DNA of 55,554 nucleotides from Candidatus Peribacteria bacterium (GTDB lineage Bacteria; Patescibacteriota; Gracilibacteria; Peribacterales; Peribacteraceae), in NCBI GenBank assembly GCA_041691135.1, contig JBEPVF010000011.1, forward strand, positions 1 through 55,554, in the 5' to 3' direction. The position numbers and the translations under genes were made by a program. The notes beneath the pieces are model-generated. The model did not search any database. It was not told the origin of the DNA and saw only the letters and a program-made list of their open reading frames with translations. This document shows, piece after piece, positions 1 through 55,554 of this stretch (positions are counted from its first letter, which is position 1; each line of letters starts with the position of its first letter).

Positions 1-77
1 TGGGTCATAGGCGGTGTGCTTCTTTTTGGTTCTTTTTCTTGTCGCGGGGAGACAAGAAAAAGAACACCAGTGGTGAC
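1..77. repeat. 3' end of dispersed structured repeat (copy A, truncated by window edge)
   Basis: TGGGTCATAGGCGGTG.GCTTCTTTTTGGTTCTTTTT(T)CTTGTCGCGGGGAGACAAGAAAAAGAACACC is near-identical to 24430-24497 and to the end of the copy at 55138-55520. Confidence 0.9.
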
Positions 78-110
78 GGGAGAGGTTGGTGCTGAGGAAT
101 ACATCAGGGA

Positions 111-134
111 CCACGCCAAGGCATGGCGCTCTCC
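111..134 (-). repeat. REP-like palindrome
   Basis: Minus strand reads GGAG-AGCGCCA-TGCCT-TGGCGTGG, the same 22-nt layout as the REPs flanking the RAYT at 30423/30932. Confidence 0.55.
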
Positions 135-144
135 GTAATTGAAT

Positions 145-492
145 TTATGCCACTCCCACCTCCTTCACGATTTTATCGAACACCGCCGGCTCATGAATAG
201 CGAGCTCACTGAGGACTTTGCGGTTCAGGGTCATCTCCTTCTTCTTCATGGCGGCAATGAAACGCGAGTACGTGATGCCCTGAGCGCGCAGTGCAGCATT
301 GAGGCGAATCACCCATAGATTGCGGAAAGTGCGCTTTTTAAGACGGCGATCGCGGTAAGCATTTACTCCGGCACGAACAACGGCTTCATTGGCTTTCTTG
401 AACGCGGTCGAACGCATGCCTCGGTAGCCCTTGGCGAGCTTGAGGATCTTTTTGTGACGCCGATGACGAGCGATACCACGTTTGACGCGCAT
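145..492 (-). CDS. rplT: 50S ribosomal protein L20
   Basis: MRVKRG...KLAKGYRG...AYRDRR.KKR.FR.LW..R.NAA signature; follows infC-rpmI. Confidence 0.98.
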   Translation of the reverse strand: MRVKRGIARHRRHKKILKLAKGYRGMRSTAFKKANEAVVRAGVNAYRDRRLKKRTFRNLWVIRLNAALRAQGITYSRFIAAMKKKEMTLNRKVLSELAIHEPAVFDKIVKEVGVA

Positions 493-503
493 TGTGTAGG
501 GGT

Positions 504-698
504 TTAGAGGTAAGGGACGACGGCTTCCAGACGCTTTACATCACGGGAATTCGCCACCACCGTACGATTCAGACGCTTCTGGCGCTTGCTCTTCTGCTGC
601 AACAGGTGGCTGCGACCGCGTCGCTTGAAGGCGATTTGGCCAGCTCCTGTGCGACGCATGCGTTTCTTGGCGCCGCTGTGTGACTTAATCTTAGGCAT
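504..698 (-). CDS. rpmI: 50S ribosomal protein L35
   Basis: MPKIKSHSGAKKRMRRTG...SHLL; true start is Met28 of the listed ORF. Confidence 0.96.
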   Translation of the reverse strand: MPKIKSHSGAKKRMRRTGAGQIAFKRRGRSHLLQQKSKRQKRLNRTVVANSRDVKRLEAVVPYL

Positions 699-835
699 GG
701 AGACAGTGCGAAATGCAGAGAAAAGTACCCTCTCTAGGGCTTGGGGACGGGAGTATAACCAGAGCAGATGCGAATGCAAAGGGAAAATGACCTGAATACT
801 GCAGGAAAACTGCTCACTCGCTTCTGCTTCCGGGC

Positions 836-1357
836 TTACCGCTTTGGCCGGACAATCGCAATAAACTGATTGCCCTGCATCTTCACCGATTCTTCCACTT
901 CAGCCACGTCCATCAGACTATCGATGATGCCACGCAGTTTGGTGGCCGCATAGTCTTTGTTCCCCAGTTCCCGGCCACGCAGGCGAACGGCGAATTTGAC
1001 CAGATGCCGCTCACTCAAGAATTCACGGGCGCGTTGGGCCAGACGATCCAGATCGTGCTTCTCGGTCCGGAAGCCGAAGCGCAACATTTTGACTTCCACC
1101 TGTTTGCTGTGCGCCTTCTGCTTTTTCTCTTTCTTCTGCAGTTGGTACAAATAGTGACCGAATTCCCCGATCTTCACCACTGGCGGCGTTGCCTTGGGAG
1201 ATACTTCGATCAGATCCAGTTCCGCTGCGCGTGCACGTTCCAGCGCCTCGGCGATAGTGAGGACTTCAGCAGCACCGTCATCGCTCACGAGCATGACTTC
1301 GGGAACGCGGATCTGTTCATTGAAGCGAGGACGCTTCTCGTGCCGCATCATGGGCAC
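836..1357 (-). CDS. infC: translation initiation factor IF-3
   Basis: NEQIR..EV...ELDLIEVSP.A.PPV.KI, LRGRE motifs; operon with rpmI-rplT. Confidence 0.96.
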   Translation of the reverse strand: MPMMRHEKRPRFNEQIRVPEVMLVSDDGAAEVLTIAEALERARAAELDLIEVSPKATPPVVKIGEFGHYLYQLQKKEKKQKAHSKQVEVKMLRFGFRTEKHDLDRLAQRAREFLSERHLVKFAVRLRGRELGNKDYAATKLRGIIDSLMDVAEVEESVKMQGNQFIAIVRPKR

Positions 1358-1443
1358 ATGTTTCTGACGTTGACGCAGAGGACAAAAGGGGAAAGAGAAT
1401 CAGTAATCTACGAGATGGAGCAGGAGGAAGTCAAGGAAGGCAG

Positions 1444-1510
1444 AATGTACAATGCACAATTGATAATGAACAATGAAGAAAATTGTTCATTGTACATTTC
1501 AATCATTAAT
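1444..1510. repeat. inverted pair of degenerate heptamer arrays
   Basis: AATGTAC AATGCAC AATTGAT AATGAAC AATGAAG followed by the reverse-complement units GTTCATT GTACATT. Confidence 0.7.
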
Positions 1511-2378
1511 TTGTTTTGCGTCCCTGCTTTTCCAGCACGAATGTCACCTTCTGCATGTCCTTGTCCGCCGGTTCCACCGTCATTTTTTGCAGCGTCACCA
1601 ACGGCATAGGCCACAGCTTTTGATCCACGACCGATTTACCGAGATCCGTGCCGAAGAAGCGCACAGCTTCCTGGAGCAACGGGACGTCGAGAGCCGTCTG
1701 CACCGATGCACGGGCATCATCCGTCGCAAAAGCAGCCAGAAGCCGGTCACGTTGATCATTGGGATTGGACGCGTACATAGACAAATCGAGTGACAGAAAC
1801 TGCTGCAATGCATCAAGCGCAGCCGGATTTTCCTGTTCCGTTTTCGAGAGCAACAGCTGCACATCCTCAGTCGGCAAAGCATCGGCAACCGTCACATAAC
1901 CCATCAGATCGATGAGCGAGAGCCACGTATCCAAGCCATCCTGCGACACGGTGACGGAAAATGAGACCGATTGCTTCAGGAGCGTTTCGCCATGCAATGT
2001 GGCCGCCTCTTCCTTGCCCAGCACGATAGGGGCGCTGTAATCCTCTGCACCGCCTTTCTGCAGCGCATCGGATACGAGCGAGAAGAGTGACAGAAGCCGG
2101 TCGTTGGAAGAGGCGTCCGAGAGAACGTACATAGCAAGCCGTTCGCGAATGGAACCTGCGGTCAGCGCCGTCTGGAGTTGCGTGACATCAACCTGGCGCC
2201 GGAGCACATCGCGTCGGTGTTCAAGGCTAGAGACTTGTCCAGCCAGCGGCAAGGCATCCTGCTGCATGGCCTGCGCCGTACGTATATGTATCACGATCAG
2301 AAGAACGGACAGCCCAAGCAAAAGTGTGCTCACACCCACTGCCACGATTTCCTGCCGATGGCGCGGCCACTGCATCAT
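1506..2378 (-). CDS. membrane-anchored protein, PilO-like
   Basis: N-terminal TM helix and coiled coil; translationally coupled to the upstream PilN-like gene. Confidence 0.5.
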   Translation of the reverse strand: MMQWPRHRQEIVAVGVSTLLLGLSVLLIVIHIRTAQAMQQDALPLAGQVSSLEHRRDVLRRQVDVTQLQTALTAGSIRERLAMYVLSDASSNDRLLSLFSLVSDALQKGGAEDYSAPIVLGKEEAATLHGETLLKQSVSFSVTVSQDGLDTWLSLIDLMGYVTVADALPTEDVQLLLSKTEQENPAALDALQQFLSLDLSMYASNPNDQRDRLLAAFATDDARASVQTALDVPLLQEAVRFFGTDLGKSVVDQKLWPMPLVTLQKMTVEPADKDMQKVTFVLEKQGRKTN

Positions 2379-2971
2379 CGGAGTGAGAGGGAAATAACAA
2401 ACGGCGAATGTGGACCCGTCACCGGATCCTGCAGACGCGCATACGTTGGCTGCTCAAGTGACGAGATATTCGACATCTTGCCCAGCAGTTCGGTGAACTG
2501 TGCCAGGACCGTCATGCTCGATGTTCCCACGAAGCGTACATCGCCGGTTAAGACCAAGGTCCGTGTGGCAGGCACATACTCCATGCGATCGATATGGACC
2601 GCATCCGGCTTTTGGGAAAGTGCGTGCGCCTGGTCGACGACCTGTGCCAGAACAGTCGCGAGAAGCGGCGCATCCTGCTTTCCGTCCCGCAGAGCGGCAT
2701 AGGTCGGATCGGCGGGCACGAGCAACGCATTACGTTTCTGCTGCAAATCCAGCACACTCGCATGCAGGGACATATCGTAGGACTGAAGCTCGGCAACGCT
2801 GTACTCCTTGTTGCCGATGGCCACACTCGACCATCGCGGCAAGACAAACAGCCACGAAAAACCGAGCAGAAGCGCCAGCAATCCGCTGAACCACATCGAC
2901 GACATCGTCAGGCGTCGGAACAGAGCGCCAGGCGTATCAGAATCGTCGGAAATGACAGGCGTGAGAGACAT
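2375..2971 (-). CDS. PilN-like type IV pilus assembly protein
   Basis: TM helix, coiled coil and a C-terminal 'LVLTGDV....SMTVLAQFTELL' segment typical of PilN domains; start chosen at MSLTP. Confidence 0.55.
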   Translation of the reverse strand: MSLTPVISDDSDTPGALFRRLTMSSMWFSGLLALLLGFSWLFVLPRWSSVAIGNKEYSVAELQSYDMSLHASVLDLQQKRNALLVPADPTYAALRDGKQDAPLLATVLAQVVDQAHALSQKPDAVHIDRMEYVPATRTLVLTGDVRFVGTSSMTVLAQFTELLGKMSNISSLEQPTYARLQDPVTGPHSPFVISLSLR

Positions 2972-3149
2972 ACAGATTTCTAGATAGTATAGCAGAAATA
3001 TGAGTCCCTGACTACAGAAGAAGGGCACAGAAAACGAGAATGGACAGGAAATTCACTCCCCCTGATCCCCCTGAATCCGCTGACTCTCTTGAATCCTTCC
3101 AAACCACCTTTCATTTCCTGTACCATCAAGACTCACATTCCCCCTTCCC

Positions 3150-4239
3150 GTGGAAGAGCTGCTCCAAAAATTGCAGGATTTGCACTCGGCCATCAATACG
3201 GGCAAGGACTCTCTTTGAGGCCCGTGGTATTCCGGAACAGATCAAAGAACTGGATGCGCAAACGCAGGATCCCAATTTGTGGAACGATCAGAAAGCCGCG
3301 CAGTCGCTGTTCGGCAAATTAAAAGTGCTGCGAAAGCAATGGGAACCCATCGCCGGTATTCATCAGGAAGCGACTGAATTACTCGAACTGGCAAAACAAG
3401 CTGATGAGTCCGACCTGCCCGATCTGGAAAAAGAATTCATCAAGTTGCAGACGCAGTGGTCGACGCTCGAAACGCAATTGTATTTGGGCGGCGAGTTCGA
3501 TGCGGGCAACTGTTACCTGACCATTTCCAGCGGCGCCGGCGGCACCGAGGCACAGGACTGGGCATCAATGCTCGTGCGCATGTATCTGCGCTACTGCGAA
3601 CGCCAGGACTGGACCACTGCGTTGCTCGAAAAAACAGATGGCGCGGAAGCCGGGATCAAGACGGCGACCTTCCACGTGATCGGCGAAATGGCGTACGGGA
3701 ATTTGAAATGCGAACGCGGCACGCATCGCCTGGTGCGGCTGTCGCCGTTCAACGCCAAGAACCTGCGGCAGACCAGCTTCGCGTTGGTGGAAGTACTGCC
3801 CGAGATCACCGAGACGGACGAAGTGGAGATCAATCCGAATGACTTACGCGTCGACACCTACCGCAGCGGCGGTGCGGGCGGCCAGCACGTCAACAAGACC
3901 GACAGCGCCATCCGCATTACGCACTTGCCCAGCGGTATCGTGGTGGCGTGTCAGACCGAGCGCAGCCAGATCCAGAACCGCGCCCAGGCGATGAACCTGC
4001 TGCGCGCGAAATTGCTCGAAAAAAAGCGCGCCGAAGAAGAAGAGCAGAAGGCGGAACTGAAGGGCGCCACGCAAAGCGCCGACTTCGGGCAGCAGATCCG
4101 CAGCTATGTATTGCATCCGTATCAGATGGTCAAAGATCTGCGGACCGACACTGAGACGAGCAATACGACGACCGTGCTCGACGGCGATATTCAGATGTTC
4201 GTGGACGCGGAATTGAAACGGGAAGCGAGAGGTGAGTAA
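3150..4239 (+). CDS. prfB: peptide chain release factor 2 (programmed +1 frameshift at 3213-3219)
   Basis: SPF peptide anticodon, GGQ motif, GAGGTEAQDW; GTG 3150 opens a 22-codon frame ending CTT-TGA, and the +1 frame continues EARGIP. Confidence 0.95.
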
Positions 4240-4285
4240 TCAGTAATTAGAAGTCAGTGGTCAGTTTTCTTTCTCTCACTCTCGC

Positions 4286-5101
4286 ATGCAAAGTAACAGG
4301 ATCACTTCCGCAATCATTGCCTTCTGCGTGATGTTGAGTGGTTGCAGTGCTCAATCCACTTCACAGATAACAAAGCTACGGCTGCCGGATACACAGTACA
4401 ACGAAATGTTGCTCGGACCGGACGGCTCACAATCCAATGATCTGACACCGGAATGGAGTGGCAGCGACGCTGTAAAACAACGAGAGAACCTCATTGGGAA
4501 AGAAAGCCGTGAGATTACATTTCAGTATGCCGAGCAGGACTACGAGGCGCCGTACAAACTCCATGCTCAGCATGTTATTCAGTCTTTCACGATAGGCAAG
4601 GATGCTTATACGTTGCGCACTCGCACCGAAAACCCGCCAGATCAACAGTATCAGTTATACAAAAACAACACTCAAATCTACGAGAGCCAGATGTGTTATG
4701 GCAGTGAACCTCCAATTGAGAATATCGCCATGATCGATGGAGAGATCGCGGTCACATTCCATCAAGGCGATTGCTCATCGGAGAATCGTAAGTCGGGGGA
4801 TAACTGGGTGGCGATCTATTATCGTGGCAAGACCATCAACGAACAGGAGCACGTGCAGGGCGCCAGCACTCTCTTCGACTATAAAGGCAAGCTTGGATTC
4901 GTCGCAAAGATTGATGACAAGGACTATCTCTACTTCAACGGAAAAAAGGCATCGCAGCCTTTCGATATCATCCGCACCTACACATGTTGCATGCTGCCGC
5001 AGCCGTATTTGAAAGTGTACGAGAATGGCACGCTACTCTTCATCGGTGACCGGAATCATAATCGCTATCTGACTCAGGTAGATTTGAATCAGCATCTATA
5101 A
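4286..5101 (+). CDS. hypothetical secreted/lipoprotein
   Basis: Signal peptide with lipobox LSGC; beta-rich mature region. Confidence 0.7.
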   Translation: MQSNRITSAIIAFCVMLSGCSAQSTSQITKLRLPDTQYNEMLLGPDGSQSNDLTPEWSGSDAVKQRENLIGKESREITFQYAEQDYEAPYKLHAQHVIQSFTIGKDAYTLRTRTENPPDQQYQLYKNNTQIYESQMCYGSEPPIENIAMIDGEIAVTFHQGDCSSENRKSGDNWVAIYYRGKTINEQEHVQGASTLFDYKGKLGFVAKIDDKDYLYFNGKKASQPFDIIRTYTCCMLPQPYLKVYENGTLLFIGDRNHNRYLTQVDLNQHL

Positions 5102-5144
5102 TCTCCTGAATCCTTTGAGTCACTTGTTTCCCTTGAATCTTTTT

Positions 5145-5178
5145 AAAAAAAGAAAGACCGACCCTTACGGATCGGCCT
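5145..5178 (-). terminator. intrinsic terminator of the histone-fold gene
   Basis: Minus strand AGGCCGATCC-GTAA-GGGTCGGTCT followed by TTCTTTTTTT. Confidence 0.8.
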
Positions 5179-5207
5179 GTCTTGAAAGAACAATCTTGAA
5201 GGTGAGA

Positions 5208-5378
5208 CTAAAGGTCGTCCGGGCGGACAGTCTTGCGACCGTTGGCCTGAGCGCGCTTAGCAGCCATCTTGATGGCGTTCTCGAGGTGAGCCGAAGCGGC
5301 CTCTGGGAAATCGCCGGCCGTCATCATGTCCTGCTTCTTGAGCAGCTCCTTGATAGCGGATGCAACAACGTATGACAT
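5208..5378 (-). CDS. histone-fold protein (bacterial histone, Bd0055/HBb-like), 56 aa
   Basis: Manual translation MSYVVASAIKELLKKQDMMTAGDFPEAASAHLENAIKMAAKRAQANGRKTVRPDDL; histone L2-alpha3 motif A..RA.ANGRKTV...DL; own terminator. Confidence 0.88.
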   Translation of the reverse strand: MSYVVASAIKELLKKQDMMTAGDFPEAASAHLENAIKMAAKRAQANGRKTVRPDDL

Positions 5379-5745
5379 AGAATTGTTGGAGGAAGAGATA
5401 AAACGGAAGGAATTCTAAGGGCTCCAAGGGCCTACGCAAGTACAAATCCTCTTGAAAATGGCAGTGGACGGCCTTCCTTAGCTACCAGACTGCATTTTCT
5501 GCTGTTGTACTTCTCCGAATTCATGTGGTGGATAGCCGAGTTTTTTGCTTATGAATCAGCATTTTAAGCCATACGTCAATATCTGTTCGGCCAAAGACAA
5601 GCGTCGCAAGACCCGTCTAAATCTCTGGATACATTGAAAATAGAGGGCAGTTCGACTCCGCTCACTGTCATTCGCGTCGGCAAAGAAGTGGCCCAAGCGC
5701 CAGAGTGCGAGGACCATGAGCGAGGCCCCAGAGGGCCGAGACAAA

Positions 5746-5836
5746 TGGCGGAGAGAGAGGGATTCGAACCCTCGATGCCCTTGTGGGGCATACTCGATTT
5801 CGAGTCGAGCGCCTTCGACCACTCGGCCATCTCTCC
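5746..5836 (-). tRNA. tRNA-Ser (anticodon CGA)
   Basis: GGAGAGATGGCCGAGTGG...CTCGA-CT-CGA-AA-TCGAG...long variable arm...GGTTCGAATCCC...TCTCC-G-CCA. Confidence 0.97.
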
Positions 5837-5943
5837 AAGCGCCGACGTATTGTACTGATCTGTTTGAGAAAGCAAAACCTGTCAATCGATCGAACAGGGC
5901 TCCATTCGTTGCAGATCCGGGAGAATGGGGTGACAATCTGTCT

Positions 5944-6213
5944 GTGACCAAAGCCGATTCGCTCAAAGAACTCCGTCAGATCCCGGGCATCGGAAAATCA
6001 ATCGCTGAAGATTTATGGAATATAGGTATCCGATCGATTGCGGACGTGAAGCGCAGTAATCCTGAAGAACTCTATCGGCGCTCATGTGAGCATCAGGGCT
6101 GCACCATCGATCGCTGCCTGCTCTACACCTACCGATGTGCCGTGTATTACGCATCGCATACAAAGCATGATCCGGAGCTGTTGAAATGGTGGAAGTGGAA
6201 AGACAAAAAATAA
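5944..6213 (+). CDS. helix-hairpin-helix protein (Cdd1/'pathogenicity locus' family)
   Basis: IPGIGKSIAEDL HhH; DRCLLYTYRCAVYYA...LLKWWKWKD signature; GTG start inferred. Confidence 0.8.
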   Translation: MTKADSLKELRQIPGIGKSIAEDLWNIGIRSIADVKRSNPEELYRRSCEHQGCTIDRCLLYTYRCAVYYASHTKHDPELLKWWKWKDKK

Positions 6214-6252
6214 AAACTCGCATGAGCAGAAATTCACATCAGCTTTCGAATT

Positions 6253-7209
6253 TTATTCTGGCAGTTGTCCTTTTCGCTCCGTTGGATCAACCCACGCTAT
6301 ACCGAGCGCCTTATAAATATCCTCCTCCGTTTTCTGCGCGATGATTTTGTCGCCTTCCGACAAACTGTATTCGTTCAGTTTCCATCCGCGTTCGATGGCA
6401 CGTTTGCGCAGGCTGATGTTGTGCTCTTTGTCGCCGGTAAAGTAGAGCAGTGCGCTTCCCCATTCGTTAGCCTTCACGAAACGGATATCGACGCGCAGCA
6501 GCGATTGCAGATTGAACGAGAGTTTCGTATCGCCTTTGGCGACCACCTGCTGCACCAGCGATAACTTGCTCACCGCATCGATTACACGTTCGCGGTCCGA
6601 TGTGACGACCAGAATATCGATGTCCCCCACCGTCGGCTTGTGTCGCCGATACGAACCGGCGGCTTCGACTTTCTCTACACCTGGAACTGCCCGCAAAGCG
6701 GCAAGTAATTCCTCCACATCTTTCGTCACTTCTTCCCGCGGATAGCGCTTCGATCGCTCGGTCACCTGCTGGGCATTCTCCAGAATTTTTTTCTCCATGT
6801 GCTCCGACATGCGCGGCAGATCGCGCAACTTTCCTTCTTGGGCCGCCTTGATCAGATCGGGCACATCCTTAATGCCGAGTACTTTCTGGAACTCCCGGAT
6901 GCGCTTGGGTCCCAGGTCTTCGATTTCCATTAGATCTGCCGGCAGATCGCCCTGCGCCACGCGCAGGTTTTCCAGATGCTGAATCTTGCCTGTCTCCAAG
7001 AACTCCAGAATCTTCGACGCGATGGCATCGCCGATACCGGGCAATTCCATCAGCTTCTTTTTGTCTGCCATCTCGGACACATCCTGCGCCAAATCCTCCA
7101 GTGTCTGCGCCGCCTTGCGGTATGCATTTGCTTTGAACGTCTCGCCCTGCTCACCAAGCAGTGCGGCAATTTGGTGGAACAGATGGATGAGACGGCGGTT
7201 GTTTTCCAT
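6253..7209 (-). CDS. polX: DNA polymerase X family, no PHP domain
   Basis: AYRKAA 8-kDa domain, LPGIG HhH, GSYRR...GDIDILV and RVDIR catalytic motifs, LLYFTG. Confidence 0.9.
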   Translation of the reverse strand: MENNRRLIHLFHQIAALLGEQGETFKANAYRKAAQTLEDLAQDVSEMADKKKLMELPGIGDAIASKILEFLETGKIQHLENLRVAQGDLPADLMEIEDLGPKRIREFQKVLGIKDVPDLIKAAQEGKLRDLPRMSEHMEKKILENAQQVTERSKRYPREEVTKDVEELLAALRAVPGVEKVEAAGSYRRHKPTVGDIDILVVTSDRERVIDAVSKLSLVQQVVAKGDTKLSFNLQSLLRVDIRFVKANEWGSALLYFTGDKEHNISLRKRAIERGWKLNEYSLSEGDKIIAQKTEEDIYKALGIAWVDPTERKGQLPE

Positions 7210-7455
7210 AGAGAAGATTATAGCACCCCATCCCTAACCCTTCCCCCGCCACCTCCCTTTCTTTTGTTTGGAATACAGATTCTATACACGCTACAAAATC
7301 TCAGAGACCTGCACGGGGAAGGGAATGTATGTGTTTTGCTCTCTCGTCCTTCCCCGTGTTGGCGTGCGGAAGAGACCGGGGAAGGTGCCCCGCAGGGCGG
7401 ATGGGGTACCGCGCTAGGCAATATTTTCCTCCCCTGTACGACACGTCCAATTTCT

Positions 7456-7794
7456 TCAATCACCACTGTGAAGAGACGTACGCACCTGTTCATTCTTGAA
7501 ACGCAGAACAACAAAACCCATATCCAACCATGTTTGGTCACGTACGCGATCGTACTCCACTCTCTTGTCATGAATCGGACCATCAACTTCGATAACAAGC
7601 CGCCGTTCATAACAGAGAAAGTCAGCAATATATGCCCCGAGCGTCACCTGTCGCCGGAATTTCACGTCGAGAACTTGCCTGTTCCGAATCGCATCCCAAA
7701 GAATTTTCTCTTCAGGAGTCATATTTTTCCTAAGATTTCTTGCGAAGATAAGTTTGTCTCTCTTGTAGCACCACTGCTGAACTTCTTGCGTCAT
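7456..7794 (-). CDS. DUF559/Vsr-like endonuclease, possibly frameshifted at the C-terminus
   Basis: ARNLRKNMT.EE.ILW...KFRRQ...YIADF.C....LVIEVDG.IH...YD..RD..L...G..VLRFKNE. Confidence 0.85.
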   Translation of the reverse strand: MTQEVQQWCYKRDKLIFARNLRKNMTPEEKILWDAIRNRQVLDVKFRRQVTLGAYIADFLCYERRLVIEVDGPIHDKRVEYDRVRDQTWLDMGFVVLRFKNEQVRTSLHSGD

Positions 7795-7922
7795 ATATTC
7801 AACATAGATGGCAATTTATGTAAAAAATACCCATCATATAATGTATGAAATGGTTAGTTGATTTCTTGAGCAAACAAAGGACATGCCAGGTGTTCTATCC
7901 ACATGAAGAACAAATTAAAGAG

Positions 7923-7947
7923 CCACCCCGCGCAGAACGCGGGGTGG
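7923..7947 (-). terminator. GC-rich hairpin, probable terminator
   Basis: CCACCCCGCG-CAGAA-CGCGGGGTGG with a T-rich tail on the minus strand. Confidence 0.6.
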
Positions 7948-8283
7948 GCGATCGATATAACACATCGATCTGTGCAGCTTAGGGCCTTACTAGGCCCTCA
8001 GTCGCGAGGCGGCGGACGACCAGCCATTGGCCAGAGGTACTTCCGCCTCATCGAACAGAGGAATTTACGCCGCATAGCGGCCTCCTATTGCTCGAAACTT
8101 CTTGCGGCAACCCGCCCCACGCGCATGGGGCAAATCGCTAGAAGTGCGTGCATCCTAGTGCTTCAATTCCATTCGTCAACCTATCAACACCCTGCAGGAA
8201 TTTTTCCGCAGCAGGAAAAGGGGAAATCATTAAAAGCAACATGTAAAGCAAGTAGGGAATGATCCGCATTCTTAAATAGATGT

Positions 8284-8314
8284 GTCCCACGCCCCGAAAG
8301 TCGGGGCGTGGGAC
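8284..8314 (-). terminator. 14-bp hairpin, probable terminator
   Basis: GTCCCACGCCCCGA-AAG-TCGGGGCGTGGGAC directly after the stop at 8320. Confidence 0.6.
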
Positions 8315-8319
8315 GAGTG

Positions 8320-8604
8320 TCAGTGACGGAAAACGGGCGAACGGCGGCGGCACTTGCGATCGTAGTGGCCGCCAGTGCTGGCGACCTGAGTCTTAACGAG
8401 CGGCGCAGAGGGGCCGTTACTGCCTGACGGCTGTCTACGGGGCCTGTGAGCCCCAGCCATGCAGCACGCAAGAACGAGGTCTGCCTGGACCTTGGGATCG
8501 ATCCCTGCGAACGCCTCAGGGCCCACCTCTTTCAACGACTGCGGGCTGATCACTTTGATGCCCAAATGCGCTGCCACCTCGAGAACCGTTTGGCTCAACT
8601 GCAT
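8320..8604 (-). CDS. hypothetical protein
   Basis: ORF MQLSQTVLEVAAHLGIKVISP... with GGAG upstream and a hairpin downstream. Confidence 0.45.
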   Translation of the reverse strand: MQLSQTVLEVAAHLGIKVISPQSLKEVGPEAFAGIDPKVQADLVLACCMAGAHRPRRQPSGSNGPSAPLVKTQVASTGGHYDRKCRRRSPVFRH

Positions 8605-8853
8605 TTGCGACTCCGAGTTTTTTCGACACTGACTCACCTTACAACACCCCCATCCATTTGAGGGCAAGAAGGCGGATCATTCTCTTTCAAACAATGCTGA
8701 CAAGAATCGATGTACTGGTAAAGCAGTACAATTTACTTCCGCGGAAGTCTATCCTTGTCAAGCTTCCGCACAACAAAACAGCCCTATGTAACAAAGATTT
8801 TGGCTTGATTAAGCCAAAATAATGTCGCACTTCGACTCAGTTTAGCGGACAGC

Positions 8854-10107
8854 TTAGGTGCCTTCTTTCCAACTCGTCAGATACTTCTGCTGCTCCTTTG
8901 TCAGATCATCAATCGTAATACCCATCGCCTTCAACTGTAATTCAGAAATGAACGTATCGATCTCCGGAGGCAACGTGATTACCGTTGCCTGCAGCTTGCC
9001 TTTGTTCTTCACCAGATATTCACACGCCAACGCCTGGCCACAGAAACTGAGACTCATCACTTCGCTGGGATGGCCTTCGGCGGATGCCAGGTTCACCAGG
9101 CGGCCTTCGCCGGCCAAATAAATAACGCGACCGTTCGGCAGCAAGTATTCATCCAAGTAATGGCGCACGCGACGCTTGGTCTTGGCGTTTCCTTCCAGGG
9201 CATCCAAGTCGATCTCGCAATCGAAGTGTCCGGAGTTCGCCATCACTGCACCGTCCTTCATCTGTTCCATGTGTTCGTAGCGGATCACGTGCAAATTGCC
9301 GGTCACCGTGATGAACAAGTCGCCTTCCTTTACCGCCTGATCCATCGGCAGTACACGATGGCCGTCCATGGCCGCCTGAAGCGCTGCGAACGGTTCGACT
9401 TCGGTCACGATCACTTGGGCGCCCATCCCTTTCGCTCGCAGCGACACGCCTTTGCCACAGCTGCCGTAGCCCAGAACAACAACCGTCTTGCCCGCGATGA
9501 GCAGATTGGTTGAGCGCAGAATGCCGTCGAAGGTGGACTGGCCTGTGCCGTAGTAGTTGTCCATGAGGTGTTTCGTCTTGTTGTCGTTTACGGCGATCAA
9601 CGGAATCTTGAGCACGCCGTCGCGTTCCATCGACTTGAGGCGGATGATGCCGGTCGTCGTTTCCTCGCAACCGCCGATCAGTTTTTTGAGCACGTCCGGA
9701 TACGTCTGGTGGATCTCGGTGATCAGATCGCAACCGTCGTCGATAGTGATATCCGGTCCAGTATCGATGACTGATTTGATGTATCGGTAGTAGTCCTCTT
9801 TCGTCTCGCCCTTGTAGGCCCACACTGTCACATCCTTTTCCTCAGCCAGAGCAGCCGCCACATCGTCCTGCGTGCTGAGTGGATTACAGCCGGTAATGGC
9901 AACCTTCGCACCGCCCGCCACCAGCGTCTTCACCAGCACAGCCGTCTCTTTGGTCACGTGCAACGCCATGCCGATGGTCAGACCGGCAAACGGTTTCTCT
10001 TTGGCAAATCTCTTCTGTACTTCCATTAAAGCACCCATACGGCGCTCGGCAATTTCGATGTTCAGCTTTCCTTGGGCAGCCAGGGAAGGGTCTTTGACAT
10101 GGGACAT
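8854..10107 (-). CDS. ahcY: adenosylhomocysteinase
   Basis: CNPLSTQD, DDGCDL, EETTTG, KHLMDNYYGTGQS, GRLVNL...GHP. Confidence 0.97.
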   Translation of the reverse strand: MSHVKDPSLAAQGKLNIEIAERRMGALMEVQKRFAKEKPFAGLTIGMALHVTKETAVLVKTLVAGGAKVAITGCNPLSTQDDVAAALAEEKDVTVWAYKGETKEDYYRYIKSVIDTGPDITIDDGCDLITEIHQTYPDVLKKLIGGCEETTTGIIRLKSMERDGVLKIPLIAVNDNKTKHLMDNYYGTGQSTFDGILRSTNLLIAGKTVVVLGYGSCGKGVSLRAKGMGAQVIVTEVEPFAALQAAMDGHRVLPMDQAVKEGDLFITVTGNLHVIRYEHMEQMKDGAVMANSGHFDCEIDLDALEGNAKTKRRVRHYLDEYLLPNGRVIYLAGEGRLVNLASAEGHPSEVMSLSFCGQALACEYLVKNKGKLQATVITLPPEIDTFISELQLKAMGITIDDLTKEQQKYLTSWKEGT

Positions 10108-10169
10108 GTGACGAGGGTAACAGAGAACCGAGCCGGAAGAAAATGTCAGTCATGCTGTACCATGCGGCT

Positions 10170-10754
10170 ATGGATTTCAGCCAAAACGACCGGCTAACGT
10201 ATTCGGAGGAAACATTCTCCAAACTCAACCTGATCGAAGCTGAGGTACGCGGAAAGGAATTCGACAAGTGCCGTTTCGAGAAATCCAGTTTCCTGCAGTG
10301 TGATTTCCAGGCCTGCCGGTTCATCGACTGCACCTTCAGCGGCTGCATGATCAGCGCCACCAAATTCAAGAGCAGCACCCTCGTCGATACGCTGTTCACC
10401 GACTCAAAAATTATGGGCATCGACTGGACGCGTATAGCCAACGCCCGCGGCTTCCAGTTCACCAAATGCGAACTGCTCAATCTCGGTTTCGGCTTCATGA
10501 AACTGCCGAATATGATTATGACCGACTGCGCGGCGCACGAAGTGGATCTGATGGAAACCGACTGCACGGGCGCCGTCTTTGACGGAACCGATTTTCACAA
10601 AAGTTTATTCCTGCGGACGAATCTGACGAACGCGAGTTTTCGCCGAGCCTACAATTACGCGATTGATTTTCATCACAACACGCTCAAGAACGCCGTCTTC
10701 ACCATGCCGGAAGCGGCAAGTTTACTGCAGTATTTGGAGATCGTTATTGAATGA
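10170..10754 (+). CDS. pentapeptide repeat protein
   Basis: Periodic xxFxx/xxLxx five-residue repeats (CRFEK SSFLQ CDFQA CRFID). Confidence 0.88.
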   Translation: MDFSQNDRLTYSEETFSKLNLIEAEVRGKEFDKCRFEKSSFLQCDFQACRFIDCTFSGCMISATKFKSSTLVDTLFTDSKIMGIDWTRIANARGFQFTKCELLNLGFGFMKLPNMIMTDCAAHEVDLMETDCTGAVFDGTDFHKSLFLRTNLTNASFRRAYNYAIDFHHNTLKNAVFTMPEAASLLQYLEIVIE

Positions 10755-10755
10755 T

Positions 10756-11706
10756 TTACGGCAGTTCCGGCAGCATCTCGCCGTACGTCGTCTCGGCCCG
10801 GCCCAGCACCGCATTGATGTCCAGCGAATCGGTGAGCGTACCGTCGTATTCCACCTCGAACGACGCGACGGATGCACCGAATCGCCCGCACTGTTCCAGC
10901 GTCCAACCGGCGGCAAGCCCGGTAATGAAGCCCGCCCGTAATGCATCGCCCGCGCCCGTCGGATTTATCACCTTCTCCGCTTTGCAGGCCGGGATGACCA
11001 TCGTGCGATCATGACCATAGATGGTCAGACCGTCTTCGCCATGGGTGACGACGACAAAGTCGGTCATCCTGAGAACGTCATCGAAAGAAACATGCGCTTT
11101 GTCCGCCACCTGCGTCCACTCGTACGCATTCACAATGAGCCCGCTGCTGAGGCGAATTGCGCGGATGAGTTCGTCGGGACTGAGTGCGTTGGTCGCCTGA
11201 CCGGGATCGAACAGAAACGGCACGGCGAATTCACTACACCATCGCGCACCTTGCATCATCATCATGACATTGCGCGGACTGATGATGGCATATGCAATAT
11301 CGTCGCGCTGCTGCGACAGGTCGGGCCATTGCCCTTTGGCATCGGCACCGGGATGGAAAAAGCTGATCTGTCGGCTATCGCTGTCGGTCACGATGATCGC
11401 CGTCGCCGTCATGGCATCGGAAAGTTCTTCCACATGGTCCATCGCAATGCCCCGGGATTCCAGCAGCGCCTTGTACTCGCCGCCGTCCGTCCCCACCGTT
11501 GCCACGAGCAGCGGATCCTGGTTGAGCAATTGCAGATGCCATCCGATATTCGCCGCCGTACCGCCGTGGTGCTTCTCGAAGTGCGGCGTCAGGAAATTGA
11601 TCGACAGTTCCTGCAGATTGGTCACGTCGATGCCGTCCAAAAATGAACCGTCATGCGTGAGCAATTGGTCATAGGCAACAGAACCGGTGACGAGAATGCG
11701 TTTCAT
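10756..11706 (-). CDS. PfkB-family nucleoside (adenosine) kinase
   Basis: VTGSVAYD, GGTAANI, DPGQ, PTGAGDALRAG motifs. Confidence 0.88.
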   Translation of the reverse strand: MKRILVTGSVAYDQLLTHDGSFLDGIDVTNLQELSINFLTPHFEKHHGGTAANIGWHLQLLNQDPLLVATVGTDGGEYKALLESRGIAMDHVEELSDAMTATAIIVTDSDSRQISFFHPGADAKGQWPDLSQQRDDIAYAIISPRNVMMMMQGARWCSEFAVPFLFDPGQATNALSPDELIRAIRLSSGLIVNAYEWTQVADKAHVSFDDVLRMTDFVVVTHGEDGLTIYGHDRTMVIPACKAEKVINPTGAGDALRAGFITGLAAGWTLEQCGRFGASVASFEVEYDGTLTDSLDINAVLGRAETTYGEMLPELP

Positions 11707-11761
11707 CAAACGCATCATAAGCCCCTGACAGAGCAAAGACCAGCCGCTAGACTGCCTGCGC

Positions 11762-13099
11762 ATGAAGATTGCCGTTGTCGGCACCGGCTACGTTGGACTT
11801 GTCTCGGCTGCCTGTTTCGCAGAGCTGGGGCACACGGTGTATGGAGTGGATATCGACGAAGCGAAGGTAAAGAAATTACAGTCGGGCAAGAGCACCATTT
11901 ACGAGCCGGGACTGGAAGAAATCCTGCAGCGCGGCATCGCCAACGGACGCCTGTCGTTCACCACCGATCTGCCGAGTGTCCTGCCCGAGGTATCGATCCT
12001 CTTCTCCGCCGTCGCCACGCCGTCCGGCGAAGGACATAAGGCCGACCTGCGCGCCGTGTTCGCCGTGGCCGAAACCGTGGCAAAGAATATCGATCACGAT
12101 TTGGTATTCGTGAATAAGTCGACGGTGCCCGTCGGCACGGGCAAGCAATGTGAGGACCGTATCGCCGCCATTCTCAAAGATCGCGGACTTGTCTGCCAAG
12201 TTCCCGTCGTCAGCAATCCCGAATTTCTGCGCGAAGGTATGGCCATGAGCGATACGATGATGCCGGATCGAATCGTCGTCGGCTTGAATGAAGAAGCGAA
12301 TGCGAAGAGTGACTTTTCGGCACGCGAACTGATCGAAGAAATCTACCGACCGATCACCCGCATCTCCAAACCGATTGTCTTCATGAACCGCGAAAGCGCC
12401 GAGATCGTGAAGTACGCCAGTAATTCGTTTCTCGCCACCAAGATCAGCTTCATCAACATGATGAGCGAGCTCGCCGAAAAAACCGGAGCGAATATCCGAG
12501 ATGTGGCGCTGGGCATGGGCCTGGATGATCGCATCGGACCGCGCTTCTTGCACGCCGGCATCGGCTACGGCGGCAGCTGTTTCCCGAAAGATGTAAAAGC
12601 ACTGATGGCCACCGCCAAGGAATACGACATCGACCTCTCCATCGTCGACGCAACAGACCGGATCAATCAAAGGCAACGCCACCGCTTCTTCCAAAAAGTT
12701 CTCGACGCCCTGCCAGCCAAAGCAACAGTCGCCATCTGGGGCCTCAGCTTCAAACCCAAGACCGACGACATGCGCGATGCGCCAAGCTTGGATCTGATTC
12801 CGCTGCTCATCGAGAAAGGTCATACGATCAAAGCATTCGATCCGGAAGCGATGGAGAATGCGAAACGACTGATGCCGAGCGGCGTGGACTATGTGGACTC
12901 ACCAATGGATGCCGCAAAGGATGCCGACGTCGTAGTGGTACTGACCGAGTGGGACGAATTCCGCGGCGTCGATTTGAAGCAGGTCAAAAGCACGATGAAA
13001 GGCAAGCATCTGTTCGACGGCAGGAATATCTATGAACCGAGAGAAGTACGTGAGGCAGGACTTGTGTATCAGGGAATCGGCATCAGTTCGCACGCTTAG
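11762..13099 (+). CDS. ugd: UDP-glucose 6-dehydrogenase
   Basis: GTGYVG, NKSTVPVG, SNPEFLREG, GYGGSCFPKD, FKPKTDD. Confidence 0.95.
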   Translation: MKIAVVGTGYVGLVSAACFAELGHTVYGVDIDEAKVKKLQSGKSTIYEPGLEEILQRGIANGRLSFTTDLPSVLPEVSILFSAVATPSGEGHKADLRAVFAVAETVAKNIDHDLVFVNKSTVPVGTGKQCEDRIAAILKDRGLVCQVPVVSNPEFLREGMAMSDTMMPDRIVVGLNEEANAKSDFSARELIEEIYRPITRISKPIVFMNRESAEIVKYASNSFLATKISFINMMSELAEKTGANIRDVALGMGLDDRIGPRFLHAGIGYGGSCFPKDVKALMATAKEYDIDLSIVDATDRINQRQRHRFFQKVLDALPAKATVAIWGLSFKPKTDDMRDAPSLDLIPLLIEKGHTIKAFDPEAMENAKRLMPSGVDYVDSPMDAAKDADVVVVLTEWDEFRGVDLKQVKSTMKGKHLFDGRNIYEPREVREAGLVYQGIGISSHA

Positions 13100-13640
13100 G
13101 CTTTCGGCCTTTCTCGCTTGGAATTTGATGATAGACCCTCATGGCCTCTTCGCCCTTTGTTCTCATCCAGGCATAGAGTCGTGCCGACTGCTGGTCTCCT
13201 TTTTTCGAACATTTTTGCCCTTCTACCGACTGAGCAGCCAACATTGTCGTCACTATATTTTTGATGGCAGCACGCATAAGCGAATCGACATTCCCATTCC
13301 CATGTCCACAAGAGCCCTCCCAAAGTTTTTGCCGTACGGTAGCAATATCTGTTGGTGTTGGGACGAGTGACTTTCCTTGATATTTAACCTTTACGGCTAC
13401 TGCCGCCAAAGCGTCATCGGTCCATCCATCGACACTTTTGATCCAGAAGCCGATACCTGGAATACTTCGTATACGTTCCCGGATATCCTGTTCCCATTCA
13501 GCGGTCCCTTCCGGGTGTGTCGTATACGGTTCGGTCGGCTTCGATTCACCCTTCGCATAGGTTTGAGCATCTCCATCAATATCAATGGAATCGAAATCCG
13601 CTAATGGATCGTCTGCCTCTATTTGTGGACCTTTCTTCAT
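13083..13640 (-). CDS. hypothetical protein
   Basis: Open frame between two convergent/divergent genes; acidic N-terminus; no motif recognised. Confidence 0.55.
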   Translation of the reverse strand: MKKGPQIEADDPLADFDSIDIDGDAQTYAKGESKPTEPYTTHPEGTAEWEQDIRERIRSIPGIGFWIKSVDGWTDDALAAVAVKVKYQGKSLVPTPTDIATVRQKLWEGSCGHGNGNVDSLMRAAIKNIVTTMLAAQSVEGQKCSKKGDQQSARLYAWMRTKGEEAMRVYHQIPSEKGRKPKRAN

Positions 13641-13725
13641 AGAAGGCTCAGCGTAGGAGAGAAAGCCAAATACACAAGCTCGTCGTGCTTTTATGGTCAA
13701 AGTTTTGTACATTATGCCTATTCCT

Positions 13726-14670
13726 ATGAAAATTTTCCTCACCGGAGCTGCCGGCTTCATTGGCTTCCACACTGCGCTCAAACTGATTGAACGCGGCGAT
13801 ACGGTGATTGGTTACGACAACTTCAGTCCGTACTACGACCCGACACTCAAAGAAGCGCGAGCCAAGATCCTGAAAGATAAAGGCATCGACATTATCCGCG
13901 GCGACATTCTGGATCGCCCAAAATTGGCTGAGGCGATGAAGGGTGCCGACCGCGTGTGCCACTTGGCTGCACTGGCCGGCGTGCGATACGCGTTTGAACA
14001 TCCGGAGGAATACATCGACATCAACATCACCGGCTTCTTCCATGTGATCGACGAAGTGCGGAAGCAGAAGATCCCCGGACTCGTCTACGCATCGAGCAGT
14101 TCGGTGTACGGAGGGAACGACAAGTTGCCGGCGAGCGAAGAAGACCGGACCGAGAACCAAGTGAGCTTGTATGGCATGAATAAGAAAGATAATGAGCTGA
14201 TGGCCCATACATACCATCATCTGTACGGCATTCCGGTGACGGGCCTGCGCTTCTTTACCGTGTATGGCCCATATGGCCGCCCGGATATGGCGCTGTTTCT
14301 GTTCACCGATGCGATGCTCAAGGGCAAGCCTCTGCAGATCTACGGCGAAGGAAAAATGCAGCGCGACTTCACGTACGTCGACGACATCGTGTCGGGCATC
14401 GTCGCCTCCATCGACAAAAATTACCCGGAGGAAATCTTCAACCTTGGATCCGGACGCAAAGAGGAACTGATGGATTTCGTTTCGACCATCGAGAAGGAAT
14501 GCGGCGTCGAGGCGAAGAAGGAGTTCTTGCCAATGCAACCCGGCGACGTGCGCGCCAGTTTGGCCGACGTATCGAAGGCAAAGAAGCTACTCAGCTATGA
14601 ACCACAAACGATGATCAAAGACGGGATTCCGAAGTTCGTAGAGTGGTATCGCACGTATTACAGTCTGTAA
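13726..14670 (+). CDS. UDP-glucuronate 4-epimerase-like SDR
   Basis: TGAAGFIG, HLAALAGVRY, ASSSSVYG, YGMNK, LRFFTVYGPYGRPDMA, PMQPGDV. Confidence 0.92.
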   Translation: MKIFLTGAAGFIGFHTALKLIERGDTVIGYDNFSPYYDPTLKEARAKILKDKGIDIIRGDILDRPKLAEAMKGADRVCHLAALAGVRYAFEHPEEYIDINITGFFHVIDEVRKQKIPGLVYASSSSVYGGNDKLPASEEDRTENQVSLYGMNKKDNELMAHTYHHLYGIPVTGLRFFTVYGPYGRPDMALFLFTDAMLKGKPLQIYGEGKMQRDFTYVDDIVSGIVASIDKNYPEEIFNLGSGRKEELMDFVSTIEKECGVEAKKEFLPMQPGDVRASLADVSKAKKLLSYEPQTMIKDGIPKFVEWYRTYYSL

Positions 14671-14682
14671 GACGCCTGTCGA

Positions 14683-15855
14683 TTATTTCCTCCGCTCGAA
14701 TACGGGCATCGGTGTTTTACCGAGCGACTGCCACTCCGGTGGGATCTTGACCCCAATGCAGGCATCCAAACATACAATCGCCTGAGCGTGGGGCACGAGT
14801 GCCTGAGTGTATCGATAGATAGGAAACGAACTCTCGTATTGCCATTCGTGGCCGAAGGAACCGCTGATCAGAACATCGCCCAGTTTGTGTTGATCGGCAA
14901 TCACCTGCATCACGGCACGAGCCGGCGTGGGATGCAGAGCGGGAATCGATCGCCAGACGATGACTACCGAGAGTGCGATTTCGATGACGAGTACGACTTG
15001 AAAAATCCACTGCCGGGAATAAAACAGCATGCCCGTCACGAGCAGCGGCAGCAGGAGAATGGCATTGTAATCGAACCGAGCGAGGAACAGGTACGCACTG
15101 ACCAGCACGAACGACAGGATCAGTTCCCACTGACGCGATCGCGCAAGACCGATGGTACCCATCACACTCAGAATGAGGCTGCCGCTGAGCATCCATACCT
15201 GCAGGAACCCTGCGACTTTTTCGACGAGCGTCGTGTGCGTACCCTGATCCCCTTTGATCATGATCGCCGCCAGTGCGAGAGGATTGGTGAAGGTGTAGAG
15301 CATCAGGAGCAGTACAGGTACAACGATGTACAGGAACTTCGCCATCCGGTGGATCCGCACTTTTTTGATGATCGCCACCATCAGCGGCAGATACAAAATG
15401 GCCTGATAGGCGGTAAAGAGAGAAACAAGCCAGAAGAGCCCGACCCAGCCGGCCCATTCTTCCTTCAACTCTATTTTGGACACCAACCACAGCAACACCA
15501 ATCCCTGCAGCGCCGTGAGCGGCGCCATCATGACGGTACCCGCCTGGAGCACCAAGGCACTGGCACAGAGCCACATAAGTGCAACGTACCGCCGCTGACG
15601 ACGCGGCATGCCTAAGGTGAGTGCCCATACCAGCCACACCGCCTGTACGCACAGCGATGCGAAGACGATGCGCCAGAAGAATTCCTGATGCGACCATCCA
15701 TCCGTGAGTCCGAGCAGCCATCGCGCCAGGGGCGGATGCGGATAGGGGATATTCAATAGATACTTAGCTTCGTCCGTATGCACGCCGCCGAGCGATTGCA
15801 TGGACGCCAGGGCCACCGCGTAGGCCTCGAGGATTAGAGACAGGAAGAACCGCAT
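14683..15855 (-). CDS. polytopic membrane protein, GT-C-like glycosyltransferase
   Basis: TDEAKY...HPPL N-terminal loop motif and many TM segments; start uncertain. Confidence 0.65.
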   Translation of the reverse strand: MRFFLSLILEAYAVALASMQSLGGVHTDEAKYLLNIPYPHPPLARWLLGLTDGWSHQEFFWRIVFASLCVQAVWLVWALTLGMPRRQRRYVALMWLCASALVLQAGTVMMAPLTALQGLVLLWLVSKIELKEEWAGWVGLFWLVSLFTAYQAILYLPLMVAIIKKVRIHRMAKFLYIVVPVLLLMLYTFTNPLALAAIMIKGDQGTHTTLVEKVAGFLQVWMLSGSLILSVMGTIGLARSRQWELILSFVLVSAYLFLARFDYNAILLLPLLVTGMLFYSRQWIFQVVLVIEIALSVVIVWRSIPALHPTPARAVMQVIADQHKLGDVLISGSFGHEWQYESSFPIYRYTQALVPHAQAIVCLDACIGVKIPPEWQSLGKTPMPVFERRK

Positions 15856-16148
15856 GATTGAAGAACATGATGGGTGAAGCAGTACTGATGGCACTGCAGA
15901 CTATCGCCACCGCGATGGTGCGGATGGTACTCGAAGGTCATGGATTGATCGGTGACATCGGTGATCGCCATATCCGAAACCAGCCAGCCCTGCGCCTCGG
16001 CAATCGCATTGAGGGCCGTCTGCGTTTGGGCACGCGTACCGGCATGCAGATACAGCGGCACAAGTGGGAGGAACCGCATGCTGAGCACCGCGAACACGCC
16101 CAGACTCACCAACGTGAAAGCGAGAGCGGAGAGGGGCGGGCGGGTCAT
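15834..16148 (-). CDS. small membrane-anchored hypothetical protein
   Basis: One TM helix; ATGA overlap with the upstream GT2. Confidence 0.6.
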   Translation of the reverse strand: MTRPPLSALAFTLVSLGVFAVLSMRFLPLVPLYLHAGTRAQTQTALNAIAEAQGWLVSDMAITDVTDQSMTFEYHPHHRGGDSLQCHQYCFTHHVLQSCGSSCL

Positions 16149-17212
16149 ACTTTCCACGTGATAAGCTGGCTCATCGTGTAGTTCCAGATCATACCGACGA
16201 GGGCCCCGAGCATGATGGCAGCAATCTTGGTGACGCCGTGATCGTGCAGCGAACTGGCGATTGAATAATTCGCTAACGCACCGAATATGCAGGCTGCATT
16301 ATATTTGAGGAAACCGGTGAGCAGTCGCCTGCCACGGAGCTTCACCTGCGAGAACGTCCACGTATTGTTCAGCCAGAAGTTGAAGATGATCGCCGCCTCG
16401 ATTCCGACAATCTGCGCCTGCGTATCGTCGGGAATAACCGACGAAGCGAGCAAGTACACGAGCAAATTCACCGCCACACCGATCGCACCGACTAAACAGT
16501 ATTTGAAGAACATCAGCGGCAAGTAATGCCCGACCGTGACGTCGTAAAGATACTCCAGAAACTCCACCTGTACCCGCCGCGAGAGTTTGCTCTCGCCGTG
16601 CAGGCGGCTCCCGAAGGTGAACGGAATCTCTTCCGCCGTCGTCCCACGCGGCACATGCACGAGCAGATCGAGCAAAATTTTGAAGCCTTTCGGATTGAGA
16701 TTCGGCAATGCCGCCTCGAACGTTTGCCGGTCGATGGCAAAAAAACCGCTCATCGGATCGCTCACCTTCACTTTGCATAGGCCCATCGCCATCCGTGTGG
16801 CTATTTTACTGAGTGTGTGGCGCCGCTCATCCCATTGCCCCACACTTCCACCTTCTGTGTACCGTGACCCGATCGCCATATTCTTGCCGCCATGCACTGA
16901 CTTATAAAGCGCCGGCAATAGTCCCAGATCGTGCTGACCGTCGGCATCCATCACCGCTAGCACGCTGCCCTTCGCCGCCAAAAAACCTTCGATCACGGCC
17001 GAAGACAATCCGCGGCGTCCCACTCGGCGGATCACATGCAGATGCGTATTCGTTTGAGCAAGATCACGCACAATCTGCCAAGTCTGATCCGGCGAGTTAT
17101 CGTCGACGACGATGATCTCGAACGGAATCTCTTTCAAAGCCTCCGCTATCTTCGGCAGCAGCACCGGCAGGTTCTCGGCTTCGTTATAGGTGGGCAAAAT
17201 CACGGACAACAT
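16145..17212 (-). CDS. polyprenol-phosphate glycosyltransferase (GT2) fused to GtrA-like domain
   Basis: ILPTYNE, VDDNSPD, MDADGQH, DPMSGFF; C-terminal 4-TM GtrA (FNFWLNNTWTF). Confidence 0.9.
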   Translation of the reverse strand: MLSVILPTYNEAENLPVLLPKIAEALKEIPFEIIVVDDNSPDQTWQIVRDLAQTNTHLHVIRRVGRRGLSSAVIEGFLAAKGSVLAVMDADGQHDLGLLPALYKSVHGGKNMAIGSRYTEGGSVGQWDERRHTLSKIATRMAMGLCKVKVSDPMSGFFAIDRQTFEAALPNLNPKGFKILLDLLVHVPRGTTAEEIPFTFGSRLHGESKLSRRVQVEFLEYLYDVTVGHYLPLMFFKYCLVGAIGVAVNLLVYLLASSVIPDDTQAQIVGIEAAIIFNFWLNNTWTFSQVKLRGRRLLTGFLKYNAACIFGALANYSIASSLHDHGVTKIAAIMLGALVGMIWNYTMSQLITWKV

Positions 17213-17343
17213 GTGCTGGGAGCTTAGCGTGAAACCCCTGTGGGGGGAAAATCCTAATCATTTGAATCCTTTAGGCTGAATCTGCTGAACCCTCTGGATC
17301 CCCTGCTTCCCGTTTTGCTATTTCCTCGTTAAGCTAGGACCAG

Positions 17344-18252
17344 ATGCACATCCTTGTTACCGGTTCTTCCGGCACCATCGGCACCCGTCTCTGCGAAAAG
17401 CTCTTGCAGCGGGGCAGTGCTGTTACCTGTTTGGACTGGAAGGAGAACAAGTGGCAACCGACCATCGACCGTATCACCGTCCGCAAAGATCTTCGAGATG
17501 CACAGGCTCTGGATGATCTGCCCGGCGATATCGATATGATCGTGCATCTGGCCGCGAATGCACGTGTGTATGACCTCGTGGAAGATCCAACACAGGCGCA
17601 CGACAACGTGACGACAACCTTCAATACATTGGAATTTGCCCGCAAGCGCGGCATCAAGAAATTTCTGTTCGCCTCGTCACGTGAGGTATACGGAAACGAA
17701 CAAGCAGCTCCGAAATACACTGAGGACATGGTACATGTGGAACATAGTGAAAGCCCGTACAGCGCCAGCAAACTGGCCGACGAAGCATTCATTCATGCCT
17801 ATACGCGCTGCTACGGCGTCGACCACATCATCTTTCGTTTCAGCAATGTGTACGGCATGTACGACGACAGTAACCGCGTCGTGCCGTTGTTCATTCGTCT
17901 GGCCAAGAAGAATGAAAAACTGACCGTGTTTGGCCAAGAAAAATGCCTCGACTTCACCTACATCGACGATACGGTCGACGGCATCATTGCCGCCATCGAC
18001 AAGTTTGATGCGGCTAAGAACGATACCTACAACCTAGCTTTCGGCCAGGGTACGACCCTCCTGCAACTCGCCGAAGACATCAAGCGGCTACTCAAGAGTG
18101 AATCGGAGATCGTGATGGGCAAACCGCGTACCGGTGAAGTAGTGCGCTACGTCGCCGACATCTCCAAGGCGAAAACCACCCTCGCCTACAATCCTCAAAC
18201 CGCCTTTGCCCAGGGCATCGAAAAAGCAGTCGAGTGGTACATGCAACACTGA
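17344..18252 (+). CDS. NAD-dependent epimerase/dehydratase
   Basis: TGSSGTIG, ASSREVYG, YSASK, RFSNVYG, DFTYIDD. Confidence 0.9.
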   Translation: MHILVTGSSGTIGTRLCEKLLQRGSAVTCLDWKENKWQPTIDRITVRKDLRDAQALDDLPGDIDMIVHLAANARVYDLVEDPTQAHDNVTTTFNTLEFARKRGIKKFLFASSREVYGNEQAAPKYTEDMVHVEHSESPYSASKLADEAFIHAYTRCYGVDHIIFRFSNVYGMYDDSNRVVPLFIRLAKKNEKLTVFGQEKCLDFTYIDDTVDGIIAAIDKFDAAKNDTYNLAFGQGTTLLQLAEDIKRLLKSESEIVMGKPRTGEVVRYVADISKAKTTLAYNPQTAFAQGIEKAVEWYMQH

Positions 18253-18303
18253 GCTTTTACTTTTGCTATTTGGGATTATCTTCCCTCGCTCTACACTCAG
18301 AGT

Positions 18304-19860
18304 ATGCGTGCGCTTTTCCAACGCCTGCAGGAACGTTCGGTTCTCGTGCCGCTCTTTTTCGTTCTGCTGTTCGCCGTCAGCTGGATCGGGTACAGCGCCT
18401 ATGGCGTCTCGTGGGACGAACCGAATATGACGAATGTGGGCGAGTATGCGTATAACTACGTCTTCTTGGGTCAGCCGTGGGCGACCGAAGCCGCTCAGCG
18501 CTTCTACGGTACGTCCTTTGAGTTGCCGCTTTCCATCGTCCGCCACGTCCTGAATATCACCGACCCACGCAGCATCTTTCTGATGCGGCACTTGCTCACT
18601 TTTTGGCTGTTTATCGTGGGCGTCGCCTTCTTCTATCGACTCGCCTCCCGCCATCTCCACAGCTGGCGTATGGGACTTTTGGGCGCATTTCTGTTGGTCC
18701 TCAGCCCGCGTATCTTTGCCGATGCGTTCTACAACTCCAAAGACATTCCGGCCATGGTCAGCTTCATCATCGCCATGGATACCCTCATGTTCTTTTTGGA
18801 AAAGAAAACATGGCCGCGCACACTTGCACATGCCCTCGCCACGGCGTTCGTCATTAGCATTCGCATCACCGGCATTCTGATACCCGCTTTCACCGTACTC
18901 TTTTTAATCATCCATACCATCCGCGACGCACAGGAACGCAACGATGAGTTTTCGCAGTTCGTACCCGTGGGCTTTGGCTATCTCGTCCTCAGCGTCATCG
19001 CCACCGTCGCGATGTGGCCGTTTATGTGGCAGAACCCGGTCGGCCACTTTATGGAGGCCTATCACTTCATGAGCTCCATCGGCATCGACACCTTTTACAT
19101 GGGCGAGCAGATCCATCATTTGCCCTGGCACTACGTGTTCGTGTGGGTCGGCATCACGACACCCTTGCTCTACACTCTGTTTTTCCTGACGGGGGTCGGC
19201 CGGATGCTGTGGCAGATTGTGCGTCACCCGATCCAGTTTCTGTATCACCATTCAAACGAGACGCTCTTCCTGCTGTGGTTCTTCACGCCAATCGCGGCCG
19301 TCTATGTGGCTGGCGCCGGCATTTTCGACGGCTGGCGGCACCTGTACTTCATCTATCCAGCTTTTCTCTTGATTGCCCTTCAGAGCATCCATGCGTTGTG
19401 GCAATGGCTTCTGAGTCTGGGAAAGACAAAGGCCGCACAGGTTCTCAAGCGCGTGACGGCCGGAATTCTGGCCCTCAACAGCCTGTACCTGATCAGCTGG
19501 ATGATCAGCAACCATCCGATCCAGAACGTATACTTCTCGCTCCCCAAACAGTTCATCGAAGGAAAATTCGAACTCGACTACTGGGGCCTCAGCTTCCGCA
19601 AAGGCATCGAATACGTCTTGGCACACGATGATCGTTCGTCTCTGTTCCTGTCGTACAATTCCAGCCCCGGCTATTCCACCATCAACGTATTAAAGCCTGA
19701 GGACCGGGCTCGCATCAATAACCTACCGGCGGAATCGCCAGACGCCGATTATTTCCTGAGCGACTACCGTTTCCACTACACCAGCGATTACCCCTACGAA
19801 CCATATAAGATTTTTACGGTCGATGGGATCAAGATATTGGGCGTATATAAAATGCGATAG
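18304..19860 (+). CDS. GT-C fold (PMT/ArnT-like) glycosyltransferase
   Basis: YGVSWDE, FYNSKDIP motifs; multiple TM helices. Confidence 0.8.
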   Translation: MRALFQRLQERSVLVPLFFVLLFAVSWIGYSAYGVSWDEPNMTNVGEYAYNYVFLGQPWATEAAQRFYGTSFELPLSIVRHVLNITDPRSIFLMRHLLTFWLFIVGVAFFYRLASRHLHSWRMGLLGAFLLVLSPRIFADAFYNSKDIPAMVSFIIAMDTLMFFLEKKTWPRTLAHALATAFVISIRITGILIPAFTVLFLIIHTIRDAQERNDEFSQFVPVGFGYLVLSVIATVAMWPFMWQNPVGHFMEAYHFMSSIGIDTFYMGEQIHHLPWHYVFVWVGITTPLLYTLFFLTGVGRMLWQIVRHPIQFLYHHSNETLFLLWFFTPIAAVYVAGAGIFDGWRHLYFIYPAFLLIALQSIHALWQWLLSLGKTKAAQVLKRVTAGILALNSLYLISWMISNHPIQNVYFSLPKQFIEGKFELDYWGLSFRKGIEYVLAHDDRSSLFLSYNSSPGYSTINVLKPEDRARINNLPAESPDADYFLSDYRFHYTSDYPYEPYKIFTVDGIKILGVYKMR

Positions 19861-19866
19861 CACGGA

Positions 19867-21108
19867 CTACGCTTGAAGTGCCTGTTTTCTGGTTGTGGGT
19901 TTCCGATGTTTGCAATCAGCCGAATTGATCCATGTAACAAACGCATCGAGATCGCCCAGTTCAAGTACGATAGACCGAAGGTTCTTCTTGTATAAGTGAC
20001 CGTCTTCAAAAGCGACTGACGGAATTTCATAATGGGTGCGGTTCTTCCCTGATATTTGCCTAGGACTCTCAGCCCTTACTTGCCAATGTGTTCCTTTCAC
20101 GCGGTCAAAGGAGATATGTGCATGCTCCATAATTTCTTGGGCTTCATCGATCGGCCACGAGTTTTTATTCCTAGCAAAGAACAATCTCACTATTGTCTCG
20201 GATGCCGACAATCCATCACTCATTTCCTCCACGCCCCCATAGTCTCCATTTGTTTCTGCGTCGCCCATCGAACTATGAAGATGAGCAGACTCCTGCGTAC
20301 CATTATGGCGGTCTTCGGATGAGGACATTTCGCCGTTATTCGTGGATAAACGAGCCCTCTCTATAGGCTCAGAATACATGACAATTATATTGGGTTTCGG
20401 CATAGACACCGACTCATTTGATACCTTGGGAGAGTGACCATTAGCCCGGAGACCAAAGAGAAGTGATCCCACCTGAGAGAATAATAAACTTTTTCGCAGT
20501 TTTTGTATTTCCTCGGGTGGAAGTTTTGCTGCTTCTCGCAGCTGTCTCTGTATCGCCGCAGGGTATTCTCTGACTAGCCGTGCTTGCACGACCCCATCAT
20601 GAACAGTGCCATGTTTCGCCAGAATAGCTTCGATCACTTGTTGCAACTCCACTGGCAAATCTAACGCTCTCAATTCTACAAAAACCTCTTCTCGAGGCAA
20701 CTTTGGATGCGACGACTCTTTGGAAAGAGCTCTCAGGGCTCGCCGATAACTCACAATCAAATGGTAGATGTGGCGTCCTAAAAGCGTACTACGAATTGCG
20801 AGCAACGCATTATTTTGAATATGCATAGCGAGAGCGCCATTCTGTTGTACGTCAGGGAGGGTAAAAAAAGTCACAGCCAGACGCGAAGGGTCATCGCCGT
20901 TTGCCGGCTGATACACCCATCCACTCCGCTCGATAAGAAGTTTGATTTGCTCACGGGCACTGTCAGTAATACCAAGCGCGACTAGCTCATTCTCAAGTGT
21001 CAGCCCCGGCACAACCGGAGAAGGAACAAACGTTTGAACAACGAAATTATGTCTAGCCGGTGTCACAATAATCACATCGTCCGGCCCTCCACTCGCAGGC
21101 ATATGCAT
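19867..21108 (-). CDS. hypothetical protein with C-terminal HicA-like segment
   Basis: Long ORF; TATAAT 6 nt before ATG 21108; FDRVKGTHWQV...IP...LRSIV near the C-terminus. Confidence 0.6.
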   Translation of the reverse strand: MHMPASGGPDDVIIVTPARHNFVVQTFVPSPVVPGLTLENELVALGITDSAREQIKLLIERSGWVYQPANGDDPSRLAVTFFTLPDVQQNGALAMHIQNNALLAIRSTLLGRHIYHLIVSYRRALRALSKESSHPKLPREEVFVELRALDLPVELQQVIEAILAKHGTVHDGVVQARLVREYPAAIQRQLREAAKLPPEEIQKLRKSLLFSQVGSLLFGLRANGHSPKVSNESVSMPKPNIIVMYSEPIERARLSTNNGEMSSSEDRHNGTQESAHLHSSMGDAETNGDYGGVEEMSDGLSASETIVRLFFARNKNSWPIDEAQEIMEHAHISFDRVKGTHWQVRAESPRQISGKNRTHYEIPSVAFEDGHLYKKNLRSIVLELGDLDAFVTWINSADCKHRKPTTRKQALQA

Positions 21109-21199
21109 GGTATAATTATAAAATTGTACGACTAAAAGTACAGAAATTGCTGCGAAAACTCTCAAAAACTGCTTTGAGCGGCTTATTCTTCATACATTT

Positions 21200-22894
21200 T
21201 TACGTCTCTTTCTTCTTTTCCTCGTGATAGACCATATCCAGATTCACATCCCACAGGTTTGATTTGTCAGTTCTGCCTTCGATGATGTTATCCACCGCAA
21301 TCATCGCTGTAAGCATGCTGTGGTCCTGATTATTGTAGCGGTGCATGCCGTTGCGGCCGATGAGGTACAGGTTCGGAATCGTGTTCACGAATTCCTCCAC
21401 CACCTTCAGCTGATCGTAGCTGCCGATGTACGCCGGATACGCTTTGGGCATCCGCAGCACGCACGCATCCAGCACATCTTCGCCTTTGATGAATCCGATC
21501 TTTTCCATCTCGCGTTTGCCGAGTGTAATGAGCTCGTCATCCGGCATCACCCATAGGTCGCCACCTTCGTTGACGAAGTATTCGAGCCCGATCCACATCG
21601 TATTCTTGCGATCGGCCACCATGTACGGGCTCCAGTTATTGAATAGCTGAATGCGCCCCACGCGCACATCGCCTTCTTGAATATAGATCCAATTGTCGGG
21701 CACAAAGGCAGCCGGGGCTTTGCCCTTCTCCTGCACGTGTAGTTTTTTGAGTAGCAACCCAACCGTGAGAAAGTCGCGGTACGACAATCCTTCGGCCACT
21801 TCGGTGACGAGGGACGGCGGATGCGGCGTCATCATGCCAACCAGGTGCTTGATGGGCATCGTGGAGAAGAAGTAATCGCAGGCAATGCGCTCAAGCTCAC
21901 CGGTCACGACGTTCTCCACCGTCACGGCTGTGACTGCGCCATTCTCGGTGTGTACACCCGACACACGGCGACGCATATGCACTTCACCGCCGCATTGTTT
22001 GACCTGCCGGGCAGTCACTTCCCACATCTGTCCCGGCCCGTATTTGGGATAGAAGAAACGCGTGATCAGACTCGTCTCGCGCTCGGCCTGCGCCTTTTGG
22101 AAATCACTGGAGAGCAGATCTTTGATGGCATGCGTCACAGCACGCTTGAGCGACAAGCCTTTGACACGCTGGGCGCCCCAGTCGGCACGAATCTGATTGC
22201 ACGGCACACCCCACACTTTCTCGGTGTAGGCCTCAAAGAACGTGCGATAGAGCCTGTCGCCGAAGCGGTTGCGATAGAACGCATCCAAATACGTTTCGTC
22301 TCTGACGGGGAATATCTGGCGCCGGATATACGACAATCCGATCAGGAATGTATTCCACAGTCCCAGCCGCCGTGCCACCGTGATCGTGATGCCGATGGGG
22401 TATGGGAAGAAGTGTTTGCGGTAAAAAATGCGCGACAACCGTGGCCGCTGCAGCATCACCTCGTCCTCTTTCTCTGGATCCGGTGCCGGTCGGACAACAC
22501 TCACACCTGCCGCCCCTTGGTTTCTGGTCTCTGTTTTCTGGTCTTTATCTTCTATGCATTCCGGACACAAATACTTCTGCACCGCCTCCACCGCATACTG
22601 AATCTCGTGACCTAATTCTTCGGTATCCGCCGACGGCTTGCCCTGCACGGGCAGCATATTGAACCACCACTTCATCACCCGATCGCTCTTGCTGAAGAAG
22701 CGGTGCCCGCCAATATCGATCCGGTTGCCTTTGTAATTGAACGTCTGAGCGATACCGCCGATGGTATTGGTGTACTCGAAGACAATCGGTTTGATGCCGG
22801 TACGGCTGATCAGTTCATAGGCGGCAGTGAGGCCGGCAGGGCCGGCACCTGCAATCACCGCGACTTTGCCGGTATGGGCAGCATGCGTCGACAT
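21200..22894 (-). CDS. NAD(P)/FAD-dependent oxidoreductase (UDP-galactopyranose mutase/HemY-like fold) of glycan loci
   Basis: [43 protein letters not shown]. Confidence 0.88.
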
Positions 22895-22932
22895 GGGACT
22901 GGACTATAGGGGCGAATCAGCCCCAAGACTAG

Positions 22933-24123
22933 TCATCGGCGGCGCCAGAAAAGCCACGAATGCATCGGCTTCTGCGTCAGCCACAACAAGCCCGTCACAA
23001 GCGCCAGCACATCGGCCACGACGGGAATCAGGAACAGTGAAAAGTCAGGGAAAAATATGCCGCGGTACTGCAGATACAAGTAGACGAACTGGAAGTGTAA
23101 CGAGAAAAGAATGACCGGCAGTAGGCGCTGGTACTTGGCCAACACCGGAATACCGGCCAAGGTGAGCAGCAGCACCGCCGCTTCGAGGTAGAAATGATCC
23201 ATGTGATCGAGCAATGCCGCCAGGATGTAAGCAATGCCAATCGAGAAGGCGATGGCCTGTCCCAACCGACGGTCGCGCCAGAAGGTCGAGAGATACAGCA
23301 ATCCGAAGAGTCCCAAAAACAACAGCAGTGGTGACCCGTGGACCAGATTCCCCGGCCCGGTGAGTGCCGGATCGAGCGGATAGTAGTTGTGGATCGAGAA
23401 GAGCATCTGGAATCCATGCACGACGTTGAGCGGAAACTTCCACCACTGAAACACGTTGGCTTGATCGATCGTCGGATGCACGCCAACGAAGACGCGACCA
23501 ATCTGTAGGTACTCAGCTATGACGTAGATGAGGGGAAATACGAGCGCCAAGCCGAGCTGGCGTGACCCGTTTTTCCACGTCTGCTTGTTCGGATTCCACC
23601 ACAGCAAGAGCGGCAATAGAGCGATGGAAAACGGCTTGATGAGGAACGATATGCCGAGCGGCAGCCACACCCAACCCGATCCTTTGCCGCGCAGTGCAAG
23701 CGTCAGCAATACGCACAGCGTGAAGGATGCGAAGGTGAATCCTCGCAGTGAAATGAAGAAGTAGAATGGCATCATCGCCATGGCATACGTGAATAGCACG
23801 GCTTGAAATTGATCGTTAAGGAACGAACGCGCCGCGAAATATGCGGCTGGAACAAGCGCGATCGCACACAGGACCTGAAACAGAATATTGGCATGCGGAA
23901 AGCCCGTGAGAAGATATAGCGGCACCGCTAAAAACGATGCGCCATGGAAGCCTGGAATCGAGAAGTCGACCCGCCCGTGCGCCAGCGTCTCGATGAACTG
24001 CTGGTATAGCGAATCATCGTCCATTGGCACGATGGTGGAGCGCAGGAAAACAGCCGCCACCGCGAGCGTCAGGACAGTGACGTGAAAGGCTGATGAGAGA
24101 AAAAGGGCGCGAAGGGAGCGCAT
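22933..24123 (-). CDS. polytopic membrane protein, GT-C-like
   Basis: PMDDD acidic first loop, about 10 TM helices, IKP motif. Confidence 0.65.
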   Translation of the reverse strand: MRSLRALFLSSAFHVTVLTLAVAAVFLRSTIVPMDDDSLYQQFIETLAHGRVDFSIPGFHGASFLAVPLYLLTGFPHANILFQVLCAIALVPAAYFAARSFLNDQFQAVLFTYAMAMMPFYFFISLRGFTFASFTLCVLLTLALRGKGSGWVWLPLGISFLIKPFSIALLPLLLWWNPNKQTWKNGSRQLGLALVFPLIYVIAEYLQIGRVFVGVHPTIDQANVFQWWKFPLNVVHGFQMLFSIHNYYPLDPALTGPGNLVHGSPLLLFLGLFGLLYLSTFWRDRRLGQAIAFSIGIAYILAALLDHMDHFYLEAAVLLLTLAGIPVLAKYQRLLPVILFSLHFQFVYLYLQYRGIFFPDFSLFLIPVVADVLALVTGLLWLTQKPMHSWLFWRRR

Positions 24124-24159
24124 GAGCGAAGCATAGCACTAATCCTCGCTTGCGGGCGT

Positions 24160-24497
24160 GCCCTCACCCCAGCCCTCTCCCTCCTTCCCACGCCGCAGGG
24201 AGTTGTGATCGTCTGCTCACTATTGAACATCAGAGACCTGCCGGGAGAGGGAGATGTGTGTTGTGTGTTTTATCCAATGAAGCTCTCTTAACTACTCCCA
24301 GGCGGCTGCAGCCGCCAAACCTCTTCGCATCTTCGCCATTCCAGGGAACAGTCCCTCCGCCTATGTGGTGGGGATAGGTGGTTACGAACTGTGTCACAGC
24401 AAGCCGTTAGGCGCTGTGAGACAGTGAGGTGGGTCATAGGCGGTGCGCTTCTTTTTGGTTCTTTTTCTTGTCGCGGGGAGACAAGAAAAAGAACACC
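24160..24497. repeat. dispersed structured non-coding element (copy B, full length)
   Basis: Colinear with 55138-55511 over its whole length; several stems, one with compensatory changes. Confidence 0.9.
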
Positions 24498-24542
24498 TTG
24501 AGCGATTGGAAAAGTTTGTGCCGGGGAATCACCCGAGCATCC

Positions 24543-24701
24543 GCGGGTAGAAAACCCGCTCCCAATTTTGTCAGTAATCTAATAACAAAAAGACAATCAA
24601 TACCTCAGAACCCGCAGCCGGGGACGGCTGCTGCTACGGATGAGGGTGAAGGGTGAGCATTCGCGGGTCTCCTTCGACTCCGCTCGGGATTACAGACCCG
24701 C
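24543..24701. repeat. cluster of REP-like palindromes
   Basis: Minus strand GGGA-GCGGGT-TTTCT-ACCCGC (24543-24563) and GTAG-CA-GCAGCCG-TCCC-CGGCTGC (24614-24637); GCGGGTCT...AGACCCGC (24663-24701). Confidence 0.65.
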
Positions 24702-24703
24702 TT

Positions 24704-25798
24704 TTACTTTTTGTTCCGAAAGACGAACGTGTGCGAAAAGAAATAATTCACCGGAATCATCACGCCGATTGCGATGACTTTGGACAGGAAGTAATGCAGA
24801 CCGAGGAGCTGTAACCCATCAGAAATGACGCCGTTAAGGAAGATTGCCGGCCCGTAGACCAAGGCAAATTTGAGAATTTGAGCTCCGTAGTTGCGATCGG
24901 TATTGCGGAAGGTGAAGTGCTTGTTGAGGAAGAAGACTGTAATGGAGCCGAACAGACTGGAAACGTACGGCGCAACGTAGGGGCTCACATTCAGCAGGTG
25001 CACCATGATCGGCAACGAACCGAGATCCGCTATGGCACCGATACCGCCACTGACAATGAACTTCAGCGCCTGTTTAACATGCAAATACAACTGCGGCGAA
25101 CGGATACGCAGCACCGAGAAGAACGCCTCGTGGATTTCGTGACTACTAAGATTGGAGATCCCGCGACGACGGTTGACGAAGATCGTCGGGACCTCGCCGA
25201 TTTTGGCACCTTTGCGATGCAGCTGAAATGCCACCTCGGAGAGCACCACATAGCCTTTGGCGTCGATATTATCTATGTCGATCATCTCGAGCGCCTTGCG
25301 CGTGTAAGCACGGAAGCCATTGGTGTAATCGGACATGGGAATGCGTAAAACCAGCCGCGCATACCGATTGGCCCATTTAGAAAAGAAGGTACGTTTCGGT
25401 CCCCATGCGTGAATTTCACTGCCCGGCAAATACCGCGATCCCACCACCATGTCATTGTCTTTGATTTTTTCGAGGAACCTCGTAATCTCCTCGGGTTTAT
25501 GCGAAAAGTCGCTGTCCATCTCGAAGATAATCTCGTAATCGCGCTCCAATGCCCATTTGAATCCAGCGAGCACGGCCGACCCGCGACCACCCTTCCCCTG
25601 ACGCACTATCAAATTCAGTTTCTCCGGATGATGTTCCTGCGCTTTCTTCACCAAATCAGCCGTCCCATCGGGCGACGAATCGTCCACGACCAGCACATCA
25701 ATTGTCGGGTATAACTCAAACAATTTGTCGATCAGTTGCACGATGTTTTCGGCTTCGTTGTAGCACGGGATAACAACGAGCACACGAGAAGCGGCCAT
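24704..25798 (-). CDS. polyprenol-phosphate glycosyltransferase (GT2) fused to GtrA-like domain
   Basis: VIPCYNE, VDDSSPDGT, EMDSDFSH, DYTNGFR; C-terminal FFLNKHFTF GtrA. Confidence 0.9.
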   Translation of the reverse strand: MAASRVLVVIPCYNEAENIVQLIDKLFELYPTIDVLVVDDSSPDGTADLVKKAQEHHPEKLNLIVRQGKGGRGSAVLAGFKWALERDYEIIFEMDSDFSHKPEEITRFLEKIKDNDMVVGSRYLPGSEIHAWGPKRTFFSKWANRYARLVLRIPMSDYTNGFRAYTRKALEMIDIDNIDAKGYVVLSEVAFQLHRKGAKIGEVPTIFVNRRRGISNLSSHEIHEAFFSVLRIRSPQLYLHVKQALKFIVSGGIGAIADLGSLPIMVHLLNVSPYVAPYVSSLFGSITVFFLNKHFTFRNTDRNYGAQILKFALVYGPAIFLNGVISDGLQLLGLHYFLSKVIAIGVMIPVNYFFSHTFVFRNKK

Positions 25799-25871
25799 GG
25801 GCAGGAGCCTACAGGGATCGCTGCAACAGGTCTACTTCCGTTTGGCTGCCGTGCTTGCTAGATTATCCGCC

Positions 25872-26258
25872 ATGGACAGACAATTAATCTCGTCGGGATC
25901 CCCCTTCGAAAAGCCCATCGGCTTCTCGCGGGCGGTGCGGGTGGGAAATACGATTGCCGTCGCTGGAACCGCTCCTATTTCTGCGGACGGGACTACCGCG
26001 TGTATTGGTGATTTGTACGGACAAACCAAGCGCTGCATCGAAATCATACAAGAAGCAATCGAACAGGCCGGTGGAACACTGAACGATATCGTACGCACAA
26101 GAATGATGCTCACAGATATGTCGCAGTGGAAAGAAGCAGCTAAAGCCCATGGCGAGTTCTTTTCGGAGATTCGTCCGGCATGCACGTTTGTAGAGGTCAA
26201 AGGACTCATCAGCAAAGAATGGCTCGTCGAAATGGAGGCAGATTGTGTAGTCATTTAG
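25872..26258 (+). CDS. RidA/YjgF family protein
   Basis: SSGSPFE..IGFSRAVR...VAGT...HGEFF..IRPA.T.VEV..L....LVEMEA. Confidence 0.9.
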   Translation: MDRQLISSGSPFEKPIGFSRAVRVGNTIAVAGTAPISADGTTACIGDLYGQTKRCIEIIQEAIEQAGGTLNDIVRTRMMLTDMSQWKEAAKAHGEFFSEIRPACTFVEVKGLISKEWLVEMEADCVVI

Positions 26259-26262
26259 CTCT

Positions 26263-27189
26263 TTAGCTCTCGCCCTTCCTCCACCACTCAACTGTTTTAA
26301 CCAAACCATCCTCCAACGTTGTCCACGGGAATTTTTGGAGCGCGCTGTGGAGCGGCAACAGCGGAATGCTCAATCTTCCTTCGGGTTTCGATGTATCAAA
26401 AACGATAGGTAAATCCGGCTTCACAGCATTGCGGATATGCGTGGCCAGATCGCGGACCGAAATGACTTCGTGGGACGAGACGAATTGAATACCTTCCGCC
26501 TGAGCCTCGACGAGTGCGAACGTGGCACCGACCAGATCGCGCACATAGAGGAATGCCCGCTGCTGGTTGCCGCTTCCCCACACCGTCAGCTCTTTCTCGG
26601 CTTTATCGGCTTTGACGATCAGTGACGGAATTACGTTGCCCTCGTCCGAAAACGTATCGCGCGGGCCGTAGACACCTACCGGTCGCAGAATGAGCAGCGG
26701 GAAGTTCTGCTGTCGACTGAGAGCCATCCATTGCAATTCGGATGCCAGTTTGCCCATCACGTAGCCATCAATCTTGCCACTCTGAGCCAAATCGATGAAT
26801 GAGATCGGATCGGGAATGTTGGCCGTACTGAAGAATATAACCTTTACATCCGATCGACCGCGAATGGCGTTGGTCAGTGCGAGCGTCATTTGGACATTGC
26901 CAGCCAGTACATCACTGCATCGCTCATGATGGAACTGCACGTTACGGCGGTACGATGCGAGATGGAAAATGATGTCGATCCCTTCGACCAGCGCGCTGCA
27001 GAATTCCGGATCGCGCAGATCGCCGTCCATCCACTCCACCTCGGAGCGGCGCGTGGAGAGACTGCGGTAGTTGCGCGAATGGAGCGGCGCCCGCACATGG
27101 GCACCTTTTTCGAGGAGATCTTCTACAAGGAAACTACCGATGAATCCCGTACCGCCGGTGACGAGAACTTTTTTGCCGGCGTAGTTCAT
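26263..27189 (-). CDS. SDR epimerase/reductase, GDP-fucose-synthase/ColC-like
   Basis: [33 protein letters not shown]...[14 protein letters not shown]; ATGA-coupled to gmd. Confidence 0.75.
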
Positions 27190-28229
27190 GATGGGAGAGG
27201 AACTTCGTGCAGAGCAAAATCCGCCTCCATCATCATCTGTGCCAGATCGCGCAACGATGTCTTGGCTTCCCATCCCAGGATTTTCTTCGCCTTGGATGCA
27301 TCGCCGATCAGCAGATCTACTTCGGACGGACGGTAATAGTGCGGATCGATGGCAACAATCGTTTTGCCGGAGCGTGTGTCGATATACATCTCATCTTTGC
27401 CGGAGCCTTTTCGTTCGAACGGAATGCCGGCGATCTCCAAACACAGTTCCAGGAACGCACGTACCGATGCCGTGCTGCCTGTCGCGAGCACGTAATCATC
27501 GGCCTTATCGTGCTGCAACATACGCCACATGCCTTCGACGTACTCAGCGGCAAAACCCCAGTCGCGCTTTGCTTCCAGATTACCCAAATACAAGCACTCC
27601 AATTCTCCAGCCAAGATCTGCGCCAAGCTGAGCGTGATCTTGCGCGTGACAAAGTTCTCGCCACGGCGCGGTGATTCATGATTAAAGAGGATACCGTTGA
27701 CCGCGAACATGTCGTAACTCTCGCGGTAATTGCGCGTGAGGTAGAACGCATACGCCTTGGCACAAGCATACGGGCTGCGCGGATAGAACGGCGTCGTCTC
27801 GCTCTGCGGCGTCTGGACCACTTTGCCGTACAGCTCGCTGGAACTCGCCTGATAGAACCGAGCCGGCAAACCGCTCGCTCGCAGTGCTTCCAACAAACGC
27901 ACCGTCCCCAGCGCCGTGATGTCACCGGTGTATTCCGGCATATCGAAACTGACCGCCACATGACTCTGCGCCGCCAGGTTATAGATCTCGTCCGGCTTTA
28001 CGCTCAGCAGAATGCGCAGGAGCGAACTGCTGTCACCGAGATCGCCATAATGGAGGAAAATCGGATACTGCTGCTGATGAGGATCGCTGACCAGATGTTC
28101 GATACGGCCGCGATTGAACGACGACGATCGTCGGACAATGCCGTGTACTTCGTAGCCTTTTTGGAGCAGCAATTCAGCCAGATACGAACCGTCCTGGCCG
28201 GTGATGCCGGTGATGAGCGCGCGTTTCAT
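27186..28229 (-). CDS. gmd: GDP-mannose 4,6-dehydratase
   Basis: [41 protein letters not shown]. Confidence 0.97.
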
Positions 28230-28278
28230 GGAAGTGAAGTATAGGACGAGAATGAAGAAGTGAACATGCTCCTACTTC

Positions 28279-29490
28279 TTACTTTTTTGATGCCTGATTC
28301 TCAAAGAAGTTTTCGAACACAGCGGCAATGTACTCCAGCTCCTTCTGTTTAAACCCCTGATGACAGCCGATATAGAAACCGGACTCGTTCACCCAATGTG
28401 CCACGGGGAAATCTTCCTGACGAATGTTCATGGCCGCGTACACCGGCTGATTGATGAGCGGCAGCATGTCGCGCGTCTCGACGTTCCATTCCTCCAGATG
28501 CTTGATCATGTCCCACTTGCTGAACGCGGCGCCGGGTTTGATGACAATCGGAAACATCATGAATGCATGTTCCTGCACGGCCGGATCGAAGGATGGCAAT
28601 TGCAAATAACTCTCGAATTTCTGCAGACGTTCGACCAGCCAAGTGGCGTTCTTCTGACGTTTATCCAGAATGCTCTCCAGACGTTCCAATTGCCCCAAGC
28701 CCAATGCCGCTTCCATTTCGGTCGCACGGAAACTGTAGCCGCGCCGCACAAAGCGGAACCGGCGCTTGATCACCTGCTGGAAGGCTGCGCCATCGATGTC
28801 TTTGTCATCATCGATGCTGATGTAGATGCTGTCGCGACCATGGTTGGCCAGACTGCGCAGAATCTCGGCATAGCGTTCGTCGCTGGTCACAGCCAAGCCG
28901 CCCACACCGGTCACGATCAGGTGTGCCACGTAGGTGGAGAAACAACTGATCTCGCCGAACGATCCGGCCTTCTTGCCTTTGTAGCGCACACCCATCGTCT
29001 CGCAACTGTCTTCGATAATGCGCAGATTGTGCTTCTTGGCGATGGCCATGATCGGATCCATGTCGGCCGTCATGCCGAACAAATGCACCACCATGATTGC
29101 GCGCGTCTTCGGCGTGATCTTCTCCTCGATCTTCGCCGGATCGATGTTGTATGTCTTGCTATCGCAGTCGACAAACACTGGCACCAGATTGTGATCGAAG
29201 ACGACATTCGATGTGGCGACGAACGTGAGTGCTGGCACGAGCACTTCCTCGCCATCCTTCCAGCCCTCAGTTTCCTTTAGACACGCGACGGCAATCGAGA
29301 GAGCAGATGTGCCGCTGTTCACGAACACGCCGAATGTACTGTCATGCTTCTCGGCAAACTCACGTTCGAACTTGCGGCTGAACGGTCCGTACGAGAGACG
29401 CTCACTGTTCATCGCCTCCAAAACATAGCCTTTTTCCTGCTCCGTTAAATCCAGGGTTCCGACGCCGAGTTGCACAGGAGAACGTTCCAT
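28279..29490 (-). CDS. DegT/DnrJ-fold PLP/PMP enzyme with His in place of the Schiff-base Lys (ColD-like 3-dehydratase candidate)
   Basis: NSGTSAL, TFVAT, IEDSCE, FSTYVAHLIVTGVGG. Confidence 0.8.
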   Translation of the reverse strand: MERSPVQLGVGTLDLTEQEKGYVLEAMNSERLSYGPFSRKFEREFAEKHDSTFGVFVNSGTSALSIAVACLKETEGWKDGEEVLVPALTFVATSNVVFDHNLVPVFVDCDSKTYNIDPAKIEEKITPKTRAIMVVHLFGMTADMDPIMAIAKKHNLRIIEDSCETMGVRYKGKKAGSFGEISCFSTYVAHLIVTGVGGLAVTSDERYAEILRSLANHGRDSIYISIDDDKDIDGAAFQQVIKRRFRFVRRGYSFRATEMEAALGLGQLERLESILDKRQKNATWLVERLQKFESYLQLPSFDPAVQEHAFMMFPIVIKPGAAFSKWDMIKHLEEWNVETRDMLPLINQPVYAAMNIRQEDFPVAHWVNESGFYIGCHQGFKQKELEYIAAVFENFFENQASKK

Positions 29491-29499
29491 ACGCGAAAA

Positions 29500-30297
29500 C
29501 TATAGCGCATCCGCGCGACGCGCGTAGAAAATGGAGTTATGCGGTTCCGTAATCGTATAGCCCTGTTTCTCCAAGAATGACCTGAGCGCTGAAGGCGAAT
29601 GCGAGGGCTCTTTGGAGAAGTGATGGTACTCGATGGCCAGGAAACGAATGTGCTGAAAATAGGAGTCTGGCAACCGATATAATGCATCGTATTCGGCGCC
29701 CTCACAGTCCATCTTGAGAAAATCGATCTGCTCCAGTTTCCAATCGTCCAGCAGTTGTTGCAGTGGAATTACCGGCACGGTAATCGCGTGGCTATCGGCG
29801 GTGTATTGGTAGAGCGAATTGCCGCGGCTGCACTTATCAGACACGTAGAACGGCAATTCTCCCGCTTCACCCGATACCCCACACTCACGCACCGTAGCTC
29901 GCGCATCCAACCCATTGATATGAATGTTGTCCCGAAGCACCTCCGCCGTTTGCGGATCGGGTTCCACGGAAAACAGTCGCGCAGTCGGTGCCTTCTTGGC
30001 CGCGTACAAAGTAAACACGCCGATGTTCGCACCGATATCGACAATGGTGTGGCAGTCGGCCCACGTGAAGGGAATATCGTATGCAGTCGGTTCGTATGCC
30101 CGGTCGATCCACACATCATTGATGGGCGAACGATCGATGGCAAACCCGCGCGTTCGTACGCGCAGCCCGTTCCAGAACCGATACTCCACCAACCGATCAC
30201 GACGGCTCCCGATTCGGCACAAAAAGTACACCGGCCAATTCCGCAGTGTCGTCAGCAGTCGCCAAAAGATAATCGGCAATGGTGGCCGCTTTTCCAT
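29500..30297 (-). CDS. FkbM family methyltransferase
   Basis: VDIGANIG, VEP, FLKMDCEGAEY, IEYH. Confidence 0.92.
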   Translation of the reverse strand: MEKRPPLPIIFWRLLTTLRNWPVYFLCRIGSRRDRLVEYRFWNGLRVRTRGFAIDRSPINDVWIDRAYEPTAYDIPFTWADCHTIVDIGANIGVFTLYAAKKAPTARLFSVEPDPQTAEVLRDNIHINGLDARATVRECGVSGEAGELPFYVSDKCSRGNSLYQYTADSHAITVPVIPLQQLLDDWKLEQIDFLKMDCEGAEYDALYRLPDSYFQHIRFLAIEYHHFSKEPSHSPSALRSFLEKQGYTITEPHNSIFYARRADAL

Positions 30298-30422
30298 GGC
30301 AGTGAGTGTAGATGCAGGGTCGGATGTGAGCAATTGGTTGAAGTGTTCTATGAGCGAATAGAACATCAATCAAATCATCTCGAAGAGCAAAACATCGAAC
30401 ATAACAAATTATCCTCATACTT

Positions 30423-30444
30423 AGAGCGCCGTCTCTCGGCGCGG
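30423..30444 (+). repeat. REP, left of RAYT
   Basis: AGAGCGCCGTCTCTCGGCGCGG. Confidence 0.85.
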
Positions 30445-30498
30445 CAATAGCACAATATCTTCACGTCCCAACGCCATCCGATTCAGAACAATGCAACA

Positions 30499-30903
30499 AT
30501 GCTGATCACAACAAATACAATTGATAGGAGACCAATATTCCAGAATGCAGCAGCTGCTCGCATTGCAATTGAAAAAATGTATACGACACAGCACTTCTAC
30601 CCATTCTTTCTGTACGGCTTTGTAATCATGGAAGATCACTGTCATTTTCTGGTTCGTGTACCAGAGGACGGATCTATTTCAAAAATAATGAACACCTATA
30701 AGCGATATGTAAGCATGGATATTGGACAGCCTGTATGGCAGAAACGTTTCCATATACGTACAGTAAAAGATGCATATAAAGCTTTGGAATATATTCACCA
30801 AAATCCTGTTAAAGCGGGATTATGCGAAATACCAGTCGAGTACCCATGGTCATCGGCATCAGGAAAATGGGATGTTGCTGAGTTGGAATGGTGGCATATG
30901 TGA
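30499..30903 (+). mobile_element. REP-associated tyrosine transposase (RAYT, IS200-like Y1 HUH)
   Basis: FVIMEDHCHFL (HUH), VWQKRF, YIHQNPVKAGL...YPWSS; flanked by inverted REPs; AT-richer than neighbours. Confidence 0.9.
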
Positions 30904-30931
30904 ATTTTGAGAATCAAGAAATCGGGAACCA

Positions 30932-30953
30932 CCGCGCCGTGAGACGGCGCTCT
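30932..30953 (-). repeat. REP, right of RAYT (inverted)
   Basis: Reverse complement AGAGCGCCGTCTCACGGCGCGG, 21/22 identical to the left copy. Confidence 0.85.
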
Positions 30954-31017
30954 GAAGTTTGAAAAATGAGAACTATGGGCCATAGCAATCCCGTCCCAAA
31001 CCAATTACCCTATCCTC

Positions 31018-32280
31018 ATGGAAACGAAACCTGTTTTATGCATCGTCGGCCTTGGCTACGTTGGCCTTCCTCTAGCCGCGGCATTCGCGCGACATGGCTA
31101 CGAAGTGCACGGCTACGATGTAGCGCAGAAACGCATCGACACGCTCAAGGCCGGGCACGACTGGACCAATGAACTGAGTAGTGACGATCTGACCAGCTTG
31201 ACCATCGACTTCAGCACCGACCCGACGGTGATCGCCAAAGCGGATATCGTCATTTTGGCGCTTCCCACACCGGTCGACGACAGCAAAAAGCCCGACTTGA
31301 GCATCCTCGAAAGTGCCACCCACACCGTGGGAAAGAATCTGAAGAAAGGGGCCATTGTCGTGTACGAATCGACGGTGTATCCGGGAGTGACCGAAGAACT
31401 CTGCGGTCCCATTCTGGCCAAGGAATCGGGCCTGACGATGGGTACTGATTTCACCCTCGGGTACTCGCCCGAACGCATCAACCCTGGCGATAAAGAACAT
31501 ACTGTCGAAACGATCATCAAGATCGTCGCCGGACAGGACGAGAAGACATTAAGCACACTGGCCGATCTGTACGGATCGATCGTGAAGGCCGGTATCCACC
31601 GCGCGCCATCGATCAAGGTAGCTGAGATGGCCAAAGCCATCGAGAACGCCCAGCGCGATCTGAACATCGCCTTCGTGAACGAGATTGCGCAGCTGTGTCA
31701 TCGCCTCGGCATCGCTTCGAAAGATGTGCTTGAAGCGGCTGGTACCAAGTGGAACTTCCTGAAGTTCCAACCGGGCCTCGTAGGTGGCCACTGTATCGGC
31801 GTGGACCCGTACTATTTGGTGGAAAAAGCGGCGCAGCTCGGCATGCAGACGGAAGTGATCGCCGCCGGCCGCGCGACCAACGACGGTATGAGCCGCCATG
31901 TGGCCAATCAGGTCCATGAACTGCTCGGTACGCCCGGCAAAATTCTCGTCCTCGGTGTTACATTTAAAGAAAATGTTCCCGATTCTCGCAACAGCAAAGT
32001 GAAAGATGTGGCGAACGCCCTGATCGAAAAGAAGCACGAGGTGAAAGTACTGGATCCGTTCTACAGCCCAGAGGAACTGACTGCCATGGGCTATGTCCCG
32101 GGAGTTCTGGAGAACGATGCCTATGATGCCATCCTATTGCTCGTGCCGCATAAGGCGTACAACGGAATCGAAGCCGACTTGATCCGCTGCAGCAAAGAGA
32201 ATGGTGTGGTCTACGATCTTAAATCCATCGTAAACCGATCAGCGATTGAGCAGGGCAAGCGCAGATACCTCTCGCTGTAA
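31018..32280 (+). CDS. UDP-N-acetylhexosamine 6-dehydrogenase (WbpO/TviB-like)
   Basis: GLGYVGLPLA, YESTVYPG, YSPERINPGD, GLVGGHCIGVDPYYL, FKENVPD.RN. Confidence 0.92.
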   Translation: METKPVLCIVGLGYVGLPLAAAFARHGYEVHGYDVAQKRIDTLKAGHDWTNELSSDDLTSLTIDFSTDPTVIAKADIVILALPTPVDDSKKPDLSILESATHTVGKNLKKGAIVVYESTVYPGVTEELCGPILAKESGLTMGTDFTLGYSPERINPGDKEHTVETIIKIVAGQDEKTLSTLADLYGSIVKAGIHRAPSIKVAEMAKAIENAQRDLNIAFVNEIAQLCHRLGIASKDVLEAAGTKWNFLKFQPGLVGGHCIGVDPYYLVEKAAQLGMQTEVIAAGRATNDGMSRHVANQVHELLGTPGKILVLGVTFKENVPDSRNSKVKDVANALIEKKHEVKVLDPFYSPEELTAMGYVPGVLENDAYDAILLLVPHKAYNGIEADLIRCSKENGVVYDLKSIVNRSAIEQGKRRYLSL

Positions 32281-32282
32281 CT

Positions 32283-33473
32283 ATGCTGACCGCACCTTCC
32301 GCCGTTGCGTCGCACTGGCGACCGATCGCGCTCTTTGTCGCAGCGCTGACGATTTTGATGGCGCTCACATTGGCACCTTACGGCGGCAATCCTTCATCAC
32401 TATTCCACATCGACCGCACAATCGGTCCCGTCATTCCTCCGCACACGGTTGTTCTGAGCGTGCCTGCTTACGACGGCATGCAGTACTTCCAAGTCGCTTA
32501 CAGTATCCCTTCGATGTTCAGTCCATCGGCTTGGAAGGAGAAACTCGTCGACGCACAGCCAACCGGTGTGTACGCCTATCAACGCTTCCTTCTGCCTCTT
32601 TCCGCCTTCATTCTCGCCAGTGGTCAGGAGTCACTGTTTCAGTACACATTCTTGCTGATCAATCTGGCGGCATTGCTTGGAACATTTCTGTTGATCCTGC
32701 GCCGACCTCAGACGCATTCGCTGTATGCCTTCGCTCTCGCACTGTCGCCGGCAGCAACCATTGGCCTGCACTTCTCATTGGCTGAACCGCTGACCCTCTT
32801 TTTGCTCACCGCATTTCTCCTACGCTTCGTTGAACGCAAACGCATCGACCCCCTCGACGTTCTACTCCTGAGCGCTGCCGTCCTCTCGCGGGAAGTAAAT
32901 ATTCTCTTCGTCGGCTTCACCCTTCTGTGGCTACTCTGGAAAAAGCAGTGGCGCGACGCGGCGTTGCTCCTGATCCCCATCGCTGTCTTCGTCGGCCTGC
33001 AACTGTGGATCATGGCCATCTTCGGCCAAATCCCGTTCTTCATGAGCACCGCCAAGCATGGCTTCCCATTTATCGCACCGCTGCAATTGCTGGTGAACGT
33101 CCATCAGTACAATCGCTACACACTCTCGGCAATCGCACTCTTGCTACTATTTGTACTGCCAACTCTTGTTCAAGTATTGCTCGATATGCAAAAATCCAAA
33201 GACCATATACCAGATACCAAACTCTCATTCATCCACCTTTTGCTGCTTGCCTTTCTACTCATCATGCTGACAACGCCAAGCTACATTTGGGGATCTATTA
33301 CGAGTATCGGCCGCGCCATCACGCCGGTGTACCCCCTGTTCATCGTGGGAGCGATGATGCATGATCGGCTGGCACACCGCCTGATCGCGGGAAGCATTCT
33401 GCTGCTCGGCCTCGGCGCCGGCATCGGCCTGGCCTTCAGCGTGCATCCGTTCGCCTTCTCGCCTCTCGCATGA
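32283..33473 (+). CDS. polytopic membrane protein, GT-C-like glycopolymer formation protein
   Basis: YDGMQYF..A, Y.YQR.L.P, AEPL, SRE motifs; many TM helices. Confidence 0.65.
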   Translation: MLTAPSAVASHWRPIALFVAALTILMALTLAPYGGNPSSLFHIDRTIGPVIPPHTVVLSVPAYDGMQYFQVAYSIPSMFSPSAWKEKLVDAQPTGVYAYQRFLLPLSAFILASGQESLFQYTFLLINLAALLGTFLLILRRPQTHSLYAFALALSPAATIGLHFSLAEPLTLFLLTAFLLRFVERKRIDPLDVLLLSAAVLSREVNILFVGFTLLWLLWKKQWRDAALLLIPIAVFVGLQLWIMAIFGQIPFFMSTAKHGFPFIAPLQLLVNVHQYNRYTLSAIALLLLFVLPTLVQVLLDMQKSKDHIPDTKLSFIHLLLLAFLLIMLTTPSYIWGSITSIGRAITPVYPLFIVGAMMHDRLAHRLIAGSILLLGLGAGIGLAFSVHPFAFSPLA

Positions 33474-34150
33474 CTCCCAAGCTCACCATTTTGATCCCCG
33501 TCTACAACGAGGAACGCACCATCGTCTCGGTGATGGACGAACTGGTACGCACCTGGGCCGACGCTCAGCTGATCTATATCGACGACGGCTCGCGCGACAA
33601 TTCGCTGGCTCTGATGAAGCAGCACGCAAGATCGCAGGACATCGTGCTGACCAAACCCAACGGCGGCAAAGGCTCTGCCTTGCGCATGGGCCTGGAGCAC
33701 GCCACAGGCACCTACACTGCCGTCCAAGATGCCGACTTGGAATATCACCCCAAAGAGATCCGGCTACTCCTCGACTACGCCGAACTGCACCCCGGCATCG
33801 TCGTATTCGGCTCACGGTTCCTGATCCCGAATCCCAATCTCTACAAGCGCTACCTGCTCGGCAACAAAGTAGTGACGATGTTCGCCAACGTACTCTTCGG
33901 CTCACAGCTGACAGACTCGTACACATGCTACAAACTCTTCCCCACAGAAGTACTCAAGGCTCTGCCGCTCCAAGGCCGCGGCTTCGAAATCGAAGCGGAA
34001 CTGTGCGGTTACACTCTCAAAAAAGGCATCATGATCCACGATGTGCCCATCACCTATTCACCTCGAACGTTGGAAGAAGGGAAGAAGATTCGCTTCAAAG
34101 ATGGGATGAAGGCGATGACGACGCTCTTGAAGATACGACTGGGAAAATGA
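33470..34150 (+). CDS. GT2 glycosyltransferase (DPM-like)
   Basis: IPVYNE, IDDGS.D, QDADLEY.P, TD..TCYK, EGKKI. Confidence 0.92.
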   Translation: MTPKLTILIPVYNEERTIVSVMDELVRTWADAQLIYIDDGSRDNSLALMKQHARSQDIVLTKPNGGKGSALRMGLEHATGTYTAVQDADLEYHPKEIRLLLDYAELHPGIVVFGSRFLIPNPNLYKRYLLGNKVVTMFANVLFGSQLTDSYTCYKLFPTEVLKALPLQGRGFEIEAELCGYTLKKGIMIHDVPITYSPRTLEEGKKIRFKDGMKAMTTLLKIRLGK

Positions 34151-34162
34151 GCATGCAATGAC

Positions 34163-34522
34163 TCACAGACTCGGCGTGCTACTGGGTATTGATAAAACAC
34201 ATAACCAAAATCCCAACAAGAATAGAGCAAACCACGCAATGCTCCACAGTAATACCTGTGTAGCGCGCCGGTACTGCTTTTCGAAGCAGAGAAGAACCGG
34301 GTATGCGAGCACAGCTGTACCGCAAAAAAGAGCCGAAAAGACAAAAGTGGAGAGGAAGGCCAATATGCTGAATACCGGGGAACCGAAAACCCCATGCGCT
34401 GCCGTTAAAAACGGAGAAGTCACGATCGAGGCACCGGCCAAAATGTAGAGAATGACTATTGCTGTCTGCAGGAAACCGATTGTCCACGCCGAGAGAGATG
34501 CATGTTTTTTAAATAACTTCAT
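34163..34522 (-). CDS. small 3-TM membrane protein
   Basis: Hydrophobic ORF; TATACT upstream. Confidence 0.65.
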   Translation of the reverse strand: MKLFKKHASLSAWTIGFLQTAIVILYILAGASIVTSPFLTAAHGVFGSPVFSILAFLSTFVFSALFCGTAVLAYPVLLCFEKQYRRATQVLLWSIAWFALFLLGFWLCVLSIPSSTPSL

Positions 34523-34596
34523 AGAAAATTCAGTATACGACAGCGCGACACGTATGCAAGATTAGACGAATACTCACTTCATTGGCCCTCTACTTA

Positions 34597-34932
34597 TTAT
34601 TTCTTCTTCTTCAGTTTCTTTGGCTTTGGTACAGGCAACTCCGCTGCTGTAATTCTGATGAGCTCAGTGAGCCATTCTTTATCCTCCCACCGGTCTTCTT
34701 CGACGAGCCAGAATGGTTTGGATCCGGGATACGGCGGCGCTTCTTCCAAGGACTTTGCAAACTGTTTGCCCGCGTCTGTCGGCTTCACGAATAACTTATC
34801 GTCGCAGATGAGTGCCACGACTTTGTCGTTACAGTACAGCGCATATTCACCGAACATCTTGCGGCTGCGGATAACCCCGGCATCGGCTACTTGATCAGCC
34901 ACATACTGAGCGATGGATTCTTGGGTGGCCAT
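34597..34932 (-). CDS. TfoX/Sxy N-terminal domain protein
   Basis: RKMFGEYALY...KVVALICDDKLFVKPT...PPYPG. Confidence 0.9.
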   Translation of the reverse strand: MATQESIAQYVADQVADAGVIRSRKMFGEYALYCNDKVVALICDDKLFVKPTDAGKQFAKSLEEAPPYPGSKPFWLVEEDRWEDKEWLTELIRITAAELPVPKPKKLKKKK

Positions 34933-35000
34933 GCTGTCATTGTAAACGATCCCTTATGAATTGTGAGAATCTGATACAAAAAATCAGATACAATGCCTAC

Positions 35001-35162
35001 ATGCTCTATTTTCTCCTTTTGTTCATCGTTGGATTCATCGCGCTGATGAGCGGCTACTTTCTCCACAGTAAAATTGCAAAAATATCTGGCATTATCCTTA
35101 TGCTGATTCCGTTATTACTATTTGGTGCAATGTTTGCTGGTGGATTCCCAGTACCTTCTTGA
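35001..35162 (+). CDS. small 2-TM hypothetical protein
   Basis: TACAAT-N6-ATG; two hydrophobic stretches. Confidence 0.55.
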   Translation: MLYFLLLFIVGFIALMSGYFLHSKIAKISGIILMLIPLLLFGAMFAGGFPVPS

Positions 35163-35180
35163 AGGTAGCGAGACTAACTC

Positions 35181-35294
35181 CTATGCTAACCAAGCATTTT
35201 CGTGTACAATAAATATAGCATCTTCAGTGTCCCTCAATTCAGCGAGATTATTGAGAATATTATCGCAAACGGTGACATCAATGCATTTAATCAT
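35181..35294 (-). CDS. putative 37-aa small protein
   Basis: TATACT-N6-ATG, then MIKCIDVTVCDNILNNLAELRDTEDAIFIVHENAWLA*. Confidence 0.35.
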   Translation of the reverse strand: MIKCIDVTVCDNILNNLAELRDTEDAIFIVHENAWLA

Positions 35295-35353
35295 GAAGTG
35301 AGTATATCACTGATAGAAATGAAAATACTCTCAAGCAAAACCTACCGGCGCGC

Positions 35354-35439
35354 TTGATTTTTTGACAAAAATGAATTACATTATAAGAGTATTACCATGA
35401 ACTGTACCCCCTGAGGCTCGTCCTTAGCGGGGTGCTTTT
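35354..35439 (+). ncRNA. candidate small RNA (promoter + hairpin + U-tract) convergent with the NYN gene
   Basis: TTGATT-N17-TACATT (35354-35382), then hairpin 35404-35435 whose G-U pairs favour the + strand, then TTTT. Confidence 0.45.
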
Positions 35440-35921
35440 CTATATTCTAACTTTCTTCTTTGATCGCTAATGAATGCGATCTTGTCGGCTGCTGCTGAAT
35501 TCAAAAGCACAGAGTAACGCTTCTGATCTGGAATGAGTAAAACTCGTAGTTTATTTTGTTCGCGTAAGTGTTTCACCAGAGAATAAAAGTCACCATCACC
35601 ACTAATAATGACCGTCTGCGAACATTCATGAATTTTAAGCATGACATGAAGCACTAGATCTGCATCACAATTGCCTTTCACGGTACCATCTTTGTACTTC
35701 AAGATAGGTTTGAAGATTAAAATGTAACCGTAGCTCTGGAGAGCCGCATACAAATCAGCGTTCGTCGGGACATAGCCCATAAGGATGAATGCTTTCTCTA
35801 CATTATACTTCTCCTGCAGATATATTCTGAACCGGCGATAATCTAAATCCCATCCCAAACCCTTGATGGCTTTGTGCAAATTTTGGCCGTCTATGAAGGC
35901 ATAATTTCCATGCTCAGACAT
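35424..35921 (-). CDS. NYN-domain (LabA/DUF88 PIN-like) ribonuclease
   Basis: AFIDGQNL, KGNCDADL, ISGDGDFYSL acidic motifs. Confidence 0.9.
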   Translation of the reverse strand: MSEHGNYAFIDGQNLHKAIKGLGWDLDYRRFRIYLQEKYNVEKAFILMGYVPTNADLYAALQSYGYILIFKPILKYKDGTVKGNCDADLVLHVMLKIHECSQTVIISGDGDFYSLVKHLREQNKLRVLLIPDQKRYSVLLNSAAADKIAFISDQRRKLEYRKAPR

Positions 35922-35957
35922 ACTCCAAACTGTACATCATCCGTAGCATTGGAATGG

Positions 35958-36902
35958 TCAATTTTGTTTCAAAATTTTCTGTAAATCCGCCCTCAGTTTT
36001 TTAGTAAACATCACACTCCCCGATGCGCTGTAATGCTGCCAATCGACGAAGTTGGCTGCGTGGGCGTTGAAGTCGGACACAAGATCGGTGTTGTAATCGA
36101 GCAATGGCAGCTGATGCTGTTTGGCGATCTGGGCCAGATCAGCAGATTGATCGCCCTGCTGGTCCATGGCCGCAAAATAGACCGGCGGTCGCACCAGAAT
36201 CACACGAGTGTGATCGGCGGCTAATTCATCGAGAAGATGATTCAGAGCTGCAATGGCCTCCGGGCTCCGCTCGCTCACCACCGTCTCGTGCGGCGCAGGG
36301 CGATCACGCGGTGGCATCGGCAGATACCCTCGATCGAAGTCTCGCGCGAAATTCTCCTGCTGATCACGGCGAGGAATCAGCACATCGCGAATGCCATTCC
36401 CGCTCTGCAGCAGACGGAAACGGTTCGACACCATGGCTGGCAGGCTGATGCCCGGCGTCGTCAGGTACCGCGCAAACACATTCAGCGGGAGGAAATGACT
36501 GTCCGCTTCGGGCGTGCGGCCGGTTTGTTTGGATAGGCTCAACCAATCCAGACCTAGAATGACAAGCTTCGGCTTGGGATACGCCGGACGGAACACGAGC
36601 GGATACCAGTAGGAGTAGAAGATCGGGCGCCCGCCCAGCAGTGCGAAGTTGAAGATACGATGGAAGTCGATGGCATCAGCCTGGATATCGGTGAGCAGGC
36701 TGGGCTTGATGCCGTAGATGACAACCGACGATCCGAGAATCGCCACATCAGCCGACTGCGTGGGATGGAATACTTCGTGGTAATGAAATGTTTCGTTCAT
36801 CGGATGATTCACATCGATGCGCCACTCCATGACCAAAAGAATGGCGACAAAGCCCACCATGAAGAGCAACGCGCGGCCGATGAACAGGAGGTGCGGTCGC
36901 AT
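35958..36902 (-). CDS. SGNH-like periplasmic acyltransferase partner (AlgJ/DltD-like)
   Basis: N-terminal TM, ILGSS nucleophile block, DWQH catalytic DxxH; start overlaps the MBOAT stop. Confidence 0.72.
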   Translation of the reverse strand: MRPHLLFIGRALLFMVGFVAILLVMEWRIDVNHPMNETFHYHEVFHPTQSADVAILGSSVVIYGIKPSLLTDIQADAIDFHRIFNFALLGGRPIFYSYWYPLVFRPAYPKPKLVILGLDWLSLSKQTGRTPEADSHFLPLNVFARYLTTPGISLPAMVSNRFRLLQSGNGIRDVLIPRRDQQENFARDFDRGYLPMPPRDRPAPHETVVSERSPEAIAALNHLLDELAADHTRVILVRPPVYFAAMDQQGDQSADLAQIAKQHQLPLLDYNTDLVSDFNAHAANFVDWQHYSASGSVMFTKKLRADLQKILKQN

Positions 36903-38365
36903 CAGAATTGGGCGTAGATGAAGGCATAACTCTGGTACGAGCCGTAAATCAGCAGAACCAGCACGAAGGCGTAGTACACACCCCATCGCGCTACAAGCGG
37001 CATACGCTGGAGCGGCCGCCATGCATGTTCACGTCGCAGGTATTCCCACAGTTCCATCAGGAGCATCACGCCGATGATGGCCATGAATGTGGTACGACTG
37101 AAGTTGAGCGTGCCCATGTGGGCACCTACATGCGCTAGTTTGCTGGGCAGCGCAGTGAGCGGGAGCAGATCAGTGGCAATCGCATGGACGATGAACAGTG
37201 CATCCGTGAGCGACGCGGCACGGAAGAAGATCCACGCAAAGAGGACCAAGTGGAAGGTGATGAGGATCGAGAAAAGAGTGCGAATAGCGACCGCTCTGTT
37301 CTTGAATACGCGCGTCCGCAGCGTCTCTCGCAGTGGCTGAAGCAGTATCGCAATAGCGATGTACGCACCGTAGATGCCACCCCACACGACATACGTCCAC
37401 GCTGCACCATGCCACAGGCCACTCAGCAGGAACACGATGAGAACATTCAGGCAGCGACGCAGGATGCCACAGCGATTGCCGCCGAGGGGAATGTAGATGT
37501 AATCGCGGAACCACGACGACAGCGAGATATGCCACCGTCGCCAAAAATCACTGATGGACGTCGCCAGGTACGGCGAGCGGAAGTTCTCCAGCAGATTGAT
37601 GCCAAAGAGCTGCGCGGTGCCCAGCGCGATATCGGTATAGCCCGAAAAATCGACGTACAACTGGAACGCGAACAGGTACGTGGCGAGCAGCAACACAAGG
37701 CCAGGATACGCATGCGGCGCGCCGTAGATCATATCGACCACCGGCGCGAGTGCATTGGCAATCACCAGTTTTTTGAAGAACCCCCACGCAATCCGCCGCA
37801 CACCTGCTATGAATGACGATTCTTCGAAAGTATGAGGTGCCGACAGCTGTGGCAGCAGGTGGTGTCCGCGTTCGATGGGCCCAGCGAGAAGCTGTGGGAA
37901 GAAGCAGGTGAAGAGCGCATAGCGACCCAGATGCGATTCCGGCTCAGACTTTCGGATGTAGACATCGACTGCGTATCCCGTCAACTGGAGCGCCGAGAAA
38001 GATAATCCCAATGGCACAATCCATGAAAAGTGACATGCACCAGCGCTGCCGCTCAGTAACTGGAATAAAGACACGCAGAAGAAAGAACTGTATTTAAAGA
38101 AGAGCAATGAACCGATATCGATGACTATCAGACCCACCAGAAATGCCTTGCGACTCGTATCCTGACGCCTGGCCATCGCATGGACCAAATAAAAGTTGAA
38201 TCCCGTCAGTGCCCACTGGAACAGCAGCAGTGCCGGAAAGGCCACCGCGTAGAAAACATAGCTCGCGACCAAGAGAACAATCCAACGCCAACTGGGTGGC
38301 ATCGCGTAGTACAAAACCACGACCAGCGGCAAGAAGATGAGGAACGACAAACTGGTGACGCTCAT
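36902..38365 (-). CDS. MBOAT O-acyltransferase (AlgI/DltB-like)
   Basis: PLGLSF, FFPQLLAGPIER, DFSGYTDIA, FWRRWHISLS.WFRDYIYIPLGG, GLWHGA. Confidence 0.95.
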   Translation of the reverse strand: MSVTSLSFLIFLPLVVVLYYAMPPSWRWIVLLVASYVFYAVAFPALLLFQWALTGFNFYLVHAMARRQDTSRKAFLVGLIVIDIGSLLFFKYSSFFCVSLFQLLSGSAGACHFSWIVPLGLSFSALQLTGYAVDVYIRKSEPESHLGRYALFTCFFPQLLAGPIERGHHLLPQLSAPHTFEESSFIAGVRRIAWGFFKKLVIANALAPVVDMIYGAPHAYPGLVLLLATYLFAFQLYVDFSGYTDIALGTAQLFGINLLENFRSPYLATSISDFWRRWHISLSSWFRDYIYIPLGGNRCGILRRCLNVLIVFLLSGLWHGAAWTYVVWGGIYGAYIAIAILLQPLRETLRTRVFKNRAVAIRTLFSILITFHLVLFAWIFFRAASLTDALFIVHAIATDLLPLTALPSKLAHVGAHMGTLNFSRTTFMAIIGVMLLMELWEYLRREHAWRPLQRMPLVARWGVYYAFVLVLLIYGSYQSYAFIYAQF

Positions 38366-38437
38366 GGCAGAAAGTATCGTAGCTGCTCAGGCTGAGGACT
38401 GGAACACAACCCAGTCAAAGACAGAGCCCTTGCAAGA

Positions 38438-38653
38438 CTAGGAATGGTCAAACTCAGCAGTGATTTCTGCGTCGCTCCCGGAGCTAAATAGTATTGCAAG
38501 ACGGTCTCGCTCCTCGGATTCTCTAGGTGGAAAATATCTATTTAAAAAATTAGGATCTCTCGCTAACTCTTGTTCTATTTGTTTCGCATGTTCCGGATGA
38601 ACAGACGCAGGATCGGCCTTGTAAGCATCAATAGACTTTGAATTGAACTTCAT
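38438..38653 (-). CDS. small hypothetical protein or fragment
   Basis: AT-rich ORF; no motif recognised. Confidence 0.4.
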   Translation of the reverse strand: MKFNSKSIDAYKADPASVHPEHAKQIEQELARDPNFLNRYFPPRESEERDRLAILFSSGSDAEITAEFDHS

Positions 38654-38756
38654 AATGTACCTGCTGGTAATTTGCAGGAAAAAATTTTCTCTCTATCGAC
38701 ATAATCTGTCAATAAATTCTTGAGATCACAGACCAATAACGGCAACCTAAAGCGGC

Positions 38757-39260
38757 TTAGTTTTCTAGTAATTTTAGAATTTTCTCAACAATCTTAAGAG
38801 GGTCACCTCCGGTGTTATCTAATTTAAACTCATTTTGCACAGCCTCTCGTTCACGCACGCTTTTGTTCCAGGACAATGCCGCTCTGATGTCCTTAAATCC
38901 CTCTGTTCTAGCTGAAATTCTATTCTCCAACTCACTATCATCTGTGAGAAAAAGAGTGATAATTTTAAAATCCATTCCGGCAAAGATCTCAGGAATTTGC
39001 GTTACACGAAAATCTTGTAGGTCCGTCACCAAGATATTTTTATATCCATTCTTCAAATAGTGTTTGGTCATGAATTCTAATGTTTCAAATGACATGGCCT
39101 CCTCTTTTTCGTTTGCCAATGTCCACTGCCTATCCAAATGAAATTCACGAATATGACCTAGATCAACATGCGGCGGAAAACCGATTTTATCTTTTAAAAG
39201 AGCAGCAACGGTATGTTTGCCACTCCCTGGTGAACCTGCAATAACAATGATATCTGCCAT
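38757..39260 (-). CDS. P-loop nucleotide-kinase-like protein
   Basis: IAGSPGSGKHT Walker A; NK-fold length; AT-rich. Confidence 0.75.
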   Translation of the reverse strand: MADIIVIAGSPGSGKHTVAALLKDKIGFPPHVDLGHIREFHLDRQWTLANEKEEAMSFETLEFMTKHYLKNGYKNILVTDLQDFRVTQIPEIFAGMDFKIITLFLTDDSELENRISARTEGFKDIRAALSWNKSVREREAVQNEFKLDNTGGDPLKIVEKILKLLEN

Positions 39261-39310
39261 CTATAAATCTAAGTATACAAGAACTGGCACGTCGAAAGGG
39301 AATCGACCCA

Positions 39311-40717
39311 TCAGCTCCTAAACTTCATCTTCCGCGCGGCGAAGAGGAACATCTGCAGCAGAAGCACCCCATGCCGGAACCGCTGGATGTTCGTCGAACC
39401 GTAGGATCTTTCGCGATACCGCACCGGCACATCCACAATAGCCAAGTTCAGCTTGGACGCCCCGAAGAGCAGGTCGAAGTCGCCGAACGGATCGAAGTCG
39501 CCGAAGTAGCTACGGTTGGCAGCGATATGTTCGTAGTCGGTGCGCAGAAGCACTTTGGTGCCACAGAGCGTGTCTTTGACGCGCTGACCGAGTAGGAAAC
39601 TGAACAGCATGCCAAAGGTCTTGTTGGCGAACATGTTGAGCAATTGCATCGCTTCTTTCTCGATTGGATACACCAAGCGCGATCCGTTGATGAACTCCCC
39701 TACACCGAGCGCTATCGCTTCGTAGAACTTGGGCAAGTCCTCTGGCGCCACAGTGAGGTCGGCATCGAGGATCATCAGAATATCGTGCGTAGCGGCGTCA
39801 AAACCCTTGCGAACCGCATCCGCTTTGCCTTTGCCATCTTGCTGCAGTGCTTTGACCGTGCGCTTGCCGTGCGACTGGGCCGCAATCTCCTGAATCACCT
39901 GCCAGGTATCGTCGGTGGAATGCCCTTCGACGAAGATGATCTCCTGCTTGAGTCCGAACTCCGGCAGCTCACTCAGCACACGCCGCAGATTGCCTGCCTC
40001 ATTGCGCGCCGGGACGACGATGGACACCGAATACTCTTTGCGCGAGAACGGACGTGGCCGGGCCACGACGTACTGCACTAGGCATAGGCGACGAATCAGC
40101 GGCAGATGCGCCAGGAAGCTATTGAAGAAGGCCGAGATCAGCGGAATATAGACCGGCAGGAGCAAACGTTCCCCTTCGGTGACCACCTCGAAGTTCGCCA
40201 AATGCAAAAGTGACCGCACATCGTACCGCGAGAACCAGCTCTGCTTGGGCAGTGGCGTGGCGATGCGGAGTAGACGCGCCAAACGGAGCAGCGGCTCCCA
40301 TAGGAAGTTGTAGAAGGTAATGACGATGCGTGTGCGATCGTGGCACAGCTTCACGCGCACCTGCGACAGCGCCTCCTGTACATCGCGCAATGAATTGATC
40401 GTGTCGAGGAGCAGGACATAATCGTACGATTCGCTGTGGCGCAGATTCTGGGCATCATCGACTAGGTAGGTCGTGGACGCATCTTTCTTCGCCGCTCGCT
40501 CGATCATGGCCGGCGACAGATCGATGCCTGTTTTCTGCTGCTGTGACAAAGCGGAAATCACAGTGCCGATGCCACAACCTAGCTCGATGACGCGGGCGTT
40601 CTTCGGAATCAAATACTGCATCAGGCGCTGCAAATCGCGGTAGTAGTACCAATGGCGTCGGGTGTAGTGCTCGCGCTCGGCAGCGAGGCGATCGAAGGTG
40701 TCGGTCGTGTTATGCAT
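39311..40717 (-). CDS. class I methyltransferase-like domain fused to GT2
   Basis: IELGCGIG...GIDLS; [29 protein letters not shown]. Confidence 0.88.
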
Positions 40718-41651
40718 TGGCGTTGGAGGAGGAGAGATACCATTGATACGTCGAAGCAATACCGTCGCGAAGCGAAATTTTGTGCTGCCAACCTAGACCG
40801 TGCAGCTTATCGACGCTCAGGAGTTTGCGGGGCGTGCCATCGGGCTTGCTGGGATCGAATACGATCTGCCCCTGGAAGCCTGTCACCTCTTTGATAAGTT
40901 CACCGAGTTCCCGAATCGAGAGGTCTGCGCCGGTGCCGACATTCACGATTGTATCGCCATCGTACTGCCGCATCAGGTGCAAGCACGCGTCGGCGCAGTC
41001 ATCGACGTGCAGGAACTCACGCAGCGGCGTGCCAGTCCCCCATAGCGTCACCGTCGCATCGCCGTTCACCTTCGCCTCGTGGAACTTGCGGATCAGTGCC
41101 GGGAGCACGTGCGATGTCTCCAGGTTGAAGTTGTCGTTGGGACCGTACATGTTGGTCGGCATGACGGAGATGAAGTTGCAGCCGTACTCGCGCCGATACG
41201 ATTCGCACAGGATGATCCCCGCGATCTTGGCGATGGCGTAGGGCTTGTTGGTCGGTTCCAGATCACCGCCGAGCAGCGCTTCTTCGCGAATCGGCTGCTC
41301 AGCAAACTTGGGATAGATGCACGAGCTGCCGAGGAACAGCAGTTTCTCCACCCCATGCTCGTAGCTGGCACGCAGGATATTCGTCTCGATATCGAGATTC
41401 TCCATCAGGAACTCCACCGGATACGTGTTATTGGCCATGATACCGCCAACCTTTGCCGCAGCCAGGAAGACATAGCGCGGCTTCTGCACGCGGAAGAACG
41501 CATCGACCGCATTGCGATCGCGTATGTCGAGCTCGGTGCGAGGCTTGAGCAGTAGATGATTGAATCCCTCCGCCTGCAATCGCCGCACAATCGCCGAGCC
41601 CACGAGCCCGCGATGGCCAGCCACGTAGATCGGTGCATCGAGGTCCATCAT
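40710..41651 (-). CDS. fcl: GDP-L-fucose synthase
   Basis: [51 protein letters not shown]. Confidence 0.95.
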
Positions 41652-42520
41652 GAGGGCAAACGTGAAGCAGGAACATCTTTGTGGCGCACGATGGCATGCA
41701 CGGCAATACCGATGCCGAGCAAGAGCAGCATGCAGCACAGGAGCACAATCAGCGGTACAAAGAGCCACATGCTCCACGTGGCGAGCATCCACACCACACA
41801 GACAACCGAGAAGAATAGCGGAACAAATGCGAGGATCAGGAACATCTTGAGCGGGTTGTAGTACGCCACCGATTCGATAATGAACTGCAATGTCCGCAGT
41901 GAATCCGACACGATGCGCACCTTGGATTTACCCTCTCGTTTGCCGTACGACACCGGCATGTACATCACATACCGACCCGTGAGCAGATACGCCAACGTGA
42001 TCGTCGTGGTGAAACTGAACCCGCGACACAGCGTGGGAAAGTACGGCGTCACCGTGCTCTTGCGAAACAGTCGCAGTCCGGAATTCACATCGGGGATCCG
42101 CGTGCCCGTCGTGAATTCAACGAGCAGCTTAAAGAACCATCGCGCCGGCATCTTGAGAAACGTGCCGCGGTAATGTTTACCATGCCGCGCGCCCACCACC
42201 ATGTCGTATCCTTCACCCATTTTTTCCAGCAGTGGCGAAATGTCGGACGGCGCGTACGTACCATCCGCATCGATGATCGCAATCACATCATGTTTGGCAA
42301 TGCTGATACCGTCTTTCAAACTCTGCCCATAGCCACCCTTAGCCGGATGTCGCAGCACCGTCGCCCCTTCTTCGCGGGCAATATCGCCGGTCTTATCCGT
42401 CGATCCATCATCCACAATCACCACCTCGGCATGCGGCAATACCTCGCGAACACGCTGAATCACGGCACGGATGCCCTGCTCTTCATTCAAAGCCGGAATG
42501 ACGACACTGATCGCTTCCAT
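41648..42520 (-). CDS. GT2 glycosyltransferase with C-terminal TM pair
   Basis: IPALNEE, VDDGSTD, IDADGTY, DVNSGLR. Confidence 0.9.
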
Positions 42521-42538
42521 GGAAATAGCATAGAGAAA

Positions 42539-42569
42539 AAGCACGAAATCCGAAATTCGAAGCACGAAA
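42539..42569. repeat. heptamer array, left arm of inverted repeat
   Basis: AAGCACG AAATCCG AAATTCG AAGCACG AAA. Confidence 0.8.
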
Positions 42570-42579
42570 GGCAAATTCT

Positions 42580-42960
42580 TCAATTATCACCCTTATGCAA
42601 TGATTTTTGTAGTATGGAACCAAAGATATTCATAAGCTCAAATGCTTCGTTTCGGAGAGCTTTTCGTTCTGCTTCAAGACCTGGTGATGGAATAAGATCT
42701 AGAAGTTCCAGCCAATACACTGATTCTTTTGCTTCTTTACGACTCGTGCGTATTTTCATCAAAAAATCTCCCCTGCCCAAGTTATCATTAGCTTCTCGGT
42801 AGTTCGCCCCTACAGAACCGGATGAGCGAATCAACTGCCTCAGGTCCTCATGATTACTCAAAGTACGAGGAACTTTTTTGGCAAAATTCCGGATATTTTT
42901 CGAAAAAATAAGCGTCCGTTGCTCAAGATCAAAAGGCGGTTTCACAAAAGTATTAGACAT
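42580..42960 (-). CDS. four helix bundle protein (TIGR02436, IVS-protein/bAvd-like fold)
   Basis: FDLEQRT..F...QLIRSSGSVGANYREA......DF..K....RKEAKES.YWL.LL. Confidence 0.92.
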   Translation of the reverse strand: MSNTFVKPPFDLEQRTLIFSKNIRNFAKKVPRTLSNHEDLRQLIRSSGSVGANYREANDNLGRGDFLMKIRTSRKEAKESVYWLELLDLIPSPGLEAERKALRNEAFELMNIFGSILQKSLHKGDN

Positions 42961-43098
42961 AGCAAAAGTATGAACGCGCTTGAATCTCCTATCACTTTCA
43001 AAAATGTATAACAGAAGCTATACAAGAGAATTTTGTTTCACCTCTAATAAAATAGATGTTCTGAGCCCGAGAAGAACAGGCACCAATTAACAAAAAAT

Positions 43099-43130
43099 TT
43101 TCGAATTTCGTGCTTCGAATTTCGAATTTT
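43099..43130. repeat. heptamer array, right arm of inverted repeat
   Basis: 43106-43124 is the exact reverse complement of 42551-42569 (CGAAATTCGAAGCACGAAA). Confidence 0.8.
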
Positions 43131-43137
43131 ATCTGAC

Positions 43138-45003
43138 CTATTGTTGTCTGATCCATTCATCCAATAACAAGAGTGCCCATATATGATCGGAATAATCGAT
43201 TTTTGTCGTTTCGTAGCGATTGATAAATTTTTCCAAAGCTGACCTTTCGAAGAACTGGTTCAACCCCGACTCTGCATCGAGTAGACGTCCCCGCACGAAT
43301 GAACGCAACTCTGTCCGGAACCAACGGTCGAGTGGCAGGCGGAAACCGCGTTTCTTCTTCTGAAGTGTGTCGGCCGGAAGAATGTCTTTGAGGATTTCGC
43401 GGAAAATCCATTTGCGTGTGCCCTTATGGATCTGCAAATCAGCCGGCAGCTGCGCCGTCAGTTCGAGCAACTGATGATCGAGCAATGGACTGCGTACTTC
43501 GAGTCCATGCGCCATCGCACCTAGATCGACCTTCGGCATCAGATCGTCCGGCAGATAGGTATCGCCGTCCATGCTCATCGCTTTGTGCAGCATGTCGTGA
43601 GCGTGCGTGCGCGATGTCTCCGTTCGCTGGGCATACCACTGATCCGTCGGCGGGAACGAACTCTTGCCAGCGTAGAGGGAGCGTTTTTCTTCTTCTGTGA
43701 AGAAACTGAGGTACTGCAGATAGCGCTGTGGCCACGGCTGATCGAGCGTGGAGAGGAAACGATTGCCACGATAGAACTGTGTTGAAGGAAATAAGGAGAA
43801 GGCCGCCCGATTCCCCTGCATCAGGAATGCGCGCATAAATTTCGGAAGCCGCGCTAATCGCTCCGACAGTGCGAGGATGGGATACCGCACATAGCCGGCG
43901 AAGTTCTCGTCGCCGCCATCGCCGCTGAGCGACACGGTGACATGCTTGCGTGTCTCGCGAGCGAGCAGATACATCGCCACCAGTGACGGATCGGCGAACG
44001 GTTGATCATATGTGGCGACGAGCTGAGGGAGCAGATGCACGATATCCGGTTCCAGAACAATCGGGTGATGATCCGTACCAAACCTGTCAGCAATAATCTG
44101 TGCATCAGGCAATTCCGAGTCCTGGCCTTTCCAACCGATGGAAAATGTCTTTACCGGATGATCACTGAACCGACTCATCATCGCCACTGTGGCGGCTGAA
44201 TCGACGCCCCCCGATAGGAATGCTCCCACCGGCACATCGCTGATCATGCGCAACTTCACGCTCTCTTCGAAGAGAGGTAGAATCTCGCGCTTCCACTCAT
44301 CCACTGATCGTTTCGTATCCGTCTGATACGCCAGCTCCCAGTAGCGCCATGTCTTCGTCTGACCATCCTCAAGATCAATGGTCATCGCATGGGCAGCTGG
44401 CAATTTTTCAATGCCTGTGATTCCCGTGAGCGGCGCCGGCAGATACATCATCGTCAGGAAGTGATGAATCGCTTCTTCATCAATCTTTCGCGGACAGTCC
44501 GGCAAGGATTTGAGCGCCTTCAGTTCTGATGCGAAGGCAAATGTGTCCTTGGTGCGGAAGTAGACAATCGGCTTCTTGCCCACCCGATCGCGCGCCAGGA
44601 AAACAAGATTCTTGCGACGATCGTGGATGGCGAATGCGAACATGCCGCGTAAACGCGATAAACAATCAACACCGTACTCTTCGTACAACTTGAGAAGAAC
44701 TTCTGTGTCGCCGGTGGAGCGGAAACGGTAGCCCTTCGCCTCCAATAATTTTCGTTCATCCTGAAAGCTGTACAACTCGCCGTTGAAGACAAGAGCGATC
44801 ATTCCGTCGTCGGAAAACATCGGCTGGGCGGCCGCTTCGGTCAGGTCGATAATTTTTAAACGGCGCTGACCGAGTCCGACTGATCCATGCACACACGATC
44901 CACGACCATCGGGACCGCGGTGCTCCAAACGATCGGTGAGCACATCAAGCTCACGCTGGTCCACATTGCCATTGAACCGGACCATGCCGGCAATGCCACA
45001 CAT
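43138..45003 (-). CDS. asnB: asparagine synthase-like glutamine amidotransferase (glycan amidation type)
   Basis: MCGIAG, HRGPD, FNGELY, ARDRVGKKP, FLSGGVDS, SGDGGDE. Confidence 0.93.
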   Translation of the reverse strand: MCGIAGMVRFNGNVDQRELDVLTDRLEHRGPDGRGSCVHGSVGLGQRRLKIIDLTEAAAQPMFSDDGMIALVFNGELYSFQDERKLLEAKGYRFRSTGDTEVLLKLYEEYGVDCLSRLRGMFAFAIHDRRKNLVFLARDRVGKKPIVYFRTKDTFAFASELKALKSLPDCPRKIDEEAIHHFLTMMYLPAPLTGITGIEKLPAAHAMTIDLEDGQTKTWRYWELAYQTDTKRSVDEWKREILPLFEESVKLRMISDVPVGAFLSGGVDSAATVAMMSRFSDHPVKTFSIGWKGQDSELPDAQIIADRFGTDHHPIVLEPDIVHLLPQLVATYDQPFADPSLVAMYLLARETRKHVTVSLSGDGGDENFAGYVRYPILALSERLARLPKFMRAFLMQGNRAAFSLFPSTQFYRGNRFLSTLDQPWPQRYLQYLSFFTEEEKRSLYAGKSSFPPTDQWYAQRTETSRTHAHDMLHKAMSMDGDTYLPDDLMPKVDLGAMAHGLEVRSPLLDHQLLELTAQLPADLQIHKGTRKWIFREILKDILPADTLQKKKRGFRLPLDRWFRTELRSFVRGRLLDAESGLNQFFERSALEKFINRYETTKIDYSDHIWALLLLDEWIRQQ

Positions 45004-45048
45004 GGAATGATAGTAGAGCAGCACGCCGGACTCAGCTACCATCTGCCC

Positions 45049-45819
45049 ATGCAGCAGAAACAATCCGAGTGGGCTTGGCAGTGGAAGAAAACGTACGACG
45101 ACAATCAGTGGCTATTTACCGAATGGATCAAGCCGAACACGCTCGAGACGTTCCGGGACAAAGACGTTCTGGACTGCGGTTGCGGCGGCGGACAGCACCT
45201 CAACTTCGTCGCGCCGTACTGCAAATCGGCTCTTGGCGTTGATCTGAATGCCTTGGCCAGCGCAGCAGAACACACCAAAGATAAGCCACACATTTCGCTC
45301 AAAGAAGATGATATCGCCACCATGGATCTCGGCCGTCAGTTCGACATCGTCTATTCGATTGGCGTCCTGCATCACACGGATGATCCGACCAAGTCATTCA
45401 AAAACATCGCCCGCCATGCTAAACCGGGCGGCAAAGTAATCGTGTGGGTCTACAGCCACGAGGGAAACTTCTGGAATCGGACGATGCTGGAAGGATTCAA
45501 GCGCGCCATTGTGATGAAGCTGCCGCGTCCTATTGTCTGGGGCCTGGCGCATATACTGACGGTCCTCGTCTCAATTCCGGTCTATACGATCTACCTCCTG
45601 CCGCTCACGTTCTTGCCCTACTACGAATACTTCCAGAACTGGCGCAAACTCAGCTACAGCCGAAATTTGTTAAACGTTTTCGACAAACTGAATGCGCCGC
45701 AGACATGGTTTATCACCAAAGAGCAGATCACCGGTTGGTTCTCACCAAACGAATTCACCGACATTCACATCTCGCCGTACAAAGGCGTGAGTTGGAGAGG
45801 ATCAGGAACACGGAAGTAA
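45049..45819 (+). CDS. class I SAM-dependent methyltransferase
   Basis: VLDCGCGGG, FDIVYSIGVLHH, KPGG; TACCAT-N6-ATG start. Confidence 0.92.
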   Translation: MQQKQSEWAWQWKKTYDDNQWLFTEWIKPNTLETFRDKDVLDCGCGGGQHLNFVAPYCKSALGVDLNALASAAEHTKDKPHISLKEDDIATMDLGRQFDIVYSIGVLHHTDDPTKSFKNIARHAKPGGKVIVWVYSHEGNFWNRTMLEGFKRAIVMKLPRPIVWGLAHILTVLVSIPVYTIYLLPLTFLPYYEYFQNWRKLSYSRNLLNVFDKLNAPQTWFITKEQITGWFSPNEFTDIHISPYKGVSWRGSGTRK

Positions 45820-45894
45820 CCAAGAGAACCGATGTGACAGAGGTGATCAAGGAATTATTGACTCATTAGCAATATTTGATGTGTAATCATAATT

Positions 45895-46848
45895 ATGGGA
45901 CTTACTCTCGTTCTGTCGGATGGTCATTTGGGCAAAGTATCTGATACGCCTCAGGCTCGGGAGGCAAAGAGCCAGTCGTATGAAAATATAGCCGAGTACA
46001 CGCGCCAGGTACGACCGACTATTGTTATTGCGTTGGGAGATTTGTGGCATCACATGTCGGGCAACCTGCGAGACTTCGACGACGACTTGGCCATCGATCA
46101 ATTGGGATCGTTCAGTGAGGAATGGCGACAACAGGGATTCACGCTTGTCGGTATTGCCGGCAACACCGACAAGCAGTGGCTGCAGTACAATAAACAACCA
46201 TTTCATCGGTCACTGATACGGGACTTATTGTCAGATCCGCATGGTCGAGGAAATTTAAACGTTCCGCGCAATCCACTGTGGTATATAGCTGCCGAAGAAC
46301 AAGATCCCAATAACACTCACTTATTACTCCACGGACATGAATTTGTTATCAACAGCATGGTACGCAAACTCTACGCCGTGCTCACTGGAGACTGCAGTTT
46401 TGGAGCAGAGTATGGCCAGCGTATTTTCGATACGATCCAGCCCAATGAAGAATTTCACCGATTGATTGTCGCCGAAAAAGGCAGCCATCGAATGGATTAT
46501 CTATTGAGTGTCGCGCTCCGCAAAATGCTGAGCATGTCGCCCACTGTTGAACACGCTGTGTGGCAACGTTTGCAATCAGTGTACGGCGGTTTGCACACCG
46601 CAGCCCTAGGCCAAGCGGCAAAGATCATCGAGACAATCACAGAGAAAAAGGTAAAAACAGCCTGGATGGGTCACACGCATTTGCCATCCAATGACGGATC
46701 GCTGATTAACACCGGAACGTCCGGCGCAGAAAACAGTCTAATTGCAACGTTTGGTCAGCTGCATGACAACGGCCATCCCGAACTACTGCAGTCGTGGCAC
46801 CCGGATTTGCCGAAACAAGTGATCCCCTGGCAGCAGCGAAGCTTCTGA
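45895..46848 (+). CDS. calcineurin-like metallophosphoesterase
   Basis: SDGHLG, GDLW, GNTD, HGH, GHTH motifs in order. Confidence 0.8.
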   Translation: MGLTLVLSDGHLGKVSDTPQAREAKSQSYENIAEYTRQVRPTIVIALGDLWHHMSGNLRDFDDDLAIDQLGSFSEEWRQQGFTLVGIAGNTDKQWLQYNKQPFHRSLIRDLLSDPHGRGNLNVPRNPLWYIAAEEQDPNNTHLLLHGHEFVINSMVRKLYAVLTGDCSFGAEYGQRIFDTIQPNEEFHRLIVAEKGSHRMDYLLSVALRKMLSMSPTVEHAVWQRLQSVYGGLHTAALGQAAKIIETITEKKVKTAWMGHTHLPSNDGSLINTGTSGAENSLIATFGQLHDNGHPELLQSWHPDLPKQVIPWQQRSF

Positions 46849-46861
46849 GTCTTCTGAGTTC

Positions 46862-47026
46862 TCAAAAGATTGTGTAGATGAACGGAGCCAACACCGATGT
46901 CTGCGCGAAGATCAGGAGGAAGCCGAACAGAATCATGATGAGCAGAATCGGCGCCAACCACCACTTTTTACGCACACGTAGAAAGTCCCACAGGTCTTTG
47001 AAGATGGAGAGTTTTCCGTTAGCCAT
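46862..47026 (-). CDS. SxtK/DUF5989-like small membrane protein, 54 aa
   Basis: Manual translation MANGKLSIFKDLWDFLRVRKKWWLAPILLIMILFGFLLIFAQTSVLAPFIYTIF; TACTAT-N6-ATG. Confidence 0.88.
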   Translation of the reverse strand: MANGKLSIFKDLWDFLRVRKKWWLAPILLIMILFGFLLIFAQTSVLAPFIYTIF

Positions 47027-47119
47027 GCGGACATAGTAGCAAGGTGCGTGGGAGACGGCTAATTTTTGTAGAGAAAGGAAAATGAGGATCCCCTAAATCT
47101 CTTGTATCCCTTGAATCCT

Positions 47120-48904
47120 CTAATCGAGCTCAAACTTCTTCAAATGTGCCTCCCGCGCATCGCCTTTCATCAATTCCATATGGTCCTTCTTGGCCAGCAC
47201 ATGTGAGCCAAGAACCAAGTAATCCATGTCGGTGTGCAAAAAGCACATGAGTGCATCCTTGGGCGCGCAGACGATCGGTTCGCCACGGACATTGAAGGAC
47301 GTATTGATGATCACCGGGCATCCCGTGCGTTCGTAGAACTTCTTGAGCAGACGATAGTAACGCGGATTCTGCTCTTCACGGATTGTCTGGATGCGGGCTG
47401 ATTTATCGACGTGCGTCACAGCTGGAATTCCCTCTTTCTTCACGGGTGCCACGAGCAACATGTACGGGCTCTCGCGATCAAGATCGAACCATTCGGACAC
47501 TTTTTCTTCCAGCACTGTCGGCGCGAAGGGACGGAACGATTCGCGGAATTTAATTTTGAGATTCACCTTCTTCCAGTTGTTCTCGTTGCGCGCATCGGCC
47601 AAGATCGACCGTCCGCCAAGTGAACGGGGACCGAATTCCATGCGTCCCTGGAACCAGCCGATTACATTTTCGCCATCGATATGGCCGGCAACGGCATCGA
47701 GCAATGTGTCTTCGTCGTCATACGTCGTCCAGGTGAGCGGACCGCCGGCATCTTTTTGTCCCGGGCCAGACAAGTACGTTGCGATTTCTTCATCCGAAAA
47801 TTCGGGCCCATAGAACACATGCTTCATCGTATTTTCGGGTGTCTTTGGATTCTTCAGCACCGTATGCCACACGTACTGCGCCGCGCCAAGTGCTCCGCCT
47901 GCATCACCCGACGCCGGTTGAATGAAAATCTGTTCGAACGGTCCTTCGCGCAGAATACGACCGTTGGCGACGCAGTTGAGCGCCACGCCTCCTGCCATGC
48001 ACAGATTCTTGCTCGGATGCTGTTGATGCGCATGGCGGACGATGCGGAGCATCAGCTCTTCCGTCACCACCTGCAACGAAGCCGCGATGTCTTTATGCTT
48101 TTGCTCAAGCGGCGATTCCGATTTGCGCGGCGACCCTCCAAAGAGCGTATTGAACTTGCCGCTCGTCATGCGGAATCCATATTCGTAGGCGAAGTACTCC
48201 ATCTTCAGATGAAAACTTCCGTCTTCTTTGCTGTCGATGAGCTGCCACATTTTGTCGAGATACGGATTGGGATCGCCATACGGCGCCAGACCCATCACCT
48301 TGTATTCGGCACTGTTCACTTTGAATCCCAAATAACCCGTCACTGCAGAATACAAAAGACCAAGCGAGTGCGGGAAATGCAATGTCTGCGTCAGAACCAA
48401 ATCGGATTCTTTGCCGTAGCCAAGCGTGGTCGTCTCCCACTCGCCCACGCCATCGACCGTGACGACCGCCGCATCCTGGAACGGTGAACTGAAGTACGCG
48501 CTGGCCGCGTGCGACAGGTGATGTTCGCAGAACAGGATATCGCCTTTGTAATCTAAGCTTCGGCCGATCTGCTGACGGGCCCACAGTTTTTTGCTGAGCC
48601 AGACAGTGAATGACTGCAGCATCTGGAAGTATCCGCGCGGCCACGCATCGAGCGCCGTCTGCAGAATACGTTCGAATTTGGTGAGCGGCTTGTCGTAAAA
48701 AACCACGTACGCCAGATCATCTTTGGTGATGCCCGCCTCGCGCAGACAATATTCCACCGCTTTGCGCGGGAAGTTTTCGTCGTGCTTGATGCGCGTGAAG
48801 CGCTCTTCGTGGGCGGCAGCGACCAGAACGCCATCTTTGAGCAGCGCAGCTGCGCTGTCGTGGTAATAACACGAGATGCCGAGAATGTAGACGGGCTTCG
48901 ACAC
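47120..48904 (-). CDS. O-carbamoyltransferase (NodU/CmcH/SxtI family)
   Basis: YHDSAAAL, EERFTR.KH, HHLSHAAS, DGVGE, GGVALNC, EFGPR.LG.RSIL, KFRESFRPFAP, NTSFN. Confidence 0.95.
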   Translation of the reverse strand: MSKPVYILGISCYYHDSAAALLKDGVLVAAAHEERFTRIKHDENFPRKAVEYCLREAGITKDDLAYVVFYDKPLTKFERILQTALDAWPRGYFQMLQSFTVWLSKKLWARQQIGRSLDYKGDILFCEHHLSHAASAYFSSPFQDAAVVTVDGVGEWETTTLGYGKESDLVLTQTLHFPHSLGLLYSAVTGYLGFKVNSAEYKVMGLAPYGDPNPYLDKMWQLIDSKEDGSFHLKMEYFAYEYGFRMTSGKFNTLFGGSPRKSESPLEQKHKDIAASLQVVTEELMLRIVRHAHQQHPSKNLCMAGGVALNCVANGRILREGPFEQIFIQPASGDAGGALGAAQYVWHTVLKNPKTPENTMKHVFYGPEFSDEEIATYLSGPGQKDAGGPLTWTTYDDEDTLLDAVAGHIDGENVIGWFQGRMEFGPRSLGGRSILADARNENNWKKVNLKIKFRESFRPFAPTVLEEKVSEWFDLDRESPYMLLVAPVKKEGIPAVTHVDKSARIQTIREEQNPRYYRLLKKFYERTGCPVIINTSFNVRGEPIVCAPKDALMCFLHTDMDYLVLGSHVLAKKDHMELMKGDAREAHLKKFELD

Positions 48905-48906
48905 GG

Positions 48907-49182
48907 TTAAAAAATGCGATGCAGGGATTCAAGAGTGGCGGCCACCGGTTCTTTGTTGATCCAGTAAGTGTCGGAAGCTTTTTGACCGGACACCAATCGG
49001 CTGATTTTTCGAATAATCGCGACAGGTCCCAGGATGACGACATACATGACGGTCAGAATAATCCGGCCGTTCACCCAGCCAAGCACGTGCGCGAAAGCCA
49101 TCCATCCGCGATAGAGCGGCGTGACCACCGTTTGAAGAGGCGCAGGCAGCCGGCGAATGTACCAGGGAATTTCGAGATCCAT
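48907..49182 (-). CDS. SxtJ-like membrane protein
   Basis: PLYRGWMAFAHVLGWVN..IIL...SDTYW motif; adjacent to the carbamoyltransferase. Confidence 0.8.
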   Translation of the reverse strand: MDLEIPWYIRRLPAPLQTVVTPLYRGWMAFAHVLGWVNGRIILTVMYVVILGPVAIIRKISRLVSGQKASDTYWINKEPVAATLESLHRIF

Positions 49183-49282
49183 GAGGCCAGTAGGATAGCG
49201 AACAAGGAGAGAAGCACGAAATTCGAAATGCGAAAAATCCTGGCGCCGTGCTTCGGGCAACGAACATCGGTACAGTACGCAC

Positions 49283-50689
49283 GTGCGAAACGCATCAACA
49301 TCGACGAAATGGACGATCTGGCTCCTTCTCGGCTGCTGCTTGTTTGCGATCCTTCTCTGGCTGCCGGGCCTGCAGTTCCCCGTCGTGCGCGATAGTTCTA
49401 TCTACGCGCTGCTCGGCCGAAATCTGTGGGACCATGGCCAATACAGCCTTCTTGGCGAACCCCATACGCGTTTTCCGCCGCTCCATCCGCTTGTCTCGGC
49501 GCCCTTCATCGCCGCTTTCGGCCTCTCGGCCGGCATCAAACTCTCGACGCTGGCGGCCGGTATTGCCGTGCTGGTACTGACCTTCTTGCTGTTAAGGCGC
49601 TCGATGAGCACAAACGTCGCTTTGCTCACAACATTGCTGGTGGCAATCCATCCCGGCTTTGTTCTGATGTCGATGCTCGGTGCATCGGATTTGCTCTTCA
49701 CCGCTTTCTTCTTGGGATTCCTGTATGCCTACCTTCGAGCCGGGACGAACACTCGCTGGTATCTGTTAGCCGGCTTGCTCCTCGGACTCAGCTGCCTCAC
49801 ACGCTACAACGGCTTGCCGCTCTTCGCGCTGTATGGGTGTTACGCGCTCTGGAAACGCCGTGAGCATCTAAAAGTATCCACCTTCTGGACCGGACTCGTC
49901 ATCGGCGGTTTTCTGTTCGCATTGTGGATCGGACGGACGTATCTGCTCACCGGACATCTGTCACAGACCGGCTACGGCGAAGAAGTCGCGGCACAATCAC
50001 CAAACCTTTTGCTTCAGCTGCTGCGTAACATCGTCTACTACGTCAATCCGGTCCATAACATCTTCCCCTTCCTGTTTCCATTCGCGCTGTACGGGCTGTG
50101 GAGGTACTGGCAGCCACAAACATATCTGCTCTTGGGCATGCTGACGATCTGGCTGATCTCGGCCGTGTGGTGGGTGCAGGCGATCCGCTTCTTCTTCCCC
50201 GGTTATCCGATTCTGCTCGGCTTCGCCGCATTGGGCCTGCGCGATCTTTGGGTAGTCTCGCGTCGGTGGACAGCCGCGCTCATCGCCATCATCGCCATCG
50301 GCATCGGAATACAAGCGTTCTCGCTGTGCATCTACACCTATGGCTCCTGTAACAGCTGGTTCGATAAGCACGTGGGCATATTGCCCAAAGCAATGGGACT
50401 GAGTTCCGAAGGAATTTATACGTGGAAGCAGGGCATGGATAAGCTCAATACCATCGCCGAAAGCGGCGCTACCGTGTTCGTCCAATATCCATGGGATGCA
50501 GCTGTGTGGCAGGAAGATGGGGTGATCCGACCGGATTTGCATACCACCAATGATCCGAACGTGTGCCCGCTGTATCGGGTGGAAGCGTCACCACTTCCCG
50601 GTGATGTGACTCTGTTCGCTACCGAGGACGCGCCAGTCTCCCATGTCTACAGGCATGAATGCGCTCCGCCAGCGCCGAAAAAGGGATGA
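49283..50689 (+). CDS. GT-C fold (ArnT/PMT-like) glycosyltransferase
   Basis: DSSIY...FPPLHP, SD, LTRY motifs; many TM helices. Confidence 0.8.
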   Translation: MRNASTSTKWTIWLLLGCCLFAILLWLPGLQFPVVRDSSIYALLGRNLWDHGQYSLLGEPHTRFPPLHPLVSAPFIAAFGLSAGIKLSTLAAGIAVLVLTFLLLRRSMSTNVALLTTLLVAIHPGFVLMSMLGASDLLFTAFFLGFLYAYLRAGTNTRWYLLAGLLLGLSCLTRYNGLPLFALYGCYALWKRREHLKVSTFWTGLVIGGFLFALWIGRTYLLTGHLSQTGYGEEVAAQSPNLLLQLLRNIVYYVNPVHNIFPFLFPFALYGLWRYWQPQTYLLLGMLTIWLISAVWWVQAIRFFFPGYPILLGFAALGLRDLWVVSRRWTAALIAIIAIGIGIQAFSLCIYTYGSCNSWFDKHVGILPKAMGLSSEGIYTWKQGMDKLNTIAESGATVFVQYPWDAAVWQEDGVIRPDLHTTNDPNVCPLYRVEASPLPGDVTLFATEDAPVSHVYRHECAPPAPKKG

Positions 50690-50720
50690 ATGCAACGTTG
50701 GCTTCTTCTATGCTGCTGAT

Positions 50721-51605
50721 ATGAAGCTACTGGTAACCGGCGCATCGGGTTTTGTCGGCGCGAATCTGACGCGAACGTTGCGGGACCAAGGACATGATGT
50801 GATGGCAGTTGACCGAATGCCGCGTTCACCGGATGTCCAAGAGGCCGACGTGAGCACACAGGAATTTTGGCAAACATTGGATGGTGAGTTCGATGCGATC
50901 TTCCACGAGGCTGCCTGCACCGACACAACAGTGATGGACCGCAATTTTATGTGGCGTCACAACGTGACTGCGTTCGAGCACTTGTTACAGTGGGCCACTG
51001 ACCACAAAACACGTGTGATCTACGCCTCATCGGCGGCCGTGTACGGCAACAGCCCCTCACCGCAGCGCGTGGGTGAACATGAACTGCCGTTGAACGTCTA
51101 CGGTGAATCGAAGCTAGCGATGGATCAGAAGACGCGCTCGATCCTGGCTGCACCATCCATACCGATCATCGCCCTGCGGTACTTCAACGTATACGGCCCG
51201 GGCGAAGCGCACAAAGAACATATGGCCAGTATGATTTATAAACTGGCACAACAAATGCGTGAAGGAAAACAACCGCGCATCTTCTTCGATGGCACGCAGA
51301 AACGTGATCAGATATATGTGGTCGATGTAGTGGAAGCGAATCTATGTGCGCTCAAGGCGCCACCTGAGGCCAATGGCATCTACAATGTCGGCTCGGGAAA
51401 AGCCGTCAGTTTTAACGATATCATCACCGAACTGAACCGCGTGGTCGGCACAGACCACCAGCCTGATTATTTCGACAATCCATACAGCTTCTATCAAAAC
51501 CATACCGAAGCGGATATCAGCGACACAACACGCCTGCTCGGCTACCAACCGCAGTACGATTTAAGACAAGGTATTGAGGATTATGCGAAGAGTGGACTCT
51601 TATAA
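50721..51605 (+). CDS. gmhD: ADP-L-glycero-D-manno-heptose 6-epimerase
   Basis: TGASGFVG, FHEAACTDTT, YASSAAVYG, PLNVYGESK, LRYFNVYGP.E.HK..MAS, YQ..T.AD. Confidence 0.9.
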   Translation: MKLLVTGASGFVGANLTRTLRDQGHDVMAVDRMPRSPDVQEADVSTQEFWQTLDGEFDAIFHEAACTDTTVMDRNFMWRHNVTAFEHLLQWATDHKTRVIYASSAAVYGNSPSPQRVGEHELPLNVYGESKLAMDQKTRSILAAPSIPIIALRYFNVYGPGEAHKEHMASMIYKLAQQMREGKQPRIFFDGTQKRDQIYVVDVVEANLCALKAPPEANGIYNVGSGKAVSFNDIITELNRVVGTDHQPDYFDNPYSFYQNHTEADISDTTRLLGYQPQYDLRQGIEDYAKSGLL

Positions 51606-51655
51606 AACTAAGAAAAGATCCCATTTTTCATTGTCCATTGTACATTTTACATTCT

Positions 51656-52765
51656 TCATTTCCTGCCGAGGACTTTCTTCAACCCCTCAAACACGGCATC
51701 AACGGATGTATCGCGAGCGCAGCGGAGCTGTTCCTCAGTCCCCTGCCGTGGCGTGAGCGAGACGAATACCCATGGCTCGCAGCCTGCGGGTGGTGGAATA
51801 TGCACGATAGTCGCACTTTCGGGTGGCACTTGTTCGGCCGGGGAGATCGGTCCCAGGATGATCACGAGCGGCGTGCCCATCGCGAAGGCGACGTACAACG
51901 GTCCCGTATCGACTGATACGTGGGCGGCTGCATGCTTGCACAGTGCTCCAAGCGCACCGAGGGATAAGTTCGATCCATCGAATACGCTCTCGGGGCGATG
52001 TGCTGCCGAGCGAACGCGTTTCACTCGTTCGTGGTCCAACGTGGAAAGAACAATGGGCAGCTGCAACTCATTCTGAATACGATCGATCAGCGCAGCGAAT
52101 TTGTCTGCCGGCCACTCCTTTACACTGTTGCCTGCCGAAAGGTTCACGATGATGAACGGTGTATCGGTAAGTTTATGCGCCGCCAGCCAGGCATCAACTT
52201 TCTCTTTCGCTCCCGCTGAGACGGGAAAATCCAATCGATAGTCCGTTGGTTGGATGTCCATCGGCGACAGGAGTTTCATGTAATGATCGAATGTCCGCGT
52301 GCGAATGAGGTACGGAAAATTCCACCGACTGAACATGCGGTACCAGCGAACCAGAATGCCATGGGCGTCGGATGACGTGTTAATTCGATTCGGGCACAGC
52401 GCCCACAGACCGATGACTGAGGCAAAGGCGCCGGGCATGCAATTGATAGTCCAACGGTAGCGTTCACCGCGAAGAATGCGCAGGAGCGACCAGCGTGGCT
52501 GCGCCTCATAAATATGGAGCGCATCGACGTACGGATTATCAACCAGAATAATCGCACTGCCGCGACGACACAGAACATGAACACTGGTCTGGGGATGAGC
52601 TTCTTTGATCGCCCGAAACATCGGCGTTGTACACAGCAGATCGCCTACTTTGCCCAGCTGAATGATGAGCACGGAATCATGGTCTGAACGACGTCTGCGT
52701 CTGCTCGACAGCACTAGAAAAGGCGACGAAATGATAGTAGCCAGTGCCCAAAGAAGTGCCTTCAT
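51656..52765 (-). CDS. GT9 (heptosyltransferase-family) glycosyltransferase
   Basis: GKVGDLLCTTP, K.WP..KF, SVDTGP...A.A.GTP. Confidence 0.88.
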   Translation of the reverse strand: MKALLWALATIISSPFLVLSSRRRRRSDHDSVLIIQLGKVGDLLCTTPMFRAIKEAHPQTSVHVLCRRGSAIILVDNPYVDALHIYEAQPRWSLLRILRGERYRWTINCMPGAFASVIGLWALCPNRINTSSDAHGILVRWYRMFSRWNFPYLIRTRTFDHYMKLLSPMDIQPTDYRLDFPVSAGAKEKVDAWLAAHKLTDTPFIIVNLSAGNSVKEWPADKFAALIDRIQNELQLPIVLSTLDHERVKRVRSAAHRPESVFDGSNLSLGALGALCKHAAAHVSVDTGPLYVAFAMGTPLVIILGPISPAEQVPPESATIVHIPPPAGCEPWVFVSLTPRQGTEEQLRCARDTSVDAVFEGLKKVLGRK

Positions 52766-53742
52766 GACGACGATTGTGATTGCATCTTCTGTAATCGCTC
52801 GGTCGTGGAACCGAGTTCGGGCTTCACGTCGACCAGCACAAGTTCGGCGCCGATCTCGCTGAGCACCGGCGCCTCAATGCAATCTTTACCATACGATGCG
52901 GCGTTCACGTGCACATTCGGACGAATGCGTTTGAGCCACGCTCGCGGATCATCATCGTCAAAAATGAACACTGCATCGGCATGTGCTGAGACCTTTGCCG
53001 CGCGAACAAGCTGTGACTCATAGGGTCGATCCGGGCCTTTGTAGCGGCGGACGGACGCATCGCTGTTCACCCCCACGATTAGAACATCACCCTGCTTCCT
53101 GGCTTCGCTCAGTAGGTACAGATGACCCGGATGCAGCAGATCGAACGTACCATTGGTCGTCACAATCTTCTGTCCTTTTCTGCGGGCTTCATCGGCGAAA
53201 CGCACCGCATCATCGATCGTCACAAGAGAAGATACGGCAGTCAGAATGTCTGCCAGTTCTTCCAGATTTTGTATCCGGAAATCGGGCCGCGTCCCTCCAT
53301 CGCCATGATGCGGATCAACCACGAGTGCTGTCCGACATCCAACTGCTTGGCCAAATTCGATATCCGACCCGCGATTCCCCACCATCCAACACTCCTCTAC
53401 ATTTAAATCGTATTTTTTTTGCAATAGTTCCCACATTCCTACGGCCGGTTTGCGGCATGCACACTTGTCTTCTGGTTGATGCGGGCAGTACGCGATGGCA
53501 CGCAGTTCAATGCCTTCTGATTTGAGCCTGTCCGTGAGCCATTGATTGCACGCCTCCACGTTCTCGACTGTCGTGAGTCCTCGGCCAATGCCCGACTGAT
53601 TCGACACGACGAACAATTGCCAATCGGACAGACGCTTCAACCCTTCAATCACACCCGGCAAAAGCTCCATTGTCTCGGGCCGATAATCGTAATCCCGCTC
53701 CACGGTGAGCACTCCATCACGATCGAGCAGAAGTGTCTTCAT
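52762..53742 (-). CDS. fusion of GmhB heptose-bisphosphate phosphatase and HldC (RfaE domain II) nucleotidyltransferase
   Basis: LDRDGV, SNQSG, CPH....C.CRKP; TNGTFDLLHPGH, VGVNSDASV..YKG..RP, STT. Confidence 0.9.
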   Translation of the reverse strand: MKTLLLDRDGVLTVERDYDYRPETMELLPGVIEGLKRLSDWQLFVVSNQSGIGRGLTTVENVEACNQWLTDRLKSEGIELRAIAYCPHQPEDKCACRKPAVGMWELLQKKYDLNVEECWMVGNRGSDIEFGQAVGCRTALVVDPHHGDGGTRPDFRIQNLEELADILTAVSSLVTIDDAVRFADEARRKGQKIVTTNGTFDLLHPGHLYLLSEARKQGDVLIVGVNSDASVRRYKGPDRPYESQLVRAAKVSAHADAVFIFDDDDPRAWLKRIRPNVHVNAASYGKDCIEAPVLSEIGAELVLVDVKPELGSTTERLQKMQSQSSS

Positions 53743-55091
53743 AGGACACTGCGTAATTCCTCGACATTCACACGTGCCGTTCCTGCTTTGCTGACAACAA
53801 GACCGGCTGCTCGGTTGGCCAAATCAACCACTGCATTCAACTCACCTTTTGCACCCAAGCCGAGTGCCAGCACTGCCGCCACCGTGTCCCCTGCACCCGA
53901 CACATCCACGACCTGTTTCGTCTCGGCGGGAAATGATTTCGGTTTTGATCGCGGAGAGGCGAGGAGCATTCCCTCGGCACCCAATGTGAAGAGAACTGAA
54001 CCGCCTGTGGCACGCACGCACTGCACGGCGGCATCGTCCAAGTCGTCAGCATGCCCTCCAGTGAGGATGCTTGCTTCCGGACGATTGGGAGTGAGCAGCG
54101 TCGCTCCCCTGGCGTGTGAAAGATAGGAGGCATCGCGGGGTTTGGGATCGAGAATCACCGGAATGCCGGCCTTGTTGGCGAGCGCAATGCACTGTTCCAG
54201 CATTGCCGGCGTGAGTACGCCCTTGGCGTAGTCGCTGAGAAGCACCACTTGATGACGCGGCAATTCTTTCGCAAACACGGTCAGTAGTTTCTTCTGATCA
54301 GCAACGCTCGGAACCTGAACGATTTCATGATCCACTCGGAGTAACTGGTGATAACCGCCTGTCACATAGCGCTGCTTTTCGATGGTGGATATGCGCCCAT
54401 CAGTCTGCAGGAGCGATTTCACACCGGCTGACTTCAGTAGCTTTGTCAGGAATTTTCCGGACGCATCGTTGCCGATCATGCCAAGAAGGCTCACGCTACC
54501 GCCCAGTGACGCCACGTTGACGGCAGCATTGGCCGCGCCACCCGGCATCGAACGATGTCCGGTTGCATGCAAGACAGGAATCGGTGCTTCGGGCGACAAA
54601 CGGTGCACGTCGCCATCGATGTACGTATCGAGCATCGCATCGCCCACCACCAACACTGCGACATTTTTGAATTGCCCCAGTAACTTCGACTGTGCGCCGT
54701 GGCGTTCCGGATCCACGTGCCCCGAAAATTCGCTGCGGTAACTGTCATCCTCCTGATGGTGCGTGGAGAATTCGATAATCTCGCTGTCGGCAAGTCCAGT
54801 AAACCGATGTGGAGCCTTGGCCGGCACATGGACGAAATCGCCCGGCTCGAGTGTGTACTTTTTGCCATCGAGCTCCAGCAGCACCCGACCGGACTGCAGA
54901 TAGAACACTTCATCCTTCTCGCGATGCTCATGCATGCTGCACCGATGATTTTTCTTCAACAAAAGTTTTTTGCCGCAGTACTCCTTATTCACGATCCACT
55001 GCTCCTCACCCCACGCTTTTTTGACGCGGTGAACCTTACCACCCGGAAAGTAGCGCTGATCTGAGCCAGAATGGACGTATTGCTCCTCCAT
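53739..55091 (-). CDS. fusion of a cupin domain and HldA (RfaE domain I) heptose-7-phosphate kinase
   Basis: K.WG.E.W..N..YCGK.L...SMH.H..KDE.F cupin; VGDAMLD, RLSPEAPIPV, GGAANAA, SDYAKG, DVSGAGD. Confidence 0.9.
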   Translation of the reverse strand: MEEQYVHSGSDQRYFPGGKVHRVKKAWGEEQWIVNKEYCGKKLLLKKNHRCSMHEHREKDEVFYLQSGRVLLELDGKKYTLEPGDFVHVPAKAPHRFTGLADSEIIEFSTHHQEDDSYRSEFSGHVDPERHGAQSKLLGQFKNVAVLVVGDAMLDTYIDGDVHRLSPEAPIPVLHATGHRSMPGGAANAAVNVASLGGSVSLLGMIGNDASGKFLTKLLKSAGVKSLLQTDGRISTIEKQRYVTGGYHQLLRVDHEIVQVPSVADQKKLLTVFAKELPRHQVVLLSDYAKGVLTPAMLEQCIALANKAGIPVILDPKPRDASYLSHARGATLLTPNRPEASILTGGHADDLDDAAVQCVRATGGSVLFTLGAEGMLLASPRSKPKSFPAETKQVVDVSGAGDTVAAVLALGLGAKGELNAVVDLANRAAGLVVSKAGTARVNVEELRSVL

Positions 55092-55137
55092 GGAGGTACT
55101 ATACTGGTCGGAACGGGTAGGGCAAAGGACTCAGAAG

Positions 55138-55520
55138 GCCCTCACCCCGGCCCTCTCCCTCAGCCCGCTGTCGCGCAGGACCCTTGGTCATGCGTTCGTC
55201 ATGGAACACCAGAGACCTGCCGGGAGAGGGAGGTGCGTTGTATTTGTTTTGTGCAATGAAGCTTCATCCACTACACCCAGGCGGCTGCAGCCGCCGAATC
55301 TCTTCGCCTGCTCGCTATTCCAGACAATGACCCCCTCCGCCTATGTGGTGGGGATAGGTGGGTACGAACTTCCTTGTCGCCTGCCCATAGGCGCGACAAG
55401 GAAGTGAGGTGGGTCATAGAGGCGGCCTGTCCGGCGTAGCCCGCAGGCGAAGTCGGATGCGCTTCTTTTTGGTTCTTTTTCTTGTCGCGGGGAGACAATA
55501 AAAAGAACACCAGTGGTGAC
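55138..55520. repeat. dispersed structured non-coding element (copy C, with ~32-nt insertion)
   Basis: Colinear with copy B; shares the 3' tail AGTGGTGAC with copy A. Confidence 0.9.
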
Positions 55521-55554
55521 TGATGCTGTTCGTGTAGGAGAATATTTCAGACAT

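What the first reader, a model, noticed from the sequence alone, without database searches (positions are those of the whole stretch)
5208..5378. Unannotated 56-aa bacterial histone
Seen: an ORF shorter than anything in the supplied track, MSYVVASAIKELLKKQDMMTAGDFPEAASAHLENAIKMAAKRAQANGRKTVRPDDL. It is monocistronic and has its own intrinsic terminator (5145-5178). Established: RKTV...D(L/I) after a long amphipathic helix is the histone-fold L2/alpha3 signature of archaeal HMf and Bdellovibrio Bd0055, and the 'VV.S.IK.L.K...M.T' start resembles Bd0055. Inference: a minimal histone with truncated alpha3 acting as a nucleoid protein in a small-genome CPR-type bacterium.
Basis: partly seen in the sequence, partly recalled or inferred. 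Interest (0 to 1): 0.8.

Follow-up and report, generated by a model that had tools for sequence, protein, structure and literature searches.

The report
Tail-less alpha3 histone gene in Peribacteria
This small gene is real and encodes a 56-residue bacterial histone of the short "alpha3" type, kept by most relatives in one candidate-phyla-radiation lineage, so it is a new member of a recently described protein family and not a new kind of protein.

Summary
The ORF at 5378..5208 (-) is real. It encodes 56 aa, is single-copy in its 1.74 Mb genome, and has a conserved promoter-like element and an intrinsic terminator.

Conservation:
- 87 of 101 sampled genomes of its family have a match.
- All 100 related loci examined have the same 56-codon frame.
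- dN/dS against 17 relatives is 0.09-0.34.
- Record titles of the nearest relatives read Candidatus Peribacteria/Peregrinibacteria.

Homology: a family profile matches four solved prokaryotic histones. These are HLp of Leptospira (E 1.1e-14, ungapped), Bd0055/HBb (about 1e-10) and HTkC (2.4e-10). Its own Pfam scores fall below the curated cut-offs.

Subtype: it has the RxTxxxxD clamp (R48, T50, D55). It also has the two residues that define face-to-face (FtF) tetrameric alpha3 histones and that Bd0055-type dimers lack (R42, N46, both invariant). Its C-terminus lies one residue after the clamp Asp.

Best reading: a tail-less FtF-type histone that acts as a nucleoid protein beside HU. DNA binding and abundance are inferred.

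Verdict: new member of a known kind. Tandem doublet forms and histones in other lineages of the phylum were seen in passing.

The parts
5208..5378 (-). Coding sequence of a 56-aa alpha3-type (face-to-face-like) histone. Calculated mass 6.09 kDa, pI 9.2. The stop codon TAG at 5210..5208 is included.
   Evidence: ORF confirmed. Family profile against solved structures: HLp 1.1e-14, Bd0055 1.2e-10, HTkC 2.4e-10. Fifteen columns are invariant in 49 homologues, among them K10, G22, R42, N46, R48, T50, R52 and D55. dN/dS is 0.09-0.34.
5412..5439 (-). Promoter-like element: -35 TTGCGT (5439..5434), a 16-nt spacer, and -10 TAGAAT (5417..5412).
   Evidence: Read. The same pattern is found in 75 of 80 distinct upstream regions of relatives and in 8 of 1467 control windows. 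The -10 ends 28-35 nt (median 32) before the ATG. The stricter generic scan did not call it. Function is inferred; no transcript data were available.
5379..5411 (-). Short pyrimidine-rich leader with no Shine-Dalgarno-like motif.
   Evidence: In relatives the last 30 nt before the ATG are 83% C/T on average, and 0 of 80 have a GGAG/GAGG/AGGA/AAGG word at -20..-4. SD-like words are not enriched at long-ORF starts in this window either: 3 of 61 at the first ATG, against a background of 8%. Their absence is therefore not specific to this gene.
5145..5178 (-). Intrinsic terminator: a 10-bp G+C-rich hairpin (5178..5155) and a T-run.
   Evidence: z = -4.53. A hairpin plus T-run lies within 110 nt downstream in 67 of 80 relatives.
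5746..5836 (-). tRNA-Ser(CGA), a conserved upstream neighbour. It is context, not part of the transcription unit.
   Evidence: It lies upstream of the histone gene, in either orientation, in 17 of 20 loci from family genomes. It lies within 1200 nt upstream in 49 of 73 further loci.

Best explanation
The ORF is a real, independently transcribed gene for a tail-less histone of the alpha3-truncated family, face-to-face (FtF) subtype, in a Peribacteria (Peregrinibacteria, CPR) genome.

Proposed mechanism:
- Two chains pair head-to-tail through their long alpha2 helices into a histone-fold dimer.
- Two dimers close into a ring-like tetramer through the end of alpha2, loop 2 and the one-turn alpha3. 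R42, N46, R48 and the free C-terminal carboxylate of L56 make these contacts.
- The tetramer binds DNA without sequence preference, through alpha1 (S7, K10, K14), loop 1 (T20, G22) and loop 2 (T50, R52). It wraps roughly 50-60 bp, as shown for HLp of Leptospira.
- It acts as an abundant nucleoid protein alongside HU.

Shown here: the gene is real, conserved and under purifying selection. It is homologous to solved histones. It has the FtF signature residues and most of the DNA-contact residues. HU co-occurs with it.

Inferred: the three-dimensional fold (about 0.95), DNA binding and a nucleoid role (about 0.8), the tetramer and wrapping (about 0.6), and high expression.
For: Real gene:
- ORF, promoter-like element and terminator are present and conserved in relatives: 75 of 80 and 67 of 80.
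- 87 of 101 family genomes have a match, 76 of 82 among high-quality ones.
- dN/dS is 0.09-0.34, and mean pN/pS is 0.28 over 153 pairs.
- It is single-copy in its own genome.

Histone homology:
- The single sequence matches HLp at E 6.8e-6, HTkC at 1.3e-4 and Bd0055/HBb at about 0.009.
- The profile matches HLp at 1.1e-14 (57.9 bits, residues 4-55, no gap), Bd0055 at 1.2e-10 (44.9 bits, one gap) and HTkC at 2.4e-10 (a two-residue gap).
- 19 of 49 family members reach E <= 0.01 on Pfam CBFD_NFYB_HMF, and some more distant relatives pass its cut-off.

FtF signature:
- R42, N46, R48, T50, D55 and the terminal L56 sit at exactly +1 from R41, N45, R47, T49, D54 and terminal residue 55 of the H. volcanii FtF histone. 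There, R41 binds the C-terminal carboxylate of the opposing dimer (Schwab 2024 section 7).
- They sit at -7 from HLp R49, N53, R55, T57, D62 and F63.
- R42 and N46 are invariant in 49 homologues. Both are present in 169 of 190 domains of the 150 best library representatives.

DNA contacts:
- Of the HLp residues reported to contact DNA, A13, S14, K17, K21, T27, G29, T57 and R59 are kept as A6, S7, K10, K14, T20, G22, T50 and R52.
- Four of the five residues that carry 52% of the simulated binding energy are kept.

HU is present in the same genome at 95 bits and in 94 of 101 family genomes.
Against: - No structure or complex could be predicted, so the fold, dimer and tetramer rest on sequence alignment alone.
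- The protein's own Pfam and NCBIfam scores are below the curated cut-offs: PF00808 15.8 against 21.4 bits, DUF1931 14.0 against 21.8, archaea_histone 14.1 against 50.
- Three HLp residues are not kept. HLp K15 is A8 and K54 is G47, and the tetramer-interface residues S52 and T61 are A45 and D54.
- Net charge is only about +1.6.
- HTkC, a proven tetramer, has Glu where this protein has N46. The N is therefore not strictly required, and its presence is not proof.
- The interface of alpha2 is Ala-rich here where HLp is Leu-rich (A28, A35 and A40 against L35, L42 and L47).
- There is no evidence on expression or abundance.
- 14 of 101 family genomes show no copy, 6 of them among the 82 high-quality genomes. 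The gene is therefore probably not essential everywhere.
Confidence: 0.62

Rival explanations
1. It is a Bd0055/HBb-type 'bacterial dimer' histone. On this reading it is a stable dimer that bends DNA or coats it end-on, and it does not form tetramers.
For: The profile matches Bd0055 and HBb at about 1e-10 over residues 4-56. The window's protein has the RKT triplet (R48-K49-T50), which Schwab 2024 describes as conserved in bacterial dimers. The S7-K8 pair seen in many relatives corresponds to the Ser-Lys motif of bacterial singlets in Hocher 2023. HU co-occurs with it, as in Bdellovibrio.
Against: Bacterial dimers are said to lack the two interface residues R48 and N52 of the FtF logo. In the printed alignment Bd0055 has Ser and Asp there, whereas this family has invariant R42 and N46. 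HLp scores 13 bits higher and aligns without a gap. K49 is not conserved in the wider set: Val in 61 of 338 domains. Bd0055 continues several residues past the clamp Asp, whereas this protein ends one residue after it.
Confidence: 0.22
2. It is a histone-fold protein that is not a general chromatin protein. It might be a specific regulator or a protein-protein adaptor, like some histone-fold families that have lost DNA contacts.
For: Schwab 2024 cautions that not all prokaryotic histone-fold proteins need be genome organisers. The net charge is low. HU is present and could suffice as the main nucleoid protein. 14 of 101 family genomes lack the gene.
Against: The positions that contact DNA in the HLp-DNA crystals are the most conserved ones here: S7, K10, K14, G22, T50 and R52. 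The gene stands alone, with no conserved protein-coding partner seen. Its only recurrent neighbour is a tRNA gene.
Confidence: 0.12
3. It is a chance ORF or an annotation artefact in an intergenic region next to a tRNA gene.
For: It is very short. No Shine-Dalgarno motif precedes it. An 86-aa ORF overlaps it on the opposite strand.
Against: The same 56-codon frame occurs in all 100 related loci. There are 90 homologous proteins at 50-96% identity. dN/dS is well below 1 while about half the synonymous sites differ. It gives significant hits to solved histones.
Confidence: 0.01

Closest known systems
HLp of Leptospira perolatii (PDB 9QT0-9QT2; Hu et al. 2025, PMC12701072), a bacterial face-to-face alpha3 histone
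   Same: It is the best solved match (E 1.1e-14, ungapped over 52 residues). The C-terminus is the same, one residue after the clamp Asp. The tetramer-interface residues are the same (R49/N53/R55 = R42/N46/R48), as is the RD clamp (R55-D62 = R48-D55). Most DNA-contact residues are shared.
   Different: This protein has no N-terminal tail. It starts where the ordered part of HLp starts (the first seven HLp residues are disordered). K15 and K54 of HLp are Ala and Gly here. The alpha2 interface is Ala-rich here and Leu-rich in HLp. Leptospira is reported to lack HU, whereas this genome and 94 of 101 relatives have it. Neither oligomeric state nor DNA binding has been tested for this protein.
Archaeal face-to-face histones: HTkC of Thermococcus kodakarensis (PDB 9F2C) and H. 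volcanii D4GZE0 (Schwab et al. 2024, PMC11390915)
   Same: It is tail-less and about 55-59 aa long, as archaeal FtF histones generally are. The spacing R-x3-N-x-R-x-T-x4-D-x-COOH is identical to D4GZE0 with an offset of +1. The profile matches HTkC at 2.4e-10.
   Different: The host is a bacterium. HTkC needs a two-residue gap in loop 1 and has Glu at the N46 position. D4GZE0 itself was not aligned here; its residue numbers are taken from the paper.
Bd0055 / HBb of Bdellovibrio bacteriovorus (PDB 8FVX, 8FW7, 8CMP; Hocher et al. 2023, Hu et al. 2024), a 'bacterial dimer' alpha3 histone
   Same: It belongs to the same alpha3 family. It shares the short alpha2, the truncated alpha3, the VV.SK.K start of alpha1 and the GRKTV loop 2. 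It also coexists with HU.
   Different: Bd0055 has Ser and Asp at the positions of R42 and N46, one more residue in loop 1, and a longer C-terminus. It forms dimers only.
Nucleosomal archaeal histones (HMfB type) and Pfam CBFD_NFYB_HMF
   Same: It shares the RxTxxxxD loop-2 motif and the RD clamp. There is a weak Pfam match over residues 28-56.
   Different: It scores below the Pfam and NCBIfam cut-offs. Alpha3 is one turn where theirs is about 10 residues, and alpha2 is shorter. It therefore has no four-helix-bundle tetramer interface of the nucleosomal kind.

Membership tests
alpha3-truncated prokaryotic histones (Schwab et al. 2024) | Significant sequence homology to proteins with a solved histone fold | tested here: met
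   Profile of 49 homologues against PDB sequences: HLp 1.1e-14, Bd0055 1.2e-10, HBb 1.3e-10, HTkC 2.4e-10, 1F1E 0.008. Single sequence against HLp: 6.8e-6.
alpha3-truncated prokaryotic histones (Schwab et al. 2024) | RxTxxxxD loop-2 motif with the Arg-Asp clamp | tested here: met
   R48-K-T50-V-R-P-D-D55. R48, T50 and D55 are invariant in 49 homologues. They are present in 337, 326 and 334 of 338 aligned domains respectively.
alpha3-truncated prokaryotic histones (Schwab et al. 2024) | alpha3 reduced to 3-4 residues and alpha2 shortened | tested here: met
   By alignment only. The protein ends at L56, one residue after D55, and aligns without gaps to HLp. [quoted passage not shown]
alpha3-truncated prokaryotic histones (Schwab et al. 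2024) | Three-helix histone fold and handshake dimer in three dimensions | not testable with these tools
The ESM Atlas holds no model of the homologue tried.
face-to-face (FtF) histones | Conserved Arg and Asn at the end of alpha2 that make the dimer-dimer contacts (R48 and N52 of the FtF logo; R49 and N53 of HLp) | tested here: met
   R42 and N46 are invariant in 49 homologues. Positions were mapped through the ungapped HLp alignment and the residue lists.
face-to-face (FtF) histones | Free C-terminal carboxylate one residue after the clamp Asp, which is bound by the interface Arg of the opposing dimer | tested here: met
   All 100 related loci end D-(L/I)-stop in a 56-codon frame. 96 of 112 singlet representatives end within one residue of the aligned end. 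The role of the carboxylate is taken from Schwab 2024 section 7.
face-to-face (FtF) histones | Torus-shaped homotetramer (the defining quaternary structure) | not testable with these tools
No experiment was possible.
face-to-face (FtF) histones | Conserved solvent-exposed Lys on alpha1 (K16 of the logo = K17 of HLp) | tested here: met
   K10 is invariant. It is K in 291 and R in 31 of 338 domains.
bacterial dimer histones (Bd0055/HBb type) | Absence of the FtF interface residues R48 and N52 | tested here: not met
   This protein has both (R42, N46). Bd0055 has Ser and Asp at these columns in the printed alignments.
bacterial dimer histones (Bd0055/HBb type) | Sequence clustering with Bd0055 (the category was defined by clustering) | tested here: inconclusive
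   Bd0055 scores 44.9 bits against 57.9 for HLp. No CLANS-type clustering with labelled reference sets could be done, because no named sets were available.
[quoted passage not shown] | Score at or above the curated gathering cut-off | tested here: not met
   15.8 against 21.4 bits, and 14.0 against 21.8 bits. Only 19 of 49 relatives reach even E <= 0.01 on PF00808. A survey relying on Pfam cut-offs alone would miss this protein.
NCBIfam archaea_histone (NF043032, nucleosomal type) | Score at or above the cut-off of 50 bits | tested here: not met
   14.1 bits over residues 37-55 only.

The most novel reading that the evidence does not exclude
Peribacteria, and at least two further families of the same candidate-phyla-radiation phylum, may organise part of their small genomes with archaeal-style, tail-less face-to-face histone tetramers that wrap about 60 bp. 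The gene is kept almost as faithfully as HU. It has diversified within the lineage into fused doublets (an obligate pseudodimer whose N-half has lost the interface Arg) and Cys-rich variants. That would make CPR bacteria a major, overlooked reservoir of histone-based chromatin in Bacteria, and a natural series for studying how singlet histones become doublets.
Probability: 0.3. Interest if true: 0.65.

Novelty: new member of a known kind. Interest (0 to 1): 0.5.

Why it matters
Bacterial histones were recognised as real chromatin proteins only in 2023-2025, from two cultured models (Bdellovibrio and Leptospira). They are reported in under 2% of bacterial genomes.

Here the gene is found in 87 of 101 sampled genomes of one CPR family, close to the 94 of 101 for HU. 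It is also found in 18 of 20 sampled genomes of a second family of the phylum.

None of the main texts I searched mentions Peregrinibacteria, Patescibacteria or CPR. Their supplementary tables, which I could not open, may list them.

If the protein is abundant, it bears on how ultra-small, symbiotic bacteria package DNA. It would also offer a minimal 56-residue, tail-less FtF histone for structural work.

It is not a new principle. The family, its signature and its likely mechanism are already described, and JGI's pipeline already labels relatives 'histone H3/H4'.

Tried and rejected
Structure:
At it was reported switched off.
- Complex prediction (four copies with the alignment) was unavailable.
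- The ESM Atlas did not hold the window's own sequence. For the stored homologue P0009 it gave feature-based neighbours only. These were its own 56-aa cluster at 0.99, a CBFD_NFYB_HMF cluster at 0.94 and a DUF1931 cluster at 0.91. It held no structure.

Expression: no RNA holder was listed for window:5100-5560.

Generic promoter scan: it found 0 sigma-70-like sites in 4900-5900. The element reported here reaches only 8 of 12 consensus matches and was recognised through conservation.

Naming outgroups:
- The genome-contig scan used N-terminus-specific patterns, so it returned only Peribacteria-type records.
- The second word-index search listed only its 120 best hits, all of the same clade.
- A cluster look-up of 10 representatives gave a taxon for one only, a doublet from Candidatus Poseidoniales archaea.
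- I therefore could not build a labelled FtF-versus-dimer clustering.

Tree: 210 domains over 55 columns were mostly unresolved, with 118 of 207 inner branches open. I use it only for the two starred clades of the doublet halves.

Phages: tblastn found nothing in 50,697 phage records. IMG/VR gave 3 relatives at 38-49% identity out of 16 pattern matches. A mobile-element origin of this locus was rejected because the position next to tRNA-Ser is shared across genera.

Rfam: in 4800-6300 only the tRNA passed its threshold.

Missing Shine-Dalgarno motif: its absence was considered as a special feature and rejected, because SD-like words are not enriched at long-ORF starts in this window (a crude ORF-based estimate).

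Literature searches that found nothing relevant:
- 'Peregrinibacteria' + 'histone': 6 papers, none relevant by title.
- 'Patescibacteria' + 'histone' + 'nucleoid-associated': 0 papers.
- 'candidate phyla radiation' + 'histone fold': 0 papers.
- 'Peribacter' + 'histone': 20 papers, and the 10 listed were all about plant peribacteroid membranes.
Full report
**1. The observation.**
The minus strand carries an ATG at 5378 and a TAG at 5210..5208. Downstream lies a 10-pair hairpin at 5178..5155 followed by a T-run. The region folds at -23 kcal/mol, z = -4.53, and 0 of 200 shuffles fold as well. Whether the gene was missing from an annotation track I cannot say, because no track was given.

**2. Is it a gene?**
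A word-index search found 90 proteins at 50-96% identity. Of these, 69 are exactly 56 aa. The four longer ones I read only add residues before the same start.

An alignment of 49 of them has no gaps, 77% mean column identity and 15 invariant columns: M1, S2, Y3, V4, V5, K10, G22, A39, R42, N46, G47, R48, T50, R52 and D55.

In whole genomes, 87 of 101 sampled members of the same family have a match, 76 of 82 among those at least 90% complete. All 100 related loci I collected were chosen because they match, yet all carry the same 56-codon frame from the same start to the same stop.

Against 17 relatives about half of the synonymous sites differ (pS 0.40-0.66), while dN/dS is 0.09-0.34. Mean pN/pS over 153 pairs is 0.28. 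The gene is single-copy in its own 1.74 Mb, 92%-complete assembly.

**3. Transcription unit.**
The 110 nt upstream of the relatives' genes align by eye. The pattern TTGCNN, 15-19 nt, TANAAT occurs in 75 of 80 distinct upstream regions, against 8 of 1467 control windows from the same loci. Its -10 ends 28-35 nt before the ATG. In the window it is TTGCGT (5439..5434), 16 nt, TAGAAT (5417..5412). The generic scan had not called it.

The leader is 83% pyrimidine in relatives and has no Shine-Dalgarno-like word in 0 of 80. SD-like words are not enriched at long-ORF starts in this window either: 3 of 61 against a background of 8%. A hairpin plus T-run follows the gene in 67 of 80.

The neighbours are:
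- a release-factor-2 gene (3040-4239, +);
- an unassigned 271-aa ORF (4286-5101, +);
- tRNA-Ser(CGA) (5746-5836, -);
- a Cdd1/helix-hairpin-helix ORF;
- a family-X DNA polymerase;
- a DUF559 gene.

Only the tRNA recurs. It lies upstream in 17 of 20 and in 49 of 73 loci, in either orientation. The gene therefore stands alone. Strong expression is plausible but not shown, because no RNA run was listed.

**4. What the protein is.**
On its own it scores below every curated cut-off: CBFD_NFYB_HMF 15.8 against 21.4 bits, DUF1931 14.0 against 21.8, NCBIfam archaea_histone 14.1 against 50.

Against the sequences of solved structures it does better:
- The single sequence matches 9QT0 at 6.8e-6, 9F2C at 1.3e-4, and 8FVX and 8CMP at about 0.009.
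- The 49-member profile matches 9QT0 at 1.1e-14 (residues 4-55, no gap), 8FVX at 1.2e-10, 8CMP at 1.3e-10, 9F2C at 2.4e-10 and 1F1E at 0.008.

From the papers, these entries are:
- 9QT0-2: HLp of Leptospira perolatii, a face-to-face (FtF) tetramer that wraps about 60 bp (PMC12701072; passages and sections 6 and 7 read).
- 9F2C: the archaeal FtF histone HTkC (PMC11390915; passages and section 7 read).
- 8FVX/8FW7: Bd0055 (PMC10627809; passages read).
- 8CMP: I take this to be HBb from its near-identical sequence and its molecule name. Of PMC11317129 I saw only the search listing.

A full scan of 1.84 billion representatives found 1452 proteins at E <= 0.001 and 227 at E <= 1e-10. Homology to the alpha3-truncated histone family is therefore secure.

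**5. Which subtype.**
Schwab et al. define FtF histones by a torus tetramer. In it, an Arg and an Asn at the end of alpha2 (R48 and N52 of their logo; R41 and N45 in H. volcanii D4GZE0) contact the opposing dimer, and R41 binds the carboxylate of the last residue, 55. They state that Bd0055-type 'bacterial dimers' lack these two residues.

In HLp the same roles fall to R49, N53, R55, T61 and F63, with an R55-D62 clamp.

I checked the numbering residue by residue against the printed alignment. The PDB chain index minus 2 equals the paper's number, and the paper's number minus 7 equals this protein's number. This gives:

| This protein | HLp equivalent | Role in HLp |
|---|---|---|
| R42 | R49 | dimer-dimer contact |
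| N46 | N53 | dimer-dimer contact |
| R48 | R55 | clamp |
| T50 | T57 | DNA contact |
| D55 | D62 | clamp |
| L56 (C-terminus) | F63 | dimer-dimer contact, terminal residue |

These positions are also exactly +1 from D4GZE0.

R42 and N46 are invariant in the 49 homologues. Both are present in 169 of 190 domains of the 150 best representatives. Bd0055 has Ser and Asp in these columns, one more residue in loop 1 and a longer C-terminus.

The protein has no tail. It begins where HLp becomes ordered. This resembles archaeal FtF histones more than bacterial ones, which are mostly tailed.

Against this reading:
- HTkC, a true tetramer, has Glu at the N46 column.
- HLp S52 and T61 are Ala and Asp here.
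- The alpha2 interface is Ala-rich.

I put the FtF tetramer at about 0.6.

**6. DNA binding.**
HLp contacts DNA through A13, S14, K15, K17, K21, T27, G29, T56 and T57. In simulation, R59, K21, K15, S14 and K17 carry 52% of the binding energy, and K54 and R59 make persistent hydrogen bonds.

Here A6, S7, K10, K14, T20, G22, T50 and R52 are kept, and most are invariant or nearly so. K15 is Ala (Lys in 219 of 338 related domains), K54 is Gly and T56 is Lys. The calculated pI is 9.2 and the net charge about +1.6. DNA binding is a well-founded inference, not a result.

**7. Organism and spread.**
74 of the 80 best related loci in the species-representative genome collection are titled Candidatus Peribacteria, Peregrinibacteria, Peribacteraceae, Peribacterales or Peribacter. 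The other six are two 'Patescibacteria group', two 'bacterium', one Gracilibacteria and one Methanobacteriota. The last has the same promoter and terminator layout and is probably a mislabelled bin.

Within the class, matches are confined to the window's family (38 of 40) and one other (5 of 7), apart from one weak partial hit. In total 45 of 301 genomes match.

In a sample of the phylum, 39 of 401 genomes match:
- the window's own family, 10 of 11;
- a second family, 18 of 20;
- a third, with six genomes;
- four single genomes.

The histones of the second and third families are even more HLp-like in alpha1 and loop 2.

HU is present in the window's genome at 95 bits and in 94 of 101 family genomes, 78 of 82 among high-quality ones. 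The histone is therefore an addition to HU and not a replacement. This differs from Leptospira, which is reported to lack HU.

**8. Novelty.**
The family, its signature and its mechanism are in print. JGI already names relatives 'histone H3/H4', while NCBI calls them hypothetical.

The main texts I searched for Peregrinibacteria, Patescibacteria and CPR returned no occurrence. Four library searches found no paper linking these groups with histones.

Hocher et al. combined Pfam gathering cut-offs, which this protein fails, with jackhmmer searches from seed sequences. Their supplementary tables and those of Schwab et al., which I could not open, may list CPR members. I therefore rate this as a new member of a known kind and of moderate interest.

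**9. Seen on the way.**
Some genera of the family, and most sampled genomes of the second family of the class, carry a single ORF of about 119 aa made of two such domains joined by about 8 residues. It takes the place of the singlet.

In one doublet lineage the N-halves and the C-halves each form a starred clade next to family singlets (SH-aLRT 98 and 95). The N-half there has Ala at the R42 position while the C-half keeps Arg. Over 36 doublets, R42 is kept in 24 N-halves and in 31 C-halves. These are related sequences, so the counts are not a test.

That is what the FtF model would predict if the Arg binds a free C-terminus, which the N-half no longer has. It is a lead only.

Noticed in passing
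L114 (G068:C1:1092938-1093294), L115 (G001), L112-L113 (second family of the class); proteins P0091-P0095: Natural tandem doublets. One ORF of about 119 aa carries two alpha3 histone domains joined by about 8 residues, and no separate singlet is found in those genomes. They occur in 9 of 101 sampled family genomes and in 4 of 7 genomes of a second family. They match only one half of Pfam DUF1931 weakly, so they are not the classical DUF1931 pseudodimer. A similar doublet (P0096) is named Candidatus Poseidoniales archaeon.
   Followed up: partly
Doublet halves, alignment position 42: In one doublet lineage (L114, L115, P0092, P0095) the N-half has Ala where the singlet has the interface Arg R42, while the C-half keeps Arg. 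Over 36 doublets R42 is kept in 24 N-halves and 31 C-halves. This fits an Arg that binds a free C-terminal carboxylate, but the sequences are related and the difference is small.
   Followed up: partly
L116-L119 (G035, G012, G078, G036; same family as the window): Divergent 53-54-aa variants rich in Cys (up to six), ending ...TVYGCDC, with Tyr in place of the DNA-contact Arg R52. They form a starred clade. They may be a redox- or metal-dependent variant. This was not examined.
   Followed up: no
L102-L109 (other families of the phylum): Two further families of the same phylum carry singlets of about 56-60 aa with NKR(A/T)TVKPxD. These are closer to HLp than the window's protein. They are found in 18 of 20 sampled genomes of one family, and in all six genomes of the other that one search listed (its denominator is not shown). 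They group apart from the Peribacteria type (SH-aLRT 94).
   Followed up: partly
window 5746-5836 (-) and the related loci: tRNA-Ser(CGA) sits upstream of the histone gene in 17 of 20 and in 49 of 73 loci, on the same strand in some genera and the opposite strand in others. The tRNA gene appears to have been inverted repeatedly while keeping its place.
   Followed up: partly
window 5379-5411 (-) and relatives' leaders: The leader is 83% pyrimidine and usually has a run of four or five C about 8-12 nt before the ATG, where a Shine-Dalgarno motif would normally sit. The window has CCTCC there. How translation starts in this lineage is an open question.
   Followed up: no
window 5716-6213 (+): The 165-aa ORF with a Cdd1/helix-hairpin-helix domain (residues 80-164) overlaps the tRNA-Ser gene on the other strand in its first 40 codons. 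Its true start is probably further downstream.
   Followed up: no
window 3040-4239 (+): The release-factor-2 ORF is one uninterrupted 399-aa frame with about 65 residues before the PCRF domain. I did not check whether the usual programmed frameshift site is present or whether the true start lies further in.
   Followed up: no
L096 (record titled Methanobacteriota archaeon): This locus carries a 64%-identical copy with the same promoter-like element, pyrimidine leader and terminator as the Peribacteria loci. It is probably a mis-binned or mislabelled contig, not an archaeal gene.
   Followed up: partly
L120-L122 (IMG/VR contigs of 64-222 kb): Three viral contigs encode relatives at 38-49% identity. 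No match was found in 50,697 GenBank phage records. Viral face-to-face histones are described in a 2024 preprint.
   Followed up: no

What the first reader, a model, noticed from the sequence alone, without database searches (positions are those of the whole stretch)
24160..24497. Multi-copy ~340-380 nt structured non-coding element with compensatory covariation
Seen: three same-orientation intergenic copies at 1-77 (partial), 24160-24497 and 55138-55520. Conserved blocks alternate with diverged ones, yet pairing is kept. Copy B has ACTGTGTCACAGC-aa-GCC-gtta-GGC-GCTGTGAGACAGT (24388-24425); copy C has ACTTCCTTGTCGC-ct-GCC-cata-GGC-GCGACAAGGAAGT (55368-55405). These have the same length, bulge and loop size; 7 of 13 left-arm positions differ, and 12/13 versus 13/13 pairs form. 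Other shared stems: CCCTCTCCC...GGGAGAGGG enclosing GCAGG...CCTGC; the palindrome GGCGGCTGCAGCCGCC; CCGCCTATG...CATAGGCGG enclosing the covarying hairpin (interrupted in copy C); and a 15-bp GTTCTTTTTCTTGTC/GACAAGAAAAAGAAC hairpin. No credible ORF or terminal inverted repeat is apparent. Inference: selection acts on structure, so this is either an unannotated ncRNA family or a non-autonomous ssDNA/RNA-mobilised element. REP-like hairpins follow copies A and B, and a RAYT lies in the same window. I do not recognise it as a named family.
Basis: partly seen in the sequence, partly recalled or inferred. Interest (0 to 1): 0.85.

Follow-up and report, generated by a model that had tools for sequence, protein, structure and literature searches.

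The report
Structured multicopy repeat in Peribacteria genomes
The flagged stretch is real: it is the local form of a folded, many-copy intergenic DNA element found across a whole family of tiny-genome (CPR) bacteria. It always points the same way relative to the chromosome's strand asymmetry, matches no catalogued RNA family, and has no known job.

Summary
M1 (24160-24253) is a C-rich stem-loop. M2 (24290-24497) is the part that matters.

- **Copy number:** the 1.74 Mb genome holds 32 M2 loci, 12 of them with a full M1, plus 5 solo M1.
- **Distribution:** a covariance model of M2's 3' domain hits 113 of 151 genomes of the family (62 of 84 genera), with 1 to 35 or more copies each. Outside the family the hits are only weak.
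- **Shared plan:** a closing stem P2 whose sequence differs completely between genera; a G-rich core with optional hairpins; a pyrimidine tract that mirrors the next arm; and a pyrimidine/purine hairpin P4.
- **Structure support:** covariation supports P2, P3 and P4.
- **No known match:** no Rfam match, no conserved ORF, no link to RAYT/IS200 genes.
- **Mobility:** positions are rarely shared between genomes, and two empty orthologous sites exist.
- **Orientation:** the sense strand lies on the C-rich strand at 28 of 32 loci here and 37 of 42 in relatives. tRNA and protein genes show no such bias.

Best reading (0.45): a non-autonomous element that folds as a single strand and whose spread or survival is tied to replication. 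Main rival: a transcribed RNA with a triple-helix 3' end.

The parts
1..68 (+). Copy A: 3' part of M2, cut by the contig end. It holds the P2 3' strand, the pyrimidine tract, P4 at 29-65, then ACC.
   Evidence: R1 match at 4-68, 79.4 bits
69..92 (+). Tail module that follows most M2 copies (two sequence variants exist in the genome)
24160..24253 (+). M1: a separate C-rich stem-loop module. The outer stem is 24173-24181 with 24243-24251, and the inner hairpin varies. It occurs alone at 5 loci.
24254..24289 (+). G/T-rich linker between M1 and M2
24290..24497 (+). M2: this genome's version of the family-wide structured element
24301..24316 (+). P1 hairpin: 6-bp GC stem with a variable loop
   Evidence: 96.4% of cells paired; no change on both sides
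24357..24365 (+). P2, 5' strand
24366..24387 (+). G-rich unpaired core segment, nearly invariant among copies
24388..24425 (+). P3: hypervariable hairpin with a conserved GCC-loop-GGC tip and a one-sided 2-nt bulge
   Evidence: 11 of its 16 pairs change on both sides
24426..24434 (+). Second G-rich unpaired core segment, invariant in all 23 aligned copies
24435..24443 (+). P2, 3' strand
24448..24456 (+). Pyrimidine tract Y1, which mirrors the loop-near part of the 5' arm of P4
24458..24494 (+). P4: 15-bp hairpin with a pyrimidine 5' arm, a 7-nt loop and a purine 3' arm
24495..24521 (+). Tail module (second sequence variant)
24538..24563 (+). REP-like hairpin R1 (a neighbouring module, not part of M2)
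24610..24637 (+). REP R2. The same repeat flanks the RAYT at G000:C1:268316-268753 on both sides.
24644..24701 (+). A further repeat module (R5), ending 2 nt before the stop codon of the gene at 24704-25798 (-)
55138..55232 (+). Copy C, M1
55270..55511 (+). Copy C, M2 (P4 at 55472-55508)
55421..55454 (+). Optional inserted GC-rich hairpin just after the P2 3' strand (limits depend on the alignment). It is present in 5 of the 23 aligned copies.

Best explanation
The flagged region is two adjacent repeat modules. M2 is the local variant of a family-wide, non-autonomous repeat that folds as a single strand.

Its plan is a closing stem P2 around a G-rich core, with optional hairpins such as P3. 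Then come a short GC-rich link and a pyrimidine tract. Last is a pyrimidine/purine hairpin P4 whose 5' arm the tract mirrors.

The element multiplies and turns over within intergenic DNA. Either its insertion or its survival is tied to the direction of replication, because nearly all copies point the same way relative to strand asymmetry.

In this it behaves like REP/BIME arrays or hairpin-ended IS200/IS605-type elements that act as single-stranded DNA at the fork. It does not behave like an ordinary sRNA gene. The enzyme that recognises it is unknown and is not a Y1 (RAYT/IS200) transposase.

- **Shown:** copy number, distribution, structure, turnover, orientation.
- **Inferred:** single-stranded DNA as the active form, and mobility as the cause of spread.
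For: **Copy number and distribution**
- 32 M2 loci in 1.74 Mb.
- Word depth is 820.9 over P4 against 17-20 in the flanks (summed over all contigs of the run).
- The 3' domain model R1 hits 113 of 151 family genomes and 62 of 84 genera, with 1 to 35 or more matches each.

**Structure**
- P3 and P4 covary within the genus.
- P2 takes at least 12 unrelated sequences across genera. It is a perfect 9/9 in 38 of 59 distinct elements, against a shuffled mean best of 7.1.

**Turnover**
- The orthologous intergenic site in a congener is about 165 bp without M1/M2, against 580 bp here.
- A second empty site measures 119 bp against 530 bp in another genus.
- Flank proteins of the element loci (135 proteins) gave only 2 cross-genome locus pairs that share both flanking genes.

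**Orientation**
- All M2 copies on a given contig point the same way.
- The sense strand is on the negative-skew strand at 27 of 32 loci by raw skew, and at 28 of 32 after removing the coding-strand effect.
- In relatives the figure is 37 of 42 loci in 27 genomes.
- In 5 of 5 near-complete genomes the orientation flips across the interval that holds dnaA. One copy, 9 kb to the right of dnaA, is an exception.
- tRNA genes (18 versus 20, with 12 ambiguous) and protein genes (52.5%) show no such bias.

**Gene context**
- Orientation does not follow the neighbouring genes, and divergent promoter regions are avoided.
Against: - No transposase is linked to the element. 47 of 113 element-bearing genomes have no Y1_Tnp match, and the odds ratio is 0.37.
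- No clean ends, target duplication or target motif could be read at the two empty sites. There the whole intergenic text differs.
- Sequence conservation of the 3' domain across 62 genera of streamlined 1.2 Mb genomes is unusual for a selfish repeat and hints at a host function.
- Wobble-type mismatches favour the sense strand only mildly: G.T 24 versus A.C 10 in P4, and 22 versus 18 in P2.
- By the usual GC-skew rule the sense strand is the leading-strand template, not the lagging-strand template. That is the wrong side for the IS200/IS605 model. The dnaA positions argue the opposite.
- Within-genome likeness could come from gene conversion rather than transposition.
Confidence: 0.45

Rival explanations
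1. A transcribed structured RNA. The P2-closed G-rich core binds a conserved protein or RNA. The 3' end is a hairpin whose purine arm is read on its Watson-Crick face by the 5' arm and on its Hoogsteen face by the upstream pyrimidine tract. This U.A-U / C.G-C major-groove triple helix would shield the RNA, or the upstream mRNA, from 3' exonucleases.
For: - The upstream tract mirrors the hairpin arm, which fits a strand running parallel to the purine arm. Mean longest mirror match is 6.96 against 6.43 +/- 0.09 for shuffled pairings (0 of 500 reach it). The direct-repeat match is not enriched (97 of 500 reach it).
- At least four different positions of the C within the tract switch together.
- The tract joins the arm through a single base. 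By my recall of H-type pseudoknot geometry, that suits an RNA deep groove better than B-form DNA.
- G.U-type mismatches exceed A.C-type on the sense strand, 46 to 28 over P2 and P4.
- The unpaired G-rich loops are invariant.
- The upstream gene is co-oriented at 17 of 23 loci, and the downstream gene is convergent at 21 of 26 loci.
- As RNA the sense strand folds 10 kcal/mol better than the antisense strand.
Against: - Orientation tracks strand asymmetry, not the neighbouring genes. By my reading, in tandem gene contexts here 9 copies are antisense and 6 are sense.
- tRNA genes show no replication bias, so selection on expression cannot explain 28 of 32.
- No promoter or terminator lies within the conserved unit, and P4 is not followed by a U tract.
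- Both strands fold equally far beyond their shuffles (z -4.66 and -4.70).
- The relatedness of the copies inflates the mirror statistic.
Confidence: 0.3
2. A host cis-acting DNA site with polarity along the replichores. It would be a loading, pausing or orienting signal read by a conserved replication, repair or segregation protein, and it has been copied around the chromosome.
For: - The orientation is uniform relative to strand asymmetry, and it flips around dnaA in 5 of 5 genomes.
- The element is retained in 113 of 151 small genomes with a conserved 3' domain.
- It does not depend on Y1 transposase genes.
Against: - Copy number ranges from 1 to 35 or more between genera, and 38 of 151 genomes have no match.
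- Positions are not conserved, and empty sites exist.
- Known polar signals are short words, not 100-250 nt folded units (recalled).
- The KOPS-like skewed octamers of this genome sit on the opposite strand from the element's G-rich core.
Confidence: 0.12
3. An oversized REP or REPIN mobilised by the RAYTs of this genome.
For: - Three RAYT-like genes and one IS200-type tnpA are present in the genome.
- REP hairpins directly follow most M2 copies.
- REP R2 shares M2's orientation bias, 10 to 0 with 6 ambiguous. However, many R2 copies are adjacent to M2.
Against: - The RAYTs are flanked by the short REPs R2 or R3, never by M2.
- There is no positive association across 151 genomes (E+Y+ 66, E+Y- 47, E-Y+ 30, E-Y- 8).
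- Near-complete genomes with 17-34 copies have no Y1 match.
Confidence: 0.05
4. It encodes a small hydrophobic peptide, like a type I toxin. The peptide would start at the GTG in the link, with the pyrimidine arm read as Phe/Leu/Ser codons and the purine arm as Lys/Glu/Arg codons.
For: In copy B the frame from that GTG gives 20 codons with a hydrophobic run followed by charged residues. This is my reading of the sequence.
Against: - The GTG is missing in several variants.
- Copies within one genome differ by 1-2 nt indels in the tracts, so neither the frame nor the length is kept.
- Any pyrimidine/purine hairpin translates this way.
Confidence: 0.02

Closest known systems
REP/BIME mosaics with RAYT (Enterobacteria, Pseudomonas); recalled, not read here
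   Same: - Dispersed intergenic hairpin repeats arranged in mosaics with other motifs.
- A preference for 3' ends of genes and for convergent gene pairs.
- Strand-specific folding.
- True REP-RAYT units exist beside M2 in this genome.
   Different: - M2 is 5-10 times longer and has a multi-stem core.
- It is not the repeat that flanks RAYTs.
- It occurs in many genomes without any Y1 gene.
- Its sequence is conserved across 62 genera.
ERIC/IRU and pneumococcal BOX elements; recalled
   Same: - Repeats of 100-200 nt that are conserved across genera, or modular.
- Strong predicted folding, no transposase of their own, and unknown function.
- Copy number varies widely between genomes.
   Different: - There is no sequence likeness.
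- M2 has a pyrimidine/purine hairpin with a mirrored third tract, and a near-uniform orientation relative to strand asymmetry.
- I do not know whether that has been reported for ERIC or BOX elements.
IS200/IS605 ends and their ORF-less derivatives (PATEs); recalled
   Same: - No inverted terminal repeats and no target duplication.
- Function would depend on hairpins in one DNA strand.
- Orientation is coupled to replication.
   Different: - The two ends are unlike each other.
- No conserved flanking tetranucleotide was found.
- Y1 transposase is often absent.
- Which strand is the lagging-strand template is unresolved here.
Triple-helix RNA 3' ends (MALAT1/PAN ENE) and U.A-U triples of telomerase or SAM-II pseudoknots; recalled
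   Same: Two U-rich strands and one A-rich strand, with the third strand parallel to the purines. The mirror covariation fits this arrangement.
   Different: - The connectivity here is tract, then 5' arm, loop and 3' arm. It is not an internal loop clamping a tail.
- No RNA has been shown to exist.
- No bacterial stand-alone case is known to me.

Membership tests
Any Rfam 15 family | Covariance-model score at or above the family's gathering threshold | tested here: not met
   - Window: only a tRNA at 5749-5836.
- 24100-24720 at E up to 10: best is 21.2 bits against a gathering score of 91.
- 15 relatives' loci: only SSU rRNA.
- L061:1200-1620: best is 23.9 bits against 96.
REP/REPIN-RAYT | The repeat flanks the RAYT gene as inverted copies | tested here: not met
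   The RAYTs at window 30499-30903 and at G000:C5:61756-62229 are flanked by R3 hairpins. The RAYT at G000:C1:268316-268753 is flanked by R2 hairpins. None is flanked by M2.
REP/REPIN-RAYT | Co-occurrence of the repeat family with its Y1 gene across genomes | tested here: not met
   E+Y+ 66, E+Y- 47, E-Y+ 30, E-Y- 8 of 151 genomes; odds ratio 0.37.
MITE | Terminal inverted repeats and a target-site duplication | tested here: not met
   - M1-M2 has unlike ends.
- Two filled-versus-empty comparisons show no duplication and no clean junction.
- A different module (M0) does occur inverted on both sides of some composites.
IS200/IS605-type single-strand element | Orientation coupled to replication, with the folding strand on the lagging-strand template | tested here: inconclusive
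   The orientation bias itself is strong. The GC-skew convention puts the sense strand on the leading-strand template, whereas dnaA positions in 5 genomes put it on the lagging-strand template.
IS200/IS605-type single-strand element | A Y1 transposase present to act in trans | tested here: not met
   No TnpB-type match was found in this genome either (the genome is 92% complete).
Intrinsic terminator | A GC-rich hairpin followed by a U tract | tested here: not met
   P4 is A/U-rich. On the sense strand the pyrimidine tract precedes it, and on the antisense strand a purine tract follows it.
ENE-like RNA triple helix | A third pyrimidine strand parallel to the purine strand, covarying with it | tested here: met
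   The mirror match exceeds all 500 shuffled pairings, while the direct match does not. The copies are related, so this is supportive rather than proof.
ENE-like RNA triple helix | Exists as RNA, with the purine tract at or near the 3' end | not testable with these tools
   No run recorded as RNA was available to test this.
Type I toxin mRNA | A conserved short ORF with a kept start codon and frame | tested here: not met
   The start codon is absent in several variants and the frame is broken by 1-2 nt indels.

The most novel reading that the evidence does not exclude
M2 and its relatives are transcribed, and their 3' domain is a free-standing bacterial RNA triple helix. The pyrimidine tract would lie in the major groove of the pyrimidine/purine hairpin and cap the 3' end of the RNA. 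That would be a bacterial counterpart of the MALAT1/ENE strategy, carried by a family-wide multicopy element in CPR bacteria.
Probability: 0.2. Interest if true: 0.85.

Novelty: new variant of a known kind. Interest (0 to 1): 0.62.

Why it matters
CPR bacteria have very small genomes. Even so, 113 of 151 sampled genomes of this family keep up to dozens of copies of one folded element. It is in no RNA catalogue, and my three full-text searches found no paper describing it.

Three features make it more than another REP-like repeat:
- Stems with wholly different sequences keep their pairing across genera.
- A mirrored pyrimidine tract points to a triple helix.
- Its orientation follows chromosome strand asymmetry far more strictly than tRNA or protein genes do.

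If the element is mobile, it implies an unknown replication-linked mobilisation route without a Y1 transposase. If it is an RNA, it may be the first stand-alone triple-helix end in bacteria.

It is also practically useful. It explains many contig breaks in these MAGs and gives a polarity marker for replichores in genomes where GC skew and dnaA disagree.

Tried and rejected
**Known RNA family.** No match.

**Coding peptide.** Rejected: the start codon is not universal and the frame is not kept.

**Intrinsic or bidirectional terminator.** Rejected: there is no U tract after P4 on either strand.

**RAYT dependence.** Rejected.

**TnpB or group II/retron link.**
- No PF07282 match in this 92%-complete genome.
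- The one good reverse transcriptase belongs to a DGR-like locus on another contig.

**Public collection scans.**
- (named species genomes): 2 stretches, both in one MAG titled uncultured Candidatus Peribacteria bacterium.
- (metagenome contigs): 0.
Of the 120 and 119 stretches, I re-scored the 80 viral and 80 metagenome loci that were listed with model R1, and 0 matched. These two scans therefore say nothing.
- (strict 3'-domain pattern, viral contigs): 0.

**Expression.** No RNA holder was listed. The one DNA run shows only short unitigs breaking inside the repeat, plus raised depth.

**Simple triplex by eye and a fixed-register count**. Uninformative, because the register floats. The longest-match test is the one I rely on.

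**DnaA boxes near dnaA in G149.** Two boxes lie in one 110-bp spacer, too few to call an origin.

**Literature.** Three full-text searches found no description of such an element. I read passages only of PMC4736985 and PMC7143001. Their supplements were not seen and might list repeats.

Full report
**What is there**

Copies B and C align at 81% mean column identity, and C carries a 34-column insertion after the P2 3' strand. Every quoted stem is present at the quoted place.

The window is contig C11 of a 1.74 Mb, 35-contig genome that is 92% complete.

A blastn of copy B against this genome gives 38 pieces at 37 places. Self-comparison shows 30,433 bases repeated three or more times. In the window these lie at 1-136, 5688-5748, 7222-7420, 24143-24667 and 55138-55554.

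Many copies sit at contig ends, so the repeat breaks the assembly. In the one DNA run that holds the window, summed word depth reaches 820.9 over P4, against 17-20 in the flanks. That run may include other strains.

**It is modular**

Query positions show two units.
- M1 is 24160-24253.
- M2 is 24290-24497, followed by a 24-27 nt tail.
- By my count there are 32 M2 loci. Twelve have a full M1 upstream and two have an internally deleted M1.
- Five loci have M1 alone.

M2-only copies are usually preceded by a tandem 9-mer module that starts at the stop codon of the upstream gene.

Around these lie about ten more repeat modules. They include three REP-like hairpins and a module (M0) that occurs inverted on both sides of some composites. 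M1 is a stem-loop of its own, with a covarying inner hairpin.

**Structure of M2**

On 23 full copies (22 from this genome and 1 from a congener; alignment A2), RNAalifold finds 57 pairs, 16 of them with changes on both sides.

With my hand-entered structure (P1, P2, P3, P4):
- 94.8% of cells pair, against 87.0 +/- 0.5 in shuffles.
- 0 of 500 shuffles reach the covariation score.
- Slid partners pair at only 42-55%.

P3 carries most of the signal. It comes in about six discrete versions, and the congener has a wholly different one.

One copy (G000:C2:86435) has three G.T wobbles on the sense strand, which would be A.C mismatches on the other strand. P1 and P2 do not vary within this genome.

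Both strands fold far better than their shuffles. The sense strand gives -92.7 kcal/mol (z -4.66) and the antisense strand -82.7 kcal/mol (z -4.70).

**Relatives**

DNA search finds full M2 only in one congener. Other genera match only the last 60 nt or so.

The only exact matches of the core pattern in named species genomes are in a MAG titled uncultured Candidatus Peribacteria bacterium. The organism is therefore a CPR bacterium of that group.

I built a covariance model (R1) of the 3' domain from 18 copies in 7 genomes.
- It hits 113 of 151 sampled genomes of the family and 62 of 84 genera, with 1 to 35 matches scored per genome.
- In a sample of the class, all 15 family genomes besides the window's own match. 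Only 24 of 135 genomes of other families match, and those are weak (E 1e-3 to 1.5e-7).
- A variant with a non-pyrimidine P4 that R1 misses also exists, so these counts are lower bounds.

**Common plan**

Reading about 60 distinct elements gives the following order:
- often an A/C-rich leader and a G-rich word;
- P2 of 9-11 bp;
- a G-rich core of 11-137 nt with optional hairpins;
- the P2 3' strand;
- a short GC-rich link;
- an 8-nt pyrimidine tract;
- a one-base join;
- P4.

P2 takes at least 12 unrelated sequences. It is a perfect 9/9 in 38 of 59 distinct elements and at least 8/9 in 55 of 59. Shuffled upstream sequence gives a mean best of 7.1.

Rfam has nothing for these relatives either.

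**The mirrored tract**

The tract upstream of P4 is the mirror image, not a direct copy, of the loop-near part of the 5' arm.
- Mean longest mirror match is 6.96, against 6.43 +/- 0.09 when tracts and arms are re-paired at random. None of 500 re-pairings reaches it.
- The direct match is 6.84 against 6.73, and 97 of 500 re-pairings reach it.
- The position of the C within the run switches in step in at least four versions.

A mirror means the tract is parallel to the purine arm. That is the geometry of a pyrimidine-motif triple helix on the sense strand. On the antisense strand as DNA, it would be a purine-motif triplex. This is inference: the copies are related, and no physical test was possible.

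**Not RNA-gene-like in its placement**

- In this genome the upstream gene is co-oriented at 15 loci and opposite at 12. The downstream gene is convergent at 17 loci and co-oriented at 7 (my reading).
- In relatives the upstream gene is co-oriented at 17 of 23 loci and the downstream gene is convergent at 21 of 26. P4 often lies 0-40 nt from that gene's stop codon.
- Divergent promoter regions are nearly avoided.

So the element follows no single transcription unit.

**Orientation**

All M2 copies on a contig point the same way.
- The sense strand lies on the strand with negative GC skew at 27 of 32 loci.
- After averaging the skew of plus-strand and minus-strand genes, to remove coding effects, the figure is 28 of 32.
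- In relatives it is 37 of 42 loci in 27 genomes, judged from only about 2.7 kb of flank each.
- In contrast, tRNA genes split 18 to 20, with 12 ambiguous, and 52.5% of protein genes lie on the G-rich strand.
- Solo M1 copies do not share the bias: 4 of 5 lie the other way.

**Which strand is which is unsettled**

In five near-complete relatives the copies to the left of dnaA are on the minus strand and those to the right are on the plus strand. One copy, 9 kb to the right of dnaA, is an exception, and there are two inverted neighbours. Two readings follow.
- If dnaA marks the origin, the sense strand is the lagging-strand template and the leading strand is C-rich. The 16S gene and the S10 operon of this genome lie on the C-rich strand, co-oriented with M2, which fits. 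A CPR genome whose rRNA-bearing strand is C-rich is in print (PMC7143001, passages).
- If the usual skew rule holds, dnaA sits at the terminus. The strongly skewed G-rich octamers of this genome (the best is 47 to 5) lie on the G-rich strand, as KOPS-like words do on leading strands. PMC4736985 notes that origin and terminus in Peribacteria are not apparent from the genes (passages).

**Turnover**

- The site between the genes at 22933-24123 and 24704-25798 is 580 bp here and is built wholly of repeat modules, antisense to both genes. In a congener it is about 165 bp without M1/M2.
- A second pair in another genus measures 530 bp against 119 bp.
- In neither case is there a clean junction or a duplication, because the whole spacer differs.
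- The flank proteins of the element loci (135 proteins) gave 10 cross-genome similar pairs. Only two cross-genome locus pairs share both flanks. One of these is between this genome and its congener, where P3 nevertheless differs completely. That points to replacement or conversion within genomes.

**No enzyme found**

This genome has one IS200-type tnpA and three RAYT-like genes. The RAYTs are flanked by short REPs R2 or R3, not by M2.

Across 151 genomes the element and Y1 genes do not go together (66, 47, 30, 8; odds ratio 0.37). No TnpB-type match was found.

**Verdict**

- The best reading is a non-autonomous, single-strand-folding repeat family whose spread or survival is tied to replication (0.45).
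- A transcribed RNA with a triple-helix 3' end is the main rival (0.30) and the most novel reading.
- A polar host DNA site comes third (0.12).

Comparisons with REP/BIME, ERIC, BOX, IS200/IS605 and ENE elements rest on recall. None of those papers was read here.

Noticed in passing
window 30423-30953: A RAYT-like gene (30499-30903, 134 aa, Y1_Tnp E 4.8e-11) is bracketed by inverted copies of a 21-nt REP hairpin at 30423-30443 and 30933-30953. This is a textbook REP-RAYT unit, distinct from M2.
   Followed up: yes
window 7222-7420: A further repeat mosaic: an M1-like C-rich stem-loop followed by another hairpin module (M4) that recurs about 12 times in the genome in both orientations.
   Followed up: partly
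G000:C8:8200-11220 (L053): A DGR-like locus. A repeat of about 120 nt at the 3' end of a gene (near 9100-9230) recurs at 9643-9763 upstream of a 349-aa reverse transcriptase (10171-11220). A DUF2779 protein and an IS200-type tnpA lie next to it.
   Followed up: partly
G149:C1:616245-617705; G044, G087, G043, G014: In five near-complete relatives dnaA lies where the element's orientation, and with it the sign of GC skew, flips. The polarity is the one that the usual rule assigns to a terminus. Either GC skew is inverted in this family or dnaA sits opposite the origin.
   Followed up: partly
whole genome G000: Strongly strand-skewed G-rich octamers (the best is 47 to 5, 90%) lie on the G-rich strand. 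They are candidate FtsK-orienting (KOPS-like) words. The element's own G-rich core points the other way.
   Followed up: no
window 24124-24160, and L087:2700-2750: Extended -10-like boxes end about 6 nt before the ATG of the gene at 24123. This suggests leaderless transcripts, with the -35 region overlapping the edge of M1.
   Followed up: no
G000 loci; L032, L036, L385: Short tandem 8-9-mers begin at or right after stop codons. In relatives, inverted blocks of such units form long hairpins in otherwise empty spacers. They may be this lineage's terminators.
   Followed up: no
G000:C9:2933-4401: The single 16S gene lies on the C-rich strand, between two M2 copies of the same orientation (C9:8 and C9:13270). 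In G133, two element copies also lie upstream of the 16S gene on its strand.
   Followed up: no
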